Assembly (NCBI GenBank): GCA_964565625.1
Contig: CAZMFX010000001.1
Span: 3,058-58,792, forward strand
DNA length: 55,735 nt
Direction: 5' to 3'
From: an uncultured bacterium
Lineage (GTDB): Bacteria; Deinococcota; Deinococci; Deinococcales; Trueperaceae
Below the pieces are notes generated by a model. The model did not search any database. It had not been told where the DNA came from and saw only the letters and a program-made list of their open reading frames with translations. Positions 1 to 55,735 of the stretch are shown piece after piece. The translations under genes were made by a program, and so were the position numbers. Numbering within the stretch: the stretch's first letter is position 1; each line of letters opens with the position of its first letter.

Positions 1-467
1 ACCCGCTCGCCAAGTCCCTCGTTGAACGTCCACTGTGCCGCCACCCTGCCCTGGAACTGGTCCGTGTAGGGGATACGGAAGATGAAGTCACCGATCTGGG
101 TCGTAGCCGGGTTGGTGGAGCCCGTGCTGACCATGACCACGCCGGCGTCCTGGAGCACGCCTGCTGCCGGGATGCTCTGGCTTGACGCGTACGTGCCGAG
201 CACCGCGACGGCGCCCTCGTCGATGAACCGGTTGGCGCAGGCGACCGAGCCTTCCGGCGTGCTGGCGTTGTCGCAGATCGACAACTGGATGGGTCTGTCG
301 AGGGCGGAGTCCTGCTCCATGTGCGCGACCTGAATGCCGTTCAAGGTGTCGTTACCCGTTACGGTCATGCGCCCAGAGAGTTCGAGGTTTACCCCGATGA
401 TGATTGGATCCTGGGCCATCGCGACGCCCAGGACCGCGACGACCAACACGAAAGCTAGCCTTCTCAT
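1..467 (-). CDS. Branched-chain amino acid-type ABC transporter substrate-binding protein (N-terminal ~155 codons; 3' end lies beyond the window)
   Basis: Not in the ORF track because it runs off the window edge. My translation of the minus strand from ATG 467-465 gives MRRLAFVLVVAVLGVAMAQDPIIIGVNLELSGRMTVTGNDTLNGIQVAHMEQDSALDRPIQLSICDNASTPEGSVACANRFIDEGAVAVLGTYASSQS... This is a signal peptide followed by a Leu/Ile/Val-binding-protein-like N-terminus, the same pattern as the SBP at 14971..16161. GGGAGGAA SD at 471-478. Confidence 0.8.
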   Translation of the reverse strand, partial: MRRLAFVLVVAVLGVAMAQDPIIIGVNLELSGRMTVTGNDTLNGIQVAHMEQDSALDRPIQLSICDNASTPEGSVACANRFIDEGAVAVLGTYASSQSIPAAGVLQDAGVVMVSTGSTNPATTQIGDFIFRIPYTDQFQGRVAAQWTFNEGLGER

Positions 468-652
468 ACGTTCCTCCCAACGTGAAGCATGGCTTTACGT
501 AGTCCTCACCGCAGCGCGACGTGCGCCGTGGCTGGTGCCGATTTGCCGTTGCCGACGCGACAATGATAGGCGCGGCCCCAGTGAGTGTCAACGAAAGGAA
601 CCTCACGCCGGCCTTCACACACGACTGGCTATATTCCTGGCCGGAGGTTCAC

Positions 653-1720
653 ATGCCAACGTCACGTACCGCGCTATCACTGGGCATCCTCATCGTCGCG
701 GCCGCCCTCGCGGCCTGCACCGGACCGCAGCAGCCGACGAAGACCGCTGCCCAGACGCAAGAGAGCCTGGATTCGCTCCAAGCTCAGGCGCAGACCCTTC
801 TCACCGACCCGGGTGTCTCCAACCTGTCGGGCCTCCTGAGCGGCTTCGACCCCAACGGCATGCCGACGCCTGGCGAACAGCTGCCGAGGGGCGTGTACGT
901 CTACGATCCCGTCGCCTTCGAGTGGAACAAGAGCTTGGACTCCGACGACCTGGAGCTCAACTGGGAAGTCGAAGGCGCCGGCGACGACGCGAAGCTCGTC
1001 TTCGACTGGAACGCCAACGCAGAGACGGTCGATGTCGAGCTGCCAGGCGGCGGCGGAACGTACGAGGTACCGCAGGGGGCGAACGTTCTTCTGACGCTGA
1101 ACGGCAGCTTGGTCGCCGACTTCGATCAGAGCGCCACCTGGCCGGTGAACGCCTGTGGCACGGTGACCGAGCCGGGCACCTTCTACGTGAACGGCACGGT
1201 CGACAACGGCGGCGCGAAGCTGAACGTGACCCAGACTGGCGTCTCCTTCACCTCGACCGCCGGCGGCCTGAACGCTCAGACGCAAGGCGACCTGGAGCTG
1301 ACTGCCGATGCAGGCACCGCCTGGTTGCGGTGGGATGCGGGCTTGAACGTCAGCGGCACCCGTGACGAAGACTGCGTGTTCGTGCCGGACGACATCGAGT
1401 CCGGCAACGTCTCGCTGGACGTTGGCGTGCAGACCGGCTCGGACGACGCCAGCATCGGCTTCGCTACGAACTTCGAGTTCCTCTCCCCCACCTCTCCGAG
1501 CGGCTCGTCCGGCATCCGTCTGACGGGCGGCCGGCTGACGGTCGACGGGGCGTTGGCCGTCACGTGGACCGGCGTCCTCGACGACGCGGGCGGAGACGGC
1601 GTCTTAGGCGAGAACCTGACGCTCACGTTCTCGGATGGCACCATGTCGCTCGAGGACTTCATCACGGAGCATCTCTCGGCGACGGCATTCGCGGCGCGGG
1701 TGGCGAGAACCCTTCGCTGA
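653..1720 (+). CDS. Hypothetical secreted lipoprotein
   Basis: ORF 521..1720 trimmed to ATG 653, which is preceded by GGAGG (643-647). The N-terminus MPTSRTALSLGILIVAAALAAC is a signal peptide plus lipobox Cys. The mature part is Gly/Thr/Asp/Asn-rich and looks beta-rich. No family recognised. Confidence 0.7.
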   Translation: MPTSRTALSLGILIVAAALAACTGPQQPTKTAAQTQESLDSLQAQAQTLLTDPGVSNLSGLLSGFDPNGMPTPGEQLPRGVYVYDPVAFEWNKSLDSDDLELNWEVEGAGDDAKLVFDWNANAETVDVELPGGGGTYEVPQGANVLLTLNGSLVADFDQSATWPVNACGTVTEPGTFYVNGTVDNGGAKLNVTQTGVSFTSTAGGLNAQTQGDLELTADAGTAWLRWDAGLNVSGTRDEDCVFVPDDIESGNVSLDVGVQTGSDDASIGFATNFEFLSPTSPSGSSGIRLTGGRLTVDGALAVTWTGVLDDAGGDGVLGENLTLTFSDGTMSLEDFITEHLSATAFAARVARTLR

Positions 1721-1758
1721 AATTGCACTAGCCGTACATGACAGCCACGCGCTGGGCC

Positions 1759-2646
1759 CTAGTCGTCCCTAGGGTCCAGCGCGTCGCGTAGGCCGTCGCC
1801 GAAGAGGTTGAACGCGAGCACGGTGAAGAAGATCGACAGGCCGGGGTATATGGCCATCCACGGCGCCTGCACGAGGAAGTTCTTTGCGGTGTTCAGCATG
1901 CCGCCCCAGCTGGGCGTCGGCGGTTGGACGCCAAGGCCGAGGAAGGACAGCGCCGACTCCGCGATCACGGCCTGCGCGATGGTAAGCGAGGCCTGGACCA
2001 GTAGAGGCGCGAAGCTGTTCGGCAGCACGTGCCGAGCGATAACGCGTGCGCTCGTTGCGCCGAGCGCCCGCGCGGCGAGGACGTACTCTTCCGCCCCTAC
2101 GGCGAGGACCTGGGCGCGCGTCAGCCGGATGAAGGTCGGCGTCGTGGCGATGCCGATGGCGATCATCGCGTTCGTGAGGCTGGGTCCCAGCGCCGCTGCC
2201 ATCGCGATGGCGAGGATCAGGAACGGGAACGACAACACCGCGTCGGTGAGTCGCATGACCACCTCGTCGATCGCACCTCGGAAGTAGCCGGAGACCAGCC
2301 CCAGCGGGACTCCCAGGCCGGTGGCGATCAGCACGGAGACGACGCCGGCCAGCAGGCTGGCACGCGCGCCGTAGATCGTGCGTGACAGGACGTCCCTGCC
2401 TATCTCGTCGGTCCCGAACCGGTACTCGGGCCCGGGCGCCTGCCTGACGGCCGTGAAGTCGGGCTTGGCCGGGTCGTACGGCGCCAGGGCGGGAGCGAGA
2501 AGCGCGACGACGACGAAGAGCAGCACGACGAGCCCGCCGATGATCGCCGGGGGACGCTTGAGGAGCCTGGAGAGCGGGCGGCTAAGCGGCCCTTCATGGG
2601 CCGCCGCGGGCTCGCTGGTCCTCTCGGCGGGCACGGCCACCCTCAC
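1759..2646 (-). CDS. Peptide/nickel (Dpp/Opp-type) ABC transporter permease, DppC/OppC-like
   Basis: 295-aa polytopic protein with a typical OppC-like N-terminal TM (IIGGLVVLLFVVVALLAPALAPYDP) and a BPD-transporter core (TDEIGRDVLSRTIYGARASL). Its GTG start overlaps the upstream stop (GTGA). Confidence 0.9.
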   Translation of the reverse strand: MRVAVPAERTSEPAAAHEGPLSRPLSRLLKRPPAIIGGLVVLLFVVVALLAPALAPYDPAKPDFTAVRQAPGPEYRFGTDEIGRDVLSRTIYGARASLLAGVVSVLIATGLGVPLGLVSGYFRGAIDEVVMRLTDAVLSFPFLILAIAMAAALGPSLTNAMIAIGIATTPTFIRLTRAQVLAVGAEEYVLAARALGATSARVIARHVLPNSFAPLLVQASLTIAQAVIAESALSFLGLGVQPPTPSWGGMLNTAKNFLVQAPWMAIYPGLSIFFTVLAFNLFGDGLRDALDPRDD

Positions 2647-3587
2647 TTGGCGCCGATCCGTGGGTCGAGCACGGCGTACGCGAGGTCGACGAGCAGGTTG
2701 ATGAGTATGTACGAGGTGGCCGTGATGAGCACGACACCCTGAACCACTGCGTAGTCACGGTTGAAGACTGCGTCCACGATCAGCTTCCCGAACCCTGGGA
2801 TAGTGAACACCTGCTCGGTCAGGACGGCGCCTGAGAGCAACGCGCCCAGCTGCAGCCCGAGGATCGTCGTGACGGGTATCAGGGCGTTGCGCGCGGCGTG
2901 CTTCACGACGACGGCCGCACCGCGTTGACCCTTGGCGTGCGCCGTCCTTACGAAGTCCTGTTTCAACACGCCGAGCATCGATGAGCGCATCTGACGCATG
3001 AGCACGGCCGCGAGGCCCGTCCCGAGCACGAACGCTGGCATGATCATGCGCTTGAGGTTCTCCCCAACGCCCTCGGAGAGCGGCACGTAGCCGGACGCCG
3101 GCAGCCAGCCGAGCCGCACCGACACGAAGAGGATCAGCATGATGCCGAGCCAGAAGTTGGGAACGGACAGCCCGGTCAGGGCTGCGATGGTCCCACCGTA
3201 GTCGACAGCGCTGCCGCGCCGCACCGCGGTCAGTATGCCGATGGGGACCGCGATGAGCACCGCGACGAGCAGCGACAGCACGGCCAGCTCTACCGTCACG
3301 GGCAGCTTGGCGGCGATCAGGTCGAGCACGCGCTCGTTGGTGCGCAGCGACCGGCCGAGGTCGCCGCGCGCCAACTGGGCCACCCAGGCGACGTACTGCA
3401 CGGGCAGCGGCTCATCGAGGCGGTACTTCTGCCTTATGAAGGCGATCACCGCCGGATCCTGCTGTTCGCCCGCGAGTATCAGCGCGGGATCGCCGGGCAG
3501 CGAGCGCTGTATGCCGAACACCATCACCGTGACGAGGAAGAGCGTTGGTATGGCGGTCAGCGCTCGCCGTCCGACGTATGGGAGCAC
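2643..3587 (-). CDS. Peptide/nickel (Dpp/Opp-type) ABC transporter permease, DppB/OppB-like
   Basis: 314 aa. MLPYVGRRALTAIPTLFLVTVMVFGIQRSLPGDP is the canonical DppB/OppB N-terminus. Sits 20 nt downstream of the SBP gene. Confidence 0.9.
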   Translation of the reverse strand: MLPYVGRRALTAIPTLFLVTVMVFGIQRSLPGDPALILAGEQQDPAVIAFIRQKYRLDEPLPVQYVAWVAQLARGDLGRSLRTNERVLDLIAAKLPVTVELAVLSLLVAVLIAVPIGILTAVRRGSAVDYGGTIAALTGLSVPNFWLGIMLILFVSVRLGWLPASGYVPLSEGVGENLKRMIMPAFVLGTGLAAVLMRQMRSSMLGVLKQDFVRTAHAKGQRGAAVVVKHAARNALIPVTTILGLQLGALLSGAVLTEQVFTIPGFGKLIVDAVFNRDYAVVQGVVLITATSYILINLLVDLAYAVLDPRIGAK

Positions 3588-3607
3588 CTGTCCTCCTCAG
3601 TGGCGCC

Positions 3608-5119
3608 CTACTGGAGGCTCACCCCCTGGAGCCTTATCAGCCCGTCAGGGTACGCCTGGAAGCCCTGAAGGTCGGCCGTATGCGGGAAGAAGAGCTGCGT
3701 GTGATACAGGTAGATGATGTGCCTGTCCGGCAGGTAGATTTCGAGCGCCTGCCTGTAGAGATCGTAGCGATCCTCGGTGGAGCCCGCGGCTCTCGCCTCG
3801 TTCAGCAGCCTGTCTACCTCGGGATCGCAGTAGCCTGACTCGTTAAGCGCCCCGTCACACGTGTGGAACTGGTGGATGTTGCCGTCGGGGTCTATGCGAC
3901 CGGACCATCCGACCGGGAACGCCGCGTACTGTCCCTGCTCCTGGAGGTCGAGGGCCGTTGCGAACTCGGTGGCGCGCAGCGTTATGTCGAACCCCACCTC
4001 GCCGGCCAGCGCCTGTATCACCTCGCCGACGCGCACTGCCTCAGGGTTGTTCGCGACCATCAGCTCGACGCTGACACGGTCGACGCCGGCCTCGTCGAGG
4101 AGCGCCCGTGCCCGCTCGACGTCGCGCTCCGGCACCGGCATCTCGGCCACGTACCAGGGGCTCGAGGGAGGCACCGGCTGGTTCCCGACGATGAACTCGC
4201 CGCCGAACACGACATCGTTGATGGTGTTGCGGTCTATCGCGAGCTCGAAAGCCTCGCGTACGCGGACGTCGCTTGACAGGGGATCGTCCCGTGGCTCCGG
4301 GTTGCTGAGGTTTATGGTCACGCCCTGGTAACCGAGGCTGGGCCCCGAAGGCACGACGAGGTTGGTGTCCGACCGCATGACGCCGAGGTCGGTTGGTGCC
4401 GGCCTCTCGATGAGCTGGAGATCGCCAGACTGCAGGTTCGCAAGCCTCACGCTGCTGTCTGGGATGGGCAGGAAGACGACCTGGTCGACCATTATCGCGT
4501 CGGCGTCCCAGTAGTCCTCGAAGCGCTCGAGGACGATGCGGTCCTGAGCCACTCGCTCGACGAAGCGGAACGGCCCGGCGCAGACGGGCGCGTTGCCGAA
4601 GTCCTCGCCGGCAGCCTCGGCAGCGGTCGGAGAGACGATCATGCCCGCCCTGTCCGCCAGCTGCGCGATGAGCGGCGAGAACGGCGTGCTGAGGTGGAGC
4701 TCGACGGTGTCGGCGTCGACCACGCTCACGGAGTCGAGCTGCTCGAGCTCGCTCGCGCGGTTCGAGCCAGGCAGGTTCTTGGCCCGGTCGAGGCTGTACC
4801 TCACGGCCTCTGCGTCCATCGCCGTGCCGTCGTGGAAGAGCACACCCTGACGCAGGTCGATGGTGACGGTAAGCCCGTCGTCAGAGACGGTGTACCCGGT
4901 CGCCAGCTGCGGCACGACGTTGGCCGACGTGTCTATGTCGAAGAGCTTGTCGCAGAGGCTGGCGAAGACGATCCGGCCAACGTACGTGCGGGCCAGCGCC
5001 GGGTCGAGGACGTCGGGGTCCTCGGCCAGGCCGATGCGAAGCGTCGTCTGTGCGAACGCGGCGGACAGAAGTGCCACCGCCGCTAGAATCGCGACCGAAC
5101 GTCGTACGTACCTACCCAT
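3608..5119 (-). CDS. ABC transporter substrate-binding protein, family 5 (peptide/glutathione/nickel type)
   Basis: ORF 3608..5212 trimmed to ATG 5119 (GGGAGGGG SD just upstream). Signal peptide MGRYVRRSVAILAAVALLSAAFAQ. Family-5 SBP pattern (TLRIGLAEDPDVLDPALARTYVGRIVF..LCDKLFD). Confidence 0.9.
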   Translation of the reverse strand: MGRYVRRSVAILAAVALLSAAFAQTTLRIGLAEDPDVLDPALARTYVGRIVFASLCDKLFDIDTSANVVPQLATGYTVSDDGLTVTIDLRQGVLFHDGTAMDAEAVRYSLDRAKNLPGSNRASELEQLDSVSVVDADTVELHLSTPFSPLIAQLADRAGMIVSPTAAEAAGEDFGNAPVCAGPFRFVERVAQDRIVLERFEDYWDADAIMVDQVVFLPIPDSSVRLANLQSGDLQLIERPAPTDLGVMRSDTNLVVPSGPSLGYQGVTINLSNPEPRDDPLSSDVRVREAFELAIDRNTINDVVFGGEFIVGNQPVPPSSPWYVAEMPVPERDVERARALLDEAGVDRVSVELMVANNPEAVRVGEVIQALAGEVGFDITLRATEFATALDLQEQGQYAAFPVGWSGRIDPDGNIHQFHTCDGALNESGYCDPEVDRLLNEARAAGSTEDRYDLYRQALEIYLPDRHIIYLYHTQLFFPHTADLQGFQAYPDGLIRLQGVSLQ

Positions 5120-5240
5120 ATGCCCCTCCCGGCGCGGGCCGGCCACGCGGCGCATGCGAAGTCCGCTGGTGCCCGTACTTGTCCTTCGCGCGAAGAGTAG
5201 TACGTGTGGCAACGCATGGTCAACGTTCTGAGAGCACAGG

Positions 5241-5257
5241 TTTGCGCGATGCGCAAA
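5241..5257. promoter_or_regulatory. Perfect inverted repeat TTTGCGC-GAT-GCGCAAA (operator-like) in the divergent SBP/lrp intergenic region
   Basis: Read directly at 5241-5257: 7-bp arms with a 3-bp spacer. It overlaps the -35 position of a TATGCT -10-like hexamer (5274-5279) upstream of the lrp TTG start. Confidence 0.35.
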
Positions 5258-5365
5258 ACGGATGAGACCGCAGTATGCTCACGACCAGTGGAGATCGAGA
5301 AGCTCGGGGGCCGGCCCTTGCGTGGTCGCTGGCAACACCCTCGTGCGTGGGACCGGAGGCACGAC

Positions 5366-5842
5366 TTGCGCATAGACGACCTTGACAAGAGCATCATCGT
5401 TGCCCTCGAGCTGGACGGGCGCCGACCGTACCGGGACATCGCGCGCGATCTCAACGTCGCCGAGGCGACCATAAGGTCGCGTGTCGGCCGCCTGTCGGAG
5501 TCCGGCCTCATCCGGATAACAGCTGTCGGAGACCCGTTGACGCTCGGGGTGAACACGACGGCGATAACCCTGATCCGCACGCGGCCCGGGACCGTCCACC
5601 AGGTCGCCGACGCGCTGGCGCAGCTTCCCAACGTCAGGTTCGTAGGCGTCTCGCTCGGGTCGGCCGACATAGTCATCCAGAGCCTGCACCGCGACATACG
5701 CGCGCTCCACGACTTCGTGGCCACAGAGTTGCCGCGCGTCGCACCCGACATCGTCAGCACCGAGACCCTGCAACTGGCGGACGTCCTCAAGAGCTCGTGG
5801 GAGTGGCGCGCGTGGTTCGAGGAGGCGAGCGGTCGTGAGTGA
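5366..5842 (+). CDS. Lrp/AsnC family transcriptional regulator
   Basis: ORF 5204..5842 trimmed to TTG 5366, with GGAGG at 5355-5359 (6-nt spacing). This gives a 158-aa protein of typical AsnC size. HTH: LDKSIIVALELDGRRPYRDIARDLNVAEATIRSRVGRLSESGLI. C-terminal RAM/AsnC_trans_reg-like domain. Confidence 0.85.
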   Translation: MRIDDLDKSIIVALELDGRRPYRDIARDLNVAEATIRSRVGRLSESGLIRITAVGDPLTLGVNTTAITLIRTRPGTVHQVADALAQLPNVRFVGVSLGSADIVIQSLHRDIRALHDFVATELPRVAPDIVSTETLQLADVLKSSWEWRAWFEEASGRE

Positions 5843-7442
5843 TGGCCGCTACAGGCCGAGATGGGACCTGCCGTACCCGTCAGCCAGACAGCCCGTCATG
5901 GCAGACGACGTCGTCGCGACCTCCCAACCGCTTGCCGCCCAGGCCGGGCTCGAGATGCTGCGCACAGGGGGCAACGCCGTGGACGCCGCCATCGCCACGG
6001 CGGCCGCCTTGGTCGTCGTGGAGCCGACAGGCAACGGGCTGGGATCCGACGCGTTCGTCATCGTCTGGGACGGGCAGCGCATCCACGGCCTCAACGCGTC
6101 CGGGCGCTCGCCTGCCGGGCTCGTCCCGGAGCGCTACTACGGCGGCGGCGAGGTGCCGCGGGTCGGCTGGGATGCCGTCATGGTTCCGGGCGCCGTGTCC
6201 GGCTGGCGCGCGCTCTCTTCCCGCTTCGGCCGCCTGCCCTTCGCACGTCTGCTCGAGCCTGCCGTTCGTTACGCCGAGGACGGGTTCCTCGTCTCCCCAG
6301 GCATCGCATCGCAGTGGGCGCGAGCGGCCTCGGCCCTCGGCGTACGTGCCGACTTCGCGGAGGCTTTCGTCGCGGGCGGCGCGGCGCCAGCGGCCGGCAG
6401 CAGGTGGCGCTCTGCCGAGCTGGCGCGGTCGCTGAAGCTCATCGCCGAAACGGGCGGAGACTCCCTCTACACTGGCGAGCTGGCGGAAGCGCTGGTGGCG
6501 CACGCGCGGGCCGAGGGCGCCGCGATGCGCGAGGCCGACCTGGCGGAGCACCGGTCGGAGTGGGTCGACACGATCGAGGCGAGCCACGGCGGCTTCGAAC
6601 TGCACGAGCTCCCGCCCAACGGGCAGGGCATCGCAGCGCTTCAGGCACTGAGGCTCGCGCAGTTGGCGGGCATAGACGAGACGGCCGTAGACAGCGCGGA
6701 CTGGTTCCACCTTCAGGTGGAGGCGATGAAGCTCGCCTTCGCGGACGCGCACCGCCACGTAGCGGATCCAAGGTACATGGACGTCTCGCCGGCCGACCTG
6801 CTGGACGACGCCTACCTGCGAGAGCGCGCTCGCCTGATAGACGCGAGGTCGGCAGGCGATCCCGGTCACGGCACACCCCGCCCCGGCGGCACCGTCTTCC
6901 TGTGCACCGCGGACTCGAACGGGATGATCGTGTCGTTCATCCAGTCCAACTACAGGGGCTTCGGCTCGGGGGTCGTTGTGCCAGGCACTGGCATCGCTCT
7001 CAACAACCGGGGTAACGGCTTCTCGACCGAGCGTGGGCACCCCAACGTCGTCGCCCCGGGTAAGCGCCCGTTCAACACGATCATCCCTGCCATGCTCACC
7101 GCGGGCGGGGAGGCGATAGCTGCTCTGGGAGTCATGGGCGGGCCGATGCAGCCCCAGGGTCACCTCCAGCTTGCTCTGCGGATGATCCAGGGCGGGCAGA
7201 ACCCGCAGGCGGCCAGCGACGCCCCGCGCTGGCAGGTTACGGGGGGCCTGGGGCTGTCGCTCGAACACGGCTTCCCGCCGGCGCTCGCCTCGGAGCTCGC
7301 CTCGCGCGGCCACGACGTGCGCATCGCTGAGCCGAGCGAGTCGCTGAGCTTCGGCGGCGCACAAGTCATAGCCCGCCTGCCGGGCGGCGGGTACGTGGCA
7401 GGCAGCGACCATCGCAAGGACGGCCAGGCTGCGGGCTTCTGA
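5835..7442 (+). CDS. ggt: Gamma-glutamyltransferase family protein (no signal peptide)
   Basis: 535 aa. Motifs: ATSQPLAAQAGLEMLRTGGNAVDAAIA, autoprocessing-site-like PGGTVFLCTAD, RPFNTIIPAM, GVMGGPMQPQGH. The GTG start overlaps the lrp stop by 8 nt. An alternative ATG lies at 5898. Confidence 0.9.
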   Translation: MSDGRYRPRWDLPYPSARQPVMADDVVATSQPLAAQAGLEMLRTGGNAVDAAIATAAALVVVEPTGNGLGSDAFVIVWDGQRIHGLNASGRSPAGLVPERYYGGGEVPRVGWDAVMVPGAVSGWRALSSRFGRLPFARLLEPAVRYAEDGFLVSPGIASQWARAASALGVRADFAEAFVAGGAAPAAGSRWRSAELARSLKLIAETGGDSLYTGELAEALVAHARAEGAAMREADLAEHRSEWVDTIEASHGGFELHELPPNGQGIAALQALRLAQLAGIDETAVDSADWFHLQVEAMKLAFADAHRHVADPRYMDVSPADLLDDAYLRERARLIDARSAGDPGHGTPRPGGTVFLCTADSNGMIVSFIQSNYRGFGSGVVVPGTGIALNNRGNGFSTERGHPNVVAPGKRPFNTIIPAMLTAGGEAIAALGVMGGPMQPQGHLQLALRMIQGGQNPQAASDAPRWQVTGGLGLSLEHGFPPALASELASRGHDVRIAEPSESLSFGGAQVIARLPGGGYVAGSDHRKDGQAAGF

Positions 7443-7517
7443 CGTATAACTGAAGTGTCAAGTCAACTCGGCCGTCACGGGGGTGGGGATCGGTGGACCC
7501 CCGGGAGAGGAGTCCCG

Positions 7518-8423
7518 ATGTACCTGGTATTTGGGGCAACCGGAACGCTCGGAGGACAGATAGCCAAGAAGCTGCTGGCTGCGGGTGAGCCTGTCAGGGT
7601 AGCCGTGCGGGAGGAGTCGCCGGCCCGCGTTGGGAACCCGCACACCGACCCCGATGAGCTGCGTGATCTGGGCGCCGAGGTCGTGCACGCTGACCTGCGC
7701 CACCCGGAGAGCCTGACCGCTGCCCTCGCGGGCGTCGACGTCGTCGTGAGCACGGCCTCCGGCACCAAGCGTATGCCGCCGGACACGACAGAGGCGGTAG
7801 ACAACGTCGGCACGGCCAACCTGGCGCGGGCAGCGGCTGGTGCGGGCGTGCGCCGCATCGTGCTCGTCTCTGCGGCTGGCGCATCCCCCGAGGCGCCGGA
7901 AGGCCTGTTCCGTGACAAGGGTCTGGGCGCCAAGGCCGTGGCGGAGAGCGGGGTACCGCACGTGATCGTCAGGCCAGGGCGCTACATGGGCGACTGGATC
8001 GGTTTCCTCGTCGGGACGCAGGTCCAGTCGGGCGACGTCGTCGAGCTGGTGGGAGACGGCTCGAAGGGCTCGTCCTTCGTACACGAGCCGGATGTGGCCG
8101 AGATCGTCTTCCATATCGCCCGTGACGCGGAGCGCGAATCCGGCGAGGTCGAGGTCGCGACCGAGACCGGCACGTACCCCGAGATAGTCGAGCGCTTCGC
8201 GCGCGCGACAGGGCGTGGCCTCGAGACGAGGTACGTACCCGTCGGGTCGAAGCTCACGACGCTGCCGGCGCCGCTAGTAGACGTCGTCACCAACCTGCTG
8301 ACGATCCACGCCGTCGCCCCTGCGTACCTGAACGTCGACCGCAGCGAGGCGGAGCGTTACGGCGTGCACCTGACCGGAATAGACGCCTTCGTCACGCAGA
8401 TGGCGCGGCCCCAACCGGCCTGA
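7518..8423 (+). CDS. NmrA-like / atypical SDR NAD(P)-binding protein
   Basis: ORF trimmed to ATG 7518 (GGGAGAGGAG upstream). The N-terminus [20 protein letters not shown] is a Rossmann GxxGxxG motif. Confidence 0.8.
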
Positions 8424-10755
8424 CGACGCCTTCGCGCCTCCGCTCGGGGCGCCTCTCGGCGCCGAAGCGCCTCAGCCTCAGGGCGTTGCCGACCACGAAG
8501 ACGCTCGACGCCCCCATGGCTGCCGCAGCCAGCATCGGCGAGAGGAGCAGGCCGGTGAACGGGTAGAGAGCGCCGGCAGCTACGGGGATCAGCACGACGT
8601 TGTACGCGAACGCCCAGAAGAGGTTCTGCCGGATGTTGCGCAGCACCGCCTTCGAGAGCCGCAGGGCGTTCGGCACGCCCTCGACGTCGCCGGACATGAG
8701 CACGACGTCCGCGGCCTCTATCGCCACGTCGGTGCCTGTGCCCAACGCCACGCCGACGTCCGAGGCCGCCAGCGCAGGCGCGTCGTTGATCCCGTCGCCG
8801 ACGAACGCGACCTTGGGTCCTCGGCTCTGGAGCCTGGTCACGATCTCGGCCTTGTCGCCAGGCATCACGTCGGCATGAACCTCGTCGATCTCGACGAGCC
8901 GGGCTACCGCGGCGGCGGTGCGGGCATCGTCACCCGTGACCATCACGGTCCGGACGCCGTGGGCGCGGAGCGCCGCCAGGGCCGGGACCGCCGAGGCCTT
9001 CACCGGGTCGGCCACGGCCATGACGCCGAGCGCCCGCGCAGGATGGTCGGAGCCGTCGCTCGCGGCTACGTACACCGGCGTCTTGCCGTCACGGGCGAAA
9101 GCGCCTGCCGCTTCCGTCAGGGTGCCGATGCTCACCCCGCGCTCTGAGAGGTACCTCGCCGACCCGACGATCACCTCGCGGCCCGAGACGTCGGCCCTCA
9201 CGCCGCGGCCAGTGACGGCAAGGAAGCCCGTGGCCGCCGGCACCTCGAGGCCCTCTTCACCAGCCGCCCCGACTATCGCAGCGGCGAGCGGGTGCTCGCT
9301 CGAGCGCTCGGCCGCCGCCGCCAACGCGATGACCTCCGCCCGCGTCACGCCAGCCTCAGCCGCCGGCACGACGTCCGTGAGACGGGGCTTGCCCTCCGTG
9401 ATGGTTCCGGTCTTGTCGAACGCGACAACCCCGACGCTCGCGAGCTCCTGCAGCGCAGATCCGTTCCTGAACAGCACGCCGAGCTCGGCCGCCTTGCCGG
9501 TCCCGACCATTATGGATACCGGTGTGGCGAGGCCCATCGCGCACGGGCACGCGATTATCAGGACGGCGACGGCGTTGACTATCGCCTGCCCCAGAGCCGG
9601 TTCGGGTCCCAACGCCCACCACGCCACGAACGCGAGCCCCGCCAGGACGAGCACGACCGGAACGAAGACCGCCACCACCCTGTCCAGGAGCGCCTGGATC
9701 GGCAGCTTCGCCCCCTGCGCTGCCTGAACCATCTCGATCACCTGCGACAGGAAGGTCTCGCTTCCCACCTTCGTCGCCCTGAACCTGAACGCGGAGTTGC
9801 CGTTGACCGTGCCGCCGACGACCTCGTCTCCTTCGCGCTTCAGGACGGGCGTGGGCTCGCCCGTGACCATCGACTCGTCGACGTACGACTCGCCGTCGAG
9901 CACGAGGCCGTCGACGGCCAGGCGCTCGCCGGGCCTCACGATGAGCACGTCCCCGCGCCTCACGGCGGCGACGGGCATCTCGAGTACCTCGCTTCCCCTC
10001 TCCACCCTCGCGGTGCTCGGACGCAAAGCCATGAGAGCGCGGATCGCGTCTCCCGTCCGGCCCTTGGCGCGCTGCTCGAGGTACCTGCCCAGCAGGACGA
10101 GCGTCACGATGACGGCCGACGCCTCGAAGTAGACGTGCGCCGAGCCTTCAGGCAGCCAGCCGGGCATGAAGGTAGCGACCGTCGAGTACCCGAAGGCAGC
10201 GCTGGTGCCGAGCAGCACGAGCGCGTTCATGTCGGGCACCCGCCGCATCAGCGAGTCCCACCCCAAGCGGTAGAAACGGCGCCCCGGGCCGAACTGGACC
10301 AGCGCCGCCAGCACGAAGAAGGCGACGTGCCTCGCCTGACCGGGCAGCCAGGCGCTAAGCCAGCCGTCCACGGCCGGCAGGAGCATCGCTCCCATCTCGA
10401 AGACGACGAGCGGCAGGCTGAGAGCGGCGGCGACGACTACGTCGCGGCCGAGGACGGCTACCTGCGCTGCCTTGGCGGCCTGCTCGGCCGCCAGACGGTC
10501 CTCGCCCTCGGCTTCGATCACCGAGTAGCCGGCGCCGGTCACCGCGTCTCTCAGCGCCTTCAAGTCGACCATGTCCGGCCGATACGAGACGCCGGCGCGT
10601 TCCGTCGCGAGGTTGACAGTCGCGCCCAGCACCCCGTCGACGTGCGTGAGCGCCCGCTCCACCCGCGCGACGCACGCCGCGCATGTCATGCCCGAGATCG
10701 ACAGCTCGGCGGTCGCCGTGCCGGACGCGCCCGCCTCTACACCCGTTTCCATCAC
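8392..10755 (-). CDS. copA: Copper-translocating P1B-type ATPase
   Basis: 787 aa. N-terminal HMA domain [17 protein letters not shown] motif ([13 protein letters not shown]), phosphorylation site DKTGTIT, hinge [10 protein letters not shown]. Its 3' end overlaps the convergent gene by 32 nt. Confidence 0.95.
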
Positions 10756-10756
10756 G

Positions 10757-11095
10757 TCACGCCCTGTACTTGAGGGCTTCCATCAGCTCTTCGACGATGC
10801 GATCGGTGTCGCCCCTCTGGGAAGCGGTCACGACGTGGTCCCGGACATGTGCCCTGAGGACGGCCTCCGACACCTTCCTCATCGCGCCCTGGACCGCGCT
10901 GAGCTGCTTGAGCACGTCGACGCAGTAGACGCTTTCGTCTTCGAGCATGCGCAGGACGCCCTCAACGTGGCCACGCACGCTCTTGAGCCTGAGCGCGGCC
11001 TGTTCCCTCGTCTCGGGGTCGAGGTGGAGGCAATGCGGCCCGCCTGGGGCATCGCCTTGGCCAGGGACCCCGCGCACGCCGACGACGTCGGCCAT
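10757..11095 (-). CDS. csoR: CsoR/RcnR family metal-sensing transcriptional repressor
   Basis: 112 aa. [40 protein letters not shown] is the CsoR signature, including the C-H-C ligand positions. The start overlaps the copZ stop (TGATG). Confidence 0.9.
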
Positions 11096-11301
11096 CAGCG
11101 CAGTTCCGCCTGGTAACCCTCGGCCTCCACGGCAGCGATAAGCCTCTGGGGTTCCGCGCTTCCCCTCACGGTCGCCGCGCCGCTGGCCAGATCGACCTGC
11201 GCCGAGTCAACGCCCTGAACCTTCTCGAGAGCGCCCTTTACCGCGGCGACGCAGTGGTTGCAGCTCATGCCCTTCACCTGGAGACGAACGTCGTTTTCCA
11301 T
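11095..11301 (-). CDS. copZ: Heavy-metal-associated copper chaperone
   Basis: 68 aa with the MxCxxC motif (GMSCNHCVAAV) and a ferredoxin-like HMA fold pattern. Confidence 0.9.
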   Translation of the reverse strand: MENDVRLQVKGMSCNHCVAAVKGALEKVQGVDSAQVDLASGAATVRGSAEPQRLIAAVEAEGYQAELR

Positions 11302-11312
11302 GTTAACAACCC

Positions 11313-11332
11313 TACCCCTCCCGGGGTGGGGT
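11313..11332. promoter_or_regulatory. CsoR-operator-like GC-rich pseudo-palindrome upstream of copZ
   Basis: TACCCCTCCCGGGGTGGGGT lies 12 nt upstream of the copZ ATG. It has ACCCC...GGGGT arms around a G/C tract, as in known CsoR operators. Confidence 0.45.
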
Positions 11333-11342
11333 CGTCAACCGT

Positions 11343-11370
11343 GGAGAGGCTGGCGAGCCAGCCCCTCTCC
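11343..11370 (-). terminator. Hairpin downstream of the 11375..11734 gene
   Basis: GGAGAGGCTGG-CGAG-CCAGCCCCTCTCC is an imperfect GC-rich stem starting 5 nt after the stop codon. No U-tract. Confidence 0.4.
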
Positions 11371-11374
11371 TCGC

Positions 11375-11734
11375 CTACTCCGTATCGTCCGGTCGAGGCG
11401 TGAGGATGGAAGGCGGATCGCTTGCAGGGAACGTGTCGTCGAGAGCATCGTCAAGGATGGCGTTCAGCTCCCTGTCGGTCACGCCGACCGAGTCTTCACG
11501 GTTGCGCGCCGCCGACGACGCGTCAGAAGCCGGGAACGACTCGTCGACGGCCTCATCCAGGTCGGCATCGCCACGGCCCATGGCCAGCCGCGCGTCCCGC
11601 TCCTCGCGGTGCCGAACCTCGTACGCGAGCTGGTCGGCGTACGCGAGTGCCTCGTCCAGTGCGCGGGTGCGCTGCTCCAAGCTCTCAAGGCGCTCGATCT
11701 CCCGGCGCGCTGTAACCCTGTTCTGGCGCTCCAT
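11375..11734 (-). CDS. Hypothetical small acidic protein with coiled-coil N-terminus and duplicated (S/T)FPASD motif
   Basis: 119 aa. GGAGG SD upstream of ATG 11734. N-terminus MERQNRVTARREIERLESLEQRTRALDEAL. Motif copies are ESFPASDA (nt 11522-11539) and DTFPASDPP (nt 11417-11434). Confidence 0.65.
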   Translation of the reverse strand: MERQNRVTARREIERLESLEQRTRALDEALAYADQLAYEVRHREERDARLAMGRGDADLDEAVDESFPASDASSAARNREDSVGVTDRELNAILDDALDDTFPASDPPSILTPRPDDTE

Positions 11735-11774
11735 CTGCCGACCTCCTGTTCAGACGCCGCTACCCGCTCAGAGC

Positions 11775-11793
11775 GGACTCGGCGCCGAAGTCC
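11775..11793 (-). terminator. Near-palindromic hairpin downstream of the tandem-GNAT gene
   Basis: GGACTCGGCGCCGAAGTCC, with a self-complementary TCGGCGCCGA core, lies about 75 nt after stop 11867. No U-tract. Confidence 0.3.
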
Positions 11794-11866
11794 TTCTTGG
11801 ACGTTGAGCCTAGGGTTACCACATGAGACCGCGATGCCACCCGTATGGGCGCACGGAGGTACTCAC

Positions 11867-13111
11867 TCACGCGCCCACTACCGCCGCAGCGGGAAGGTCG
11901 CCGCCCAGGCGCCGCGCCTCCTCCCACTCGCTGCGGAGCATGCCGTACACCGCGGTGTCGGGCGCGTACCCGCCGAGGTTGTTGCGCCTCAGGACTCCCT
12001 CGAAAGCGAACCCGAGCCTCTCGGCTACGGCACGGCTCTGCAGGTTCAGGACATCGGCGGCGATCTCGAGCCGTTCGAAGGGCTCGCCGCCCAGCAGCGG
12101 CTCCGCGAAGCACCGCTCGACCAGCGCCCGAACGACCCGCGTGACCACGCCTCTTCCCACGTGTCCCGCGTCCAGCCAATAGCCGATCGCGGCGCTGCGG
12201 GTCCTGCTGTCGACATCGTGCAGCCCGACCGACCCGACCAGCTTGCCGGCCGACCAGATACCGGCCTCGAGGCCGGTGCCCTCGACGATTCCCGGATGCG
12301 CCCGCTGGGTGACGAAGCGCAGCTGGGCTTCGGGCGACGAATCGCGGGCCCACGGCATCCACGGCAGCAGGCGCTCGCGGTTCGCCTCGACCAGCCTGTG
12401 CAGCTCCTGCGCATCGTCCCGCTCGTATATGGCGACGTACAGTTCGTCATCGGGGTCCACGGCAAGGGAGAAGCGCGGCGGCCGGCCCCGCGCGTCGAAG
12501 CGCTCCCGATCGGCAACGTACTCCTCTCGCAGGAGACCGAACATGGCCAGGTCCGTCGGCTCGCCGTCGACGAGGATCACGCGCCTCAGCACAGCCTCGG
12601 GTTTGAGCCCGAGCCGCTGGACGACGCCGAGCGACCTCTCGTTGCGGGCGTCGAGCCCGATAGCGACGCGCCCGACGCCGCGATCCTCGAAGAAGTGGCG
12701 CATGAGGCCACGCAGCGCCCGCGTCACCAGGCCCTTCCCCTCGTGCTCCTTGCCTATGAGGTAGCCGACCTCGGTAGAGCCGCCCGCCCCGCCCCAGTCG
12801 TGTAGCCAGATCATGCCGACCGGCGCGCCGTTGTGACACAGCTCGGCACGCCACCCCTCGCCGGCGCCGAACCGTTCGAGCTCGGACGCCACGAGCCGCT
12901 CCACGCTCTCTCGCGTCGCGTCCGCCGTCCACGACACCCAGCGTCTCAGATGGTCCCTGTCGCGCTCCACGAGACGGTACACGCTCTCGGCGTGATGCCG
13001 CTCGGCGAGCCGTATCGCCAGGTCCTCGTCCAACTGAAGCGCGAAGCTGTGCTCTGGTGCTGGGAAGTTCAGGTGGCGCGCGTCACCCATCTCGACCTCG
13101 GCGTCGATCAT
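11867..13111 (-). CDS. Tandem (duplicated) GNAT N-acetyltransferase, RimJ/RimL-like halves
   Basis: 414 aa. Two similar halves each carry an acetyl-CoA-binding pattern: GYLIGKEHEGKGLVTRALRGLMRHFF..NERSLGVVQRLGLKPEAVLRR and GYWLDAGHVGRGVVTRVVRALVERCF..NLQSRAVAERLGFAFEGVLRR. Confidence 0.85.
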   Translation of the reverse strand: MIDAEVEMGDARHLNFPAPEHSFALQLDEDLAIRLAERHHAESVYRLVERDRDHLRRWVSWTADATRESVERLVASELERFGAGEGWRAELCHNGAPVGMIWLHDWGGAGGSTEVGYLIGKEHEGKGLVTRALRGLMRHFFEDRGVGRVAIGLDARNERSLGVVQRLGLKPEAVLRRVILVDGEPTDLAMFGLLREEYVADRERFDARGRPPRFSLAVDPDDELYVAIYERDDAQELHRLVEANRERLLPWMPWARDSSPEAQLRFVTQRAHPGIVEGTGLEAGIWSAGKLVGSVGLHDVDSRTRSAAIGYWLDAGHVGRGVVTRVVRALVERCFAEPLLGGEPFERLEIAADVLNLQSRAVAERLGFAFEGVLRRNNLGGYAPDTAVYGMLRSEWEEARRLGGDLPAAAVVGA

Positions 13112-13142
13112 GCCACTCCAGACGGGACCATCCCCCGGCCCC

Positions 13143-14720
13143 TCAGCTCGCGTAGATCTGGAGGATCCAGCCAGCCACCCGCGTAACGCTAGCGTCGAGC
13201 TGCCTGAAGAGCGTGAGCACCTCGAGGTGGTGTGAGCTCGAGGCCCGCGACTCCGGAAGTCTCTCCTCCAGCCGCGCCAGGTGTGCGACCCGCATCTTGG
13301 CGACGTGCTCCTCGAAGGCCGGACGGCCCTCTATGACGTGCTCCGCCATGGCGGCGTCGCCGGTCGCCAGGGCGGTGAAGGAGAGACGCATCCGTTCCAT
13401 CACCATCGCACCGGTCGCGGCGAGCTCTGCCCTGCCGCGCTCGCTGAACTCGACGCCCTCCTTGCGCAGCCGCTCCTCCCGCCTGTAGAGCCGCCTTATC
13501 TGGTCGCCCATGTTCTCGAGCTCAGTTGCCACCAGCAGCAGCCTCTCCGAGGCGGCGTCCTGCTGGTCCGTCGAGCGGCGCAGCTCCGCAAGGTAGTCGA
13601 CGACCTCACGCGTCAGACGGTCGGTCTTCGCCTCGCGCCCCTCGATCGGCGCCGGGTCCCATTTGCCGGTGTCCACGTATCCCACGGCGAGCTCCGTCAT
13701 GACAGCCACCTGGTCGCTGATGCGCACCGTCTCGCGCAACGCGAGCTTTATCGCGACGTCGGGGTCGGAGAGCGCCTCGCGCCGGAGGTACTTCGGGGTC
13801 GAATCGTCCTCGCTCGTCGGGACTATCCGCTCGATGAGCCGCGTGACGGGCCCCGCTATGGGAGTGAAGACGAGCGCGACCGCCAGGTTGAAGAAGGTGT
13901 GGGCGTTCGCGACCTGGCGCGCACCGTCGCCGCCGAGCCGGCTGATGGCGCCCATCAGCTCGTCGCCGAAGAAGACGACCGCGAGCGCCGAGACGCCCTT
14001 GACGAAGACGTGACTGATCGCGACGCGCTGCGCGGCGGAGTCGAGGCCCCGAGAGACGACAAGGGGGAGGAACGTGCTGCCGACGTTGCCACCAGCAACG
14101 AGGGCGAAGGCGGTCGGAAGCGACACGGCGTCAGAGACCACGAGGCCGATGGCCACGGCGGCGGCCGAGTTCGCGCTGCCGAGCAGGGCACCGAGGAGCG
14201 CTCCGACGAGCACCATCGTCAGGGGCTGGGCCTCCGCCGCTCGGACGACGAGGCTGAAGACCTCACCCTGCGAGAGGCTCCCGATGGCATCGACGGTGAG
14301 GTCGAGGCCGAGGAACAGGAGGCCGACGCCCAGGAGGATGCCGCCCAACGGCCTCAGTCGCCGCTGAAGCGAGACGAAGAACCCGACGCCGACGAGCGGC
14401 AGCGCGTACTCCGCGACGTTGAAAGCGGCGAGCTGGATCGCGCCCGTGGCCCCCAACTTCGCGCCGAGGGACATGGCGAGCCCGCCCGCGACGGGCACGA
14501 GGCCGCTCGCGACGAGGGAGAGCGCCGTGACCGCCAACGCGGTCCCGCTCTGGGTTATCGCGCCGACAGCGGTGCTGGTGGCGAGCGCCTTGTAAGGCGA
14601 GCCGGTGGCGGCCGCCATCCAGCGCCTCGCGGTCGGCCCAGCCGCTGCCTCCAGCGAGTCCGAGATGCGGTTGACGCCTAATAGGAACAGGGCGAGGCCA
14701 CCGAGCATCATCAACAACAT
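13143..14720 (-). CDS. Na+/phosphate cotransporter family protein with C-terminal PhoU-like domain
   Basis: 525 aa. N-terminus LLMMLGGLALFLLGVNRISDSLEAAAG (NptA/YjbB type), polytopic core, then a helical PhoU-like tail. GAGAGG SD. Confidence 0.9.
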   Translation of the reverse strand: MLLMMLGGLALFLLGVNRISDSLEAAAGPTARRWMAAATGSPYKALATSTAVGAITQSGTALAVTALSLVASGLVPVAGGLAMSLGAKLGATGAIQLAAFNVAEYALPLVGVGFFVSLQRRLRPLGGILLGVGLLFLGLDLTVDAIGSLSQGEVFSLVVRAAEAQPLTMVLVGALLGALLGSANSAAAVAIGLVVSDAVSLPTAFALVAGGNVGSTFLPLVVSRGLDSAAQRVAISHVFVKGVSALAVVFFGDELMGAISRLGGDGARQVANAHTFFNLAVALVFTPIAGPVTRLIERIVPTSEDDSTPKYLRREALSDPDVAIKLALRETVRISDQVAVMTELAVGYVDTGKWDPAPIEGREAKTDRLTREVVDYLAELRRSTDQQDAASERLLLVATELENMGDQIRRLYRREERLRKEGVEFSERGRAELAATGAMVMERMRLSFTALATGDAAMAEHVIEGRPAFEEHVAKMRVAHLARLEERLPESRASSSHHLEVLTLFRQLDASVTRVAGWILQIYAS

Positions 14721-14970
14721 CTGTGCCTCTCACGTCCCTTCCGCCTTCGTGGCGCCGATATGACGAGAGAGTGTAAGCCGAAGTCGCAGCCCGTATCCGG
14801 CGAGCACGGGCCGCGCGGGCGCTGCCTGTGAAGGGTTCGGCCATCGACCCGTCGGGGCCGGGCTTCCGCGCAGCGCTTTGTCACGCCTGCCAGCCTTGCG
14901 AAGTCGGACGTTCGGGGGCACCGTGATAACCTCGCCTCCGAAGAACTCAACTTCGGAAAAGGGAGGGACC

Positions 14971-16161
14971 ATGCTGAGTAGAGTCCTGGCTATCCTGTTC
15001 ATCGCGACAGCCGGCGTGGCGTTGGCTCAAGAGCCCGTCAAGATCGGCGTCATAACCAGCATCACCGGGCGCTTCGCCGAGTTCGGCGAGCAGCACCAGG
15101 CCGGTGTCCAGATCGCGCTCGAGGACGTGAACGCCGCAGGCGGCGTCAACGGCGCGCCCGTCGAGGTCGTCTGGGAAGACGACACGTCAGAGGTGAACGC
15201 GGCCCTGGCGGCGGCCGAGCGCCTCGTCAACCAGGACATACCGCTCGTCATGGGCGCGTACTCGTCCTCCATCACGAACCCGCTGGCGCAGTACTTCACC
15301 CGCCAGCAGCGTCCTTTCCTGGTCTTCACGTCCTCCGACGACGCGATAACGAAGCCCGGCTCCGAGTGGGTCTTCCGCATCAACCAGCCGTCGTTCGCGT
15401 ACGCAGAGGTCCTGTTCAACGTCTTCGACCAGCTCAACGAGGACCACGGCGACGGCTACCTGGAGACCATAGTCACGATCCACGGGAACGGCGCCTTCGA
15501 GACGGCCGTCGCAGACGCCGTCGACGAGATCGCCGCAGAGCGCGGCTACACCGTCCTCGACAGGCAGGACTACGACCAGTCTGGCGCCGACTTCAGGCCC
15601 ATACTCAACCGCTTCAGCGGCCTGGACCCCGACATCGTCTTCATGGTCTCGTACGCGGCCGACTCTGTAGCCCTGGCGCGACAGATCCAGGAGGTCGGTC
15701 TCGACGCGAAGGTGTTCGCCGGCGGAGCCGCCGGCTTCGCGCTCCCCAACTTCATCGAGGGCTCGGGCCCCGCAGCCGACTACGTCTACACCGCCACGAT
15801 GTGGACTCAGGAGGTGCCGTACCCGGGCGCCGAGGAGCTGAACGCTCGCCTCACGGAGGTGCTCGGCCGCACGCCCTCCTACCACGCAGCGCAGGCCTAC
15901 GCCGGCATCATCACAGCTGTCGATGTGCTCAGCCGCGCAGAGTCCTTCGAGCCGGCGGACGTCAGGGCAGCTCTGGAGAGCACCGACATGCCGGACACCG
16001 TGTACGGCCACATCGCCTTCACCGACTACCAGGGCTACCAGAACCAGGCACGCCTGCCAGCAGTGGCCCAGCAGGTCCAGGACGGCGAGTTCGTCACCGT
16101 CTTCGTGAACGGCCAGGTCGTCAACCCGATGCTTGACACGCCGGCCTGGAGCGACCGCTGA
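14971..16161 (+). CDS. livK: Branched-chain amino acid ABC transporter substrate-binding protein
   Basis: Trimmed to ATG 14971 (GGGAGGGA SD). Signal peptide MLSRVLAILFIATAGVALAQ, then EPVKIGVITSITGRFAEFGEQHQAG (LivK/LivJ pattern). Confidence 0.9.
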   Translation: MLSRVLAILFIATAGVALAQEPVKIGVITSITGRFAEFGEQHQAGVQIALEDVNAAGGVNGAPVEVVWEDDTSEVNAALAAAERLVNQDIPLVMGAYSSSITNPLAQYFTRQQRPFLVFTSSDDAITKPGSEWVFRINQPSFAYAEVLFNVFDQLNEDHGDGYLETIVTIHGNGAFETAVADAVDEIAAERGYTVLDRQDYDQSGADFRPILNRFSGLDPDIVFMVSYAADSVALARQIQEVGLDAKVFAGGAAGFALPNFIEGSGPAADYVYTATMWTQEVPYPGAEELNARLTEVLGRTPSYHAAQAYAGIITAVDVLSRAESFEPADVRAALESTDMPDTVYGHIAFTDYQGYQNQARLPAVAQQVQDGEFVTVFVNGQVVNPMLDTPAWSDR

Positions 16162-16194
16162 GAACCGGCCTGAGGAGCGGGACGAGGTAGACCC

Positions 16195-17076
16195 TTGGAG
16201 GGACTCATCCCGCTCCTCCAGAACGTCACCGGCGGGCTCCTGATCGGCGGCATATACGCGCTGATCGGGGTCGGGCTCTCCCTCATCTTCGGGGTCATGC
16301 GCGTCATCAACTTCGCGCATGGCGAGTTCGTCGCGATCGGCATGTACCTCGCCATCGCGCTCTTCGCCGACCTTGGCCTCGATCCGTACGTATCGCTGCT
16401 CATCGCGCTGCCAGCCGGCCTCGTGGCCGGCTGGCTCATACAGCGCATCGTGCTTGCGCGGCTCATCGACGCTCCGGGTGACAGCACGCTGCTCGCGACT
16501 CTCGGCCTCTCGCTCGTCATCGCCAACGCCCTCTTCCTGCTCTTCGGCGCCGAGCCCAAGTCGATATACCTGCCTTACGCGACGGCGACCGTCGACCTGG
16601 CAGGCATAAGGCTCCCGGTCGCCCAGCTGATAGCGGGGGCGATAACCGTTGCGGTCATCACGATCCTGTGGCTCGTGCTCAACCGCACTGAGATCGGCAG
16701 GGCGGTTCGGGCGACGGCCCAGAACCGCCTCGGGGCTGAGCTGGTCGGCGTCAACACCAGACGCATACACGGGCTCGTCTTCGGCCTCGGCATGGCGCTG
16801 GCCATGGCGGCAGGCGTGATCCTGGCGCCGCTGCTCTTCGCCATCCCGACCGTCGGCTCCAGCTACACCCTCAAGGCGTTCGTCGTTACGGTCCTCGGTG
16901 GGCTCGGCAGCGTGCCCGGCGCGATCGGCGGCGGCCTGCTCCTCGGTGTCGTCGAGTTCCTCGGCGCCTCGTACCTATCTTCCGGTTACCGGGACGCGTA
17001 CGGCCTGTTCGCGTTCCTGCTCGTGTTGCTCTTCAGACCGCAGGGCCTCTTCGGTCGGGAGACCAAACGGGTATGA
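16195..17076 (+). CDS. livH: Branched-chain amino acid ABC transporter permease
   Basis: 293 aa. LivH-type N-terminus (LQNVTGGLLIGGIYALIGVGLSLIFGVMRVINFAHGE). TTG start. Confidence 0.9.
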   Translation: MEGLIPLLQNVTGGLLIGGIYALIGVGLSLIFGVMRVINFAHGEFVAIGMYLAIALFADLGLDPYVSLLIALPAGLVAGWLIQRIVLARLIDAPGDSTLLATLGLSLVIANALFLLFGAEPKSIYLPYATATVDLAGIRLPVAQLIAGAITVAVITILWLVLNRTEIGRAVRATAQNRLGAELVGVNTRRIHGLVFGLGMALAMAAGVILAPLLFAIPTVGSSYTLKAFVVTVLGGLGSVPGAIGGGLLLGVVEFLGASYLSSGYRDAYGLFAFLLVLLFRPQGLFGRETKRV

Positions 17077-18020
17077 CGTATCTGCGTCTGGGGCTGGTCG
17101 CCATCGCCGGCCTCGCCTGGTTCATCTTCCTTCCCGAGTACCGCACGCTTGGCATAAACCTGATGCTGCTCGCCGGCTGGGCGACCGCGTGGGACCTGCT
17201 CGGCGGGTGGTCGGGACAGACCTCTCTCGGTCACGCCGCGTTCGTCGGCCTCGGTGCGTACACGATCGCCGTGACGAGCACGAGCTGGGACCTGGCGCCG
17301 TGGTGGGGAGCGCTGCTCGCCATGGCGCTCGCCGCGCTCCTCGCCCTTCTGTGGGGCAAGCTGACGTTCCGCCTGCGCGGTTCGTACTTCGTGCTGGCAA
17401 GCATCGCCGTCGCCGAGATCCTCAGGCTCGTAGCCATAAACGAGCGCGAGCTGACCGGTGGGGCGATCGGCCTCTTCATCTTCGACCTCAAGGAGCCGTT
17501 CGGGCTCGACCTCTTCGACCGCGGCGTGGAGTTCTGGGTCGCTCTTGGCTACCTCGCCATCGTCCTCCTCATCGCAGCGCTCGTCACGCGCGGCCGTCTG
17601 GGTTACCAGATGCGCGCCGTGAGGGAGGACGAGCCTTCTGCCGAAGCCGCCGGCATCAACCCGGAGGCCGTCAAGCTGTGGGCGTTCGCGATATCGGGCG
17701 GCCTCACCGCCCTTGGCGGCTGCCTTTACGGCATAGTGCTCTCGGCTCTCCAGCCGCAGCCGCTCTTCGAGATCCACCTCTCGGTGCGCATCGCGCTCGT
17801 GGCCATCATCGGCGGTCGCGGCACGCTGTTCGGGCCGCTCGTGGGTGCTGCCCTCATCACGGTGGCAGCCGAGCTGTTCCGCAACGTGTTCGCCGAGGCC
17901 AACCTGCTGATCTACGGCGCTCTGATCGTGGTCGTCGTCCTCTTCGCGCCCTCCGGCATCCTTGGAGAGATCCAGAGGTGGATGGTTAGGAGGCGGTATG
18001 CCCGCAGCGCTCAGGGCTGA
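17073..18020 (+). CDS. livM: Branched-chain amino acid ABC transporter permease
   Basis: 315 aa. LivM pattern (GQTSLGHAAFVGLGAYT). ATGA overlap with livH. Confidence 0.9.
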   Translation: MTYLRLGLVAIAGLAWFIFLPEYRTLGINLMLLAGWATAWDLLGGWSGQTSLGHAAFVGLGAYTIAVTSTSWDLAPWWGALLAMALAALLALLWGKLTFRLRGSYFVLASIAVAEILRLVAINERELTGGAIGLFIFDLKEPFGLDLFDRGVEFWVALGYLAIVLLIAALVTRGRLGYQMRAVREDEPSAEAAGINPEAVKLWAFAISGGLTALGGCLYGIVLSALQPQPLFEIHLSVRIALVAIIGGRGTLFGPLVGAALITVAAELFRNVFAEANLLIYGALIVVVVLFAPSGILGEIQRWMVRRRYARSAQG

Positions 18021-18720
18021 GGACGTGACCGTGACGTTCGGCGGCCTCACGGCGGTCAACCGCGTGTCGCTGACCGTCGAGGAGGGCGCGATAATCGGCC
18101 TGATAGGCCCGAACGGCGCCGGCAAGACGACGCTCTTCAACGCCCTGACGGGCCACGTGCGGTCCTCCGGAGAGGTGCACATGTTCGGCCAGCGCGTCAC
18201 GCGTTTGCCCGCCTACGCCAGGACACGTCTCGGGATGGGGCGCACCTTCCAGGTCGAGCGGCCTTTCGAGGGGCTAACGGTCCTCGAGAACGTGCTCATC
18301 CCCGCCTTCCTGCACACCTCCGACAGGCGCGTCGCCGAGGCGCGGGCCCGCGAGGCGTTGGAGCGAGTGGAACTCCTCGACAGGGCGTTGCAGCCGTCTT
18401 CCGACCTCAACCTCGCGCGTCGCCGCAGGCTCGAGCTCGCCAAAGCGCTAGCGCTGGAGCCCAAGGTCCTCTTCCTCGACGAGCTCATGGCGGGCCTCAA
18501 CCCGCCGGCGCTGCGCGACATGATCGCTTTCGTTCGCGGGCTCGCCGACTCCGGCATGGCGATAGTGATGGTCGAGCACATCATGCAAGCCGTCACGGAG
18601 CTGTGCGACAAGGTCGTCGTGCTCGCCTTCGGCGAGCGGATCGCGGAGGGCTCCCCGCAGCAGGTGACGGACGACCCGCGGGTGATCGAGGCGTACCTCG
18701 GGGTTGAAGACGATGACTGA
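17998..18720 (+). CDS. livG: Branched-chain amino acid ABC transporter ATP-binding protein
   Basis: Trimmed to ATG 17998 (AGGAGG at 17989-17994). Walker A GPNGAGKTT, signature region LELAKALALEP, Walker B LFLDE. Confidence 0.9.
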   Translation: MPAALRAEDVTVTFGGLTAVNRVSLTVEEGAIIGLIGPNGAGKTTLFNALTGHVRSSGEVHMFGQRVTRLPAYARTRLGMGRTFQVERPFEGLTVLENVLIPAFLHTSDRRVAEARAREALERVELLDRALQPSSDLNLARRRRLELAKALALEPKVLFLDELMAGLNPPALRDMIAFVRGLADSGMAIVMVEHIMQAVTELCDKVVVLAFGERIAEGSPQQVTDDPRVIEAYLGVEDDD

Positions 18721-19444
18721 AGCGCCAGCCGAAGCGCCGGTCCTGAACGTGGTGGAAGCAGAGCTGGGTTACGGCGAGCTCCAGGTCGTGTTCGGGGTGA
18801 GCCTCCACGTCGACGAGGGCGAGCTCGTCGGCCTCGTCGGCGGCAACGGCAGCGGCAAGTCGACGATCCTGCGGGCCATCTCCGGGATGATCAGGCCGTG
18901 GCGCGGCCGCATCGTCCTGGCGGGTGAGGACGTCGGCGGGCTCTCACCGCATGAGCTCGCGCTGCGCGGCCTCGCCCACGTTCCCATGGGCAGGCAGCTG
19001 TTCCCCAACATGTCGGTCGAGGAGAACCTCTCGCTCGGCGCGTACCTGAAGCCGGCCCGCGCGCGCCGTCAAGAGGGCTTCGATACCGTCTACGGGCTCT
19101 TCCCCGACCTGCACACGAAACGCAAGGTGATGGCAGGGGCGCTCTCCGGTGGCCAGCAGCAGATGGTCGCCATCGGGAGGGCGCTGATGCTGCACCCGCG
19201 GGTGCTGATAATGGACGAGCCCAGCCTTGGCCTTGCGCCCCTCCTGGTGAAAGAGGTGATGGCGGTGATACGCCGCGTCTCCGAGACCGGCCTCCCCATA
19301 CTGCTCGTCGAACAGAACGTCAGGCAGGTCCTGAAGATCAGCGACAGGGCGTACGTGCTGGAGAACGGCCACCTGGTACTCGATGGCCCGTCGGATCAGC
19401 TGATGGACGACCCTACGATCAAGCGCGCGTACCTGGGGCTCTGA
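18713..19444 (+). CDS. livF: Branched-chain amino acid ABC transporter ATP-binding protein
   Basis: ATG 18713 overlaps the livG stop; an alternative TTG lies at 18704. Walker A GGNGSGKST, signature LSGGQQQM, Walker B LIMDEPS. Confidence 0.9.
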   Translation: MTEAPAEAPVLNVVEAELGYGELQVVFGVSLHVDEGELVGLVGGNGSGKSTILRAISGMIRPWRGRIVLAGEDVGGLSPHELALRGLAHVPMGRQLFPNMSVEENLSLGAYLKPARARRQEGFDTVYGLFPDLHTKRKVMAGALSGGQQQMVAIGRALMLHPRVLIMDEPSLGLAPLLVKEVMAVIRRVSETGLPILLVEQNVRQVLKISDRAYVLENGHLVLDGPSDQLMDDPTIKRAYLGL

Positions 19445-19570
19445 GAGTGCAGCGCGTTGCGATATCGACCGCGTTCGGCGGCTGCGGCCATCTGGTAGTT
19501 TCGGTGGAACCGGCGATTTCGGCTGGGCGCGCCGCGGTGATCCGGGTCGCGCAGCGGGAGGGGCGTCAGC

Positions 19571-20899
19571 ATGGCAGACACCGCCACGAGAAGCGACAAG
19601 AGGCGCGCGGGCAACGCCACACGTGAGTTGAGGGCGAGGCAGGACGAGGTCCTCTACCCCATAGTCGGCCGGTTGCAGCTCTACGGCGACGAGCCGCTTG
19701 CGGTCGACAGGGCAGAAGGAATGTACGTATACGACGTCGAGGGCAACGAGTACCTCGACTTCTTCGGCGGGATACTCACGGTCTCGGTCGGCCACTGCAA
19801 CGAGGAAGTCACCGAGGCCACGATCCAGCAGCTGAAGCGAGCCCAGCACACAAGCACGCTCTTCATCAACGAGGTGACCGTCGCGTTCGCAGAGAAGGTC
19901 CGGGAGGTGACGCCCGGGAACCTGGGGGTCTCCTTCTTCACCAGCTCGGGCAGCGAGGCGAACGAGAAAGCGATAATGACCGCCCGCATGTACACGGGCT
20001 GCACAGACGTCATCGCGCTGCGGCACGGCTACAGCGGCGGCACGCAGACGGCGATGAGCCTTACGGGTCAGGCGCCGTGGCGCAGCGGCCTCGTGTACGA
20101 CGGGTACATAAAGCACGTTCGCAACCCCAACATGTACAGGCGGCCGCAAGGCATGACAGAGGCCGCATACCTCGACCTGTGCGTCTCGGAGGTCGAGGAC
20201 GTCATCTCCTCGTCGACCGAGGGCCGCATCGCCGCCTTCATCGCCGAGCCCATACAGGGCGTCGGCGGCTTCGTAGTCGCGCCGGACGACTACTTCAGGC
20301 GGATAAAGCCGATCATCGAGGAGGCCGGCGGGCTGCTGATCATCGACGAGGTGCAGACCGGCTGGGGCCGCACGGGCGCGGGGATGTGCGCGATCGGGCA
20401 CTGGGGGGTGCAGCCCGACATCATGACCTTCGCCAAGGGGGTAGCCAACGGGTACCCCGTCGGCATCACGACGACGACGCCTGAGATAGCAGCAGCGGTC
20501 GACCACCTCACGCTCTCGACCTTCGGCGGCAACCCAGTAGCGATGGCGACCGCGCTCGCCACCGTCGAGTACATAGAGCGCAACGGGCTGATCGAGAACG
20601 CCGCACGTCAGGGGCAGGCGCTCCGGCGGCACCTGGATCGGCTCAAGGAGCGCTTCCCGTCGATCGGCGACGTGCGTGGCATGGGGCTCATGCAGGCCAT
20701 AGAGTTCGTCGACGACGCCGGCAGGCCGCATGCGGCGGGCGCGTCCGCCTTCGTCTCCGCCGCCAGGCGTCACGGATTGATCCTTGGCAAGGGCGGCATG
20801 GGCGGCAACGTCATCCGCATAGCGCCCCCTCTCATCGTTACAGACGAGCAGATCGCGGAGGCAGCGCGGATCATCGAGCTGGCGCTTTCGGAGGGTTAG
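19571..20899 (+). CDS. Class-III (AGXT2/beta-alanine-pyruvate-like) PLP-dependent aminotransferase
   Basis: 442 aa. Motifs: SSGSEANEKAI, AEPIQGVGG, IIDEVQTGWGRTG, PLP-lysine context FAKGVANGYP. Confidence 0.9.
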   Translation: MADTATRSDKRRAGNATRELRARQDEVLYPIVGRLQLYGDEPLAVDRAEGMYVYDVEGNEYLDFFGGILTVSVGHCNEEVTEATIQQLKRAQHTSTLFINEVTVAFAEKVREVTPGNLGVSFFTSSGSEANEKAIMTARMYTGCTDVIALRHGYSGGTQTAMSLTGQAPWRSGLVYDGYIKHVRNPNMYRRPQGMTEAAYLDLCVSEVEDVISSSTEGRIAAFIAEPIQGVGGFVVAPDDYFRRIKPIIEEAGGLLIIDEVQTGWGRTGAGMCAIGHWGVQPDIMTFAKGVANGYPVGITTTTPEIAAAVDHLTLSTFGGNPVAMATALATVEYIERNGLIENAARQGQALRRHLDRLKERFPSIGDVRGMGLMQAIEFVDDAGRPHAAGASAFVSAARRHGLILGKGGMGGNVIRIAPPLIVTDEQIAEAARIIELALSEG

Positions 20900-20918
20900 G
20901 AGACCACCGGCCCGGCGT

Positions 20919-20942
20919 CCACGGCGTTGCGATCCGCCGTGG
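20919..20942 (+). terminator. Hairpin downstream of the aminotransferase gene
   Basis: CCACGGCG-TTGCGATC-CGCCGTGG (8-bp stem, 8-nt loop) begins 20 nt after the stop. No clear U-tract. Confidence 0.4.
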
Positions 20943-21014
20943 TCGTGCTGCGCAGCATTGAGCCGGGCGGCGCACCGTATCGCGCTACCACTCGCACCGC
21001 GACGAGGGCCCGCG

Positions 21015-21020
21015 TAGAAT
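21015..21020 (+). promoter_or_regulatory. -10-like hexamer TAGAAT upstream of the STAND gene
   Basis: TAGAAT lies in a locally AT-richer stretch 58 nt upstream of ATG 21078. I found no convincing -35, so this is weak. Confidence 0.25.
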
Positions 21021-21077
21021 CTGAGCGAGACCCTTTACTTCCGTAGAGTTCGTCTTGCGACGGGTCCAGGAGCGGTG

Positions 21078-24000
21078 ATGAGCGAGGCGATAGCTGTGAT
21101 CACCGTGGTTGGCGTCGTGGTGACGATACTCGCCAACCTCACTAACATCGCCCGGTTCCTGGCCGACAGGCGGGAGAAGCGGGGGACACGCGTCAGCGTC
21201 GCAGCAGCTGCGGTCGGCCCCGCCGTCCCAGTAGGCGCCCAGGCCGCGACGGCGCCACCCATAGGCATCCTCACACCCGACCGTCGCATCCGCGTCTTCG
21301 TCTCCTCCAGCCTTGGCGAGCTCTCCAGGGAGCGCGCCGCGGCGCGGGACGCCATAGAGGGCCTGCGACTCACGCCGGTGATGTTCGAGGATGGGGCAAG
21401 GTCGCACCCACCAGCCTCGGTCTACCGCTCGTACATCGGCCAGAGCGACGTGTTCGTCGGCATATATGGTGAGTCGTACGGCCAGGTCCCGCCCGGCGCC
21501 GACGTCTCCGGGCTGGAGGAGGAGTACACCCTGTCCACCGGGCTTCCCGCCCTGCTGTACGTACTGGACCCGGCCCCAGGGCGCGAGCCGCGGCTGGCGG
21601 CCCTGCTGGATCGCATAAAGCGGGAGGACAGGGCGTCGTACCGCAAGTACTCCGACCCTGCAGAGCTGTCGGAGCTGCTGGCCGAGGACCTCGCCGTCAT
21701 CATCACAGAGCGCTTCCACGGAGCAGGCGGCCGTACGCCAGGCCCAGCCCCGTCGGCGGAGCCGGTCCTGGAGCCACAGCACCAGACGCAACGGCGCAGA
21801 CGCGGCACGGGCGCGGCCTGGCCGGCCCTCGCGGACTACGACCAGCGGGTCGGTAAGCCTACGGCGCCGCGCGTGCCGTTGCCTCCGACGTCGTTCGTGG
21901 GACGTGACGAGCTGCTCGAGCAGCTGGCAGAGGTGATCAACGACCCCGAGGTGCGCCTCGTCACCGTGCACGGCCCCGGCGGGATAGGCAAGAGCCGCCT
22001 CGCCATCGAGGTAGCAGGCGTCGTCAGCGCCGGCTTCCCGGACGGCGTCGTGTTCGTCTCCCTCGACGCGGTCCGCGACGTCGACCTCCTCGCCGGCGAG
22101 ATACTCGCCGCTCTAGAGGTACGCGAGAACGAGTCGGGCGGCCCGGAGGAGCGCCTGGAGAGCTACGTCAAGGACCGTCGGATGCTTATCATCCTCGACA
22201 ACTTCGAGGGCCTGCTGGCAGGAGTGCCCCTGATCTCCAGGCTGCTGGCGCGCGCGCCCGCGCTGAAGCTGCTCGTCACGTCGCGGCAGATGCTGCGCGC
22301 TCGCGGAGAGGTGGCGTTCTCCGTGCCTCCCATGAGCCTGCCGGTCGACCGGCTCCCTGTAGACCCGGTCGCGGCGAAGGGCTTCGACGCCGTGCGGCTG
22401 TTCGTCGAGCGCGCCGAGGACGTGAGCCCCGGGTTCGAGCTCGACGAAGAGAACGTCGCCGCCGTCGTCGAGATATGCAGGCGCCTCGACGGGTTGCCCC
22501 TTCCCATAGAGCTGGCGGCCGCGCGGGTGCGCACGCTCCCGCCGAACGCTCTCCTCGAGAGGATGACGAAGCGCTTGCCGATGCTCACCGGCGGTCCGAG
22601 GGACGCTCCCGCCCGTCACCAGACCCTCCGCGCGACGATCGCATGGAGCTACGACCAGCTGGAGGAGGACCAGAAGAGGCTCTTCGCCCGGCTGGCCGTG
22701 TTCGACGGCGTCACGTACCTGGACGCCGTCGAGAGCGTCCTGGAGGACCCCGGTGTGCTCGACGGCATCGGCGCCCTGGTGGACGCGAGCCTGCTCATGC
22801 GTTTGTCGCCGGACGAGGAGGCTTACCACATGCTGGAGACGCTCCGGGAGTTCGCCTCCGAGCGGCTGGAGGAGCTGCCTGGCAAGGACGAGCTGCGCCT
22901 CACCCACGCGCGCTACTTCGTCGTCTTCGGTCGCATCGCGGGGGACGGCCTGCGCGGCGCGGAGCAGCAGGAGTGGCTGAGGCGCATGCGCGCCTCCGAT
23001 GGCAACCTGCGCGCCGCGCTCGCGACGCTGCTCGACAGCGGGCTCTCGACGGAGGCTCTGAGGCTGGCAGCCGGCCTGCGCCCGTACTGGCACCGCGTCG
23101 GCGCGCTCAGCGAGGGCAGGAGGTGGCTGCGCCGCGCCCTCGACGCTGGCCAGGACGCTCCCGCCGCGGCCCGCGGCGCAGCGATGCTGGCGGACGGCGT
23201 GCTCGCGTGGCGACAGGGCGACCTCAAGGGCGCGCGACCGCAGCTGGCTGCTGCGCTGGCTACGGCCAAGGAGCTGGGAGACGACTCCTCCGCGATGACG
23301 GCGCTGAGGAGCCTAGGGGCGATCGCCCAGAACGCGGCGAACTACGTGGAGGCAGAGCGGCTCATGCAGGAGAGCCTCGCCATCGCCGATAGGAACGGCG
23401 ACTGCGAGGCTCAGTCGAACACCTACCTGAGCCTCGGCAACGTGGCGCTCGACCAGGGGATGCACGAGGCCGCAGAGGAGCGCTACCGGCGTAGCCGCGA
23501 CCTCGCAGAGGAGGCCGGCGACACGCTCGGCTACGCGTACGCCATCGACAACCTCAGCGTCAGCGCATGGCACAGGGGCGACCTCGAGGAGGCGACGCGC
23601 CTGGCAGACCAGGTGATGGAGATCTACGAGGAGCTCGACCTACAGGGCGGGAGAGCCAACGTGTGGCACAGACGCTGTCTCGTCGCCATAGAGCGCGGCC
23701 ACCTCGAGGTCGCAGAAGCCGAGGGCGCGAAGGCCCTCGCCGTGCGTGAGGCTCAGGGAGAGGACCGCGGCGCGTCTTTCGTGCTCTACGACCTTGCCCG
23801 CGTTGCGCTGCTGCGCCGCGACCTGGGGACGGCGCGCGAACGCCTCGCACGGGGCCTGAAGCTCGCCATGCGCCAGGGCGCGCCGGCGATCGAGGTCCTC
23901 TACGTGGAGGGCGCCGCCTGGTACCTGAGCCTCCTCGGCAAGCACGAGGAGGCCTACGGACTGTTGGCAGGGGCGGAGGCCTGGAGGCACAGGCTCGGCG

Positions 24001-24167
24001 TACCGGTGGCGCCGGTGATAGTCGAGAGGCAGAGCCGGCTCGGCAGGATGCTCGAGGGTCGCCTCGACGCCTACACGCGCACCGCCATCGAGGCCCGTGC
24101 GCGCGACCTGGAGCCGGGGGCCCTGCTGGAGCGCGCCTCTCAGGTCCTCGTCAGGGCCCCGTCGTGA
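21078..24167 (+). CDS. Membrane-anchored DUF4062 (TIR-like) / NB-ARC STAND ATPase / TPR-repeat protein
   Basis: AGGAG SD 5 nt before ATG 21078 (an in-frame GTG lies at 21075).
- TM helix AIAVITVVGVVVTILANLTNIARFL, then RREKRG.
- DUF4062-like RIRVFVSSSLGELSRERAAARDAIEGL..PVMFEDGA..SDVFVGIYGESYG..GLEEEYTL..LPALLYVLD.
- Walker A GPGGIGKS (21972-21995), Walker B MLIILDNFE, LLVTSR, GLPLPIELAA.
- Winged-helix-like LFARLAVFDG.
- About 430 aa of TPR-like helical repeats. Confidence 0.9.
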   Translation: MSEAIAVITVVGVVVTILANLTNIARFLADRREKRGTRVSVAAAAVGPAVPVGAQAATAPPIGILTPDRRIRVFVSSSLGELSRERAAARDAIEGLRLTPVMFEDGARSHPPASVYRSYIGQSDVFVGIYGESYGQVPPGADVSGLEEEYTLSTGLPALLYVLDPAPGREPRLAALLDRIKREDRASYRKYSDPAELSELLAEDLAVIITERFHGAGGRTPGPAPSAEPVLEPQHQTQRRRRGTGAAWPALADYDQRVGKPTAPRVPLPPTSFVGRDELLEQLAEVINDPEVRLVTVHGPGGIGKSRLAIEVAGVVSAGFPDGVVFVSLDAVRDVDLLAGEILAALEVRENESGGPEERLESYVKDRRMLIILDNFEGLLAGVPLISRLLARAPALKLLVTSRQMLRARGEVAFSVPPMSLPVDRLPVDPVAAKGFDAVRLFVERAEDVSPGFELDEENVAAVVEICRRLDGLPLPIELAAARVRTLPPNALLERMTKRLPMLTGGPRDAPARHQTLRATIAWSYDQLEEDQKRLFARLAVFDGVTYLDAVESVLEDPGVLDGIGALVDASLLMRLSPDEEAYHMLETLREFASERLEELPGKDELRLTHARYFVVFGRIAGDGLRGAEQQEWLRRMRASDGNLRAALATLLDSGLSTEALRLAAGLRPYWHRVGALSEGRRWLRRALDAGQDAPAAARGAAMLADGVLAWRQGDLKGARPQLAAALATAKELGDDSSAMTALRSLGAIAQNAANYVEAERLMQESLAIADRNGDCEAQSNTYLSLGNVALDQGMHEAAEERYRRSRDLAEEAGDTLGYAYAIDNLSVSAWHRGDLEEATRLADQVMEIYEELDLQGGRANVWHRRCLVAIERGHLEVAEAEGAKALAVREAQGEDRGASFVLYDLARVALLRRDLGTARERLARGLKLAMRQGAPAIEVLYVEGAAWYLSLLGKHEEAYGLLAGAEAWRHRLGVPVAPVIVERQSRLGRMLEGRLDAYTRTAIEARARDLEPGALLERASQVLVRAPS

Positions 24168-24195
24168 CCTTCTGTCGCTCGAGCTCGGCCGGCGT

Positions 24196-24861
24196 CTAGT
24201 CCCTGCTCCCCATGAAGATCGAGAGGTAGTAGAGCAGGTACATTATCGAGCCCGCCGCTGCCGCGACGTACGTGAGGGCCGCGGCGTTGAGCACCTGGCG
24301 TGTGCCGCCTACCTCGCTCTGCGTAGCGATGCCTAGCGTGCCGAGCTGCTTGGCGGCTCGGCTGCTGGCGTTGAACTCTACGGGCAGCGTGACTATCTGG
24401 AACAGGACCGCGGCGCCGAAGAGCAGTACGCCGACCTGGACCAGACCAAGGTAGCCGATTATCGCCCCGAGGATTATCAGCCACGGCGCGAAGTTGGCGC
24501 CTAGGGTCGCGACGGGCACGAGAGCCGTGCGCAGCTGCAGCGGGGCGTAACCGTTGGCGTGCTGGATGGCGTGCCCCACCTCGTGCGCCGCCACGGCGTG
24601 CGCCGCCACGCTGGCGCCACGGAAGTTGGCCGTGGAGAGGGAGACCACCTTCTTGCGCGGGTCGTAATGGTCGGTCAGCTGACCGGGCACCTCGACGACC
24701 CTCACATCGTTGAGCCCGTTGGAGTCGAGGATCATCCTGGCCGTCTCGGCGCCCGTTAGGCCGGAGGCCGCCTGTACCTTCTGCCACTTGCCGTACGTGT
24801 TCCGTAGGTAGCCCTGCACGAGCATCGTGCCTACGAGCAAGACGATGAAGATAAGGAACAT
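24196..24861 (-). CDS. YugP-like putative neutral zinc metallopeptidase (membrane-associated)
   Basis: 221 aa. N-terminal TM, then LTGAETARMILDSNGLNDVRV..LTDHYDPRKKVVSLS and the HExxH motif AAHEVGHAIQH. C-terminal TMs. GAGGGAGGAAG SD. Confidence 0.85.
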   Translation of the reverse strand: MFLIFIVLLVGTMLVQGYLRNTYGKWQKVQAASGLTGAETARMILDSNGLNDVRVVEVPGQLTDHYDPRKKVVSLSTANFRGASVAAHAVAAHEVGHAIQHANGYAPLQLRTALVPVATLGANFAPWLIILGAIIGYLGLVQVGVLLFGAAVLFQIVTLPVEFNASSRAAKQLGTLGIATQSEVGGTRQVLNAAALTYVAAAAGSIMYLLYYLSIFMGSRD

Positions 24862-24961
24862 CTTCCTCCCTCGTGTCTCTGAGTCTTAGCGCTCGCGGGC
24901 CGCTCCTACGCGGCGACGAGCGTCTCTGACACGAGGTTACACGGAAGCGTTCGCGTTGGAA

Positions 24962-24989
24962 CGCCGGCGGGCGACCAGCGCCGCCGGCG
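24962..24989 (-). terminator. GC-rich hairpin downstream of the small membrane-protein gene
   Basis: CGCCGGCGG-(10 nt)-CCGCCGGCG is a 9-bp stem about 25 nt after stop 25014. Confidence 0.45.
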
Positions 24990-25013
24990 GCCTTACGGAG
25001 GGTTGGCCGGGCG

Positions 25014-25223
25014 CTATGAACCCAGCCCGGCGATCGACCAGAGCAGCCCAAGACCGAAGACGAGCAGCCCGAAGACCATGAGGACCATGTTGACGAGCAT
25101 GCCCTCGATCTGCCTGGAACCGGTCGTCTCGAGGCTACCGGAGGAGACCGTCGCGAACATCACGGTGCGGGCTATGCCCAAGAGCAACGCTGCCCCGCCG
25201 ACGACCATCATCATGGTGATCAT
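25014..25223 (-). CDS. Hypothetical 69-aa two-TM membrane protein
   Basis: These are the last 69 codons of the otherwise spurious ORF 25014..26072. ATG 25223 is preceded by GGGAGG. Sequence: MITMMMVVGGAALLLGIARTVMFATVSSGSLETTGSRQIEGMLVNMVLMVFGLLVFGLGLLWSIAGLGS, two hydrophobic helices. Confidence 0.55.
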   Translation of the reverse strand: MITMMMVVGGAALLLGIARTVMFATVSSGSLETTGSRQIEGMLVNMVLMVFGLLVFGLGLLWSIAGLGS

Positions 25224-25297
25224 GCTGCACCTCCCTGGCGTTCTACGACACGCTAGAGCAGACGGGGCCGCCACGTTGTCGGTTCGCGCACGCTTAC

Positions 25298-26092
25298 CTA
25301 CAGGACGCGGCGCCTGAGGGCGGCCGACACCATCTCCCCGATGACGACGATGCCAAGGATCGCTATGAGCACCGTGGCGACGGTCTGCCAGTCGAAGAGG
25401 TCTATGGCGCCCTGGAGAATGAGGCCTATGCCGCCGGCTCCGACGAGCCCGAGGACCGTCGACTCCCGGATGTTTATGTCCCAGCGCAGGATGGCGACGG
25501 CGAAGAACGCGGGGAGCACCTGCGGCACGATCCCGTAGAGCACGACCTTGGCGCGCCCGGCGCCCGTCGCCTGTATCGCCTCGACCTGGCGCCTGTCTAT
25601 CTCCTCTATCGCCTCGGCCATCAGCTTGCCAACGAAGCCTATCGACCTGAAAGCGATCGCCAGCACGCCGGCAACGACGCCGGGGCCGAAGATCGCAACG
25701 AAGAGCAGCGCCCAGATGATCGTGTTGACCGAGCGGGTCGATACGACTATGAACCGGCCGAGCCACAGGAACAGCTGGTTGGGCGTCGTGTTCCGCGCCG
25801 CGATGTACGCGGTCGGCACTGCCAGGATCAGCGCCAGCAGGGTAGCTATCGTCGCGATGTGCACGGTCTCGACGAGCGCCGCCCCGATCTGCCCCACCTG
25901 GGTCAGCTTGGGCGGGCTCATGCGGCCAAGCAGGTCGGCTATCTGCACGGGCGCGTCCTTCACCCACGGCCAGTAGATGTCCAGGTCGCTCACCGCCCAG
26001 ACGAGCACGGCGACGGTCGCTAGGTAGGCCAGGAACCGCCACATGCGCTGGCTGAAGGTGAAGCGCTGCCAACGGTACGGGGCCCTCGTCAT
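25298..26092 (-). CDS. phnE: Phosphonate ABC transporter permease
   Basis: 264 aa. PhnE pattern (ETVHIATIATLLALILAVP..RSVNTIIWALLFV..FVGKLMAEAIEEID..GAGGIGL). Confidence 0.9.
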   Translation of the reverse strand: MTRAPYRWQRFTFSQRMWRFLAYLATVAVLVWAVSDLDIYWPWVKDAPVQIADLLGRMSPPKLTQVGQIGAALVETVHIATIATLLALILAVPTAYIAARNTTPNQLFLWLGRFIVVSTRSVNTIIWALLFVAIFGPGVVAGVLAIAFRSIGFVGKLMAEAIEEIDRRQVEAIQATGAGRAKVVLYGIVPQVLPAFFAVAILRWDINIRESTVLGLVGAGGIGLILQGAIDLFDWQTVATVLIAILGIVVIGEMVSAALRRRVL

Positions 26093-26895
26093 GTCAGCGC
26101 CCCGCGGATGCGACCGGAGAGGGCCTCGCTGATGAGAATGATCACGATCATGACGATGAGGATCGCCAGCGAGAAGTCGTAGTCGAACCGCCTGAACGAG
26201 TTCATGAGCGTGCCGCCGATGCCGCCCGCGCCGACGATGCCGACGATGGCGGAAGCGCGGAGGTTGGAGTCGAGCTGGTAGATGGAGAGGCCAACCTGCC
26301 TCGGCAGCACCTGCGGGAAGACCGCGTACGCGAGCACCTTGAAGAAGCCGGCGCCGCTCGCCCTCACGGCCTCGACCTGGCCGGGGTCGATCTCCTCGAT
26401 GGCCTCGGCCATGAGCTTGCCGACGAAGCCGATCGAGTAGATGACGAGGGTGAGTATGCCGGCGAACGGGCCGAAGCCGACCGCCTTGACGAAGATGATG
26501 GCGACGATCACGGGGTGGAAGCTGCGGGCTATCGAGATGATCGCCCTGCCTACGAGGTAGACGGCGCGCGGCACGACGTTGCGAGCCGCCAGTATGCCGA
26601 GGATGAGGCTCAGCACGACCCCCAGAAGCGTGGCGACGAGGGCGATCTGGATGCTCTCGACGAAGCCGTCGATCATGAGGCTGCGGCGTGAGAAGTCGGG
26701 AGGGAACGCGCGGCTGAAGATCTGGATGGCGCGCGGGATCCCTGTCATGATGCGCGCCCAGCTCAGGTCGAGGGACGCGACGGCCCAGACGAGGTACGCG
26801 GCGACGGCTGCGAAGAGCGCGTATCGGGCGAACGGGTTGGCTATCGCGGGCGGCTTGCGCCAGCGCCGGCCACCCTGCGAGGCGACTGAGCTCAT
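26089..26895 (-). CDS. phnE: Phosphonate ABC transporter permease (second copy)
   Basis: Trimmed to ATG 26895, 1 nt after the phnC stop. Paralogous to 25298..26092 and shares the FVGKLMAEAIEEID and GAGGIGG motifs. Confidence 0.9.
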   Translation of the reverse strand: MSSVASQGGRRWRKPPAIANPFARYALFAAVAAYLVWAVASLDLSWARIMTGIPRAIQIFSRAFPPDFSRRSLMIDGFVESIQIALVATLLGVVLSLILGILAARNVVPRAVYLVGRAIISIARSFHPVIVAIIFVKAVGFGPFAGILTLVIYSIGFVGKLMAEAIEEIDPGQVEAVRASGAGFFKVLAYAVFPQVLPRQVGLSIYQLDSNLRASAIVGIVGAGGIGGTLMNSFRRFDYDFSLAILIVMIVIILISEALSGRIRGALT

Positions 26896-26896
26896 C

Positions 26897-27733
26897 TCAC
26901 GCCTCGCCCTCGACGAGCTCGCCCTTGCTCGCCCGGCCTTCCTCCGGCGCGCCGCGCCCCACCGGCGTCCAGTCGTCCTCGTCACCGGTGCCGGCCGTTC
27001 CCTCGTATATCCGGTCGAGGGCTGCCTCGTCGAGGTCGGCGGGTGCGCCGTCGAAGATTATCGTCCCGAACCGCAGGCCGACTATGCGCTGGGCGAACTG
27101 CCGAGCCTGCGAGACGTTGTGGATGTTGAGGAGCACCGGCAGCCCCAGCTCTACGGATATGTCGCCGATAAGCTCGAGGATCTGCACGGACGTCTTGGGA
27201 TCCAGCGAGGCTGTCGGCTCGTCCGCGAGCAGCAGCTTGGGCTCCTGCATCAGCGCCCGCACGACTCCGACCCTCTGCCGCTGCCCGCCAGACAGGGTGT
27301 CGGCGCGCTTGTTGACGTAGTCGTGCAGTCCGACCCTCTCGAGGAGGCGGAACGCCCTGTCGATGTCCTCCTGAGGGTAACGCCGTGAGGCCGCCTGGAA
27401 GAAGCTCACGAAACCGAGCCTTCCGGCGAGCACGTTCTCCATCACGCTCAGGCGGTCTATGAGGTTGAAGTTCTGGAAGATCATGCCTATCGACCGGCGC
27501 ATGTTGCGCAGGGCGACGCCCTGAAGGGCGGTGATCTCGACGCCGTCGAGCGTTATCGAGCCTGAAGTGGGCTCGACGAGGCGGTTGATGCACCGGAGCA
27601 GGGTGCTCTTGCCCGCGCCGGACGAACCGATTATCGCCGTGATGCCGCTGCCTTCTATGTGCAGGTCGAGCTCCTTGAGCACGAGCTCTCCCGACCCGTA
27701 GCGCTTTGAGAGTCTCTCTATATCGAGGATCAT
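26897..27733 (-). CDS. phnC: Phosphonate ABC transporter ATP-binding protein
   Basis: 278 aa. Walker A GSSGAGKSTLLRCINRL, signature LSGGQRQRV, Walker B LLADEPT. Confidence 0.9.
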   Translation of the reverse strand: MILDIERLSKRYGSGELVLKELDLHIEGSGITAIIGSSGAGKSTLLRCINRLVEPTSGSITLDGVEITALQGVALRNMRRSIGMIFQNFNLIDRLSVMENVLAGRLGFVSFFQAASRRYPQEDIDRAFRLLERVGLHDYVNKRADTLSGGQRQRVGVVRALMQEPKLLLADEPTASLDPKTSVQILELIGDISVELGLPVLLNIHNVSQARQFAQRIVGLRFGTIIFDGAPADLDEAALDRIYEGTAGTGDEDDWTPVGRGAPEEGRASKGELVEGEA

Positions 27734-27812
27734 CTGAAGATAGGTCTACCAGACAGAGGGTGGCGGGGCTCGCGCCGCTCGAGTGCGACGACGCGCCCCG
27801 CCATCCGACCGC

Positions 27813-28811
27813 TTACTCCAGGTTCGCGGGCGTGTACGTCACGCCGTTGGTCTCTTGGATCTGGCGGATAATCTCCCAGTCCTTCTGGTAGTCGATGGGC
27901 ACGAACTGGGTGAGACCCTCGAACTCGTCACCCAACGCCGTACCGGTGAAGTCGAAGCTGAAGAACGCCTCCTTGATCTTCTCGACGAGATCGGGATGGA
28001 GGTTGTACGCGTAGTTGTACGAGGTCGTCGGGAACGGGTTGGTCTCGTAGATGATCCGCAGTTCCTCCGGGTCGTAGAGGCCGCGAGCCGCCATGCGCTC
28101 CACGACCTCCGAAGCCACCGGGGCCGCGTCGTAGTCGCCTGCGACGACACCGAGGATCGAGTTGTCGTGGCTGCCCGAGAAGACGATCTCGTAATCCTCG
28201 CCCGGCACCACGCCCAGCCGCGGGAACAGTGCGGACGGCGCCTGATGGCCGGAGTTCGAGGTCGGCGCGGTGTGCGCCACGACCTTGCCTGCTAGGTCGG
28301 TGATCTCCTGGATGTCCGACTCGGCCCTCACGTAGACCTGCAACGTGTACCCGAAGCGCCCGGACTCGTTGCCCATTATCGCGAACGGCACTGCGCCAGC
28401 GAGGTTCACCGCGAACGGGGTGGGGCCCGTCGAGAAGCCGGCGATGTGCAGCCTGCCGGAGCGCATCGCCTCGACCTCGGCGGAGTTCGACTGGACAGCG
28501 AAGAACCTGACGTTCTTGCCTGTCACCTCGGAGAGGTGCTGGATGAACGGGTCCCAGATGTCCTCGTAGATGGCAGGGTCCTCGACGGGCGTGTACGCGA
28601 AGAAGAGCGTGTCGGGGTTCACCCACTGGCTCTCGTCTGTCGGAGCGTCGGCAACGAGGTCGCCGTCGGCGTCGCAGTACATGACGTCGAGGTCGCCGCG
28701 GTTCGCGCACTCCTGGGCCAGCCCGACGGGCAGCAGCGCCAGGAGCAGCGCGGCTAGCAGCGCCGCGGACGCCAGGAATGAGGTGCCCTTGCGGGCGCGT
28801 GAGAAGTACAT
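27813..28811 (-). CDS. phnD: Phosphonate/phosphite ABC transporter substrate-binding protein
   Basis: Trimmed to ATG 28811 (GGGAGGGA SD). Signal peptide, then a PhnD pattern (LFFAYTPVEDP..AEVEAMRSGRLHIAGFSTGP..TSNSGH). Confidence 0.9.
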   Translation of the reverse strand: MYFSRARKGTSFLASAALLAALLLALLPVGLAQECANRGDLDVMYCDADGDLVADAPTDESQWVNPDTLFFAYTPVEDPAIYEDIWDPFIQHLSEVTGKNVRFFAVQSNSAEVEAMRSGRLHIAGFSTGPTPFAVNLAGAVPFAIMGNESGRFGYTLQVYVRAESDIQEITDLAGKVVAHTAPTSNSGHQAPSALFPRLGVVPGEDYEIVFSGSHDNSILGVVAGDYDAAPVASEVVERMAARGLYDPEELRIIYETNPFPTTSYNYAYNLHPDLVEKIKEAFFSFDFTGTALGDEFEGLTQFVPIDYQKDWEIIRQIQETNGVTYTPANLE

Positions 28812-28933
28812 CGTCCCTCCCGTTCCTACCCCTGAGCGGCCTCGCCTGGCCCTTGGGGGGTCTGCGCGTCTGCCACCGCGAGCCGGGGGCCTCAGGGCTC
28901 CCTGTCCAGTGGTGACGTCTTGGGTGTTGCGCA

Positions 28934-28962
28934 ACCGTAGCACCGCCGTTGACGCCTGTCAA
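28934..28962 (-). promoter_or_regulatory. Sigma70-like promoter for the phn operon
   Basis: On the minus strand: TTGACA (28962-28957), a 17-nt spacer, then TACGGT (28939-28934). This would give a ~115-nt leader. The 10-bp palindrome GTTGCGCAAC (28926-28935) sits at the predicted +1. Confidence 0.4.
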
Positions 28963-29003
28963 TTGGGGCGGAACAGATGTAATGCCCTCCAGGACGGCGT
29001 TTC

Positions 29004-29032
29004 TTGACCACGCACACGGGCGGTGCTAATCT
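29004..29032 (+). promoter_or_regulatory. Sigma70-like promoter for the HAD-sorC-glpD operon
   Basis: TTGACC (29004-29009), a 17-nt spacer, then TAATCT (29027-29032), about 75 nt upstream of GTG 29108. Confidence 0.45.
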
Positions 29033-29107
29033 CGCGACACCTGTGCAAAGAAGCCGCACATCCGTAATGGCCTCCGATACGACAGCCTCCAGGGGCTGAC
29101 GAGGCCA

Positions 29108-29932
29108 GTGCTATCCGTCGGCGCCATTGCCTTCGACCTCGACGGCACGGTCTACCTCTCGGACAGGCCGCTGCCCGGCGCCAGCCAGCTCCTCGACGCC
29201 GTTCGCGAGTCCGGCATGCCGTACCTGTTCGCGACCAACAACTCGAGCGTGCCCGCTGCCCGCTACGTCGACCGCCTCAGGTCGATGGGCATAGCTGCGG
29301 GACCCGAGCACGTCATCACCTCCACCCATGCGACAGCAAGCCATCTGCGCGGCACGGGCGTGAGCAGCGCGTACATCGTCGCCACTCCTGACGTGCGTGA
29401 GGAGTTCGCCCAGCACGGCGTTGAGCACGACGCAAGAGACCCGCAGGCCGTCGTCCTCACCTTCGACACCGCCATCGACTACGCCAAGATCGCGGCAGCG
29501 TCCGACCTCCTGCGCACCGGCCTGCCGTACTTCGCGACGCACCCGGACCTCGTGTGCCCGACGCCCAGGGGCCCCATACCGGACTGCGGGGCGTTCATCG
29601 CGATGTTCCGGGCCGCCACGGGACGCGAGCCGACGATCCTCGGGAAGCCGAGCGCTGGCATGGCGGCCGCGATCCGCGAGCGCCTGGCCGAGCAGGCAGC
29701 CGCTCGCGGCCAGGAGTCGCCAGAGCGCGTCGCGTTCGTCGGAGATCGTCTCTACACGGACGTGCGCATGGCGAACGAGAACGACTTCCTCGCGGTGCTG
29801 ACGCTGACCGGCGAGACCAGCCTCGCGGAGGTGGCAGCGAGCGGCTACTCAGTCGACCTGGTGGTCGAGGACCTGCGCGCGCTCGCAGCGCACCTCGGGA
29901 TGGCGACAGGGCCGGAGCCGGCGCGCGGGTGA
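29108..29932 (+). CDS. HAD-IIA (NagD-like) sugar/glycerol-phosphate phosphatase family hydrolase
   Basis: 274 aa. Motif I AFDLDGTVY, then LFATNNSS, GKP, and motif IV FVGDRLYTDV. Confidence 0.85.
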   Translation: MLSVGAIAFDLDGTVYLSDRPLPGASQLLDAVRESGMPYLFATNNSSVPAARYVDRLRSMGIAAGPEHVITSTHATASHLRGTGVSSAYIVATPDVREEFAQHGVEHDARDPQAVVLTFDTAIDYAKIAAASDLLRTGLPYFATHPDLVCPTPRGPIPDCGAFIAMFRAATGREPTILGKPSAGMAAAIRERLAEQAAARGQESPERVAFVGDRLYTDVRMANENDFLAVLTLTGETSLAEVAASGYSVDLVVEDLRALAAHLGMATGPEPARG

Positions 29933-30900
29933 CGACACCGGAGACCCTCCACGACCCTGCGTTCGACGACGCGCTCAAGGTGGCCCGGATGTACTACCAC
30001 CTGGGCCACACGACCACAGAGATCGCAAGGCAACTCGGGGTAGCGAGGCCGACGGTGTCACGGCTGCTGGGCTGGGCGCGCTCCCACGGGCTCGTCGAGT
30101 TCAAGGTCCTCGACCATCGCGAGAGGCAGCTGGAGCTCGAGACGCGGCTCGAGGAGGAGTTCGGAGTGGACGACGTGAAGGTCGTCCCAGTTCACCCTGA
30201 CACGGACACCGCGGCCCGCCAACACGCCGTCGCGTCGTTCACGGCCCACTACCTGAACAGCCTCATGGAGCCGGGCACGACCCTGACGCTAGCCTGGGGA
30301 GCGACCGTCTCGCTTCTCGCTGACAGGCTCATACCCAAGCCGCTCGAGGACGCCCGCGTCGTCCAGATGAACGGTTCCGGCAACAGCGGGCTCGGCATCA
30401 CCTACGCCGCCGACATCGTCGCGGCGTTCGCGGCCAACTACGCTGCCCGTGCCTACCTCCTGCCGATACCGGCCTACTTCGACGATCCGGACACGAAGGC
30501 CGCCATGTTCAGGGAGCGGGCGATAGCCCGCCCGCGTGCCCTCGCGGCGAACGCCGACGTCGCACTGTTCAGCATTGGCGTGCCGGACGCCGACAGCTAC
30601 GTCTACCGGGCTGGCTACGTCGAGCGCCAGGAGCTGGACAGCCTGCAGGCGCAGGGCGTCGTCGGAGACATAGCGACCGTCTTCTTCCGCGCAGACGGCT
30701 CGTACGGCGACATCGCGATGAACGGTCGCTCGAGCGGGCCAGACCTCGGGTCACTCGCGGGGCACAGGCACTCCGTCTGCGTCGTGGCGGGCGAGAACAA
30801 GATCCCAGGGGTCGTCGGAGCCCTGCGTGGCGGTTTCCTCAACACGCTCGTCATAGACAGCCCAACGGGCGAGGCGCTTCTGAAGCGGGGCGCGCGCTGA
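29929..30900 (+). CDS. SorC/DeoR(Bsu)-family sugar-binding transcriptional regulator
   Basis: ORF 29554..30900 trimmed to GTG 29929 (GTGA overlap with the HAD stop). HTH: LKVARMYYHLGHTTTEIARQLGVARPTVSRLLGWARSHGLVEF. Followed by a SorC sugar-binding domain. Confidence 0.85.
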   Translation: MTTPETLHDPAFDDALKVARMYYHLGHTTTEIARQLGVARPTVSRLLGWARSHGLVEFKVLDHRERQLELETRLEEEFGVDDVKVVPVHPDTDTAARQHAVASFTAHYLNSLMEPGTTLTLAWGATVSLLADRLIPKPLEDARVVQMNGSGNSGLGITYAADIVAAFAANYAARAYLLPIPAYFDDPDTKAAMFRERAIARPRALAANADVALFSIGVPDADSYVYRAGYVERQELDSLQAQGVVGDIATVFFRADGSYGDIAMNGRSSGPDLGSLAGHRHSVCVVAGENKIPGVVGALRGGFLNTLVIDSPTGEALLKRGAR

Positions 30901-32507
30901 TGGCGCAGGCAGGCGCCGGCAGGGCACAGGCGCTGCGCAGGCTCGCGGATGAGCGCTTCGACGTGCTGGTGATCGGTGGCGGCGCCACCGGGACCGGGAC
31001 GGCCCTCGACGCCGCCAGCCGCGGGCTCAAGGTGGCGCTCGTCGAGCGCGCCGACCTCTCCGAGGGGACCAGCAGCCGCAGCACCAAGCTCGTGCACGGC
31101 GGCGTGCGCTACCTGGAGCAGGCCGTCAGGCACGCCGACAGGTCCCAGTTCAGCCTCGTGAGGGAGGCGCTGCGCGAGCGGGCGGTGCTGCTGCGCAACG
31201 CCCCGCACCTCGCCAGGGCCCTCCCGCTGCTAACGCCCATATACGGCGCACTCGAGCTGCCCTACTACTACACCGGCCTGAAGCTATACGACATGCTGGC
31301 GGGCAAGGCGAACCTGGCGCCCAGCAGGCTCGTTGGCAAGGCCGAGGCGGAGCGGCGCTTCCCCATGCTCAGGCACGAGGGCCTGAGGGGGGCCGTCGAG
31401 TACCACGACGGTCAGTTCGACGACGCCAGGATGAACGTTGCGCTGGCCCTTACCGCCACAGAGCACGGGGCCGTGATAGCCAACCACGTCGAGGTGACGG
31501 GCCTCGTGAAGAGGTCCGGGCGGGTGTCGGGAGCGGTGGTGACGGACCGCCTCGACGCAGACGCCACGCCCGTAGAGGTGGCGGCAAGGGTCGTCGTCAA
31601 CGCCACAGGCCCGTTCGCAGACTCCGTCAGGCGCATGGACGACCCGGAGGCGCCGCAGATGCTGAAGACGAGCTCCGGCGTGCACGTCGTCCTGCCGCAG
31701 CGTTTCAGCCCGCCGGACACGGGGCTGCTGATACCCAAGACGGAGGACGGTCGGGTCCTGTTCCTGTTGCCGTGGCTCGGGCACACTCTCGTGGGCACGA
31801 CGGACAACCCGGCACCGGTCGAGGCCCACCCGGAGGCGGCCGGGGAGGACGTCGAGTACATCCTCAGGCACGTGCGCCAGTACTTCGACCTGCCCGTAGC
31901 GACGCAGGACGTGATGTCCGCGTGGAGCGGCCTAAGGCCGCTGGTGGAGGCGGAGCACGGCAACGGCCACAAGACGACTGCAAGGCTCTCGCGAGACCAC
32001 GTGATCGTCGTCTCGGCCTCCGGCCTCGTCACCGCGACAGGCGGCAAGTGGACGACGTACAGGAGCATGGCGGAAGACGCGGTCGAGGCCGCGATAGCGG
32101 CTGGCGGCCTCGAGCCCAGCGGTGAGAGCGTGACGCGCGACATGCCGCTCGTCGGGGGCGAGAGGTTCGACCCCGGCGGGGACGTGAGGTTGGCGCGGGA
32201 CCACGGTCTGCCGCCTGACGTCGCCAGGCACCTGAACATGGCGTACGGCGACCGCGCCGACAGGGTGGCGGAGCTGGCGCAGGACGGCCTCGGCGCCAGG
32301 CTGGCCGCCGGCCACCCGTACCTCGAGGCGGAGGTCGTCTACGCCCGCGACGCGGAGCTCGCGTGCACGGCAGACGACGTGCTGGCGCGGCGCCTGCGGC
32401 TCTCGTTCCTCGACAGCGCGGCAGCCGAAGCCGTCAGGGCGCGGGTCGAAGAGTTGCTGGATCACGGGCAGCAGACCGAGGCCCGTACGCGGTTCATCCA
32501 GGGCTAG
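30900..32507 (+). CDS. glpD: FAD-dependent glycerol-3-phosphate dehydrogenase
   Basis: 535 aa. FDVLVIGGGATGTGTALDAASRGLKVALVERADLSEGTSSRSTKLVHGGVRYLEQ is the GlpD signature. The ATG overlaps the upstream stop. Confidence 0.9.
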   Translation: MAQAGAGRAQALRRLADERFDVLVIGGGATGTGTALDAASRGLKVALVERADLSEGTSSRSTKLVHGGVRYLEQAVRHADRSQFSLVREALRERAVLLRNAPHLARALPLLTPIYGALELPYYYTGLKLYDMLAGKANLAPSRLVGKAEAERRFPMLRHEGLRGAVEYHDGQFDDARMNVALALTATEHGAVIANHVEVTGLVKRSGRVSGAVVTDRLDADATPVEVAARVVVNATGPFADSVRRMDDPEAPQMLKTSSGVHVVLPQRFSPPDTGLLIPKTEDGRVLFLLPWLGHTLVGTTDNPAPVEAHPEAAGEDVEYILRHVRQYFDLPVATQDVMSAWSGLRPLVEAEHGNGHKTTARLSRDHVIVVSASGLVTATGGKWTTYRSMAEDAVEAAIAAGGLEPSGESVTRDMPLVGGERFDPGGDVRLARDHGLPPDVARHLNMAYGDRADRVAELAQDGLGARLAAGHPYLEAEVVYARDAELACTADDVLARRLRLSFLDSAAAEAVRARVEELLDHGQQTEARTRFIQG

Positions 32508-32569
32508 GCAAGGGAACGCCGGGAGGACCGCTCGTCGGCATGGCCCATGCTTCGGCACCGAAGTAGAAC

Positions 32570-32593
32570 GCCCGGCGCCTGTCGGCGCCGGGC
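32570..32593. terminator. Bidirectional GC hairpin between convergent glpD and the Gly-rich protein gene
   Basis: GCCCGGCGCC-TGTC-GGCGCCGGGC: a perfect 10-bp stem with a tetraloop. Confidence 0.55.
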
Positions 32594-32618
32594 CCCGAGA
32601 ACGTTAGCGAACGTCGGT

Positions 32619-32915
32619 TCAGACGACCGTCTTCTTCCTTCCGCCCGCTGTTAGAGCGCCGACGATCGCGGCCAGGATGCCACCGCCGGCGCCGCCTCCG
32701 ACGATCGAGGTGAGAAGCGACATGACGTCGAACGACCCGCCGCCCGCGCCCAGCCCGAGCAGCTGCAGCAGTTGGGCGAGGCCGACGCCGCCCGCGGCTC
32801 CGGCGATCGTGTTACCGGTACCGCCGAGGCCGCTGCCCTGCCCGCGGCCGCCCACGAGGTTCCCGCCTATCGCGCCGGCTACTAGCTGTATGACGATCGG
32901 AAGCCAAGTGTCCAT
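32619..32915 (-). CDS. Hypothetical Gly-rich small membrane protein
   Basis: Trimmed to ATG 32915 (GAGAGG upstream). 98 aa: MDTWLPIVIQLVAGAIGGNLVGGRGQGSGLGGTGNTIAGAAGGVGLAQLLQLLGLGAGGG..GGGILAAIVGALTAGGRKK. Confidence 0.6.
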   Translation of the reverse strand: MDTWLPIVIQLVAGAIGGNLVGGRGQGSGLGGTGNTIAGAAGGVGLAQLLQLLGLGAGGGSFDVMSLLTSIVGGGAGGGILAAIVGALTAGGRKKTVV

Positions 32916-33103
32916 GTCCCAACCTCTCTGGCCCGGCCGTCGGCCGAGCGCGTGCGGGGTGGTCGCCTGCCTTCCGTCTCCCACGACGCCAGCCCGCTGA
33001 CGAGCCACCGCATGGGGACCGTTGATACTGCGCGACGTTGCGAGGTGGCAAGGGAGATTGTACTCGAAACGTGAGAGTTAGATGTGAAGATGGCCGCAAG
33101 GAA

Positions 33104-33131
33104 GCGCCCGGTGCTCGAGTGCACCGGGCGC
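33104..33131 (-). terminator. Strong hairpin ending the pyrimidine/ABC operon
   Basis: GCGCCCGGTGC-TCGAGT-GCACCGGGCGC is an 11-bp stem about 30 nt after SBP stop 33162. Confidence 0.5.
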
Positions 33132-33161
33132 CACTGACTTACTACACGTCGGACCCCGGGT

Positions 33162-34220
33162 CTAATCTCCCGAGATCGCCTCGAAGATGCTCGTGTCTAC
33201 AGCGTCGTCGAACGCCACCGGCTCGGCCAGCAGCCCGACCTCGACGAGGAGATCGACCGACCGCTCGAACGCCTCCTGGTTCAGCGCGCCTATCACCGTG
33301 TCGGGGGTGGGCTTCACCAGCTTCGCGGTCTCTGCCAGCTGCCACGTCTGGTGGATCAGCGGGCTCTGCGTGGAGCCGGAGCCCGAGCACGTGTCGCCGC
33401 AGAAGCCGAGAACGATCTGCACCGCCTCCTCCTGGTTGGCGATCGCGTACTCCCAGCCACGGATCGAGGCGCGCACGAAGCGTTCAGCCACCTCGCGGCC
33501 CGAGAGACCCGAGCCCTTGAAGTTCTCGCTGGCCAGCACATCGGGCCGCGTGAAGATGTTGTCCTCAAGCAGGTCGGCGCCGATGTCTGCGGGATCGAGG
33601 ATCACGAGCTGGTCGAGCGGGTAGCCGAGCCCCACGATCTGATCGAGCTCGTTGTATGTCATGGCGCTCGCAGCGTCGACCTCGTGCGGGAACACCAGTG
33701 ACGGGTCGAAGGCGTACACGACGGCGTTCACGTCCGGGTTCGTCTCCGTGGGATCGAGGTTGGACGTGAACCCTGCGGCCGCGAACACGGCCTCGGCAGC
33801 GAACTCGTTGCCGAAGCCCCAGACGCCGACGGTCGTGCCCGCGAGGTCGGCGATCTCCTCTATGCCGGAGTCAGCCAGCGCGACCATGCGGTAGCCGGAG
33901 TCCTGGAACATCTGGGCGATCGTGACGACGTCGAGGCCCTGCTCGCGCTGTGCGAGCATGTTGGCGACCCAGTCGGTTCCGAAGTCGGCGTTGCCGGATC
34001 CCACCTGCACCGTGGGGTTGACGTTGCCGCCGTCGAGGATCGTCACGTCCAGGCCTTCCTCGGCGTAGAACCCCTTGTCCTGGGCGACGAAGTAGCCCGC
34101 GAACTGCGCCTGCGGGAACCACTTCGACTGGAAGTTGATGGGTATGAGCTCCTGAGCGAACGCGCTCCCGCCCGCGAAGAGCATCACCACTGCCAATGCC
34201 GTACCTAGTCGACGCAGCAT
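33162..34220 (-). CDS. NMT1/THI5(ThiY)-like ABC transporter substrate-binding protein (NitT/TauT family)
   Basis: Trimmed to ATG 34220 (GGAGG SD). Signal peptide MLRRLGTALAVVMLFAGGSAFAQ, then LIPINFQSKWFPQAQFAGYFVAQDKGFYAEEGLDVTILDGG (NMT1-like pattern). Confidence 0.85.
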   Translation of the reverse strand: MLRRLGTALAVVMLFAGGSAFAQELIPINFQSKWFPQAQFAGYFVAQDKGFYAEEGLDVTILDGGNVNPTVQVGSGNADFGTDWVANMLAQREQGLDVVTIAQMFQDSGYRMVALADSGIEEIADLAGTTVGVWGFGNEFAAEAVFAAAGFTSNLDPTETNPDVNAVVYAFDPSLVFPHEVDAASAMTYNELDQIVGLGYPLDQLVILDPADIGADLLEDNIFTRPDVLASENFKGSGLSGREVAERFVRASIRGWEYAIANQEEAVQIVLGFCGDTCSGSGSTQSPLIHQTWQLAETAKLVKPTPDTVIGALNQEAFERSVDLLVEVGLLAEPVAFDDAVDTSIFEAISGD

Positions 34221-34319
34221 CCACTTACCTCCTCGTTGTGATCTAGGTCGCCATTCTGCCATGCGCGACGGTCCCGACCCTTCATCTCGGCCATAAGAAG
34301 CCTCCTCCTGCTCGCTCAC

Positions 34320-35357
34320 TCAGCCACCGCGAGTCGACGGGTGCCAGGCCAGCAACCAGCGTTCGAGCAGCTGGAGCGTCCAGTAGAGGACCATCGACAG
34401 CAGGCTCGAGACGAAGATCGCGGCGAAGACGATGTCGAACTGGCCCCGGTGGGCCGAGAGGCTGATGCGTTGCCCCAGGCCCGTCGGCGGGCCCGGTATG
34501 AGGAACTCGGCGACGATCACGCTGACGACGGTGAGCACGATGGCCACCTTCAGCGACGTGAAGACGTACGGCAGGGCGTTGGGTAGCCTTAGCGCCAGGA
34601 AGCCCTGGAGCGGCCTGGCGGCGTATGACCTCAGCAACTCGAGCTTGAGCGGCTCGACGGAGACGAGACCCTGCACGGTGTTGAGCACGACGGGGAAGAA
34701 CGTGACTATGACCCCGACCGCTGCCTTCGACTCCCAGTCGACGCCCAGCGCGCGGCCGAGGACCGGAGCCAGCCCGACTATCGGCACGGCGCCGAACGCG
34801 GTGGCAAGCGGCAGGAACCCACGCCGCATGAAGGCGCTGAACGCGATCGCCGTGCCGACGACGAAGCCGAGGACCAGCCCGAGCGCGAACCCGAAGAGCA
34901 CCTCCCTCACGAACGTGAGGTACGCGTCCGCGACGAGGACCCGCCACGAGCGCACGAGGGCCTCGCCTATGCCGACGACCGATGGGAAGATGCCGGGCGG
35001 CACCCTGAATCCGACGACCAGCCCCTCCCACGCGAGCAGCAGCACGAACGGGACGGTCGCGACCGGGGCGTAGCGCTGCATGGCGTCCAGCAGCGCCGCG
35101 CTGTCGTGACCCTCCCCTTCCGGCGTGAGGAGGCTGAGCCGGCTCATCCCGAAGATCGCGGCCGCCAGCCCCGCTCCCAGCGCCAGCCAGTAGCCGGCGC
35201 CAGCGGTCCCGTCCGCCCCGCGCTGCCAGGCGACGGCGAGGAAGGCGAGCGCGACGCCGAAGACGGTGAGAGCCAGCATGCCCAGCGCCCCGCGAGCAGC
35301 GCCGGAGAGCCCAGGGTCGCGGCTGACGACACCGTCGACAGCGCGCTGCGTGGCCAT
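34320..35357 (-). CDS. NitT/TauT-family ABC transporter permease
   Basis: ATG 35357 overlaps the upstream stop (TGATG); an alternative GTG lies at 35399. Polytopic BPD-transporter core (LKLELLRSYAARPLQGFLALRLPNALPY). Confidence 0.85.
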   Translation of the reverse strand: MATQRAVDGVVSRDPGLSGAARGALGMLALTVFGVALAFLAVAWQRGADGTAGAGYWLALGAGLAAAIFGMSRLSLLTPEGEGHDSAALLDAMQRYAPVATVPFVLLLAWEGLVVGFRVPPGIFPSVVGIGEALVRSWRVLVADAYLTFVREVLFGFALGLVLGFVVGTAIAFSAFMRRGFLPLATAFGAVPIVGLAPVLGRALGVDWESKAAVGVIVTFFPVVLNTVQGLVSVEPLKLELLRSYAARPLQGFLALRLPNALPYVFTSLKVAIVLTVVSVIVAEFLIPGPPTGLGQRISLSAHRGQFDIVFAAIFVSSLLSMVLYWTLQLLERWLLAWHPSTRGG

Positions 35358-37324
35358 CAGCGGTCCTCCTGCGATGACGCCAGACCGGTCCGCTGCCACG
35401 GGGCAACCAGGCGCTGCACCAGGCCGACGAGCGACACGAGCCCGATGCCGAGAAGGGCGGAGATGCCGAGGAGTATCCAGACGTCTGCGACGTCCCCGGC
35501 CTGAACCTGGCCGATTATCGCGTAGCCGAGCCCAAGGCGGTTGTTCGACTCGACCTCGGCGACGAGGGCGCCGACCAGCGCGGCGGCCGCGCCCAGCTTG
35601 AGGCTCGTGAACAGGTAAGGGACCGCGGCAGGGAACCTCAGCTTGAGGAAGGACTGCACGGGCGAGGCCGCGTACGCCTTCATCAGGTCGAGCGCAAGAG
35701 GGTCGACCGACCGGAGGCCCGTCACCGTCCCGACAGTTATGGGGAAGAAGGCGATGTATGCGCCAACTATCGCGGCCGGCACGAGGCTCGTCTGCACCGT
35801 GACGCCCAGGTTACCGAGCACCGCGACGAGCACGGGGACGAGCGCGATGACGGGGATCGTCTGCGACGCGATGACCCACGGCAGGAGCGCGCGCTCGAAC
35901 GGCCGGACCCGCACGAAAAGCACCGCGAGCAGCACGCCGATCACGGCCCCGAAGGCCAGGGACACGAGCGTGCCTGCCGCCGTATACAGGGTGGCCCTCA
36001 CGACGTTGCGACTGTCGGAGAACGGGTAAGCGGTGAAGAACGGCACGAGGCGCTCGGCGATCCAGTTCGGGAAGGGGACCGGATGCTGCGGCATGCTCAT
36101 GAAGCAGTCGAACGCGCTCTCCCCGCACCCGGGGCGCGAGTAGTAGGTGTACGAACGCGCCCAGACAGCCTCGCCCGGCTCGGGCGGCTCGGCCAGCGTC
36201 ACGGTGCCGTCAGCGGGGTCGCTTACCAGGTAGTCGGGGTGCTGCCTGACGCTGGCGTTGCGGGCCGGCGGCGCAGCGAACGTTATCGAGTTGCCGTCGC
36301 GGTCGTAGTCCGCGCCCTCCTCCAGCTGTCGACCGTCGACGGTGACGATGCCGCGGTCAGAGGCGAACGTGAAGGTGCTCCTCGTCCCGTCGACGCGCTC
36401 CTCGGGGCGTTCGTCGCCGCCCACGAGCTCCCGATCGCCGACGAAGAGGCGGCGTGCGGGGTCGCGCTCCACGAGCGGGACGTGCTGTAGCCTGAACTGC
36501 CTGTTCGCACCGTCCGACCCGCCTGTCAGCCCCTCGGCAAGGGCGACGTGGGAGGTGGCGACGCGTGGCGCCGTCGCGGTAGGCGTTGCGAGCACGACGG
36601 TGTCGCCGCCCTCCGTCAGGAGCCCGTAGTCGCCGGTGACGAGGCGAACCGCGGCGTTGAAGGGCGGCGCCGCTTCGAAGGTGACCGTGTCATCAGACCG
36701 TTCGAAGCCTTCCCCCTCGAGCACGGGTTCGTCGCCGACGATCGCCGTTGCCGGGATCGCGGAGCCGTCCAACGCTTCGCCAGAGCCGGGAACCGTGAAG
36801 GTGCGCCTGACGCCGTCCGCCCTCTCGACCGCAGCCGCGACACCGGGTCGCAGCAGGTCGTCGCCCAGGTAGATGGGCGAGTCGACGGCAGCTCCGTCCG
36901 TCGCCCGGAACAGGCGGCCGGTCATGCCGATGTCATCGCCTTCTACGGGCTCGAGGGGCGCTCCCAACTCCGCGGCCCGGGATCCCAACGGCTCCCGCAG
37001 TACGGCGTCGCCCCCGTCGATGCTCACCCCGGTGGCCACGACGCGGTCTCCCGTCACCAGGACGGCGCTGCCGCGCGCCAGGCCACTAAGGACCGCGTCG
37101 ACCGCGGGCCCAGAGCCGAGCGGCAACCTCGTTCCCGAGGCGGCAGCGTCTGCCACTGGCAACGCTGCGACGGTCGCGCGCTCCCAGTTGCTCAGGTTCT
37201 CCATGCGCTGCCTGGCGAGCGGCATGCCCAGCAGGAGCGCCACCGGGTACATGAGGGCCAGCAGCACCGCAACGACGCCGATGACGGGCCACGCCATGCG
37301 AAGCCACGCGCGCGCTGGGCTCAC
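35357..37324 (-). CDS. NitT/TauT-family ABC transporter permease with ~410-aa N-terminal extracytoplasmic insert
   Basis: ORF 35357..37750 trimmed to GTG 37324, 2 nt after the ATPase stop; an alternative ATG lies at 37297. One N-terminal TM (AWPVIGVVAVLLALMYPVALLLG), then a ~410-aa soluble region with repeated motifs. C-terminal permease core (LDLMKAYAASPVQSFLKLRFPAAVPY). Confidence 0.8.
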   Translation of the reverse strand: MSPARAWLRMAWPVIGVVAVLLALMYPVALLLGMPLARQRMENLSNWERATVAALPVADAAASGTRLPLGSGPAVDAVLSGLARGSAVLVTGDRVVATGVSIDGGDAVLREPLGSRAAELGAPLEPVEGDDIGMTGRLFRATDGAAVDSPIYLGDDLLRPGVAAAVERADGVRRTFTVPGSGEALDGSAIPATAIVGDEPVLEGEGFERSDDTVTFEAAPPFNAAVRLVTGDYGLLTEGGDTVVLATPTATAPRVATSHVALAEGLTGGSDGANRQFRLQHVPLVERDPARRLFVGDRELVGGDERPEERVDGTRSTFTFASDRGIVTVDGRQLEEGADYDRDGNSITFAAPPARNASVRQHPDYLVSDPADGTVTLAEPPEPGEAVWARSYTYYSRPGCGESAFDCFMSMPQHPVPFPNWIAERLVPFFTAYPFSDSRNVVRATLYTAAGTLVSLAFGAVIGVLLAVLFVRVRPFERALLPWVIASQTIPVIALVPVLVAVLGNLGVTVQTSLVPAAIVGAYIAFFPITVGTVTGLRSVDPLALDLMKAYAASPVQSFLKLRFPAAVPYLFTSLKLGAAAALVGALVAEVESNNRLGLGYAIIGQVQAGDVADVWILLGISALLGIGLVSLVGLVQRLVAPWQRTGLASSQEDR

Positions 37325-37326
37325 GG

Positions 37327-38193
37327 TCAGTACCCCGCCGTTCGCTGCAGCGGCGCGTCGGCAGGCGGCGCCTCTCCCCCTCCGTCGTGCGGCGCGCCCC
37401 TTAGCGCCTCGCGCACGCGGGTGGCCAGCTCGAAGAACCGCTCGCTCTCGCGCGTCTCGGCCGTGCGGGGGTAAGGCAGGTCGACATCTATGATCTCGCG
37501 GATGCGGCCGGGCCGCGGCGTCATGACGACTATGCGCGATGAGAGGAAGACAGCCTCGGCTATCGAGTGGGTGACGAAGACGACCGTCTTCTTCGTCTCC
37601 TGCCACAGGCGGAGCAGCTCCATGTTCATCGCCTCGCGCGTTATCTCGTCGAGGGCGCCGAACGGCTCGTCCATCAGCAGGAGCTTGGGGTCGAATGCCA
37701 GCGCCCTGGCTATCGAGACGCGCTGCTGCATGCCGCCGGAGAGCTGCCACGGGTAGGAGCGCTCGAAGCGCTCCAGGTCGACCATCTTCAGGAGCTCACG
37801 TGCGCGCTCCCGCCTGCGCGACTTGGGGAACCCCATTATCTCGAGCGGCAGGGTGACGTTCGCCAGGACGCTGCGCCACTCGTACAGCACCGGCGCCTGG
37901 AAGACGTAACCGTACTCGCGGTCCTCGCGCGCCTGCCTGGGCGTCTTGCCGGCCACCTCGATCTCGCCAGTCGTCGGCTCGACGAGGTCGGCAACCAGAC
38001 GCATCAGCGTGGTCTTGCCGCATCCGGACGGTCCGATGAGGCTCACGAAGTCGCCGTCCGCGACGTCCAGGTTCGCACCCTGGAGCGCCACGGCCTCTCC
38101 CTTGCCGACGCGGAAGACCATGTCGACGTCCCTGACGGAGATTATCGGCCCGCTGTCCGGCCGACGGTCTCCTCTCGCCCGGCTCTCAGCCAC
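37327..38193 (-). CDS. NitT/TauT-family ABC transporter ATP-binding protein
   Basis: 288 aa. Walker A GPSGCGKTT, signature LSGGMQQRV, Walker B LLMDEPF. The start overlaps the dihydropyrimidinase stop by 8 nt. Confidence 0.9.
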   Translation of the reverse strand: MAESRARGDRRPDSGPIISVRDVDMVFRVGKGEAVALQGANLDVADGDFVSLIGPSGCGKTTLMRLVADLVEPTTGEIEVAGKTPRQAREDREYGYVFQAPVLYEWRSVLANVTLPLEIMGFPKSRRRERARELLKMVDLERFERSYPWQLSGGMQQRVSIARALAFDPKLLLMDEPFGALDEITREAMNMELLRLWQETKKTVVFVTHSIAEAVFLSSRIVVMTPRPGRIREIIDVDLPYPRTAETRESERFFELATRVREALRGAPHDGGGEAPPADAPLQRTAGY

Positions 38194-39565
38194 GGAGCGG
38201 TTCGCGTCTTATGAGACGACCGCGACCCGGTTCCCCCACGAACTCGCCGTCCCTGACGGCTACCTGTCCCCTCACCGTCACGACGCTCGGCTTCCCGTCT
38301 ATCTCCATGCCCTCGAAGGCGCTGTAGTCGACGTTCATCTTGTGAGTGGCAGCGCTTATCTTCCCCCGGTAGCTCGGGTCGTACACGACGAGGTCGGCGT
38401 CCGCCCCGACGGAGATGGAGCCCTTGCGCGGGTAGAGCCCGAAGAGCTTCGCCGAGTTCGTCGAGGCGACCTCGACGAAGCGCTCGAGGCTCAGGTCGCC
38501 GCGGCTCACGCCGTGCGTGTACAGCAGGTTCACGCGGTCCTCGATGGCCGGCATGCCGTTGGGTATGCCGGTGAACGCCTCCCTGCCCATGGCCTTCTGC
38601 TCGACGTCGAAGGGAGCGTGGTCGGTCCCGACGGTGTCGATGAGGCCGCGGTTCAGCCCCTGCCACAGCGCCCGCTGGTCGTCCTTCGTGCGCAGCGGGG
38701 GGCTCATGACGTACTTGGCGCCTTCGAAGTTCGGCCGCTCGGCGTAAGACTTGTCGAGGATCAGATGCGGGATCACGGCCTCGATGCTCAGGTCGACGCC
38801 CCTCAGCTTCGCCTCGACGGCCTCGCGCAGCGCCTTGGCGTTGGAGAGGTGGACGACGTAGCCCTTGGCGCCCGTGATCTCGAGGAAGGTCGCGAACTTC
38901 GCGGTGCCTGCGGCCTCGACGACGTCCGGCCTGCTCGGCTCGTGCCACTCGGGGCCGGTCTTTCCCTCGGCCAGCAGGGACTGCTGCATCGCGGCTATCA
39001 GCCCGGAGTTCTCGCAGTGCGCCGTCACGATGACGCCGAGTTCCTTGGCGAGCCTCAGCGTCGAGTAGAGTTCCTCGTCCGTGACGCCGAAGAAGCCCTC
39101 GTAAGCGAGGAAGACCTTGAAAGACGTCATGCCGTCTGACACCAGGTCCCTCAGCACCGCCTCTGTCTCGTCGTCGAAGCGCGTGACGCCTATGTGGAAG
39201 GTGTAGTCGGATGCAGAGTTGCCTTCCGCCAGGCCGCGCCAGTGCTCGTAGCCCTTGCGCAGGTCCTCGTTGCGGCTGGGAGCGAGCATCTCGATGTACG
39301 TAGTCGTGCCGCCTACCAGGGCTGCTTGCGAGCCGGTCGCGTGCGTGTCCTTCGTTACCGTGCCCATGAACGGCAGATGGATGTGCACGTGCGGGTCGAT
39401 GAACCCCGGGAAGACGTACTTGCCGGAGGCGTCTATCACCTCCGCGCCCGGCGGGGCGCTCAGGTCGGTGCCGAGGGCGGTTATCACCTCGTCCTCGCAG
39501 TAGACGTCCGCCTTGACCCGGCCGCCCGCCGTGACGACCTCTCCGTTCTTTATCAGTAGGCTCAT
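38186..39565 (-). CDS. Dihydropyrimidinase / D-hydantoinase
   Basis: 459 aa. MSLLIKNGEVVT..PGFIDPHVHIHLPFMGT (HxH metal site), SFKVFLAY (carbamylated Lys context), VTAHCEN, GTDHAPF. Confidence 0.9.
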   Translation of the reverse strand: MSLLIKNGEVVTAGGRVKADVYCEDEVITALGTDLSAPPGAEVIDASGKYVFPGFIDPHVHIHLPFMGTVTKDTHATGSQAALVGGTTTYIEMLAPSRNEDLRKGYEHWRGLAEGNSASDYTFHIGVTRFDDETEAVLRDLVSDGMTSFKVFLAYEGFFGVTDEELYSTLRLAKELGVIVTAHCENSGLIAAMQQSLLAEGKTGPEWHEPSRPDVVEAAGTAKFATFLEITGAKGYVVHLSNAKALREAVEAKLRGVDLSIEAVIPHLILDKSYAERPNFEGAKYVMSPPLRTKDDQRALWQGLNRGLIDTVGTDHAPFDVEQKAMGREAFTGIPNGMPAIEDRVNLLYTHGVSRGDLSLERFVEVASTNSAKLFGLYPRKGSISVGADADLVVYDPSYRGKISAATHKMNVDYSAFEGMEIDGKPSVVTVRGQVAVRDGEFVGEPGRGRLIRREPLRG

Positions 39566-39631
39566 GCTGGCTTCAAACCCCTCCAGAGTGCTCTCCTCGC
39601 CTCGGGTCCCTGCCCGGGCGAGCCTTCTAGT

Positions 39632-41023
39632 TCAGTGGATGTCTATGCCCATCTCGGCGCGGTACGCGTTCATCGCGTCCCAGTCGGTGGTGACCTCGGG
39701 TCGCGTGCGCACCAGTTCGTTCCAGGTGACGCTGGGCCGTTCGGGCGGCACCTCGACCATCGTTATGCAGTCCTCCACCGGGCACACGAGGCTGCACAGG
39801 TCGCAGCCGACGCAATCCTCCTCGCGCACCTTCGGTTGCGGCCTGGCGCCCTGCGGCCCGACGCCCGCGTTGAGGCTCGCCCTGACGTCAGCGATGGCGG
39901 CGGGGTCTATGCGAGCGCCGTCGACCGTGAGGTCTATGCACTGGTGGGCCCCCTCGTCGCATGCGACGTAGCAGAGGTTGCACTGGATGCACTTGTCCTC
40001 GTCTATGCGCGCGACGGTCTTGAAGGACAGGTCGAAGTCGCCGAAGTCCGAGACGCGGTGGGTGGAGGCGCCGATCACCTCTCTGACGCTGCAGATGTTC
40101 TTGGAGTCCAGCCAGTTGGAGAGCCCGTCTGTCAGCTCCTCGATGAGGCGGAAGCCGTAGTGCATGACGGCCGTGCACACCTGGATCGAGGTGGCGCCCA
40201 GCAGCAGGAACTCAGCGGCGTCGCGCCACGTCTGCACTCCGCCCATGCCCGAGATGGGCACGCCGGCCGCCTTCACCTCCTGGTCGATAGCCACCTGCGA
40301 GAGCATGTGCAGCGCGATGGGCTTGACCGCGGGCCCGGCGTAGCCGCCGTGGCCTCCCTTGCCGCCGATGTTGGGCCGCAGCTCGAAGTTGTCGAGGTCC
40401 ACGCCGACTATCGAGTTGATCGTGTTGATGAGCGAGATCGCGTTGGCGTTGCCCGCTATGGCCGCGCGCGCCGGCTTGGTGATGTCTGTGACGTTGGGCG
40501 TCAGCTTCACGATCACCGGGATCGAGGCGGCCTCCGTCACCCAGCTCGTGATCAGCGAGCAGTACTCGGGAACCTGGCCCACAGCGGCGCCCATGCCTCG
40601 TTCAGACATGCCGTGCGGGCAGCCGTAGTTGAGCTCTATGGCGTCCGCGCCGGTGTCCTCGATCTGCTGGACGACCTTCTTCCAGGCCTCCGGGTTGGAG
40701 GACACCATGGCGGAGACCACGACGGCGCGGTCCGGCCACAGTTTCTTGACCTCCGCGATCTCCTTGAGGTTCACCTCTATGGGCCTGTCGGAGATCAGCT
40801 CGACGTTGTTTATCGCCACCAGACGGTTGCCGCCGAACTCGAACGCCCCGTAGCGGTTGCTGACGTTGAGGACGGGGTCGCCGATGGTCTTCCACACGGC
40901 TCCGCCCCAGCCGTACTCGAACGCCTTGTTGATCTGGTACGCCGTGTTCGTGGGCGGCGCGGACGCCAGCCAGAACGGGTTGGGTGAGCGCACCCCCGCG
41001 AAGTCGATGCTGAGGTCAGCCAC
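39632..41023 (-). CDS. preA: NAD-dependent dihydropyrimidine dehydrogenase subunit PreA (DHOD-like FMN domain + 2x[4Fe-4S])
   Basis: 463 aa. FAGVRSPNPFWLASAPPTN, NYGCPHGM, and C-terminal ferredoxin motifs CIQCNLCYVACDEGAHQC and CVGCDLCSLVCPVEDC. Confidence 0.9.
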   Translation of the reverse strand: MADLSIDFAGVRSPNPFWLASAPPTNTAYQINKAFEYGWGGAVWKTIGDPVLNVSNRYGAFEFGGNRLVAINNVELISDRPIEVNLKEIAEVKKLWPDRAVVVSAMVSSNPEAWKKVVQQIEDTGADAIELNYGCPHGMSERGMGAAVGQVPEYCSLITSWVTEAASIPVIVKLTPNVTDITKPARAAIAGNANAISLINTINSIVGVDLDNFELRPNIGGKGGHGGYAGPAVKPIALHMLSQVAIDQEVKAAGVPISGMGGVQTWRDAAEFLLLGATSIQVCTAVMHYGFRLIEELTDGLSNWLDSKNICSVREVIGASTHRVSDFGDFDLSFKTVARIDEDKCIQCNLCYVACDEGAHQCIDLTVDGARIDPAAIADVRASLNAGVGPQGARPQPKVREEDCVGCDLCSLVCPVEDCITMVEVPPERPSVTWNELVRTRPEVTTDWDAMNAYRAEMGIDIH

Positions 41024-42497
41024 TTACCCCTCCGAGAGGTCCTGGTTCGTTGACGGGAGGCTGCGTGAGGATGGGCCGGCCGTTGGGGACGCCCAGCGGC
41101 GGCTGCGGAACCTCTACCCCCAGCTGCCTTGCGACGGCCCCCGCGGCGATCTTGCCGTCCTGCGCCGCGGTGACGGTCAGGGCGTGACCCGTGACCCTGG
41201 TGCAGTCGCCCGCCGCGAAGACCTTGGGGTTGGAGGTGCGCAGGTCGGCGTCCGACTGTACGTAGCCGTGGGTGACGTCGACCCCGAACTGAGCGAAGAG
41301 CCCAACCAGCTTCTCCTGGCCGATGGCGAGGATCACCTGGTCGGCCGGCAGCACGAACTCGCTGCCGGGGACGGGCTCCGGCCGGCGCCTGCCGCTGTCG
41401 TCGGGCTCGCCCAGCGCCATGCGGACGCACCGCAAGCCCACGACCCTGCCGTCATCGCCCAGCACCTCGACCGGCTGGGTCAGCAGCCGGATGTCAACGC
41501 CCTCGTTGCGCACGAACGCGACCTCGAAGTCGTATGCGGGCATCTCGTCACGCCCGCGGCGGTAGACCATGCTCACGCGCTCGGCGCCGAGGCGCCTCGC
41601 GATCGTGGCCGCATCGATGGCCGTGTTCCCCGCGCCCACGACGATCACCTCGCGGCCCACCTTCACGTCGTAGAGGTGCGCCAGCCCCTCCTTCTCCGCC
41701 ATCTTGGTGGCGGCGATGAAGTCGAGCGCGTCGGTCACGCCGGTCAGGTCCTCGCCAGGCACGCCGAGGGACGGGACCTTGCCCGTGCCGGCGGCTATGA
41801 CGACCGCGTCGTAATCGGCGATGAGGCGCTGCGGATCGAGGTCCTTGCCTACCTCGACGCCCGTGTGGATCTTCACGCCGAGGCGCTCGACGAACTCGAC
41901 CTCTTCGAGGGCCACGGCGACCGGCTCGCGCATCACGACGATGCCGTAGGTCGAGAGGCCGCCGGGCAACTCGTTCTTCTCGAACACGTGGGCCTCTACG
42001 CCCAGCTTGGCCAGCTCGCCGGCGCATGAGAGGCCCGCCGGTCCGCCTCCCACGACGGCCACGCGCTTCCCGGTGGGCGGAGCGGGCTGGAACGGCATGT
42101 GGCCGGCCTCGAAGAGGTGGTCGGTCGCGTAGCGCTGCAGGCGACCGATGGCGATCGGCCGGTGCTCGTCGCCCAGCACGCAGGCGCCGACGCACAGCTC
42201 GTCAACGGGGCACACCCGGCCGCAACTGTGGCCCATCAGGTTCGACTCGAGGATCGTCGTGGCGGCGCCGAGCACGTTGCCCGTCGCGATCTTGCGGATG
42301 AACGTCGGGACGTCGATGTCGGTCGGGCACGCCTTTATGCAAGGCGCGTCGAAGCAGTAAAGGCACCTGCTCGCCTCGACCAGGGCCTCGTTCTCCGTGT
42401 AGCGAGGGTAGGTCTCGGTGAAGGCGTCCTGGAGCTGCTCCAGGGAGAGCGGTGAAGCGTCCATGCTCAGAACGTCCGGCTCCACTGCTTGGGCCAA
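41016..42497 (-). CDS. preT: Dihydropyrimidine dehydrogenase subunit PreT (GltD-like NAD(P)-dependent oxidoreductase)
   Basis: 493 aa. CLYCFDAPCIKACPTDIDV, VAVVGGGPAGLSCA, VIVVGAGNTAID. The TTG start at 42497 overlaps mmsA by 31 nt; an alternative ATG lies at 42464. Confidence 0.9.
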   Translation of the reverse strand: MAQAVEPDVLSMDASPLSLEQLQDAFTETYPRYTENEALVEASRCLYCFDAPCIKACPTDIDVPTFIRKIATGNVLGAATTILESNLMGHSCGRVCPVDELCVGACVLGDEHRPIAIGRLQRYATDHLFEAGHMPFQPAPPTGKRVAVVGGGPAGLSCAGELAKLGVEAHVFEKNELPGGLSTYGIVVMREPVAVALEEVEFVERLGVKIHTGVEVGKDLDPQRLIADYDAVVIAAGTGKVPSLGVPGEDLTGVTDALDFIAATKMAEKEGLAHLYDVKVGREVIVVGAGNTAIDAATIARRLGAERVSMVYRRGRDEMPAYDFEVAFVRNEGVDIRLLTQPVEVLGDDGRVVGLRCVRMALGEPDDSGRRRPEPVPGSEFVLPADQVILAIGQEKLVGLFAQFGVDVTHGYVQSDADLRTSNPKVFAAGDCTRVTGHALTVTAAQDGKIAAGAVARQLGVEVPQPPLGVPNGRPILTQPPVNEPGPLGGVSG

Positions 42498-43951
42498 CGC
42501 TCGATGACGACCTTCGTCTGCGTGTAGAACTCGAACCCGTGATGGGCCTGGGCATGCAGGTCGCCGAAGAAGCTGTCGCTCCAGCCGCTGAACGGGAAGA
42601 ACGCCATGGGCGCTGCGACGCCGAGGTTGATGCCGATGTTGCCCGCGATCGCGTTGTGCCTGAAGTGCCTGGCAGCTGCCCCGGAAGAGGTGAAGATGCT
42701 CGCCTGGTTGCCGAAGCGCCTGTCGTTGACGATGGCGATGGCGTCATCCAGGCTCTCGGCGTGCATCAGCGCCAGCACGGGCCCGAAGACCTCGTTCGTC
42801 GCGATGGTGCTGCGGGGGTCTACCTGGTCCAGCACGGTCGGGTGCACGAAGTAGCCGTCCCGGAACCCGTCGACCTCCTTCTCGCGGCCGTCCACCAGCG
42901 CCCTCGCACCCTCCTTGAGCCCCTGGTCGACAAGCGACCCTATGCGCTGCTTCGATTCCGAGCTGATGACTGGCCCCATCTCCACGCCGTCGTCGAGCCC
43001 GTAACCCACCTTGCGGCTGGTCGCCGCGGCGGTGATGCGCTCCGTGAACTCACCTCTCGCCTCACCCACCGTGATCACCGCAGACGTCGCCAGGCACCGC
43101 TGACCGGCGCAACCGAACGCCGAGTCTGCCAGGATCCGCGTCGACATCTCCATGTCGGCATCGGGCAGCACGATCGCCGGGTTCTTGGCCCCACCCTGGC
43201 ACTGCGCGCGTTTGCCGTTCGCCGCGGCGCGTGAGTATATGTACTTCGCGACCGGCGTCGAACCTACGAAGGAGACGGCCTTCACATCGGGGTGATCGAG
43301 GATCGCGTCAACGGTCTCCTTGCCGCCGTTCACCAGGCCGACGACGCCAGGCGGGAAGCCGGCCTCCTCGAACAGCCTGAACAACAGCTGCGTCGTCATG
43401 GGCACCTTCTCGCTCGGCTTGAGCAGGAAGCAGTTCCCAGATGCGACCGCGTACGGCATGAACCACAGCGGGATCATGCCGGGGAAGTTGAACGGCGTGA
43501 TCGCCGCCACAACGCCCAGCGGCTGACGGATCATGTGCTCGTCTATGCCGTGCGCGATGTCCTCGTTGTTCGTGCCCTGCATCATTATCGGGGCGCCGCA
43601 TGCGACCTCGACGTTCTCTATGCCGCGCGCCATCTCCGCGAACGCCTCGCCGTACGTCTTGCCGGCCTCGTTCGTTATCGTCCTTGCCAACTCCTGCTGG
43701 TGCGAGATGAGCAGGTCACGCAGCTTGAACAGGGGCTTGATGCGGTCCACGACCGGCGTCTCGCGCCACGCCGGGAACGCCTCCCGCGCGGCCTTGACCG
43801 CCGCGTCGACCTCTTCCGCGGGGCTGAGCGGAACCATCGCGATCGTCTCGGCCGTCGCCGGGTTGCGCACCGGGCTCGTGCTTCCCGCCTGAGAGCGGGT
43901 CCACTGACCGCCAACGTAGTTGAGAAGAACCTCTGCCTGCGCCTCTATCAT
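42467..43951 (-). CDS. mmsA: CoA-acylating methylmalonate/malonate-semialdehyde dehydrogenase
   Basis: 494 aa. NYVGGQW, FNFPGMIPLWFMPYAVASGNCFLLKPSEKVP, catalytic Cys context FGCAGQRCLA. Confidence 0.9.
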   Translation of the reverse strand: MIEAQAEVLLNYVGGQWTRSQAGSTSPVRNPATAETIAMVPLSPAEEVDAAVKAAREAFPAWRETPVVDRIKPLFKLRDLLISHQQELARTITNEAGKTYGEAFAEMARGIENVEVACGAPIMMQGTNNEDIAHGIDEHMIRQPLGVVAAITPFNFPGMIPLWFMPYAVASGNCFLLKPSEKVPMTTQLLFRLFEEAGFPPGVVGLVNGGKETVDAILDHPDVKAVSFVGSTPVAKYIYSRAAANGKRAQCQGGAKNPAIVLPDADMEMSTRILADSAFGCAGQRCLATSAVITVGEARGEFTERITAAATSRKVGYGLDDGVEMGPVISSESKQRIGSLVDQGLKEGARALVDGREKEVDGFRDGYFVHPTVLDQVDPRSTIATNEVFGPVLALMHAESLDDAIAIVNDRRFGNQASIFTSSGAAARHFRHNAIAGNIGINLGVAAPMAFFPFSGWSDSFFGDLHAQAHHGFEFYTQTKVVIERWPKQWSRTF

Positions 43952-44127
43952 CGTTCCGCTCCGTCTCCGGGTATGGGGTATCTGGGGCCCGCCCCTTGGG
44001 CACGAGCCGTTACCGGTTGTGGCTTGCAGGCATTCTACGCCTAGGCCAGGGCGGTGGTCAGGGTCGGACCGGCTAGCATTGGCGCACCAACCTGACGCTC
44101 GAGCCAGTTCACTCGAGAGGAGAGGGC

Positions 44128-45858
44128 ATGGAACAACCGGGCCATGGCGTCGCTCACGCCGACTACTACGACCTGGGAAAGTACGGCAGACAGGTGCGCA
44201 CCCGGTCGGCCGAGGCGCAGGTCTGGTTCGACCGTGGCCTCAACTGGTGCAACGGCTACAACCACGAGGAGGCGATCCGTTGCTTCCAGCGCGCCGCAGG
44301 GCTCGACCCGGACTGCGCCATGGCGCACTGGGGGGTCGCGTACGCCGCAGGCTGCAACTACAACAAGCCGTGGGAGGCGTTCCTCGAGGAGGAACGCACG
44401 CAGGCGCTGGCGCAGGCTCACGCGGCGACGCTCCGCGCCAACGAGGCGATAGCGCGAGCCGGTGACGACGCATGGCCGGCGGAGGCCGCCCTGGCGGCCG
44501 CGATCTCGAGGCGCTATCCCTCGCCGGCCGCCGGCGACGGCGCCCCGTTCCAGGCGTGGAACGACGACTACGCAGACGCCATGCGCTCCGTGCACGCGGC
44601 CTTCCCGGACGATCACGACGTCGCAGCGCTCTTCGCAGAGGCCCTCATCAACCGCACGCCATGGCAGCTATGGGACCTCGCGACGGGCGAGCCACGTGAC
44701 GGCGCGGACACGCTCGAGGCCCAGCGGGTGCTGGAGCATGCCATCGCAACGCGCCGGGCAGACGGCATGTCGCCGCATCCCGGACTGCTCCACGTCTACA
44801 TCCACACGATGGAGATGTCCCCGCGACCGGAGGCCGCGCTGATGGCAGCCGACGCGCTGAGGGACCTGGTGCCCGACTCCGGTCACCTGCGCCACATGGC
44901 GTCGCACATCGACGTGCTCTGCGGCCTCTACTACGACTCCCTCGTCGCGAACGAGCGCGCGATAGCGGCAGACGACGCGTACTTCGCGACCAGCGGCGAC
45001 GGCTTCTACACGCTCTACAGGTGCCACAACATCCACTTCAAGATCTACTCTGCGATGTTCCTCGGTCAGCTCGCGCCCGCGCTCGAAGGCGCGAGGCAGC
45101 TGGAGGAGGCGCTGCCCGAGTCCCTGCTGAGGGTCGAGATGCCTCCGATGGCTGACTGGCTGGAGGGCTTCGTGAGCATGGGCGTGCACGCGCTGATAAG
45201 GTTCGGCCGCTGGCACGACATCCTCGCCCTGCCGCTCCCGGAAGATCCGCGCCTCTACTGCGTCACGACCGCTATGACGCGCTACGCGCGCGGCGTGGCG
45301 CTCGCCGCGTTGGGAGACGTCCGGCTGGCGGGTGAGGAGCGCACGGCGTTCAGGGCCGCTGCGCAGCTGGTGCCGGAGAGCCGCACGGTGTTCAACAACA
45401 CGTGCCGCGACATCCTCGGCGTCGCATCGGCGATGCTCGACGGCGAGCTCGAGTACAGGAGGGGCGAGCACGAGAAGGCGTTCGCGAGCCTGCGCGACGC
45501 GGCCCGGTTGGCAGACGAGCTGCCATACGACGAGCCGTGGGCATGGATGCAACCCGTCAGGCATGCGCTCGGCGCACTGCTCCTCGAGCAGGGCCGCGCC
45601 GAGGAGGCGCTCGAGGTCTACAGGGACGACCTCGGCCTCTCCGGCAGGTTGCCACGGGCGCTCCAGCATCCGGAGAACGTCTGGGCGCTGCACGGCCTCG
45701 TCGAGTGCCTGGAGCGACTGGGGCGGCACGACGATGCCGCACCGTTCGCGCAGCGACTCGAGATCGTACGTGCCAGGGCAGACGTCGCGATCGACTCGTC
45801 TTGCTTCTGCCGGCTCGAGACCGGCTCGGGCAACGGGGAAGCCCACCACTGCTGCTAG
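44128..45858 (+). CDS. Conserved hypothetical TPR-like protein with Cys/His-rich C-terminus
   Basis: 576 aa. GAGGAGAGGG SD. Helical-repeat composition, motif CAMAHWGVAYAAGCNYNKPWEAF. The tail is DSSCFCRLETGSGNGEAHHCC. Confidence 0.8.
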   Translation: MEQPGHGVAHADYYDLGKYGRQVRTRSAEAQVWFDRGLNWCNGYNHEEAIRCFQRAAGLDPDCAMAHWGVAYAAGCNYNKPWEAFLEEERTQALAQAHAATLRANEAIARAGDDAWPAEAALAAAISRRYPSPAAGDGAPFQAWNDDYADAMRSVHAAFPDDHDVAALFAEALINRTPWQLWDLATGEPRDGADTLEAQRVLEHAIATRRADGMSPHPGLLHVYIHTMEMSPRPEAALMAADALRDLVPDSGHLRHMASHIDVLCGLYYDSLVANERAIAADDAYFATSGDGFYTLYRCHNIHFKIYSAMFLGQLAPALEGARQLEEALPESLLRVEMPPMADWLEGFVSMGVHALIRFGRWHDILALPLPEDPRLYCVTTAMTRYARGVALAALGDVRLAGEERTAFRAAAQLVPESRTVFNNTCRDILGVASAMLDGELEYRRGEHEKAFASLRDAARLADELPYDEPWAWMQPVRHALGALLLEQGRAEEALEVYRDDLGLSGRLPRALQHPENVWALHGLVECLERLGRHDDAAPFAQRLEIVRARADVAIDSSCFCRLETGSGNGEAHHCC

Positions 45859-45969
45859 GGGCCTCGTTGTCTGGTCGCCCGCGGCCGCTCATCGCTGAAG
45901 GCGCTTCCGATGCAATCGTGTCGTATGCCGGATAGAGCGGATACAAAGGGTGGTGACGAAGAGGTCGAG

Positions 45970-47169
45970 ATGCGGAGGGGCCAGCCCGACCGCTTCGCGA
46001 CGCTGGCGGTGCGCGCGGGCTCCGATCCCGACCCTGCCAGCGGCGCCCACGCCACTCCCATCTACCAGACGAGCACGTTCCTCCTTGGCAGCGTCGAGAG
46101 GGGCGCCAGGCTCTTCGCGGGCGAGGAGCATGGCGGCATCTACTCGCGGATAGGCAACCCGACGGTGGCTGCGGCGGAGCGCAAGCTCGCGGCGCTCGAG
46201 GGCGCAGAGGCGGCGGTCGCGTTCGCTACGGGCATGGGCGCCATCGCCGCCACGCTCATCTCGCTGCTGCGTCAGGGCGACGAGGTCGTCTACCTCGGCC
46301 CCTTGTACGGGGGCACGGCGGCCCTGCTTAGGGACCTGCTGCCCCGGTTCGGCGTGACGGCGCACGAGGCCACGGTCGCGACGTTGCCTCAGGCGATCAC
46401 CGACAGGACGAGGCTCGTGTACGCGGAGACGCCGACGAACCCGACGCTGCGGATCCACGACCTGCGCGCCATGGCGCGAACGGCACGCGATCGCGGGGTG
46501 CTGACGATGGTGGACAACACGTTCGCCACCCCGTACCTGACGCGGCCTCTAGAGCTTGGTGTCGATCTCGTCGCCCACTCTGCCACCAAGTACCTGGCAG
46601 GCCACGGCGACGTGCTGGCCGGCTTCGTGGCGGGCGCAGCCGAGCTGCTCGAGCCCGTGCGGCTGGAAGGCCTTCGCCACGTCGGCGCGATGCTCGATCC
46701 TCACGCCGCGTTCCTCGTGCTGCGCGGCATGCGCACGCTACACCTGCGTATGGAGGCCCACTGTCGCAACGCGAGAGCCGTCGCTCGGGCGCTACAGGGC
46801 ATGCCCGCCGTGAGAGAGGTTCACTACCCGGGACTGGAGACGCATCCCGGCTTCGATATCGCGGCAAGGCAGATGCGCGACTTCGGGGGGATGGTCGCCA
46901 TCGAGCTGGAGGGCGGGGCACAAGCGGCGGAGGCGTTCCTGGCGGAGCTGCGGGTCATCGACCATGCGGTCTCGCTCGGTGACGTGGCGTCACTGGCCTG
47001 CGTGCCGGCCGCCAGCACGCACTTGCTTCTCGGTGAGGACCTGGAGGCCGCCTCGATCTCGAGCGGCTTGGTGCGCATAAGCCTCGGTATCGAGGACCAG
47101 CGCGACCTGGTCGAGGACGTCGAGCGGGCGGCCGAGGCGGCCGCCCGTGTCGCGGAACCGGTCGCTTAG
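45970..47169 (+). CDS. Cys/Met-metabolism PLP-dependent enzyme (methionine gamma-lyase / O-acetylhomoserine sulfhydrylase family)
   Basis: Trimmed to ATG 45970. FATLAVRAGSDPDPASGAHATPIYQTSTF, PLP-lysine context HSATKYLAGHGD, ASLACVPAASTH. Confidence 0.9.
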   Translation: MRRGQPDRFATLAVRAGSDPDPASGAHATPIYQTSTFLLGSVERGARLFAGEEHGGIYSRIGNPTVAAAERKLAALEGAEAAVAFATGMGAIAATLISLLRQGDEVVYLGPLYGGTAALLRDLLPRFGVTAHEATVATLPQAITDRTRLVYAETPTNPTLRIHDLRAMARTARDRGVLTMVDNTFATPYLTRPLELGVDLVAHSATKYLAGHGDVLAGFVAGAAELLEPVRLEGLRHVGAMLDPHAAFLVLRGMRTLHLRMEAHCRNARAVARALQGMPAVREVHYPGLETHPGFDIAARQMRDFGGMVAIELEGGAQAAEAFLAELRVIDHAVSLGDVASLACVPAASTHLLLGEDLEAASISSGLVRISLGIEDQRDLVEDVERAAEAAARVAEPVA

Positions 47170-47549
47170 CTCGAGAGCTCGTCCGACATGGGGTCGGTCG
47201 GGGTCGGGGCCTGTCCGGCGCCGGCCTGCTGTGTGCCGGCCGGCTCGGCACCCGCGGGCTGCGCAGGTCCTCCCACGCGATCGACGGCGATGGTGAGGTT
47301 CGCCGCCAGCGCTGCGATGGCACCTATCGCCGCCCACACCGGAAGCAGCACAGTGCCGATGACGCCGAGCGTCAGGGGGATCTCTATGAGGACCTTGCCG
47401 TCGTCGTTCTTGATCGTTATGCGACGCACGTTGCCCTCGTGCACCAGCTCCTTGACCTTGGCGAGCACCCGCTCGCCTGAGACGCGGAACTCCTCCGTGT
47501 AGTGCCTGCGTTCGTCCTGGCCTTGCGTGTCCTGCTGTTGGTCCGTCAT
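47166..47549 (-). CDS. DUF4342-like protein
   Basis: 127 aa. EEFRVSGERVLAKVKELVHEGNVRRITIKNDDGKVLIEIPLTLGVIGTVLLPVWAAIGAIAAL matches my recollection of the DUF4342 pattern. Low-complexity Ala/Gly/Pro/Gln tail. Confidence 0.75.
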   Translation of the reverse strand: MTDQQQDTQGQDERRHYTEEFRVSGERVLAKVKELVHEGNVRRITIKNDDGKVLIEIPLTLGVIGTVLLPVWAAIGAIAALAANLTIAVDRVGGPAQPAGAEPAGTQQAGAGQAPTPTDPMSDELSS

Positions 47550-47650
47550 CGCGGCTCCTCTCTTGGCGGGCCGTCACAGACCGCCCGCACCGTGACGACA
47601 GGCTAGGGCCGCGCGAGGGGCGCACGCATCAGCCGTTCGGATGAGCCTGC

Positions 47651-48319
47651 CTACACACCTGAGGACCACAGCCCGGTCCGACCGTCGGGCAACGCAACGT
47701 CGTCGAGTATCGCGGACAGCCCCTGTCGCATCGACGCCTTCTCCTCTGCGCTCCCAGCGAAGACGCGGGTCACGAACTCGAAGCATGTGCCATCGAAGTA
47801 GAGCCGTCTGAGCCCCGTCCCCTCGCCACCGCTCTCGGCCGTGTCGTCGATCCAACCGAAGGTGGCGGTGGCGTGGTCGCCGCCGCCGCCGACGCTCGGG
47901 AGCCTGTCGGCGAACTCGGCGGTGGGATCGAGGACGCATGAGGCCTCGGTCTCGAGGTCTTGCCGCTGCGTGACGGCGAGACCCGCCGAACCTTCCTGCG
48001 CCCCTGTTGTCGATGGGAACAGGCAGTACTCGAAGGTGGAACCGCAAGCCTTTGCGGCTGCCTTGTCCAGTTGATCGCCGTCCACGACGAGCGTGTAGCC
48101 CTGCGGGTAGCGCAGGAGCACGTTCGCGTCGCCGAGCGATACGGTCCTGCCGTCGCCGGGCGGCGGTCGCTGCTCCGGCTCACTCGCCGGCATGACCGTC
48201 AGGGTGCTCGCAGCTGGATCGGGGCGTCGGGCATCGGCGGTGTCGTCCCACGGCCGCGTGACGATCACGGCCGCCAGCAGCACCGCGCTAACGATGAGAA
48301 GGACGACACCCCGACCCAC
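47651..48319 (-). CDS. Hypothetical N-terminally anchored/secreted protein
   Basis: 222 aa, GTG start. N-terminal helix GRGVVLLIVSAVLLAAVIVT, four Cys in the extracytoplasmic part. No family recognised. Confidence 0.6.
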   Translation of the reverse strand: MGRGVVLLIVSAVLLAAVIVTRPWDDTADARRPDPAASTLTVMPASEPEQRPPPGDGRTVSLGDANVLLRYPQGYTLVVDGDQLDKAAAKACGSTFEYCLFPSTTGAQEGSAGLAVTQRQDLETEASCVLDPTAEFADRLPSVGGGGDHATATFGWIDDTAESGGEGTGLRRLYFDGTCFEFVTRVFAGSAEEKASMRQGLSAILDDVALPDGRTGLWSSGV

Positions 48320-48386
48320 GAGCGCAGTATCGCGGTCGAAGATGCGACAACTTTGACCGTACGGTTAAGGTCGGCTGTCCAGACGG

Positions 48387-48755
48387 TCAGTTGAGCGGGC
48401 GCATGTGCCGGCGCAGGCGCTGAGCCATGACGGACATGACGTGCAGCCCGAACGTCGGGGACCGCCTTATCAGGTGCTTGAACCACTCCTGGTCGATGGG
48501 CTCAACGGTTATCTCGGTGCGTGCTATGGCATCGGCGCTGCGCGGCGCCTCGTCGACGATCGCCATCTCCCCGAACACGTTGCCTGGCCGTAGCTCTTCT
48601 ATGCTCTTGCCCTCGAGGACAATGTCTACGGTGCCCTCGATGAGCACGTACATCTCGTTCGCGGCATCGCCGGCGCGGAAGATGACCTCGCCGGCCGGAT
48701 ATGTCCGGGCCTTGGGCGAGTCCTTGAATATCTCGAGCACGTCCATGCTCACCAC
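48387..48755 (-). CDS. Stand-alone cyclic-nucleotide-binding (CAP/Crp effector) domain protein
   Basis: cNMP-binding pattern YPAGEVIFRAGDAANEMYVLIEGTVDI..GNVFGEMAIVDEAPRSADAIA. No HTH follows. I prefer GTG 48755 as the start (GGAGAGG SD, about 5-8 nt spacing). Alternatives are ATG 48746, ATG 48851 and GTG 48875. Confidence 0.75.
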   Translation of the reverse strand: MVSMDVLEIFKDSPKARTYPAGEVIFRAGDAANEMYVLIEGTVDIVLEGKSIEELRPGNVFGEMAIVDEAPRSADAIARTEITVEPIDQEWFKHLIRRSPTFGLHVMSVMAQRLRRHMRPLN

Positions 48756-48849
48756 GACCACCTCTCCTCTCGGGAAGGTAAGCATCGCACACGTAGTAGC
48801 CTCTGCCAACGCCGAGGCGTCAGGGGGTGCAGTGAACGGAAGCTCTGAC

Positions 48850-49371
48850 ATGACACTGACCGTTCGCCTCCTCACGGCGGACGACGCGCCCGCGTACAGG
48901 CAGCTGCGGCTCGAGGCCCTGAGGCTGTCGCCGACCGCTTTCGGCTCGAGCTACGAGGACGAGCTGGCCCGCGACCCGGCAGTCACGCTCGAGCGCATCT
49001 CCCCCACTGAGAACAGCCGCGTGTTCGGCGCGTTCCGCGCAGACCGCCTGGTCGGCACCGTCGGCCTCCGGCGGCAGACGGGGAGGAAAGATCGGCACAA
49101 GGCGTTCGTGTGGGGCGTGTACGTGACGCCGGCCGAGCGCGGCCTCGGCATCGCTCGCCGACTAATGTCCGTGGTCATCGAGCAGGCGCGAGGCCTCGCC
49201 GGGCTGGCACGGGTCAACATCGCGGTGAACGCGGCCAACGAGCCGGCACGCAGCCTCTACGAGAGCCTCGGTTTCGAGGCCTACGGCCTGGAGCCAGATG
49301 CGCTGCGGGTCGACGGCGCGTCCATAGAGGAACTGTGGATGACTCTCGCGCTGGATCGAGCGCGATCCTGA
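48850..49371 (+). CDS. GNAT family N-acetyltransferase
   Basis: ORF 48427..49371 trimmed to ATG 48850. 173 aa. Acetyl-CoA motif VYVTPAERGLGIARRLMSVVIEQAR..NEPARSLYESLGFE. Confidence 0.85.
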   Translation: MTLTVRLLTADDAPAYRQLRLEALRLSPTAFGSSYEDELARDPAVTLERISPTENSRVFGAFRADRLVGTVGLRRQTGRKDRHKAFVWGVYVTPAERGLGIARRLMSVVIEQARGLAGLARVNIAVNAANEPARSLYESLGFEAYGLEPDALRVDGASIEELWMTLALDRARS

Positions 49372-49373
49372 CC

Positions 49374-49637
49374 TCAGCCTTGGGGCTCCGTCCGGGACCC
49401 CATGCCTCCGTCCTGCGATCCGCTCGAGCCCCTCTCGTCTTCGAGAGCGAACGAGATCTTCGTGTTGACGCGCCACTCGGCGATGCGGTCGCCATCGACG
49501 ATCGCCTGCATGTCCTTGATGTAAATGGTCTTGATGTTCCTCACGGAGCGGGAAGCTTCTCGTAGCGCCGTCTGCACGGCATCTTCGAAGCCCTTCTCTG
49601 ACTGCGCCAGTACCTCTATCACCTTGACGACGGACAT
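49374..49637 (-). CDS. Dodecin-family flavin-binding protein
   Basis: These are the last 87 codons of the spurious ORF 49374..50240. GGAGG SD before ATG 49637. MSVVKVIEVLAQSEKGFEDAVQTALREASRSVRNIKTIYIKDMQAIVDGDRIAEWRVNTKISFALED is the dodecin pattern. Confidence 0.8.
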   Translation of the reverse strand: MSVVKVIEVLAQSEKGFEDAVQTALREASRSVRNIKTIYIKDMQAIVDGDRIAEWRVNTKISFALEDERGSSGSQDGGMGSRTEPQG

Positions 49638-49719
49638 GTCGCACCTCCATCCAGCTTGGAGACGACCGTAGCAGCAGCGCCTTAGCGCCCCATTAGGCGG
49701 CCGAGTACTATGCGCTGGG

Positions 49720-51060
49720 TTGGCGACAGACGTCCTCTTCCCCTCCGTCTCGCGCCTGGTGCGCTTCGCCCTGCCCGCGATGCTCGCCGGGATGACCGTC
49801 CCGCTGATGGGCCTCATCGACGTCGCGGTGCTCGGTAGGCTCGGCGAGCCGGCCATCATCGCGGCCGTCGGCGTGGCCGCCACGATCTTCACGACGATCG
49901 CCTGGTCGTTCAGCTTCCTGCGCTTCACCACTACCGGCCTCGTCTCCCAGGCGGCGGGTCGCGGCGACGACGCAGGCATCGTTGTAGAGGGGTTGCGCCC
50001 GCTCGTAGCAGCGCTCGTCGGCGGCGTGGCCCTGGTGCTGCTCAGGGAACCGCTGATCTCGCTGGGGCTGGCGCTCATCGCCCCCGAGCCCGATGTCGCC
50101 GCCCACGCACGCACGTACTTCGGGATCCGGATCTTCGGGGCGCCGCTCACGCTCTCCCTGTACGCGATGCAGGCGTGGCTCATGGGAACGGGCAGGCCGC
50201 GCGCGCTGCTGGCCTCGCAGGCTTTCATGACGGCGTTCAACGCGGCTCTAAGCGCCTACCTCGTGCTGGTCCGCGACATGGGCATCGGCGGGGCGGCGAT
50301 CGCCACCGTATCGGCGGAGGTCGTGACGGTGGCGATCATCGTCGCCATCGCGTTGACGCACGTACCGCTCGCCCGCTGGCGCGCCGCGAAGGGGGTTCTG
50401 GACGGCAAGGCTTGGCGGCGCCTTCTGTCTGCCAACACCGACCTGGTCATAAGGACCGTCCTGCTCAGCCTCAGCCTCGCGCTGCTCAACGAGCGCAGCG
50501 CGCGACTCGGTACCGACGTGCTCGCGGCCAACCAGCTCCTCCTCCAGTCGTACCTGCTCGTCGCGACGCTCATAGACGGCGTGTCGCTCGGCGTCGAGGT
50601 ATACGTCGGGCGCGCTGTCGGGGCGAGGAACGCCGACGCGCTACGCCACGTCGTCTCGCGCGGCGCTGTCATGGCGATCCTCTGGGGTGTCGCCGTCGCG
50701 GCGCTGGTCGCCGCGGTGCCAGGCGTCTATCTCCCACTGCTGACGAGCAACGATGAGCTGATAGCGCTGGCGCGCTCGTACTGGGGCTGGCAGGTCGTGA
50801 TGCCCCTGGTGGCGGTGTGGGCGTTCCTGTGGGACGGCGTCTACTTCGGCTCGGTGCGCACGTGGGCGCTGCGGAACTCGATGATCGTGTCAACGGCGAT
50901 ATACGTCGTAGCGGCCTTCGCCCTGGGGGCCGTCATGGGCAACCATGGTCTATGGCTGGCGCTGGCCGTGCAGCTCGTCGCCAGGGCGGCGACGCTTTCG
51001 CTTGCGTGGCCCGGCCTGGTGCGGACGGTCGAGTCCTCGGCCGTGGCCGTTCCGACATAG
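49720..51060 (+). CDS. MATE family efflux transporter (DinF-like)
   Basis: 446 aa, 12-TM-like. N-terminus LVRFALPAMLAGMTVPLMGLIDVAVLGRLG. TTG start. Confidence 0.9.
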   Translation: MATDVLFPSVSRLVRFALPAMLAGMTVPLMGLIDVAVLGRLGEPAIIAAVGVAATIFTTIAWSFSFLRFTTTGLVSQAAGRGDDAGIVVEGLRPLVAALVGGVALVLLREPLISLGLALIAPEPDVAAHARTYFGIRIFGAPLTLSLYAMQAWLMGTGRPRALLASQAFMTAFNAALSAYLVLVRDMGIGGAAIATVSAEVVTVAIIVAIALTHVPLARWRAAKGVLDGKAWRRLLSANTDLVIRTVLLSLSLALLNERSARLGTDVLAANQLLLQSYLLVATLIDGVSLGVEVYVGRAVGARNADALRHVVSRGAVMAILWGVAVAALVAAVPGVYLPLLTSNDELIALARSYWGWQVVMPLVAVWAFLWDGVYFGSVRTWALRNSMIVSTAIYVVAAFALGAVMGNHGLWLALAVQLVARAATLSLAWPGLVRTVESSAVAVPT

Positions 51061-51070
51061 GAGGGTCTTC

Positions 51071-53467
51071 TTGAGGGACACGGGGGTTCTAGGTAGCGCA
51101 CCGGCAAGAGCGGTCCTCGCATGGTTGCCGTTGGCCGTCGGTCTCGTGGCTGGCGTTCTCGCATCCGCTCCGCCGGCCCCTGCCGGTCCCGGCGCGCCCG
51201 CCGATGAGTTCTCGGCGGCCAGGGCGCTCGAGGACCTCGAGCGCCTCGCGGGCGACGAGACGCCGCACCCGGTCGGCAGCGACGCGAACGCCGCGGTGCG
51301 GGAACGGCTGCTGGATGAGATCCGCGGTCTCGGACTCGAGCCCGACATCCACGAGTCGCTCGCTTGCAACCTGCGGTACTTCGTGTGCGGCCGGGTGGTG
51401 AACGTGACGGCGCGGTTGCCCGGCACCACGGACGGGCCGACGGTCGTCCTCACAGCGCATTACGACTCCGCGCCGGTCTCTCCCGGCGTTTCCGACGACC
51501 TCGTCGGCGTGACCGCCGTCCTCGAGGCGGCCCGTCATCTCGTTGCGCAAGGACCCTCGCGCAACCCCGTCCTCCTGCTCTTCACCGATGGAGAGGAGGT
51601 GGGGCTGCTGGGTGCAGAAGCGTTCCTCGACAGGCCCGCCTCACAGGACGTCGGGGTGGTCGTGAACGTCGAGGCGCGGGGCACGAGGGGCGCGAGCATG
51701 CTCTTCGAGACGAGCCCGGACAACGAGTGGCTGATTCGCTCCTTCGCCGCCGAGGCGAAGAGGCCCATCACGAGCTCGCTCCTCTACGAGGTGTACACGC
51801 TCCTGCCGAACGACACCGACCTTAGCGTTTACAAGGCGGCAGGCATGTCTGGCGTCAACTTCGCGTACGTCGGCGGCCTTCCGCACTACCACACGCCGCT
51901 GGACAGCCTGGAGAACCTCTCCCTCGCGTCGCTCCAACATCAGGGAGAGAACGTGCTGGCGGCAGCGAGAGCGTTCGCGGCAGCCGACCTCGGCGATCTG
52001 CCTGAGGGTCGCGCCGTCTTCACCACGCTCACGCCCGGCGTCGTCTTGACGTTGCCGCTCTCGTACGCCCTTCCCCTTGCCGTGATCGGCCTCGGGCTCA
52101 TCGTCGCCGCGTTCCTGCTCGCCAGGCGTAACGGCCATGTGACGGTCGCCGGTTGGGCCCTCGGCTTCGTCGCTGCCCTGGTGGGCGTAGGGTTCGCCGG
52201 CCTGATCGCGACGGGTGTCACCGGGTTGGTCTCGCTCATACGACCAGAGGCGGAGCCGTGGTACGCGTTCCCACTTCCCGCTCGCGTAGCGGTCTGGGGC
52301 TCGGCCCTGCTCGCCGTGTCGCTCGCGACGGTGACCGTCGCACGTACCGCGACCCGCTGGGGCCTCGCACTCGGCTCCTGGACGCTCTGGGCGCTCTTGA
52401 CGCTCACCGTCGCCATCGTGTTGCCTGGCGCGAGCGCCGAGATGCTCGCCGCGCTGGTGCCGTCCGCTGCGCTGTTCACGCTCGCAGCCCTCGTGCCCGC
52501 CCGCCCGTTCGCCATCGGCACCGCCGCGTTAGTTTCCGCCGCGCTCGCCGCGTACTTCTGGCTGCCGCTTGCTCTCGATCTAGAGAGCGGCCTTGGCCTC
52601 GGTTTCGCCGGACCCATCGCAGCGATCGTCGGCCTGGTAGCGACGACGTCGACCGCGCTGCTGGCAGGCGTCCGGCCGTACCGCCGCATGCCTGCAGACT
52701 TGCCGACCGCTACGCTGTCGCCGTCGCAACCAACACGGCCGGCGGCCGCTGTGGGCACCCCCTCACGGCGCGGACGCGCAGCGCTCGTCTCCGCGGTCGC
52801 CGCCGGCGTCGCTGCCGTCGCCGGCATCGCCGTTTCCTTCGCCGTGCCCGCCTACACCGAGCTATGGCCCCGCAGGATCTCGCTGCTCTACCAGCAGGAG
52901 TGGCACGAGGGCGAGATCGGTGCGGCGAGGTGGCTGGTCGAGGCGCAACCGGGCGGTCCACTACCCGAAGCGCTCGCCGCCGAGGCGGAGTGGCGCGAGC
53001 CGGTCTCGATACTGCCGTGGCCGAGCCCCAGGTACTGGGCGGCTCAGGCGCCGACGGACCAGACGCCTCCCCCGACCGCCGAGATCGTGTCGGACGAGAC
53101 TGTCGACGGCGAGCGCATGCTGACCGTTCGCCTGCGCACCTCCGCCGTCCCTCTGCGCACGGTCATCCAGGTGCCGGCCGGCGTTGGCCTGGCAGAAGCG
53201 AGGTTCGTCGGCTCGTCTGCAGCCTGGGACTTCCGCAGGGCGACCGGCCTGCGGGACCGCGTGATCAACTGCTACGGCCCGACGTGCGACGGCCAGGCGG
53301 TGACGCTCGTGCTGACCGGGACCGGCCCAGTCGAGCTGGCTGTCGCCGAGGTGATACCGGGTCTACCCGAGTCGGCCGGCTCTCTGCTCGCCGCCAGACC
53401 GGGCACGGCCGTGCCGAGCCAGGATGGAGACGTCTCGGTGCGCATCAACACGCTGACCATCCCGTGA
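51071..53467 (+). CDS. Membrane-embedded M28 family metallopeptidase (ERMP1/FXNA-like architecture)
   Basis: ORF 50945..53467 trimmed to TTG 51071 (AGGAGGG SD at 51058-51064). Signal/anchor, then an M28 core (VVLTAHYDSAPVSPGVSDDLVGV..LLLFTDGEEVGLLGAEAF..NVEARG). This is followed by about 8 TM helices and a ~250-aa C-terminal domain. Confidence 0.85.
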   Translation: MRDTGVLGSAPARAVLAWLPLAVGLVAGVLASAPPAPAGPGAPADEFSAARALEDLERLAGDETPHPVGSDANAAVRERLLDEIRGLGLEPDIHESLACNLRYFVCGRVVNVTARLPGTTDGPTVVLTAHYDSAPVSPGVSDDLVGVTAVLEAARHLVAQGPSRNPVLLLFTDGEEVGLLGAEAFLDRPASQDVGVVVNVEARGTRGASMLFETSPDNEWLIRSFAAEAKRPITSSLLYEVYTLLPNDTDLSVYKAAGMSGVNFAYVGGLPHYHTPLDSLENLSLASLQHQGENVLAAARAFAAADLGDLPEGRAVFTTLTPGVVLTLPLSYALPLAVIGLGLIVAAFLLARRNGHVTVAGWALGFVAALVGVGFAGLIATGVTGLVSLIRPEAEPWYAFPLPARVAVWGSALLAVSLATVTVARTATRWGLALGSWTLWALLTLTVAIVLPGASAEMLAALVPSAALFTLAALVPARPFAIGTAALVSAALAAYFWLPLALDLESGLGLGFAGPIAAIVGLVATTSTALLAGVRPYRRMPADLPTATLSPSQPTRPAAAVGTPSRRGRAALVSAVAAGVAAVAGIAVSFAVPAYTELWPRRISLLYQQEWHEGEIGAARWLVEAQPGGPLPEALAAEAEWREPVSILPWPSPRYWAAQAPTDQTPPPTAEIVSDETVDGERMLTVRLRTSAVPLRTVIQVPAGVGLAEARFVGSSAAWDFRRATGLRDRVINCYGPTCDGQAVTLVLTGTGPVELAVAEVIPGLPESAGSLLAARPGTAVPSQDGDVSVRINTLTIP

Positions 53468-53566
53468 TGACAGCTGGGCGCTCGCCGTGCAGCGGTCGAG
53501 CCTGCCGTTCTCGCCCGGTTTCCTACATCGCTACCCACCTATGAAGGCCGGGTTAGCATCGGCGAC

Positions 53567-54970
53567 ATGCTAAGTACCGACACTCTGAGCGCGTTGATCG
53601 CGCGTGGCAGGTCGGCTGGCGCCGACTTCGCCGAGGTATACGCCGAACGCTGGCGCAAGCGAGGCATCCGCGCCGTCAACGGACAGGTAGAGGACGCCAC
53701 CAGCGTCGTGCAGCGCGGCGCAGGCATCCGCCTCTTCTTCGGCCAGGACGTCCTATACGGCTACACCAACGACCTCTCGGACGCCGGCCTGACGGAGGTG
53801 CTCGACAGCCTCGTGGCCGTGAGGGGCAGCGGCGGCAACGGCCGACCGGACGCAGCCGGACGCGGCGGCATCGACCTGCGGCGGCTGGAGGTTGGGCCCG
53901 ACCTCCCTGGTCCCAGGGTCCCACCCACCGCTCAGGACAAGCGGTGGCGCCTCGAGCGCCTGCGCGAGGCGGATGCCGGTGCGCGCATCGACCCGGCCAT
54001 AAAGCAGGTCGAGGCGAACCTCAACGAGGTCGAGCAGGAGGTGCTGGTCGCCAACAGCGACGGCGTCCTCGCCGAGGACCAACGCACCCGCACGCGCATG
54101 GTCGTGCAGGCGATCGCCCGCGACGGCGACCAGACCCAGACCGCGCACGTCGGTCCCGGCCTCTCCGTTGGCCTGGAGCTCCTCGACATGTACCCGCCAG
54201 CCGAGACCGGTAGGCGAGCCGCGGAGATCGCCCTCACCAATCTGCGCGCGCGCAAGGCGCCTGCCGGCACCATGCCAGTGGTCGTCGGCAACGCGTTCGG
54301 CGGCGTGATCTTCCACGAGGCCCTTGGGCACCTGCTGGAGACGACGGCGGTCGCGAGGAACGCATCGGTGCTCGCCCACAAGCTGGGCGAGCAGATCGCC
54401 AGCCCGGCCGTCACGTACGTGGACGACGGCACGATCCCGTACGCCTGGGGGTCCACGAAGTACGACGACGAGGGCGCGCCGACGGAGCGCACCGTACTCA
54501 TAGAGAACGGCGTGCTCAAGAGCTACATGGTCGACCGCTGGGGCGGCATGGTCACCGGTTACCGCCCAACGGGCTCGGGCCGCAGGCAGGACTACACGTA
54601 CGCGCCCACCTCGCGCATGCGCAACACGTTCGTCGTGAACGGCGACACCCCCAAGGAGAAGCTCTTCGACGGCATCGAGTACGGCCTCTACGCCAAGGTG
54701 ATGGGCGGCGGGCAGGTAAGGCCGGGCTCCGGCGAGTACAACTTCGCCGTCAGGGAGGGCTACATGATCAGAGGCGGCGAGATAGCCGAGCCCGTCCGCG
54801 GCGCGATGCTGCTGGGCAAGGGCCCCGACACGATCAAGAAGGTGGTCGCCGTGTCGAACGACCAGAGCAACGAGCCCGGCATGTGCGGCTCGAAGTCCGG
54901 CTCCATCCCAACAGAGGTGGGGCAGCCGCACATCCTCGTAAGCGAGATCGTCGTCGGAGGTGAGGCATGA
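53567..54970 (+). CDS. tldD: TldD-family metalloprotease
   Basis: 467 aa. ADFAEVYAE, HExxxH motif FHEALGHLLE, C-terminal GMCGSKSGSIP. Confidence 0.9.
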   Translation: MLSTDTLSALIARGRSAGADFAEVYAERWRKRGIRAVNGQVEDATSVVQRGAGIRLFFGQDVLYGYTNDLSDAGLTEVLDSLVAVRGSGGNGRPDAAGRGGIDLRRLEVGPDLPGPRVPPTAQDKRWRLERLREADAGARIDPAIKQVEANLNEVEQEVLVANSDGVLAEDQRTRTRMVVQAIARDGDQTQTAHVGPGLSVGLELLDMYPPAETGRRAAEIALTNLRARKAPAGTMPVVVGNAFGGVIFHEALGHLLETTAVARNASVLAHKLGEQIASPAVTYVDDGTIPYAWGSTKYDDEGAPTERTVLIENGVLKSYMVDRWGGMVTGYRPTGSGRRQDYTYAPTSRMRNTFVVNGDTPKEKLFDGIEYGLYAKVMGGGQVRPGSGEYNFAVREGYMIRGGEIAEPVRGAMLLGKGPDTIKKVVAVSNDQSNEPGMCGSKSGSIPTEVGQPHILVSEIVVGGEA

Positions 54971-55735
54971 CCTTCGAGGAGGCGAAACGTTGGCTCCTCG
55001 ATAGGGCCACGAACCGCGGCGTTGACGTGGAGGTCCTGGGCAACACGGAGCGCGAGCTCAGGATCAACGCCCGCGACGGCAAGGCCGAGGAGACGACGGT
55101 GTCCCAGCGCGGCGGCGTGGGGCTGCGGGTCGTAGACGGCGGCAAGGTCGGTTACTCGTCCACCGAGGACCTCAGTGAGGAGTCCCTCGGCTGGGCCCTC
55201 GACGAGGCCATAGACAACGCCTCGCTTCAGGCCGACGGCAAGGCGGTCCTGCCTGGCGGCCGGGCGCTCGGCAGGCACGACCTCATGGACGAAGGCCTGT
55301 CAGGCACGATGGACGAGAAGCTGGGGATGGCGATCGGTCTCGAGGACGCCCTCAAGTCGGACGAGCGCGTGCAGTCGATCCAGTACTCGCTCTACACGGA
55401 GAGCCAGCTGGAGACTCACGTTGGTTCCACCAAGGGCGTGGACGGCTCCTACCGCAGGGGCACGGCAGCCATGGTGGCCGGGCTCGTCATGCGGGAGGGC
55501 GAGAGCGTGAAGCAGGGCTTCGAGGTCGACGCCGCCAACGACTTCCACCAGCTCGACCCCGGCCGCACCGGCCAGATGGCGCTAGACAAGATCGGCAGGC
55601 AGCTTGGCGCCAGGGGCCTCACGACGGGCCGCCGCCGCGCCGTCTTCGAGCCAGAGGTCGTCGCGACGCTGCTCCAGCTCCTCGTCTACTCCCTCTCTGG
55701 CAAGACCTTGGCCGAGGGCAAGAGCGGGCTGCAGG
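54967..55735 (+). CDS. pmbA: PmbA/TldE-family protein (N-terminal 256 codons; 3' end beyond window)
   Basis: ATG 54967 overlaps the tldD stop (ATGA). My translation is MTFEEAKRWLLDRATNRGVDVEVLGNTERELRINARDGKAEETTVSQRGGVGLRVVDGGKVGYSSTEDLSEESL..., the PmbA/TldD fold pattern. The frame stays open to the window end. Confidence 0.85.
   Translation, partial: MTFEEAKRWLLDRATNRGVDVEVLGNTERELRINARDGKAEETTVSQRGGVGLRVVDGGKVGYSSTEDLSEESLGWALDEAIDNASLQADGKAVLPGGRALGRHDLMDEGLSGTMDEKLGMAIGLEDALKSDERVQSIQYSLYTESQLETHVGSTKGVDGSYRRGTAAMVAGLVMREGESVKQGFEVDAANDFHQLDPGRTGQMALDKIGRQLGARGLTTGRRRAVFEPEVVATLLQLLVYSLSGKTLAEGKSGLQ

Follow-up and report, generated by a model that had tools for sequence, protein, structure and literature searches.

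DUF4062 was reported in 2026 preprints as a TIR-like NADase domain, found in Swarozyc, Evangelion and TEP1. For KpSwz and TEP1 the NADase activity has been demonstrated biochemically, with residues E97 and E1008, respectively, being essential; for Eva01, NAD+ depletion belongs to its authors' model, and in one study three prokaryotic TeTIR (TEP1-type) domains showed no activity in vitro when taken on their own. Both TIR and TM effectors are established outputs of STAND sensors in the Avs and bNACHT systems. With the DUF4062 activity only just shown, its STAND-coupled forms, TEP1 and NWD1/2, are mechanistically unsolved, and a compact bacterial DUF4062-NB-ARC-TPR protein would offer a tractable model for STAND control of a DUF4062 NADase. 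The complete gene for one such protein (21078..24167, + strand; 1029 aa plus stop, from the ORF listing and translation) lies in the window, the whole stretch of 55,735 nucleotides of Trueperaceae DNA analysed here. Its domains run from an N-terminal TM helix through a linker, DUF4062 and NB-ARC to a TPR region, an order that a preliminary description had read from the sequence and that Pfam and the AF2 model (mean pLDDT 85) bear out. The literature searched holds no characterised protein with this combination, as that description had supposed. With a probability of roughly 55%, we propose that the protein is an NLR-like switch, tethered to the membrane and encoded at a fixed chromosomal site, and that oligomerisation activates its NAD+ hydrolysis.

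Relation to described DUF4062 and STAND proteins

The characterised bacterial DUF4062 proteins, Swarozyc (KpSwz) and Evangelion (Eva01-04), share with the Trueperaceae protein a compact TIR-like core and the catalytic motifs F (βA) and E-x-x-Y, in which E147 is the counterpart of KpSwz E97. Beyond this core the likeness ends: they are short (about 200-330 aa), lack STAND, TPR and TM parts, and carry a helical AUX sensor for portal or replication proteins, whereas here a disordered linker leads from DUF4062 to STAND and TPR. Their genes are transferred horizontally and reside in defence islands or on plasmids, unlike the chromosomally fixed Trueperaceae gene. In TEP1, NWD1, NWD2, NPHP3 and the bacterial TEP1-like proteins the NTPase belongs to the NACHT clade and the TeTIR domain is extended (200-350 aa, against about 150 aa for the Trueperaceae DUF4062). 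These proteins have no TM anchor, while ours lacks TROVE and VWA; WD40 was likewise not detected, and NACHT stays below threshold (13.4 bits versus 26.7, E 0.068), setting the protein apart from the TeTIR-NACHT-WD40 arrangement.

Avs and bNACHT proteins and the plant TIR-NB-ARC-LRR receptors RPP1 and ROQ1 follow the same tripartite effector-NOD-repeat logic, but the Trueperaceae gene matches no PADLOC model of such a system, shows no island or HGT signature and has TPRs instead of LRRs. The STAND regulators AfsR/SARP, LAL/MalT and PknK of Actinomycetota and Deinococcus possess a homologous NOD+TPR module, with DNA-binding (BTAD, LuxR) or kinase domains as output where the Trueperaceae protein has DUF4062 plus a TM helix. 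DUF4062, NB-ARC and TPR are also combined in soluble proteins of Cyanobacteria, Actinomycetota, Chloroflexota and Thermaceae, annotated "tetratricopeptide repeat protein", which are 37-44% identical to the Trueperaceae protein and begin DUF4062 with the same TPDQRLRVFVSS. They lack the TM+linker extension of about 65 residues, and the C-terminal half of their TPR region shows no sequence relationship to that of the Trueperaceae protein (16-29% identity). In total, the protein has more than 6000 homologues.

Effector, switch, sensor and anchor

The DUF4062 TIR-like domain (residues 66-214; 21273..21719, +) matches PF13271 over residues 73-152 with 64.1 bits (cut-off 24.7; E 1.4e-17), and a phmmer search connects it with the DUF4062 of KpSwz (10wc_A) and with TEP1 (11gz_A). 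In the AF2 model (pLDDT 91.5) it takes the TIR-like β-α x5 topology, a five-stranded parallel β-sheet with five helices. Foldseek places this model in the flavodoxin/TIR fold, with TM-scores of 0.52-0.64 to TIRs (best for plant TIRs, 0.62-0.64), and flavodoxins equal TIRs by E-value (about 1e-3), so that Foldseek alone does not separate the two. The first glutamate of GLEEEY, E147 (codon 21516..21518, +), is invariant in an alignment of 69 homologues and aligns with KpSwz E97, the position occupied by alanine in the E97A structure 10wc_A; it is thus the predicted catalytic residue, equivalent to KpSwz E97 and TEP1 E1008. The preliminary description had placed DUF4062 among TIR-like domains, which the KpSwz and TEP1 publications and the conserved glutamate now substantiate. 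Where present, DUF4062 is also the domain that changes least between distant homologues (55-64% identity). By analogy with KpSwz and TEP1, neither of which is NB-ARC-linked, we infer that the domain is an NADase.

Downstream, residues 265-600 (21870..22877, +) form a STAND NTPase of the AP-ATPase/NB-ARC branch, composed of NBD, helical domain and winged helix and recognised by Pfam (NB-ARC, 28.8 bits versus a cut-off of 23.5), by profile matches and by Foldseek. Its Walker A motif GPGGIGKS (21972-21995, +; K305 codon 21990-21992) and its Walker B motif LIILDNFE (22185-22208, +; D374) are accompanied by an RNBS-B-like TSR at residues 401-403. In the 69-sequence alignment, G299-K305 and TSR are invariant and D374 is at least 90% conserved. 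The positions of GPGGIGKS, of the K305 codon and of the EEE triplet (21516-21524) are those originally reported. Foldseek relates the module to PH0952, RPP1 (E 6e-10), Apaf-1 and MalT, and profile comparison to Apaf-1 (1.5e-10) and, over 700 residues, to AfsR (E 6e-39), in keeping with an NBD-HD-WHD fold and, C-terminal to it, a repeat sensor. This last region (residues 601-1029; 22878..24164, +) comprises about 11 helix pairs, matches TPR_12 (E 1e-22) and TPR_MalT, and forms a regular series of helical hairpins in the AF2 model (pLDDT above 90).

The AfsR match, together with plasmid matches to LuxR and PknK regulators, corroborates the AfsR/LuxR-type assignment made for the ATPase+TPR module at the outset. 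At first glance it also recalls a transcription regulator of the AfsR/LuxR kind with N-terminal domains added, and precomputed Pfam annotation lists a weak HTH_77 in orthologues. However, HTH_77 corresponds to the winged helix within the STAND module itself, Pfam detected no DNA-binding output domain, whether BTAD, LuxR or another, the NCBIfam AfsR model reaches 73 bits where 1430 are required, and a membrane tether rules out a simple DNA-binding role. We therefore consider such a regulator highly improbable.

The tether lies in the N-terminal membrane module (residues 1-36; 21078..21185, +), where a hydrophobic helix (residues 4-22; Kyte-Doolittle mean 2.41 over 19 residues) precedes a conserved ANLTNIARF..RREKR juxtamembrane stretch. 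AF2 models residues 2-37 as a helix, and across 47 homologues the flank charges are -0.5 on the N side and +4.0 on the C side. Given the positive-inside rule, this asymmetry points to a single-pass signal anchor with the N-out/C-in topology already predicted in the preliminary description. G12, V13, N20, I24, R26 and R32 are each conserved in at least 90% of these homologues. A 37-aa phmmer query against 1.84 billion representatives, a search of low sensitivity for so short a query, matched members of the protein's own family only, and the idea of a portable helix module was dropped. An amyloid (BASS-type) signalling motif was likewise set aside: the segment is uniformly hydrophobic, and adjacent genes contain no matching motif.

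The gene and its chromosomal setting

The reading frame extends from 21075 or 21078 to 24167 (+), giving 1030 or 1029 aa depending on the start chosen. ATG 21078 is the likely start codon, because an AGGAG Shine-Dalgarno sequence (21067..21071, +) is visible 6 nt upstream, as noted earlier, and orthologues begin MSE... The GC3 of 0.88 equals that of the neighbouring genes and is host-like, which marks it as a genuine host gene. The other expression signals proposed for the locus fared less well. The letters TAGAAT are present at 21015-21020, but no sigma-70-like site passes a scan; the upstream region is only mildly AT-richer (GC 0.62 over 85 nt versus 0.68-0.71); and the supposed terminator, with a stem of 8 bp (20920-20943), lacks a T-run, its folding being no better than that of shuffled sequence (z = 0.03). 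With consensus scans empty and the hairpin on a par with shuffled sequence, we dropped both the promoter and the terminator.

As the preliminary description had it, an aminotransferase gene (Aminotran_3) lies upstream and a convergent peptidase gene downstream. The latter (24196..24861, -; Zn_peptidase_2, Pfam E 1e-85) encodes a YugP-type membrane metallopeptidase and adjoins the STAND gene in all Trueperaceae loci examined, every time at the same site among transport and metabolic genes. This site is shared by 13 distinct orthologues, at identities from 82% down to 50%. The STAND gene is thus chromosomally fixed and vertically inherited at a housekeeping locus in the Trueperaceae clade. The peptidase adjacency is clade synteny: no STAND homologue was found near the peptidase in 80 peptidase loci of other taxa (598 kb), locus L115 has the peptidase but no STAND gene, and the TM-clade locus L024 (47% identity) has the STAND gene without the peptidase. 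Functional pairing was set aside on these grounds, and any such link is speculative.

The original proposal was of an immune or conflict gene, and strict synteny had been named beforehand as counting against it; the fixed locus among Trueperaceae orthologues is just such a pattern. Could the gene nonetheless be a mobile antiphage system of the classical one-gene kind (Avs/Swarozyc type), pan-immune cargo in which the TPRs recognise a phage protein and the NADase aborts infection? The effector-STAND-repeat architecture would suit this role, as would the abortive antiphage function of the characterised bacterial DUF4062 NADases; in one relative, a Schlafen-like ATPase gene is inserted two genes upstream; and the STAND gene evolves faster than its neighbours (identity 76-82% versus 84-97%; ω 0.16-0.19 versus 0.03-0.15). 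Against this stand the single site kept down to 50% identity, the host-like GC3, a conserved sensor (below) and a 55-kb window in which no defence, integrase, transposase or mobile-element genes were found. PADLOC, one of the recommended checks, returned only the generic TPR model PDLC01169 and no Avs/bNACHT system model, and a fusion of the present type was not found on PLSDB plasmids or among INPHARED phages. A mobile antiphage system is accordingly quite unlikely, and the earlier conflict-island reading falls with it. An immune or abortive role as such is possible, with the context not in its favour. For annotation, this locus advises caution, in that a protein built as "effector-STAND-repeat" should not on that ground alone be taken for the product of a mobile defence gene.

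Selection, domain loss and a possible mechanism

Pairwise NG86 dN/dS, calculated domain by domain, shows purifying selection on every folded part of the protein (ω 0.08-0.25) and hence a functional gene. The TPR region, at 0.09-0.24, is no exception, so the sensor is not hypervariable. Diversifying selection was discarded, no ω exceeding 0.25 outside the linkers. The tree of positional orthologues shows the whole of DUF4062 lost at least six times, in proteins that retain the TM helix (with G12, N20, R26 and R32 strongly conserved), the STAND module and the TPRs. The preliminary description had made its claim conditional on orthologues keeping the catalytic residues, and here the entire domain has repeatedly disappeared. 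Since otherwise intact orthologues dropped DUF4062 again and again, the retained function does not depend on the predicted NADase. The conserved core is thus TM+STAND+TPR, and the predicted NADase is an accessory output discarded in several lineages. Orthologues at a single locus with and without the predicted NADase, all with the TM helix, constitute a natural experiment that can reveal the role of the NLR core itself and a possible effector function of the membrane tether.

These losses also bring into view a non-immune, membrane-associated signalling STAND, in which the TM+STAND+TPR core would act as switch or scaffold in response to a cue, either endogenous or from the envelope, perhaps partnered by the YugP peptidase, with DUF4062 as an optional NAD+-tuning output. 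Survival of the core through the losses would fit such a role, as would vertical inheritance in a housekeeping neighbourhood, a sensor under purifying selection and a TM helix conserved in sequence down to its polar Asn; the nearest STAND modules elsewhere are the regulators AfsR, LuxR/LAL and PknK, and in the literature STAND clades alternate between defence and non-defence roles. Yet the DUF4062-less forms keep no output domain besides the TM helix, YugP adjacency is absent outside the Trueperaceae clade, and the invariant catalytic glutamate and high conservation of DUF4062 argue for an active toxic enzyme. To our knowledge, such an enzyme has no housekeeping use in bacteria. We regard a non-immune role as a real, if minor, possibility.

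In the NLR-like switch that we favour, the protein would be held on the cytoplasmic side of the cell membrane by its one N-terminal helix (N-out/C-in), kept monomeric at rest by the TPR array and an ADP-bound NB-ARC/AfsR-type module. Binding of a ligand to the TPRs would allow nucleotide exchange and oligomerisation, clustering the DUF4062 TIR-like domains together with the TM helices and their conserved mid-membrane Asn. The clustered DUF4062 domains could then split NAD+ into ADP-ribose and nicotinamide, and the loss of NAD+ would lead to growth arrest or cell death, a regulated cell-death or abortive-type output. Weighing against this mechanism are the repeated DUF4062 losses, a setting with neither defence genes nor traces of horizontal transfer, the lack of a PADLOC system match and a sensor that is not hypervariable. 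It is tempting to speculate further that the Asn-containing helix is itself an effector or signalling element and DUF4062 a second, dispensable one, the protein being a membrane-embedded NLR, domesticated and fixed in this lineage of Deinococcota as a watcher for phage entry or envelope stress. Upon STAND oligomerisation the helix might assemble into a bundle or pore; alternatively, it might serve as a handle by which the neighbouring YugP-type protease frees the cytosolic part. This extension we consider fairly unlikely.

The linkers and one sublineage provide a few further observations. Linker 1, Ala/Pro-rich and disordered (residues 37-65; 21186..21272, +; pLDDT below 50 for residues 35-67), has only 7-45% identity among orthologues and ω of 0.3-1.0. 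Linker 2 (residues 215-264; 21720..21869, +), disordered as well (pLDDT below 50 for residues 214-263), contains a conserved GAAWPALADYDQR motif at 21810-21848, which is kept in 23 of the 47 TM-clade proteins, some DUF4062-less ones included. Within DUF4062, the window's own sublineage departs from the family at three conserved positions, S109, Q136 (where 65 of 69 sequences have W) and P138, which counts against the proposed NADase switch.

Gene boundaries and domain architecture

The ORF listing gives a 1030-codon reading frame on the + strand at 21075..24167, whose translation matches the protein text of the preliminary description; the Walker A motif (21972-21995), the K305 codon and the EEE triplet (21516-21524) also lie where that description had placed them. 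ATG 21078 is the likely start codon on the sequence: an AGGAG stands at 21067-21071, six nt upstream, and the close orthologues all start with MSE/MTE. With a GC3 of 0.88, the gene is indistinguishable from its flanking genes and can therefore be regarded as real and compositionally native. The upstream signals fared less well. The TAGAAT hexamer does occur, and GC content dips slightly over the 85 nt before the gene (0.62 versus about 0.70), but a promoter scan of this region returned zero passing sigma-70-like sites; as for the supposed terminator behind the aminotransferase gene, its stem is 8 bp long, lacks a U-tract and has no folding advantage over shuffled sequence (z = 0.03). As a side observation from a small sample, codons 1-35, which encode the membrane helix (21078-21182), show a dS of 0.16-0.42 compared with about 0.8 elsewhere in the gene in 4/4 pairwise comparisons, which could reflect constraint on the 5' mRNA.

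Each of the domains originally predicted is backed by a Pfam match above the curated cut-off, namely DUF4062 at residues 73-152 (GTG numbering; 64.1 bits, E 1.4e-17), NB-ARC (28.8 bits, cut-off 23.5), TPR_12 in four stretches (E 1.1e-22) and TPR_MalT. The full-length AlphaFold2 model, computed with 69 homologues as input (mean pLDDT 85; residues numbered from ATG 21078), consists of an N-terminal helix (residues 2-37), a disordered linker (35-67), an α/β domain of five strands and five helices (72-213), a second disordered linker (214-263), an NBD-HD-WHD module (277-600) and about 11 regular helical hairpins (603-1025). By profile comparison, the STAND and TPR parts are homologous to AfsR (E 6e-39 across ~700 positions) and more distantly to Apaf-1, and their structural matches include PH0952, RPP1, Apaf-1 and MalT. 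A role as a transcription factor was rejected because a DNA-binding output is absent. Within the second linker, just before the STAND module, lies the motif GAAWPALADYDQR (21810-21848, residues 245-257), which is kept in 23/47 proteins of the TM clade (the homologues with an N-terminal membrane helix and linker) and also occurs in some forms that lack DUF4062; a possible role is that of a linear motif, such as a peptide for autoinhibition or partner binding.

A putative NADase domain on a membrane helix

The placement of DUF4062 among TIR-like domains, which the preliminary description had proposed, was confirmed experimentally in 2026 by Osinski et al., who report that DUF4062 is a TIR-like NADase, that TEP1 is an active NADase, that a phage portal activates the antiphage protein KpSwz (Swarozyc) to cause abortive infection, and that DUF4062 directly precedes the NACHT ATPase in NWD1, NWD2, TEP1 and NPHP3. 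Ibarra-Chavez et al. describe Evangelion, a plasmid-borne DUF4062 defence family with the motifs F11 and E87-Y88. In a third preprint the TEP1-type domain is called TeTIR and associated with NACHT and WD40/TPR, and three isolated prokaryotic homologues are found inactive in vitro. According to a survey published in Nature in 2026, STAND clades switch between defensive and non-defensive functions, and TM effectors exist.

In the window protein, single-sequence matches to the DUF4062 domains of KpSwz (10wc_A, E 0.03) and TEP1 (11gz_A, E 0.06) are weak. The alignment register to KpSwz is nevertheless convincing: E147, the first glutamate of S-G-L-E-E-E-Y, aligns with the position of the KpSwz E97A mutation. 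The 69-sequence homologue alignment shows no variation at S144, E147 or Y161 and almost none at G145, L146, E149 and Y150. Modelled separately, residues 63-221 reach a pLDDT of 91.5 and are classed by Foldseek as a flavodoxin/TIR fold. Since flavodoxins rank first by E-value (2e-4) and plant and animal TIR domains by TM-score (RPS4/RRS1 0.62-0.64, RUN1 0.62, SARM1 0.52-0.58), the fold search alone is not decisive; the predicted family membership rests on the HMM match and the motif register. At three positions conserved in ≥90% of the 69 homologues, the window protein and its nearest two to four relatives depart from the family: P109S (codon 21402-21404), W136Q (21483-21485) and A138P (21489-21491). 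Position 136 is W in 65/69 homologues and Q in the window sublineage. The three substitutions hint at relaxed constraint on the domain in that sublineage.

The hydrophobic core of the N-terminal helix has a mean Kyte-Doolittle value of 2.41 across 19 residues. Among 47 helix-bearing homologues, the mean net charge is -0.5 in the N-flank and +4.0 in the 20 residues after the helix, the positive-inside pattern of a predicted N-out/C-in anchor. The helix is conserved at the sequence level, beyond hydrophobicity alone, with G12, V13, N20, I24, R26 and R32 each retained in ≥90% of the helix-bearing homologues. Because Asn can drive the association of TM helices, we infer that this helix may self-associate or bind a membrane partner. 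A 37-residue phmmer query against 1.84 billion representatives did not find the helix module outside its own family. At the molecular level, the reading as a membrane-tethered NLR-like switch with a predicted TIR-like NADase output is thus well supported; by analogy with TIR-NLRs, SARM1 and KpSwz, oligomerisation would lead to NAD+ hydrolysis.

Fixation at one locus and repeated domain loss

The family counts more than 6000 homologues, and soluble DUF4062-NB-ARC-TPR proteins of ~850-970 aa are common in Cyanobacteria, Actinomycetota, Chloroflexota and Thermaceae. The TM clade, defined by an extension of ~65 residues, comprises about 47 clusters, whose named members and related genome loci come from Trueperaceae MAGs plus one labelled Deinococcaceae. 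Five species-level genome representatives carry the gene at exactly the site seen in the window, with flanking proteins 84-97% identical versus 76-82% for the STAND protein, and the site is kept for orthologues at 72%, 63%, 58%, 52% and 50% identity (loci L016, L017, L018, L111 and L020). The STAND gene there follows a Liv-type ABC operon, Aminotran_3 being present in some cases and missing in others, and converges on the Zn_peptidase_2/YugP gene. Beyond the STAND-peptidase pair the gene order is rearranged, bringing in a nos cluster, DAO or a phosphonate ABC transporter. Sampled from the peptidase side, the STAND gene is present at 2/3 loci; the third, where the peptidase is 66% identical and the surrounding genes are entirely different, lacks it. 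Outside the clade the pairing is lost: 0/80 metagenomic peptidase loci contain a STAND gene, and one TM-clade member at 47% identity (L024) sits in a different gene context.

No integrase, transposase or PADLOC-recognised protein was found in the rest of the 55-kb window, and tblastn against PLSDB plasmids and INPHARED phages never matched the DUF4062 fusion, the matches being limited to the STAND part within LuxR-, PknK- and similar regulators. Three unannotated 'Bacteriophage sp.' contigs of human faecal origin (MT838110.1, MT835530.1 and MT836681.1) have 37-41% identity to the STAND part, their STAND-like region lacking DUF4062. In an 80%-identical relative (L002), a Schlafen/AlbA_2 plus HATPase_c_4 gene (6190-7881, -) is inserted just 5' of the aminotransferase gene and an SMR efflux gene (9562-9882, +) lies between the aminotransferase and STAND genes, the locus being otherwise syntenic; this may be a place where variable or defence-like genes gather locally.

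Pairwise NG86 comparisons of the window gene with four orthologues gave an ω of 0.16-0.19 for the whole gene and 0.03-0.15 for eight neighbours, so the gene is functional and somewhat faster-evolving than its neighbours, and a gross arms-race signal is absent. By region, ω is 0.09-0.14 in the NBD, 0.08-0.16 in HD-WHD, 0.09-0.13 in the C-terminal and about 0.22 in the N-terminal half of the TPR, 0.125-0.25 in DUF4062 and 0.24-1.0 in the two disordered linkers. Among close orthologues, the TPR C-half is 84-87% identical versus 77-79% for DUF4062.

DUF4062 is wholly absent from eleven clusters among the matches listed (844-891 aa), which keep the TM helix, the RRERR stretch, the low-complexity linker, an intact GPGGIGKS STAND module and the TPR; the AAWPAL motif survives in some of them. 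The same locus houses at least three of the eleven as positional orthologues, namely L022/P0033, L026/P0019 and L107, the last with an 844-aa protein that has the same N-terminus as P0034. In an NJ tree of the STAND and TPR core, drawn without bootstrap values, the DUF4062-less forms branch at six or more distinct points among the TM-clade proteins that carry DUF4062. The outgroups possess the domain too, and parsimony favours independent in-frame losses. A 1215-aa homologue (P0067) combines DUF4062, STAND and TPR with Guanylate_cyc (PF00211), a dual-output variant.

What would count against the candidate immune or conflict sensor first proposed, strict core-gene synteny and orthologues losing the catalytic apparatus, is in part what we found, and a mobile conflict system is therefore downgraded to a quite improbable reading. 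Repeated loss of DUF4062 means that the unit always kept by selection is TM+STAND+TPR, and the main rival explanation is that this core serves non-immune membrane signalling, which we consider possible if rather doubtful. We favour, at a probability of roughly 55%, a chromosomally fixed switch for regulated death or an abortive-type response, with a trigger that is probably conserved. The DUF4062-STAND-repeat combination is already known from TEP1/NWD and thousands of annotated bacterial proteins, and the DUF4062 chemistry is published. In the DUF4062, TeTIR and STAND literature searched, no TM-DUF4062-NB-ARC-TPR protein is described; the new elements are a subfamily of NB-ARC/TPR proteins with a TM anchor, the fact that it is fixed at one locus across a Deinococcota clade, and a naturally occurring set of orthologues that lack the NADase domain.

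Other genes in the window

The 55 kb encode transport and metabolism throughout, including peptide, Liv, phosphonate and NMT1 ABC systems, GGT, CopA/CsoR, pyrimidine catabolism, aldehyde dehydrogenase and PmbA. The copper-resistance pair (8395-11095, -) consists of a CopA-type P1B ATPase (HMA and E1-E2 ATPase) and a CsoR-family metal-sensing repressor. A conserved 69-aa ORF (25017-25223, -) adjoins the Zn peptidase gene in the window as well as in L001, L002, L016 and L017; its product is a small protein with two TM segments (MITMMMVVGGAALLLGIA...LLVFGLGLLWSIAGLGS) and zero Pfam matches. Given the domains detected in them, two proteins (35360-37750, - and 49377-50240, -) are unusually long: in a 797-aa ABC permease the sole Pfam match, BPD_transp_1, covers the last ~190 residues, and in a 288-aa protein a Dodecin domain occupies residues 204-267 only. 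A second TPR protein of 576 aa (TPR_12, TPR_8; 44128-45855, +) lies between the aldehyde dehydrogenase and Cys/Met PLP-enzyme genes.
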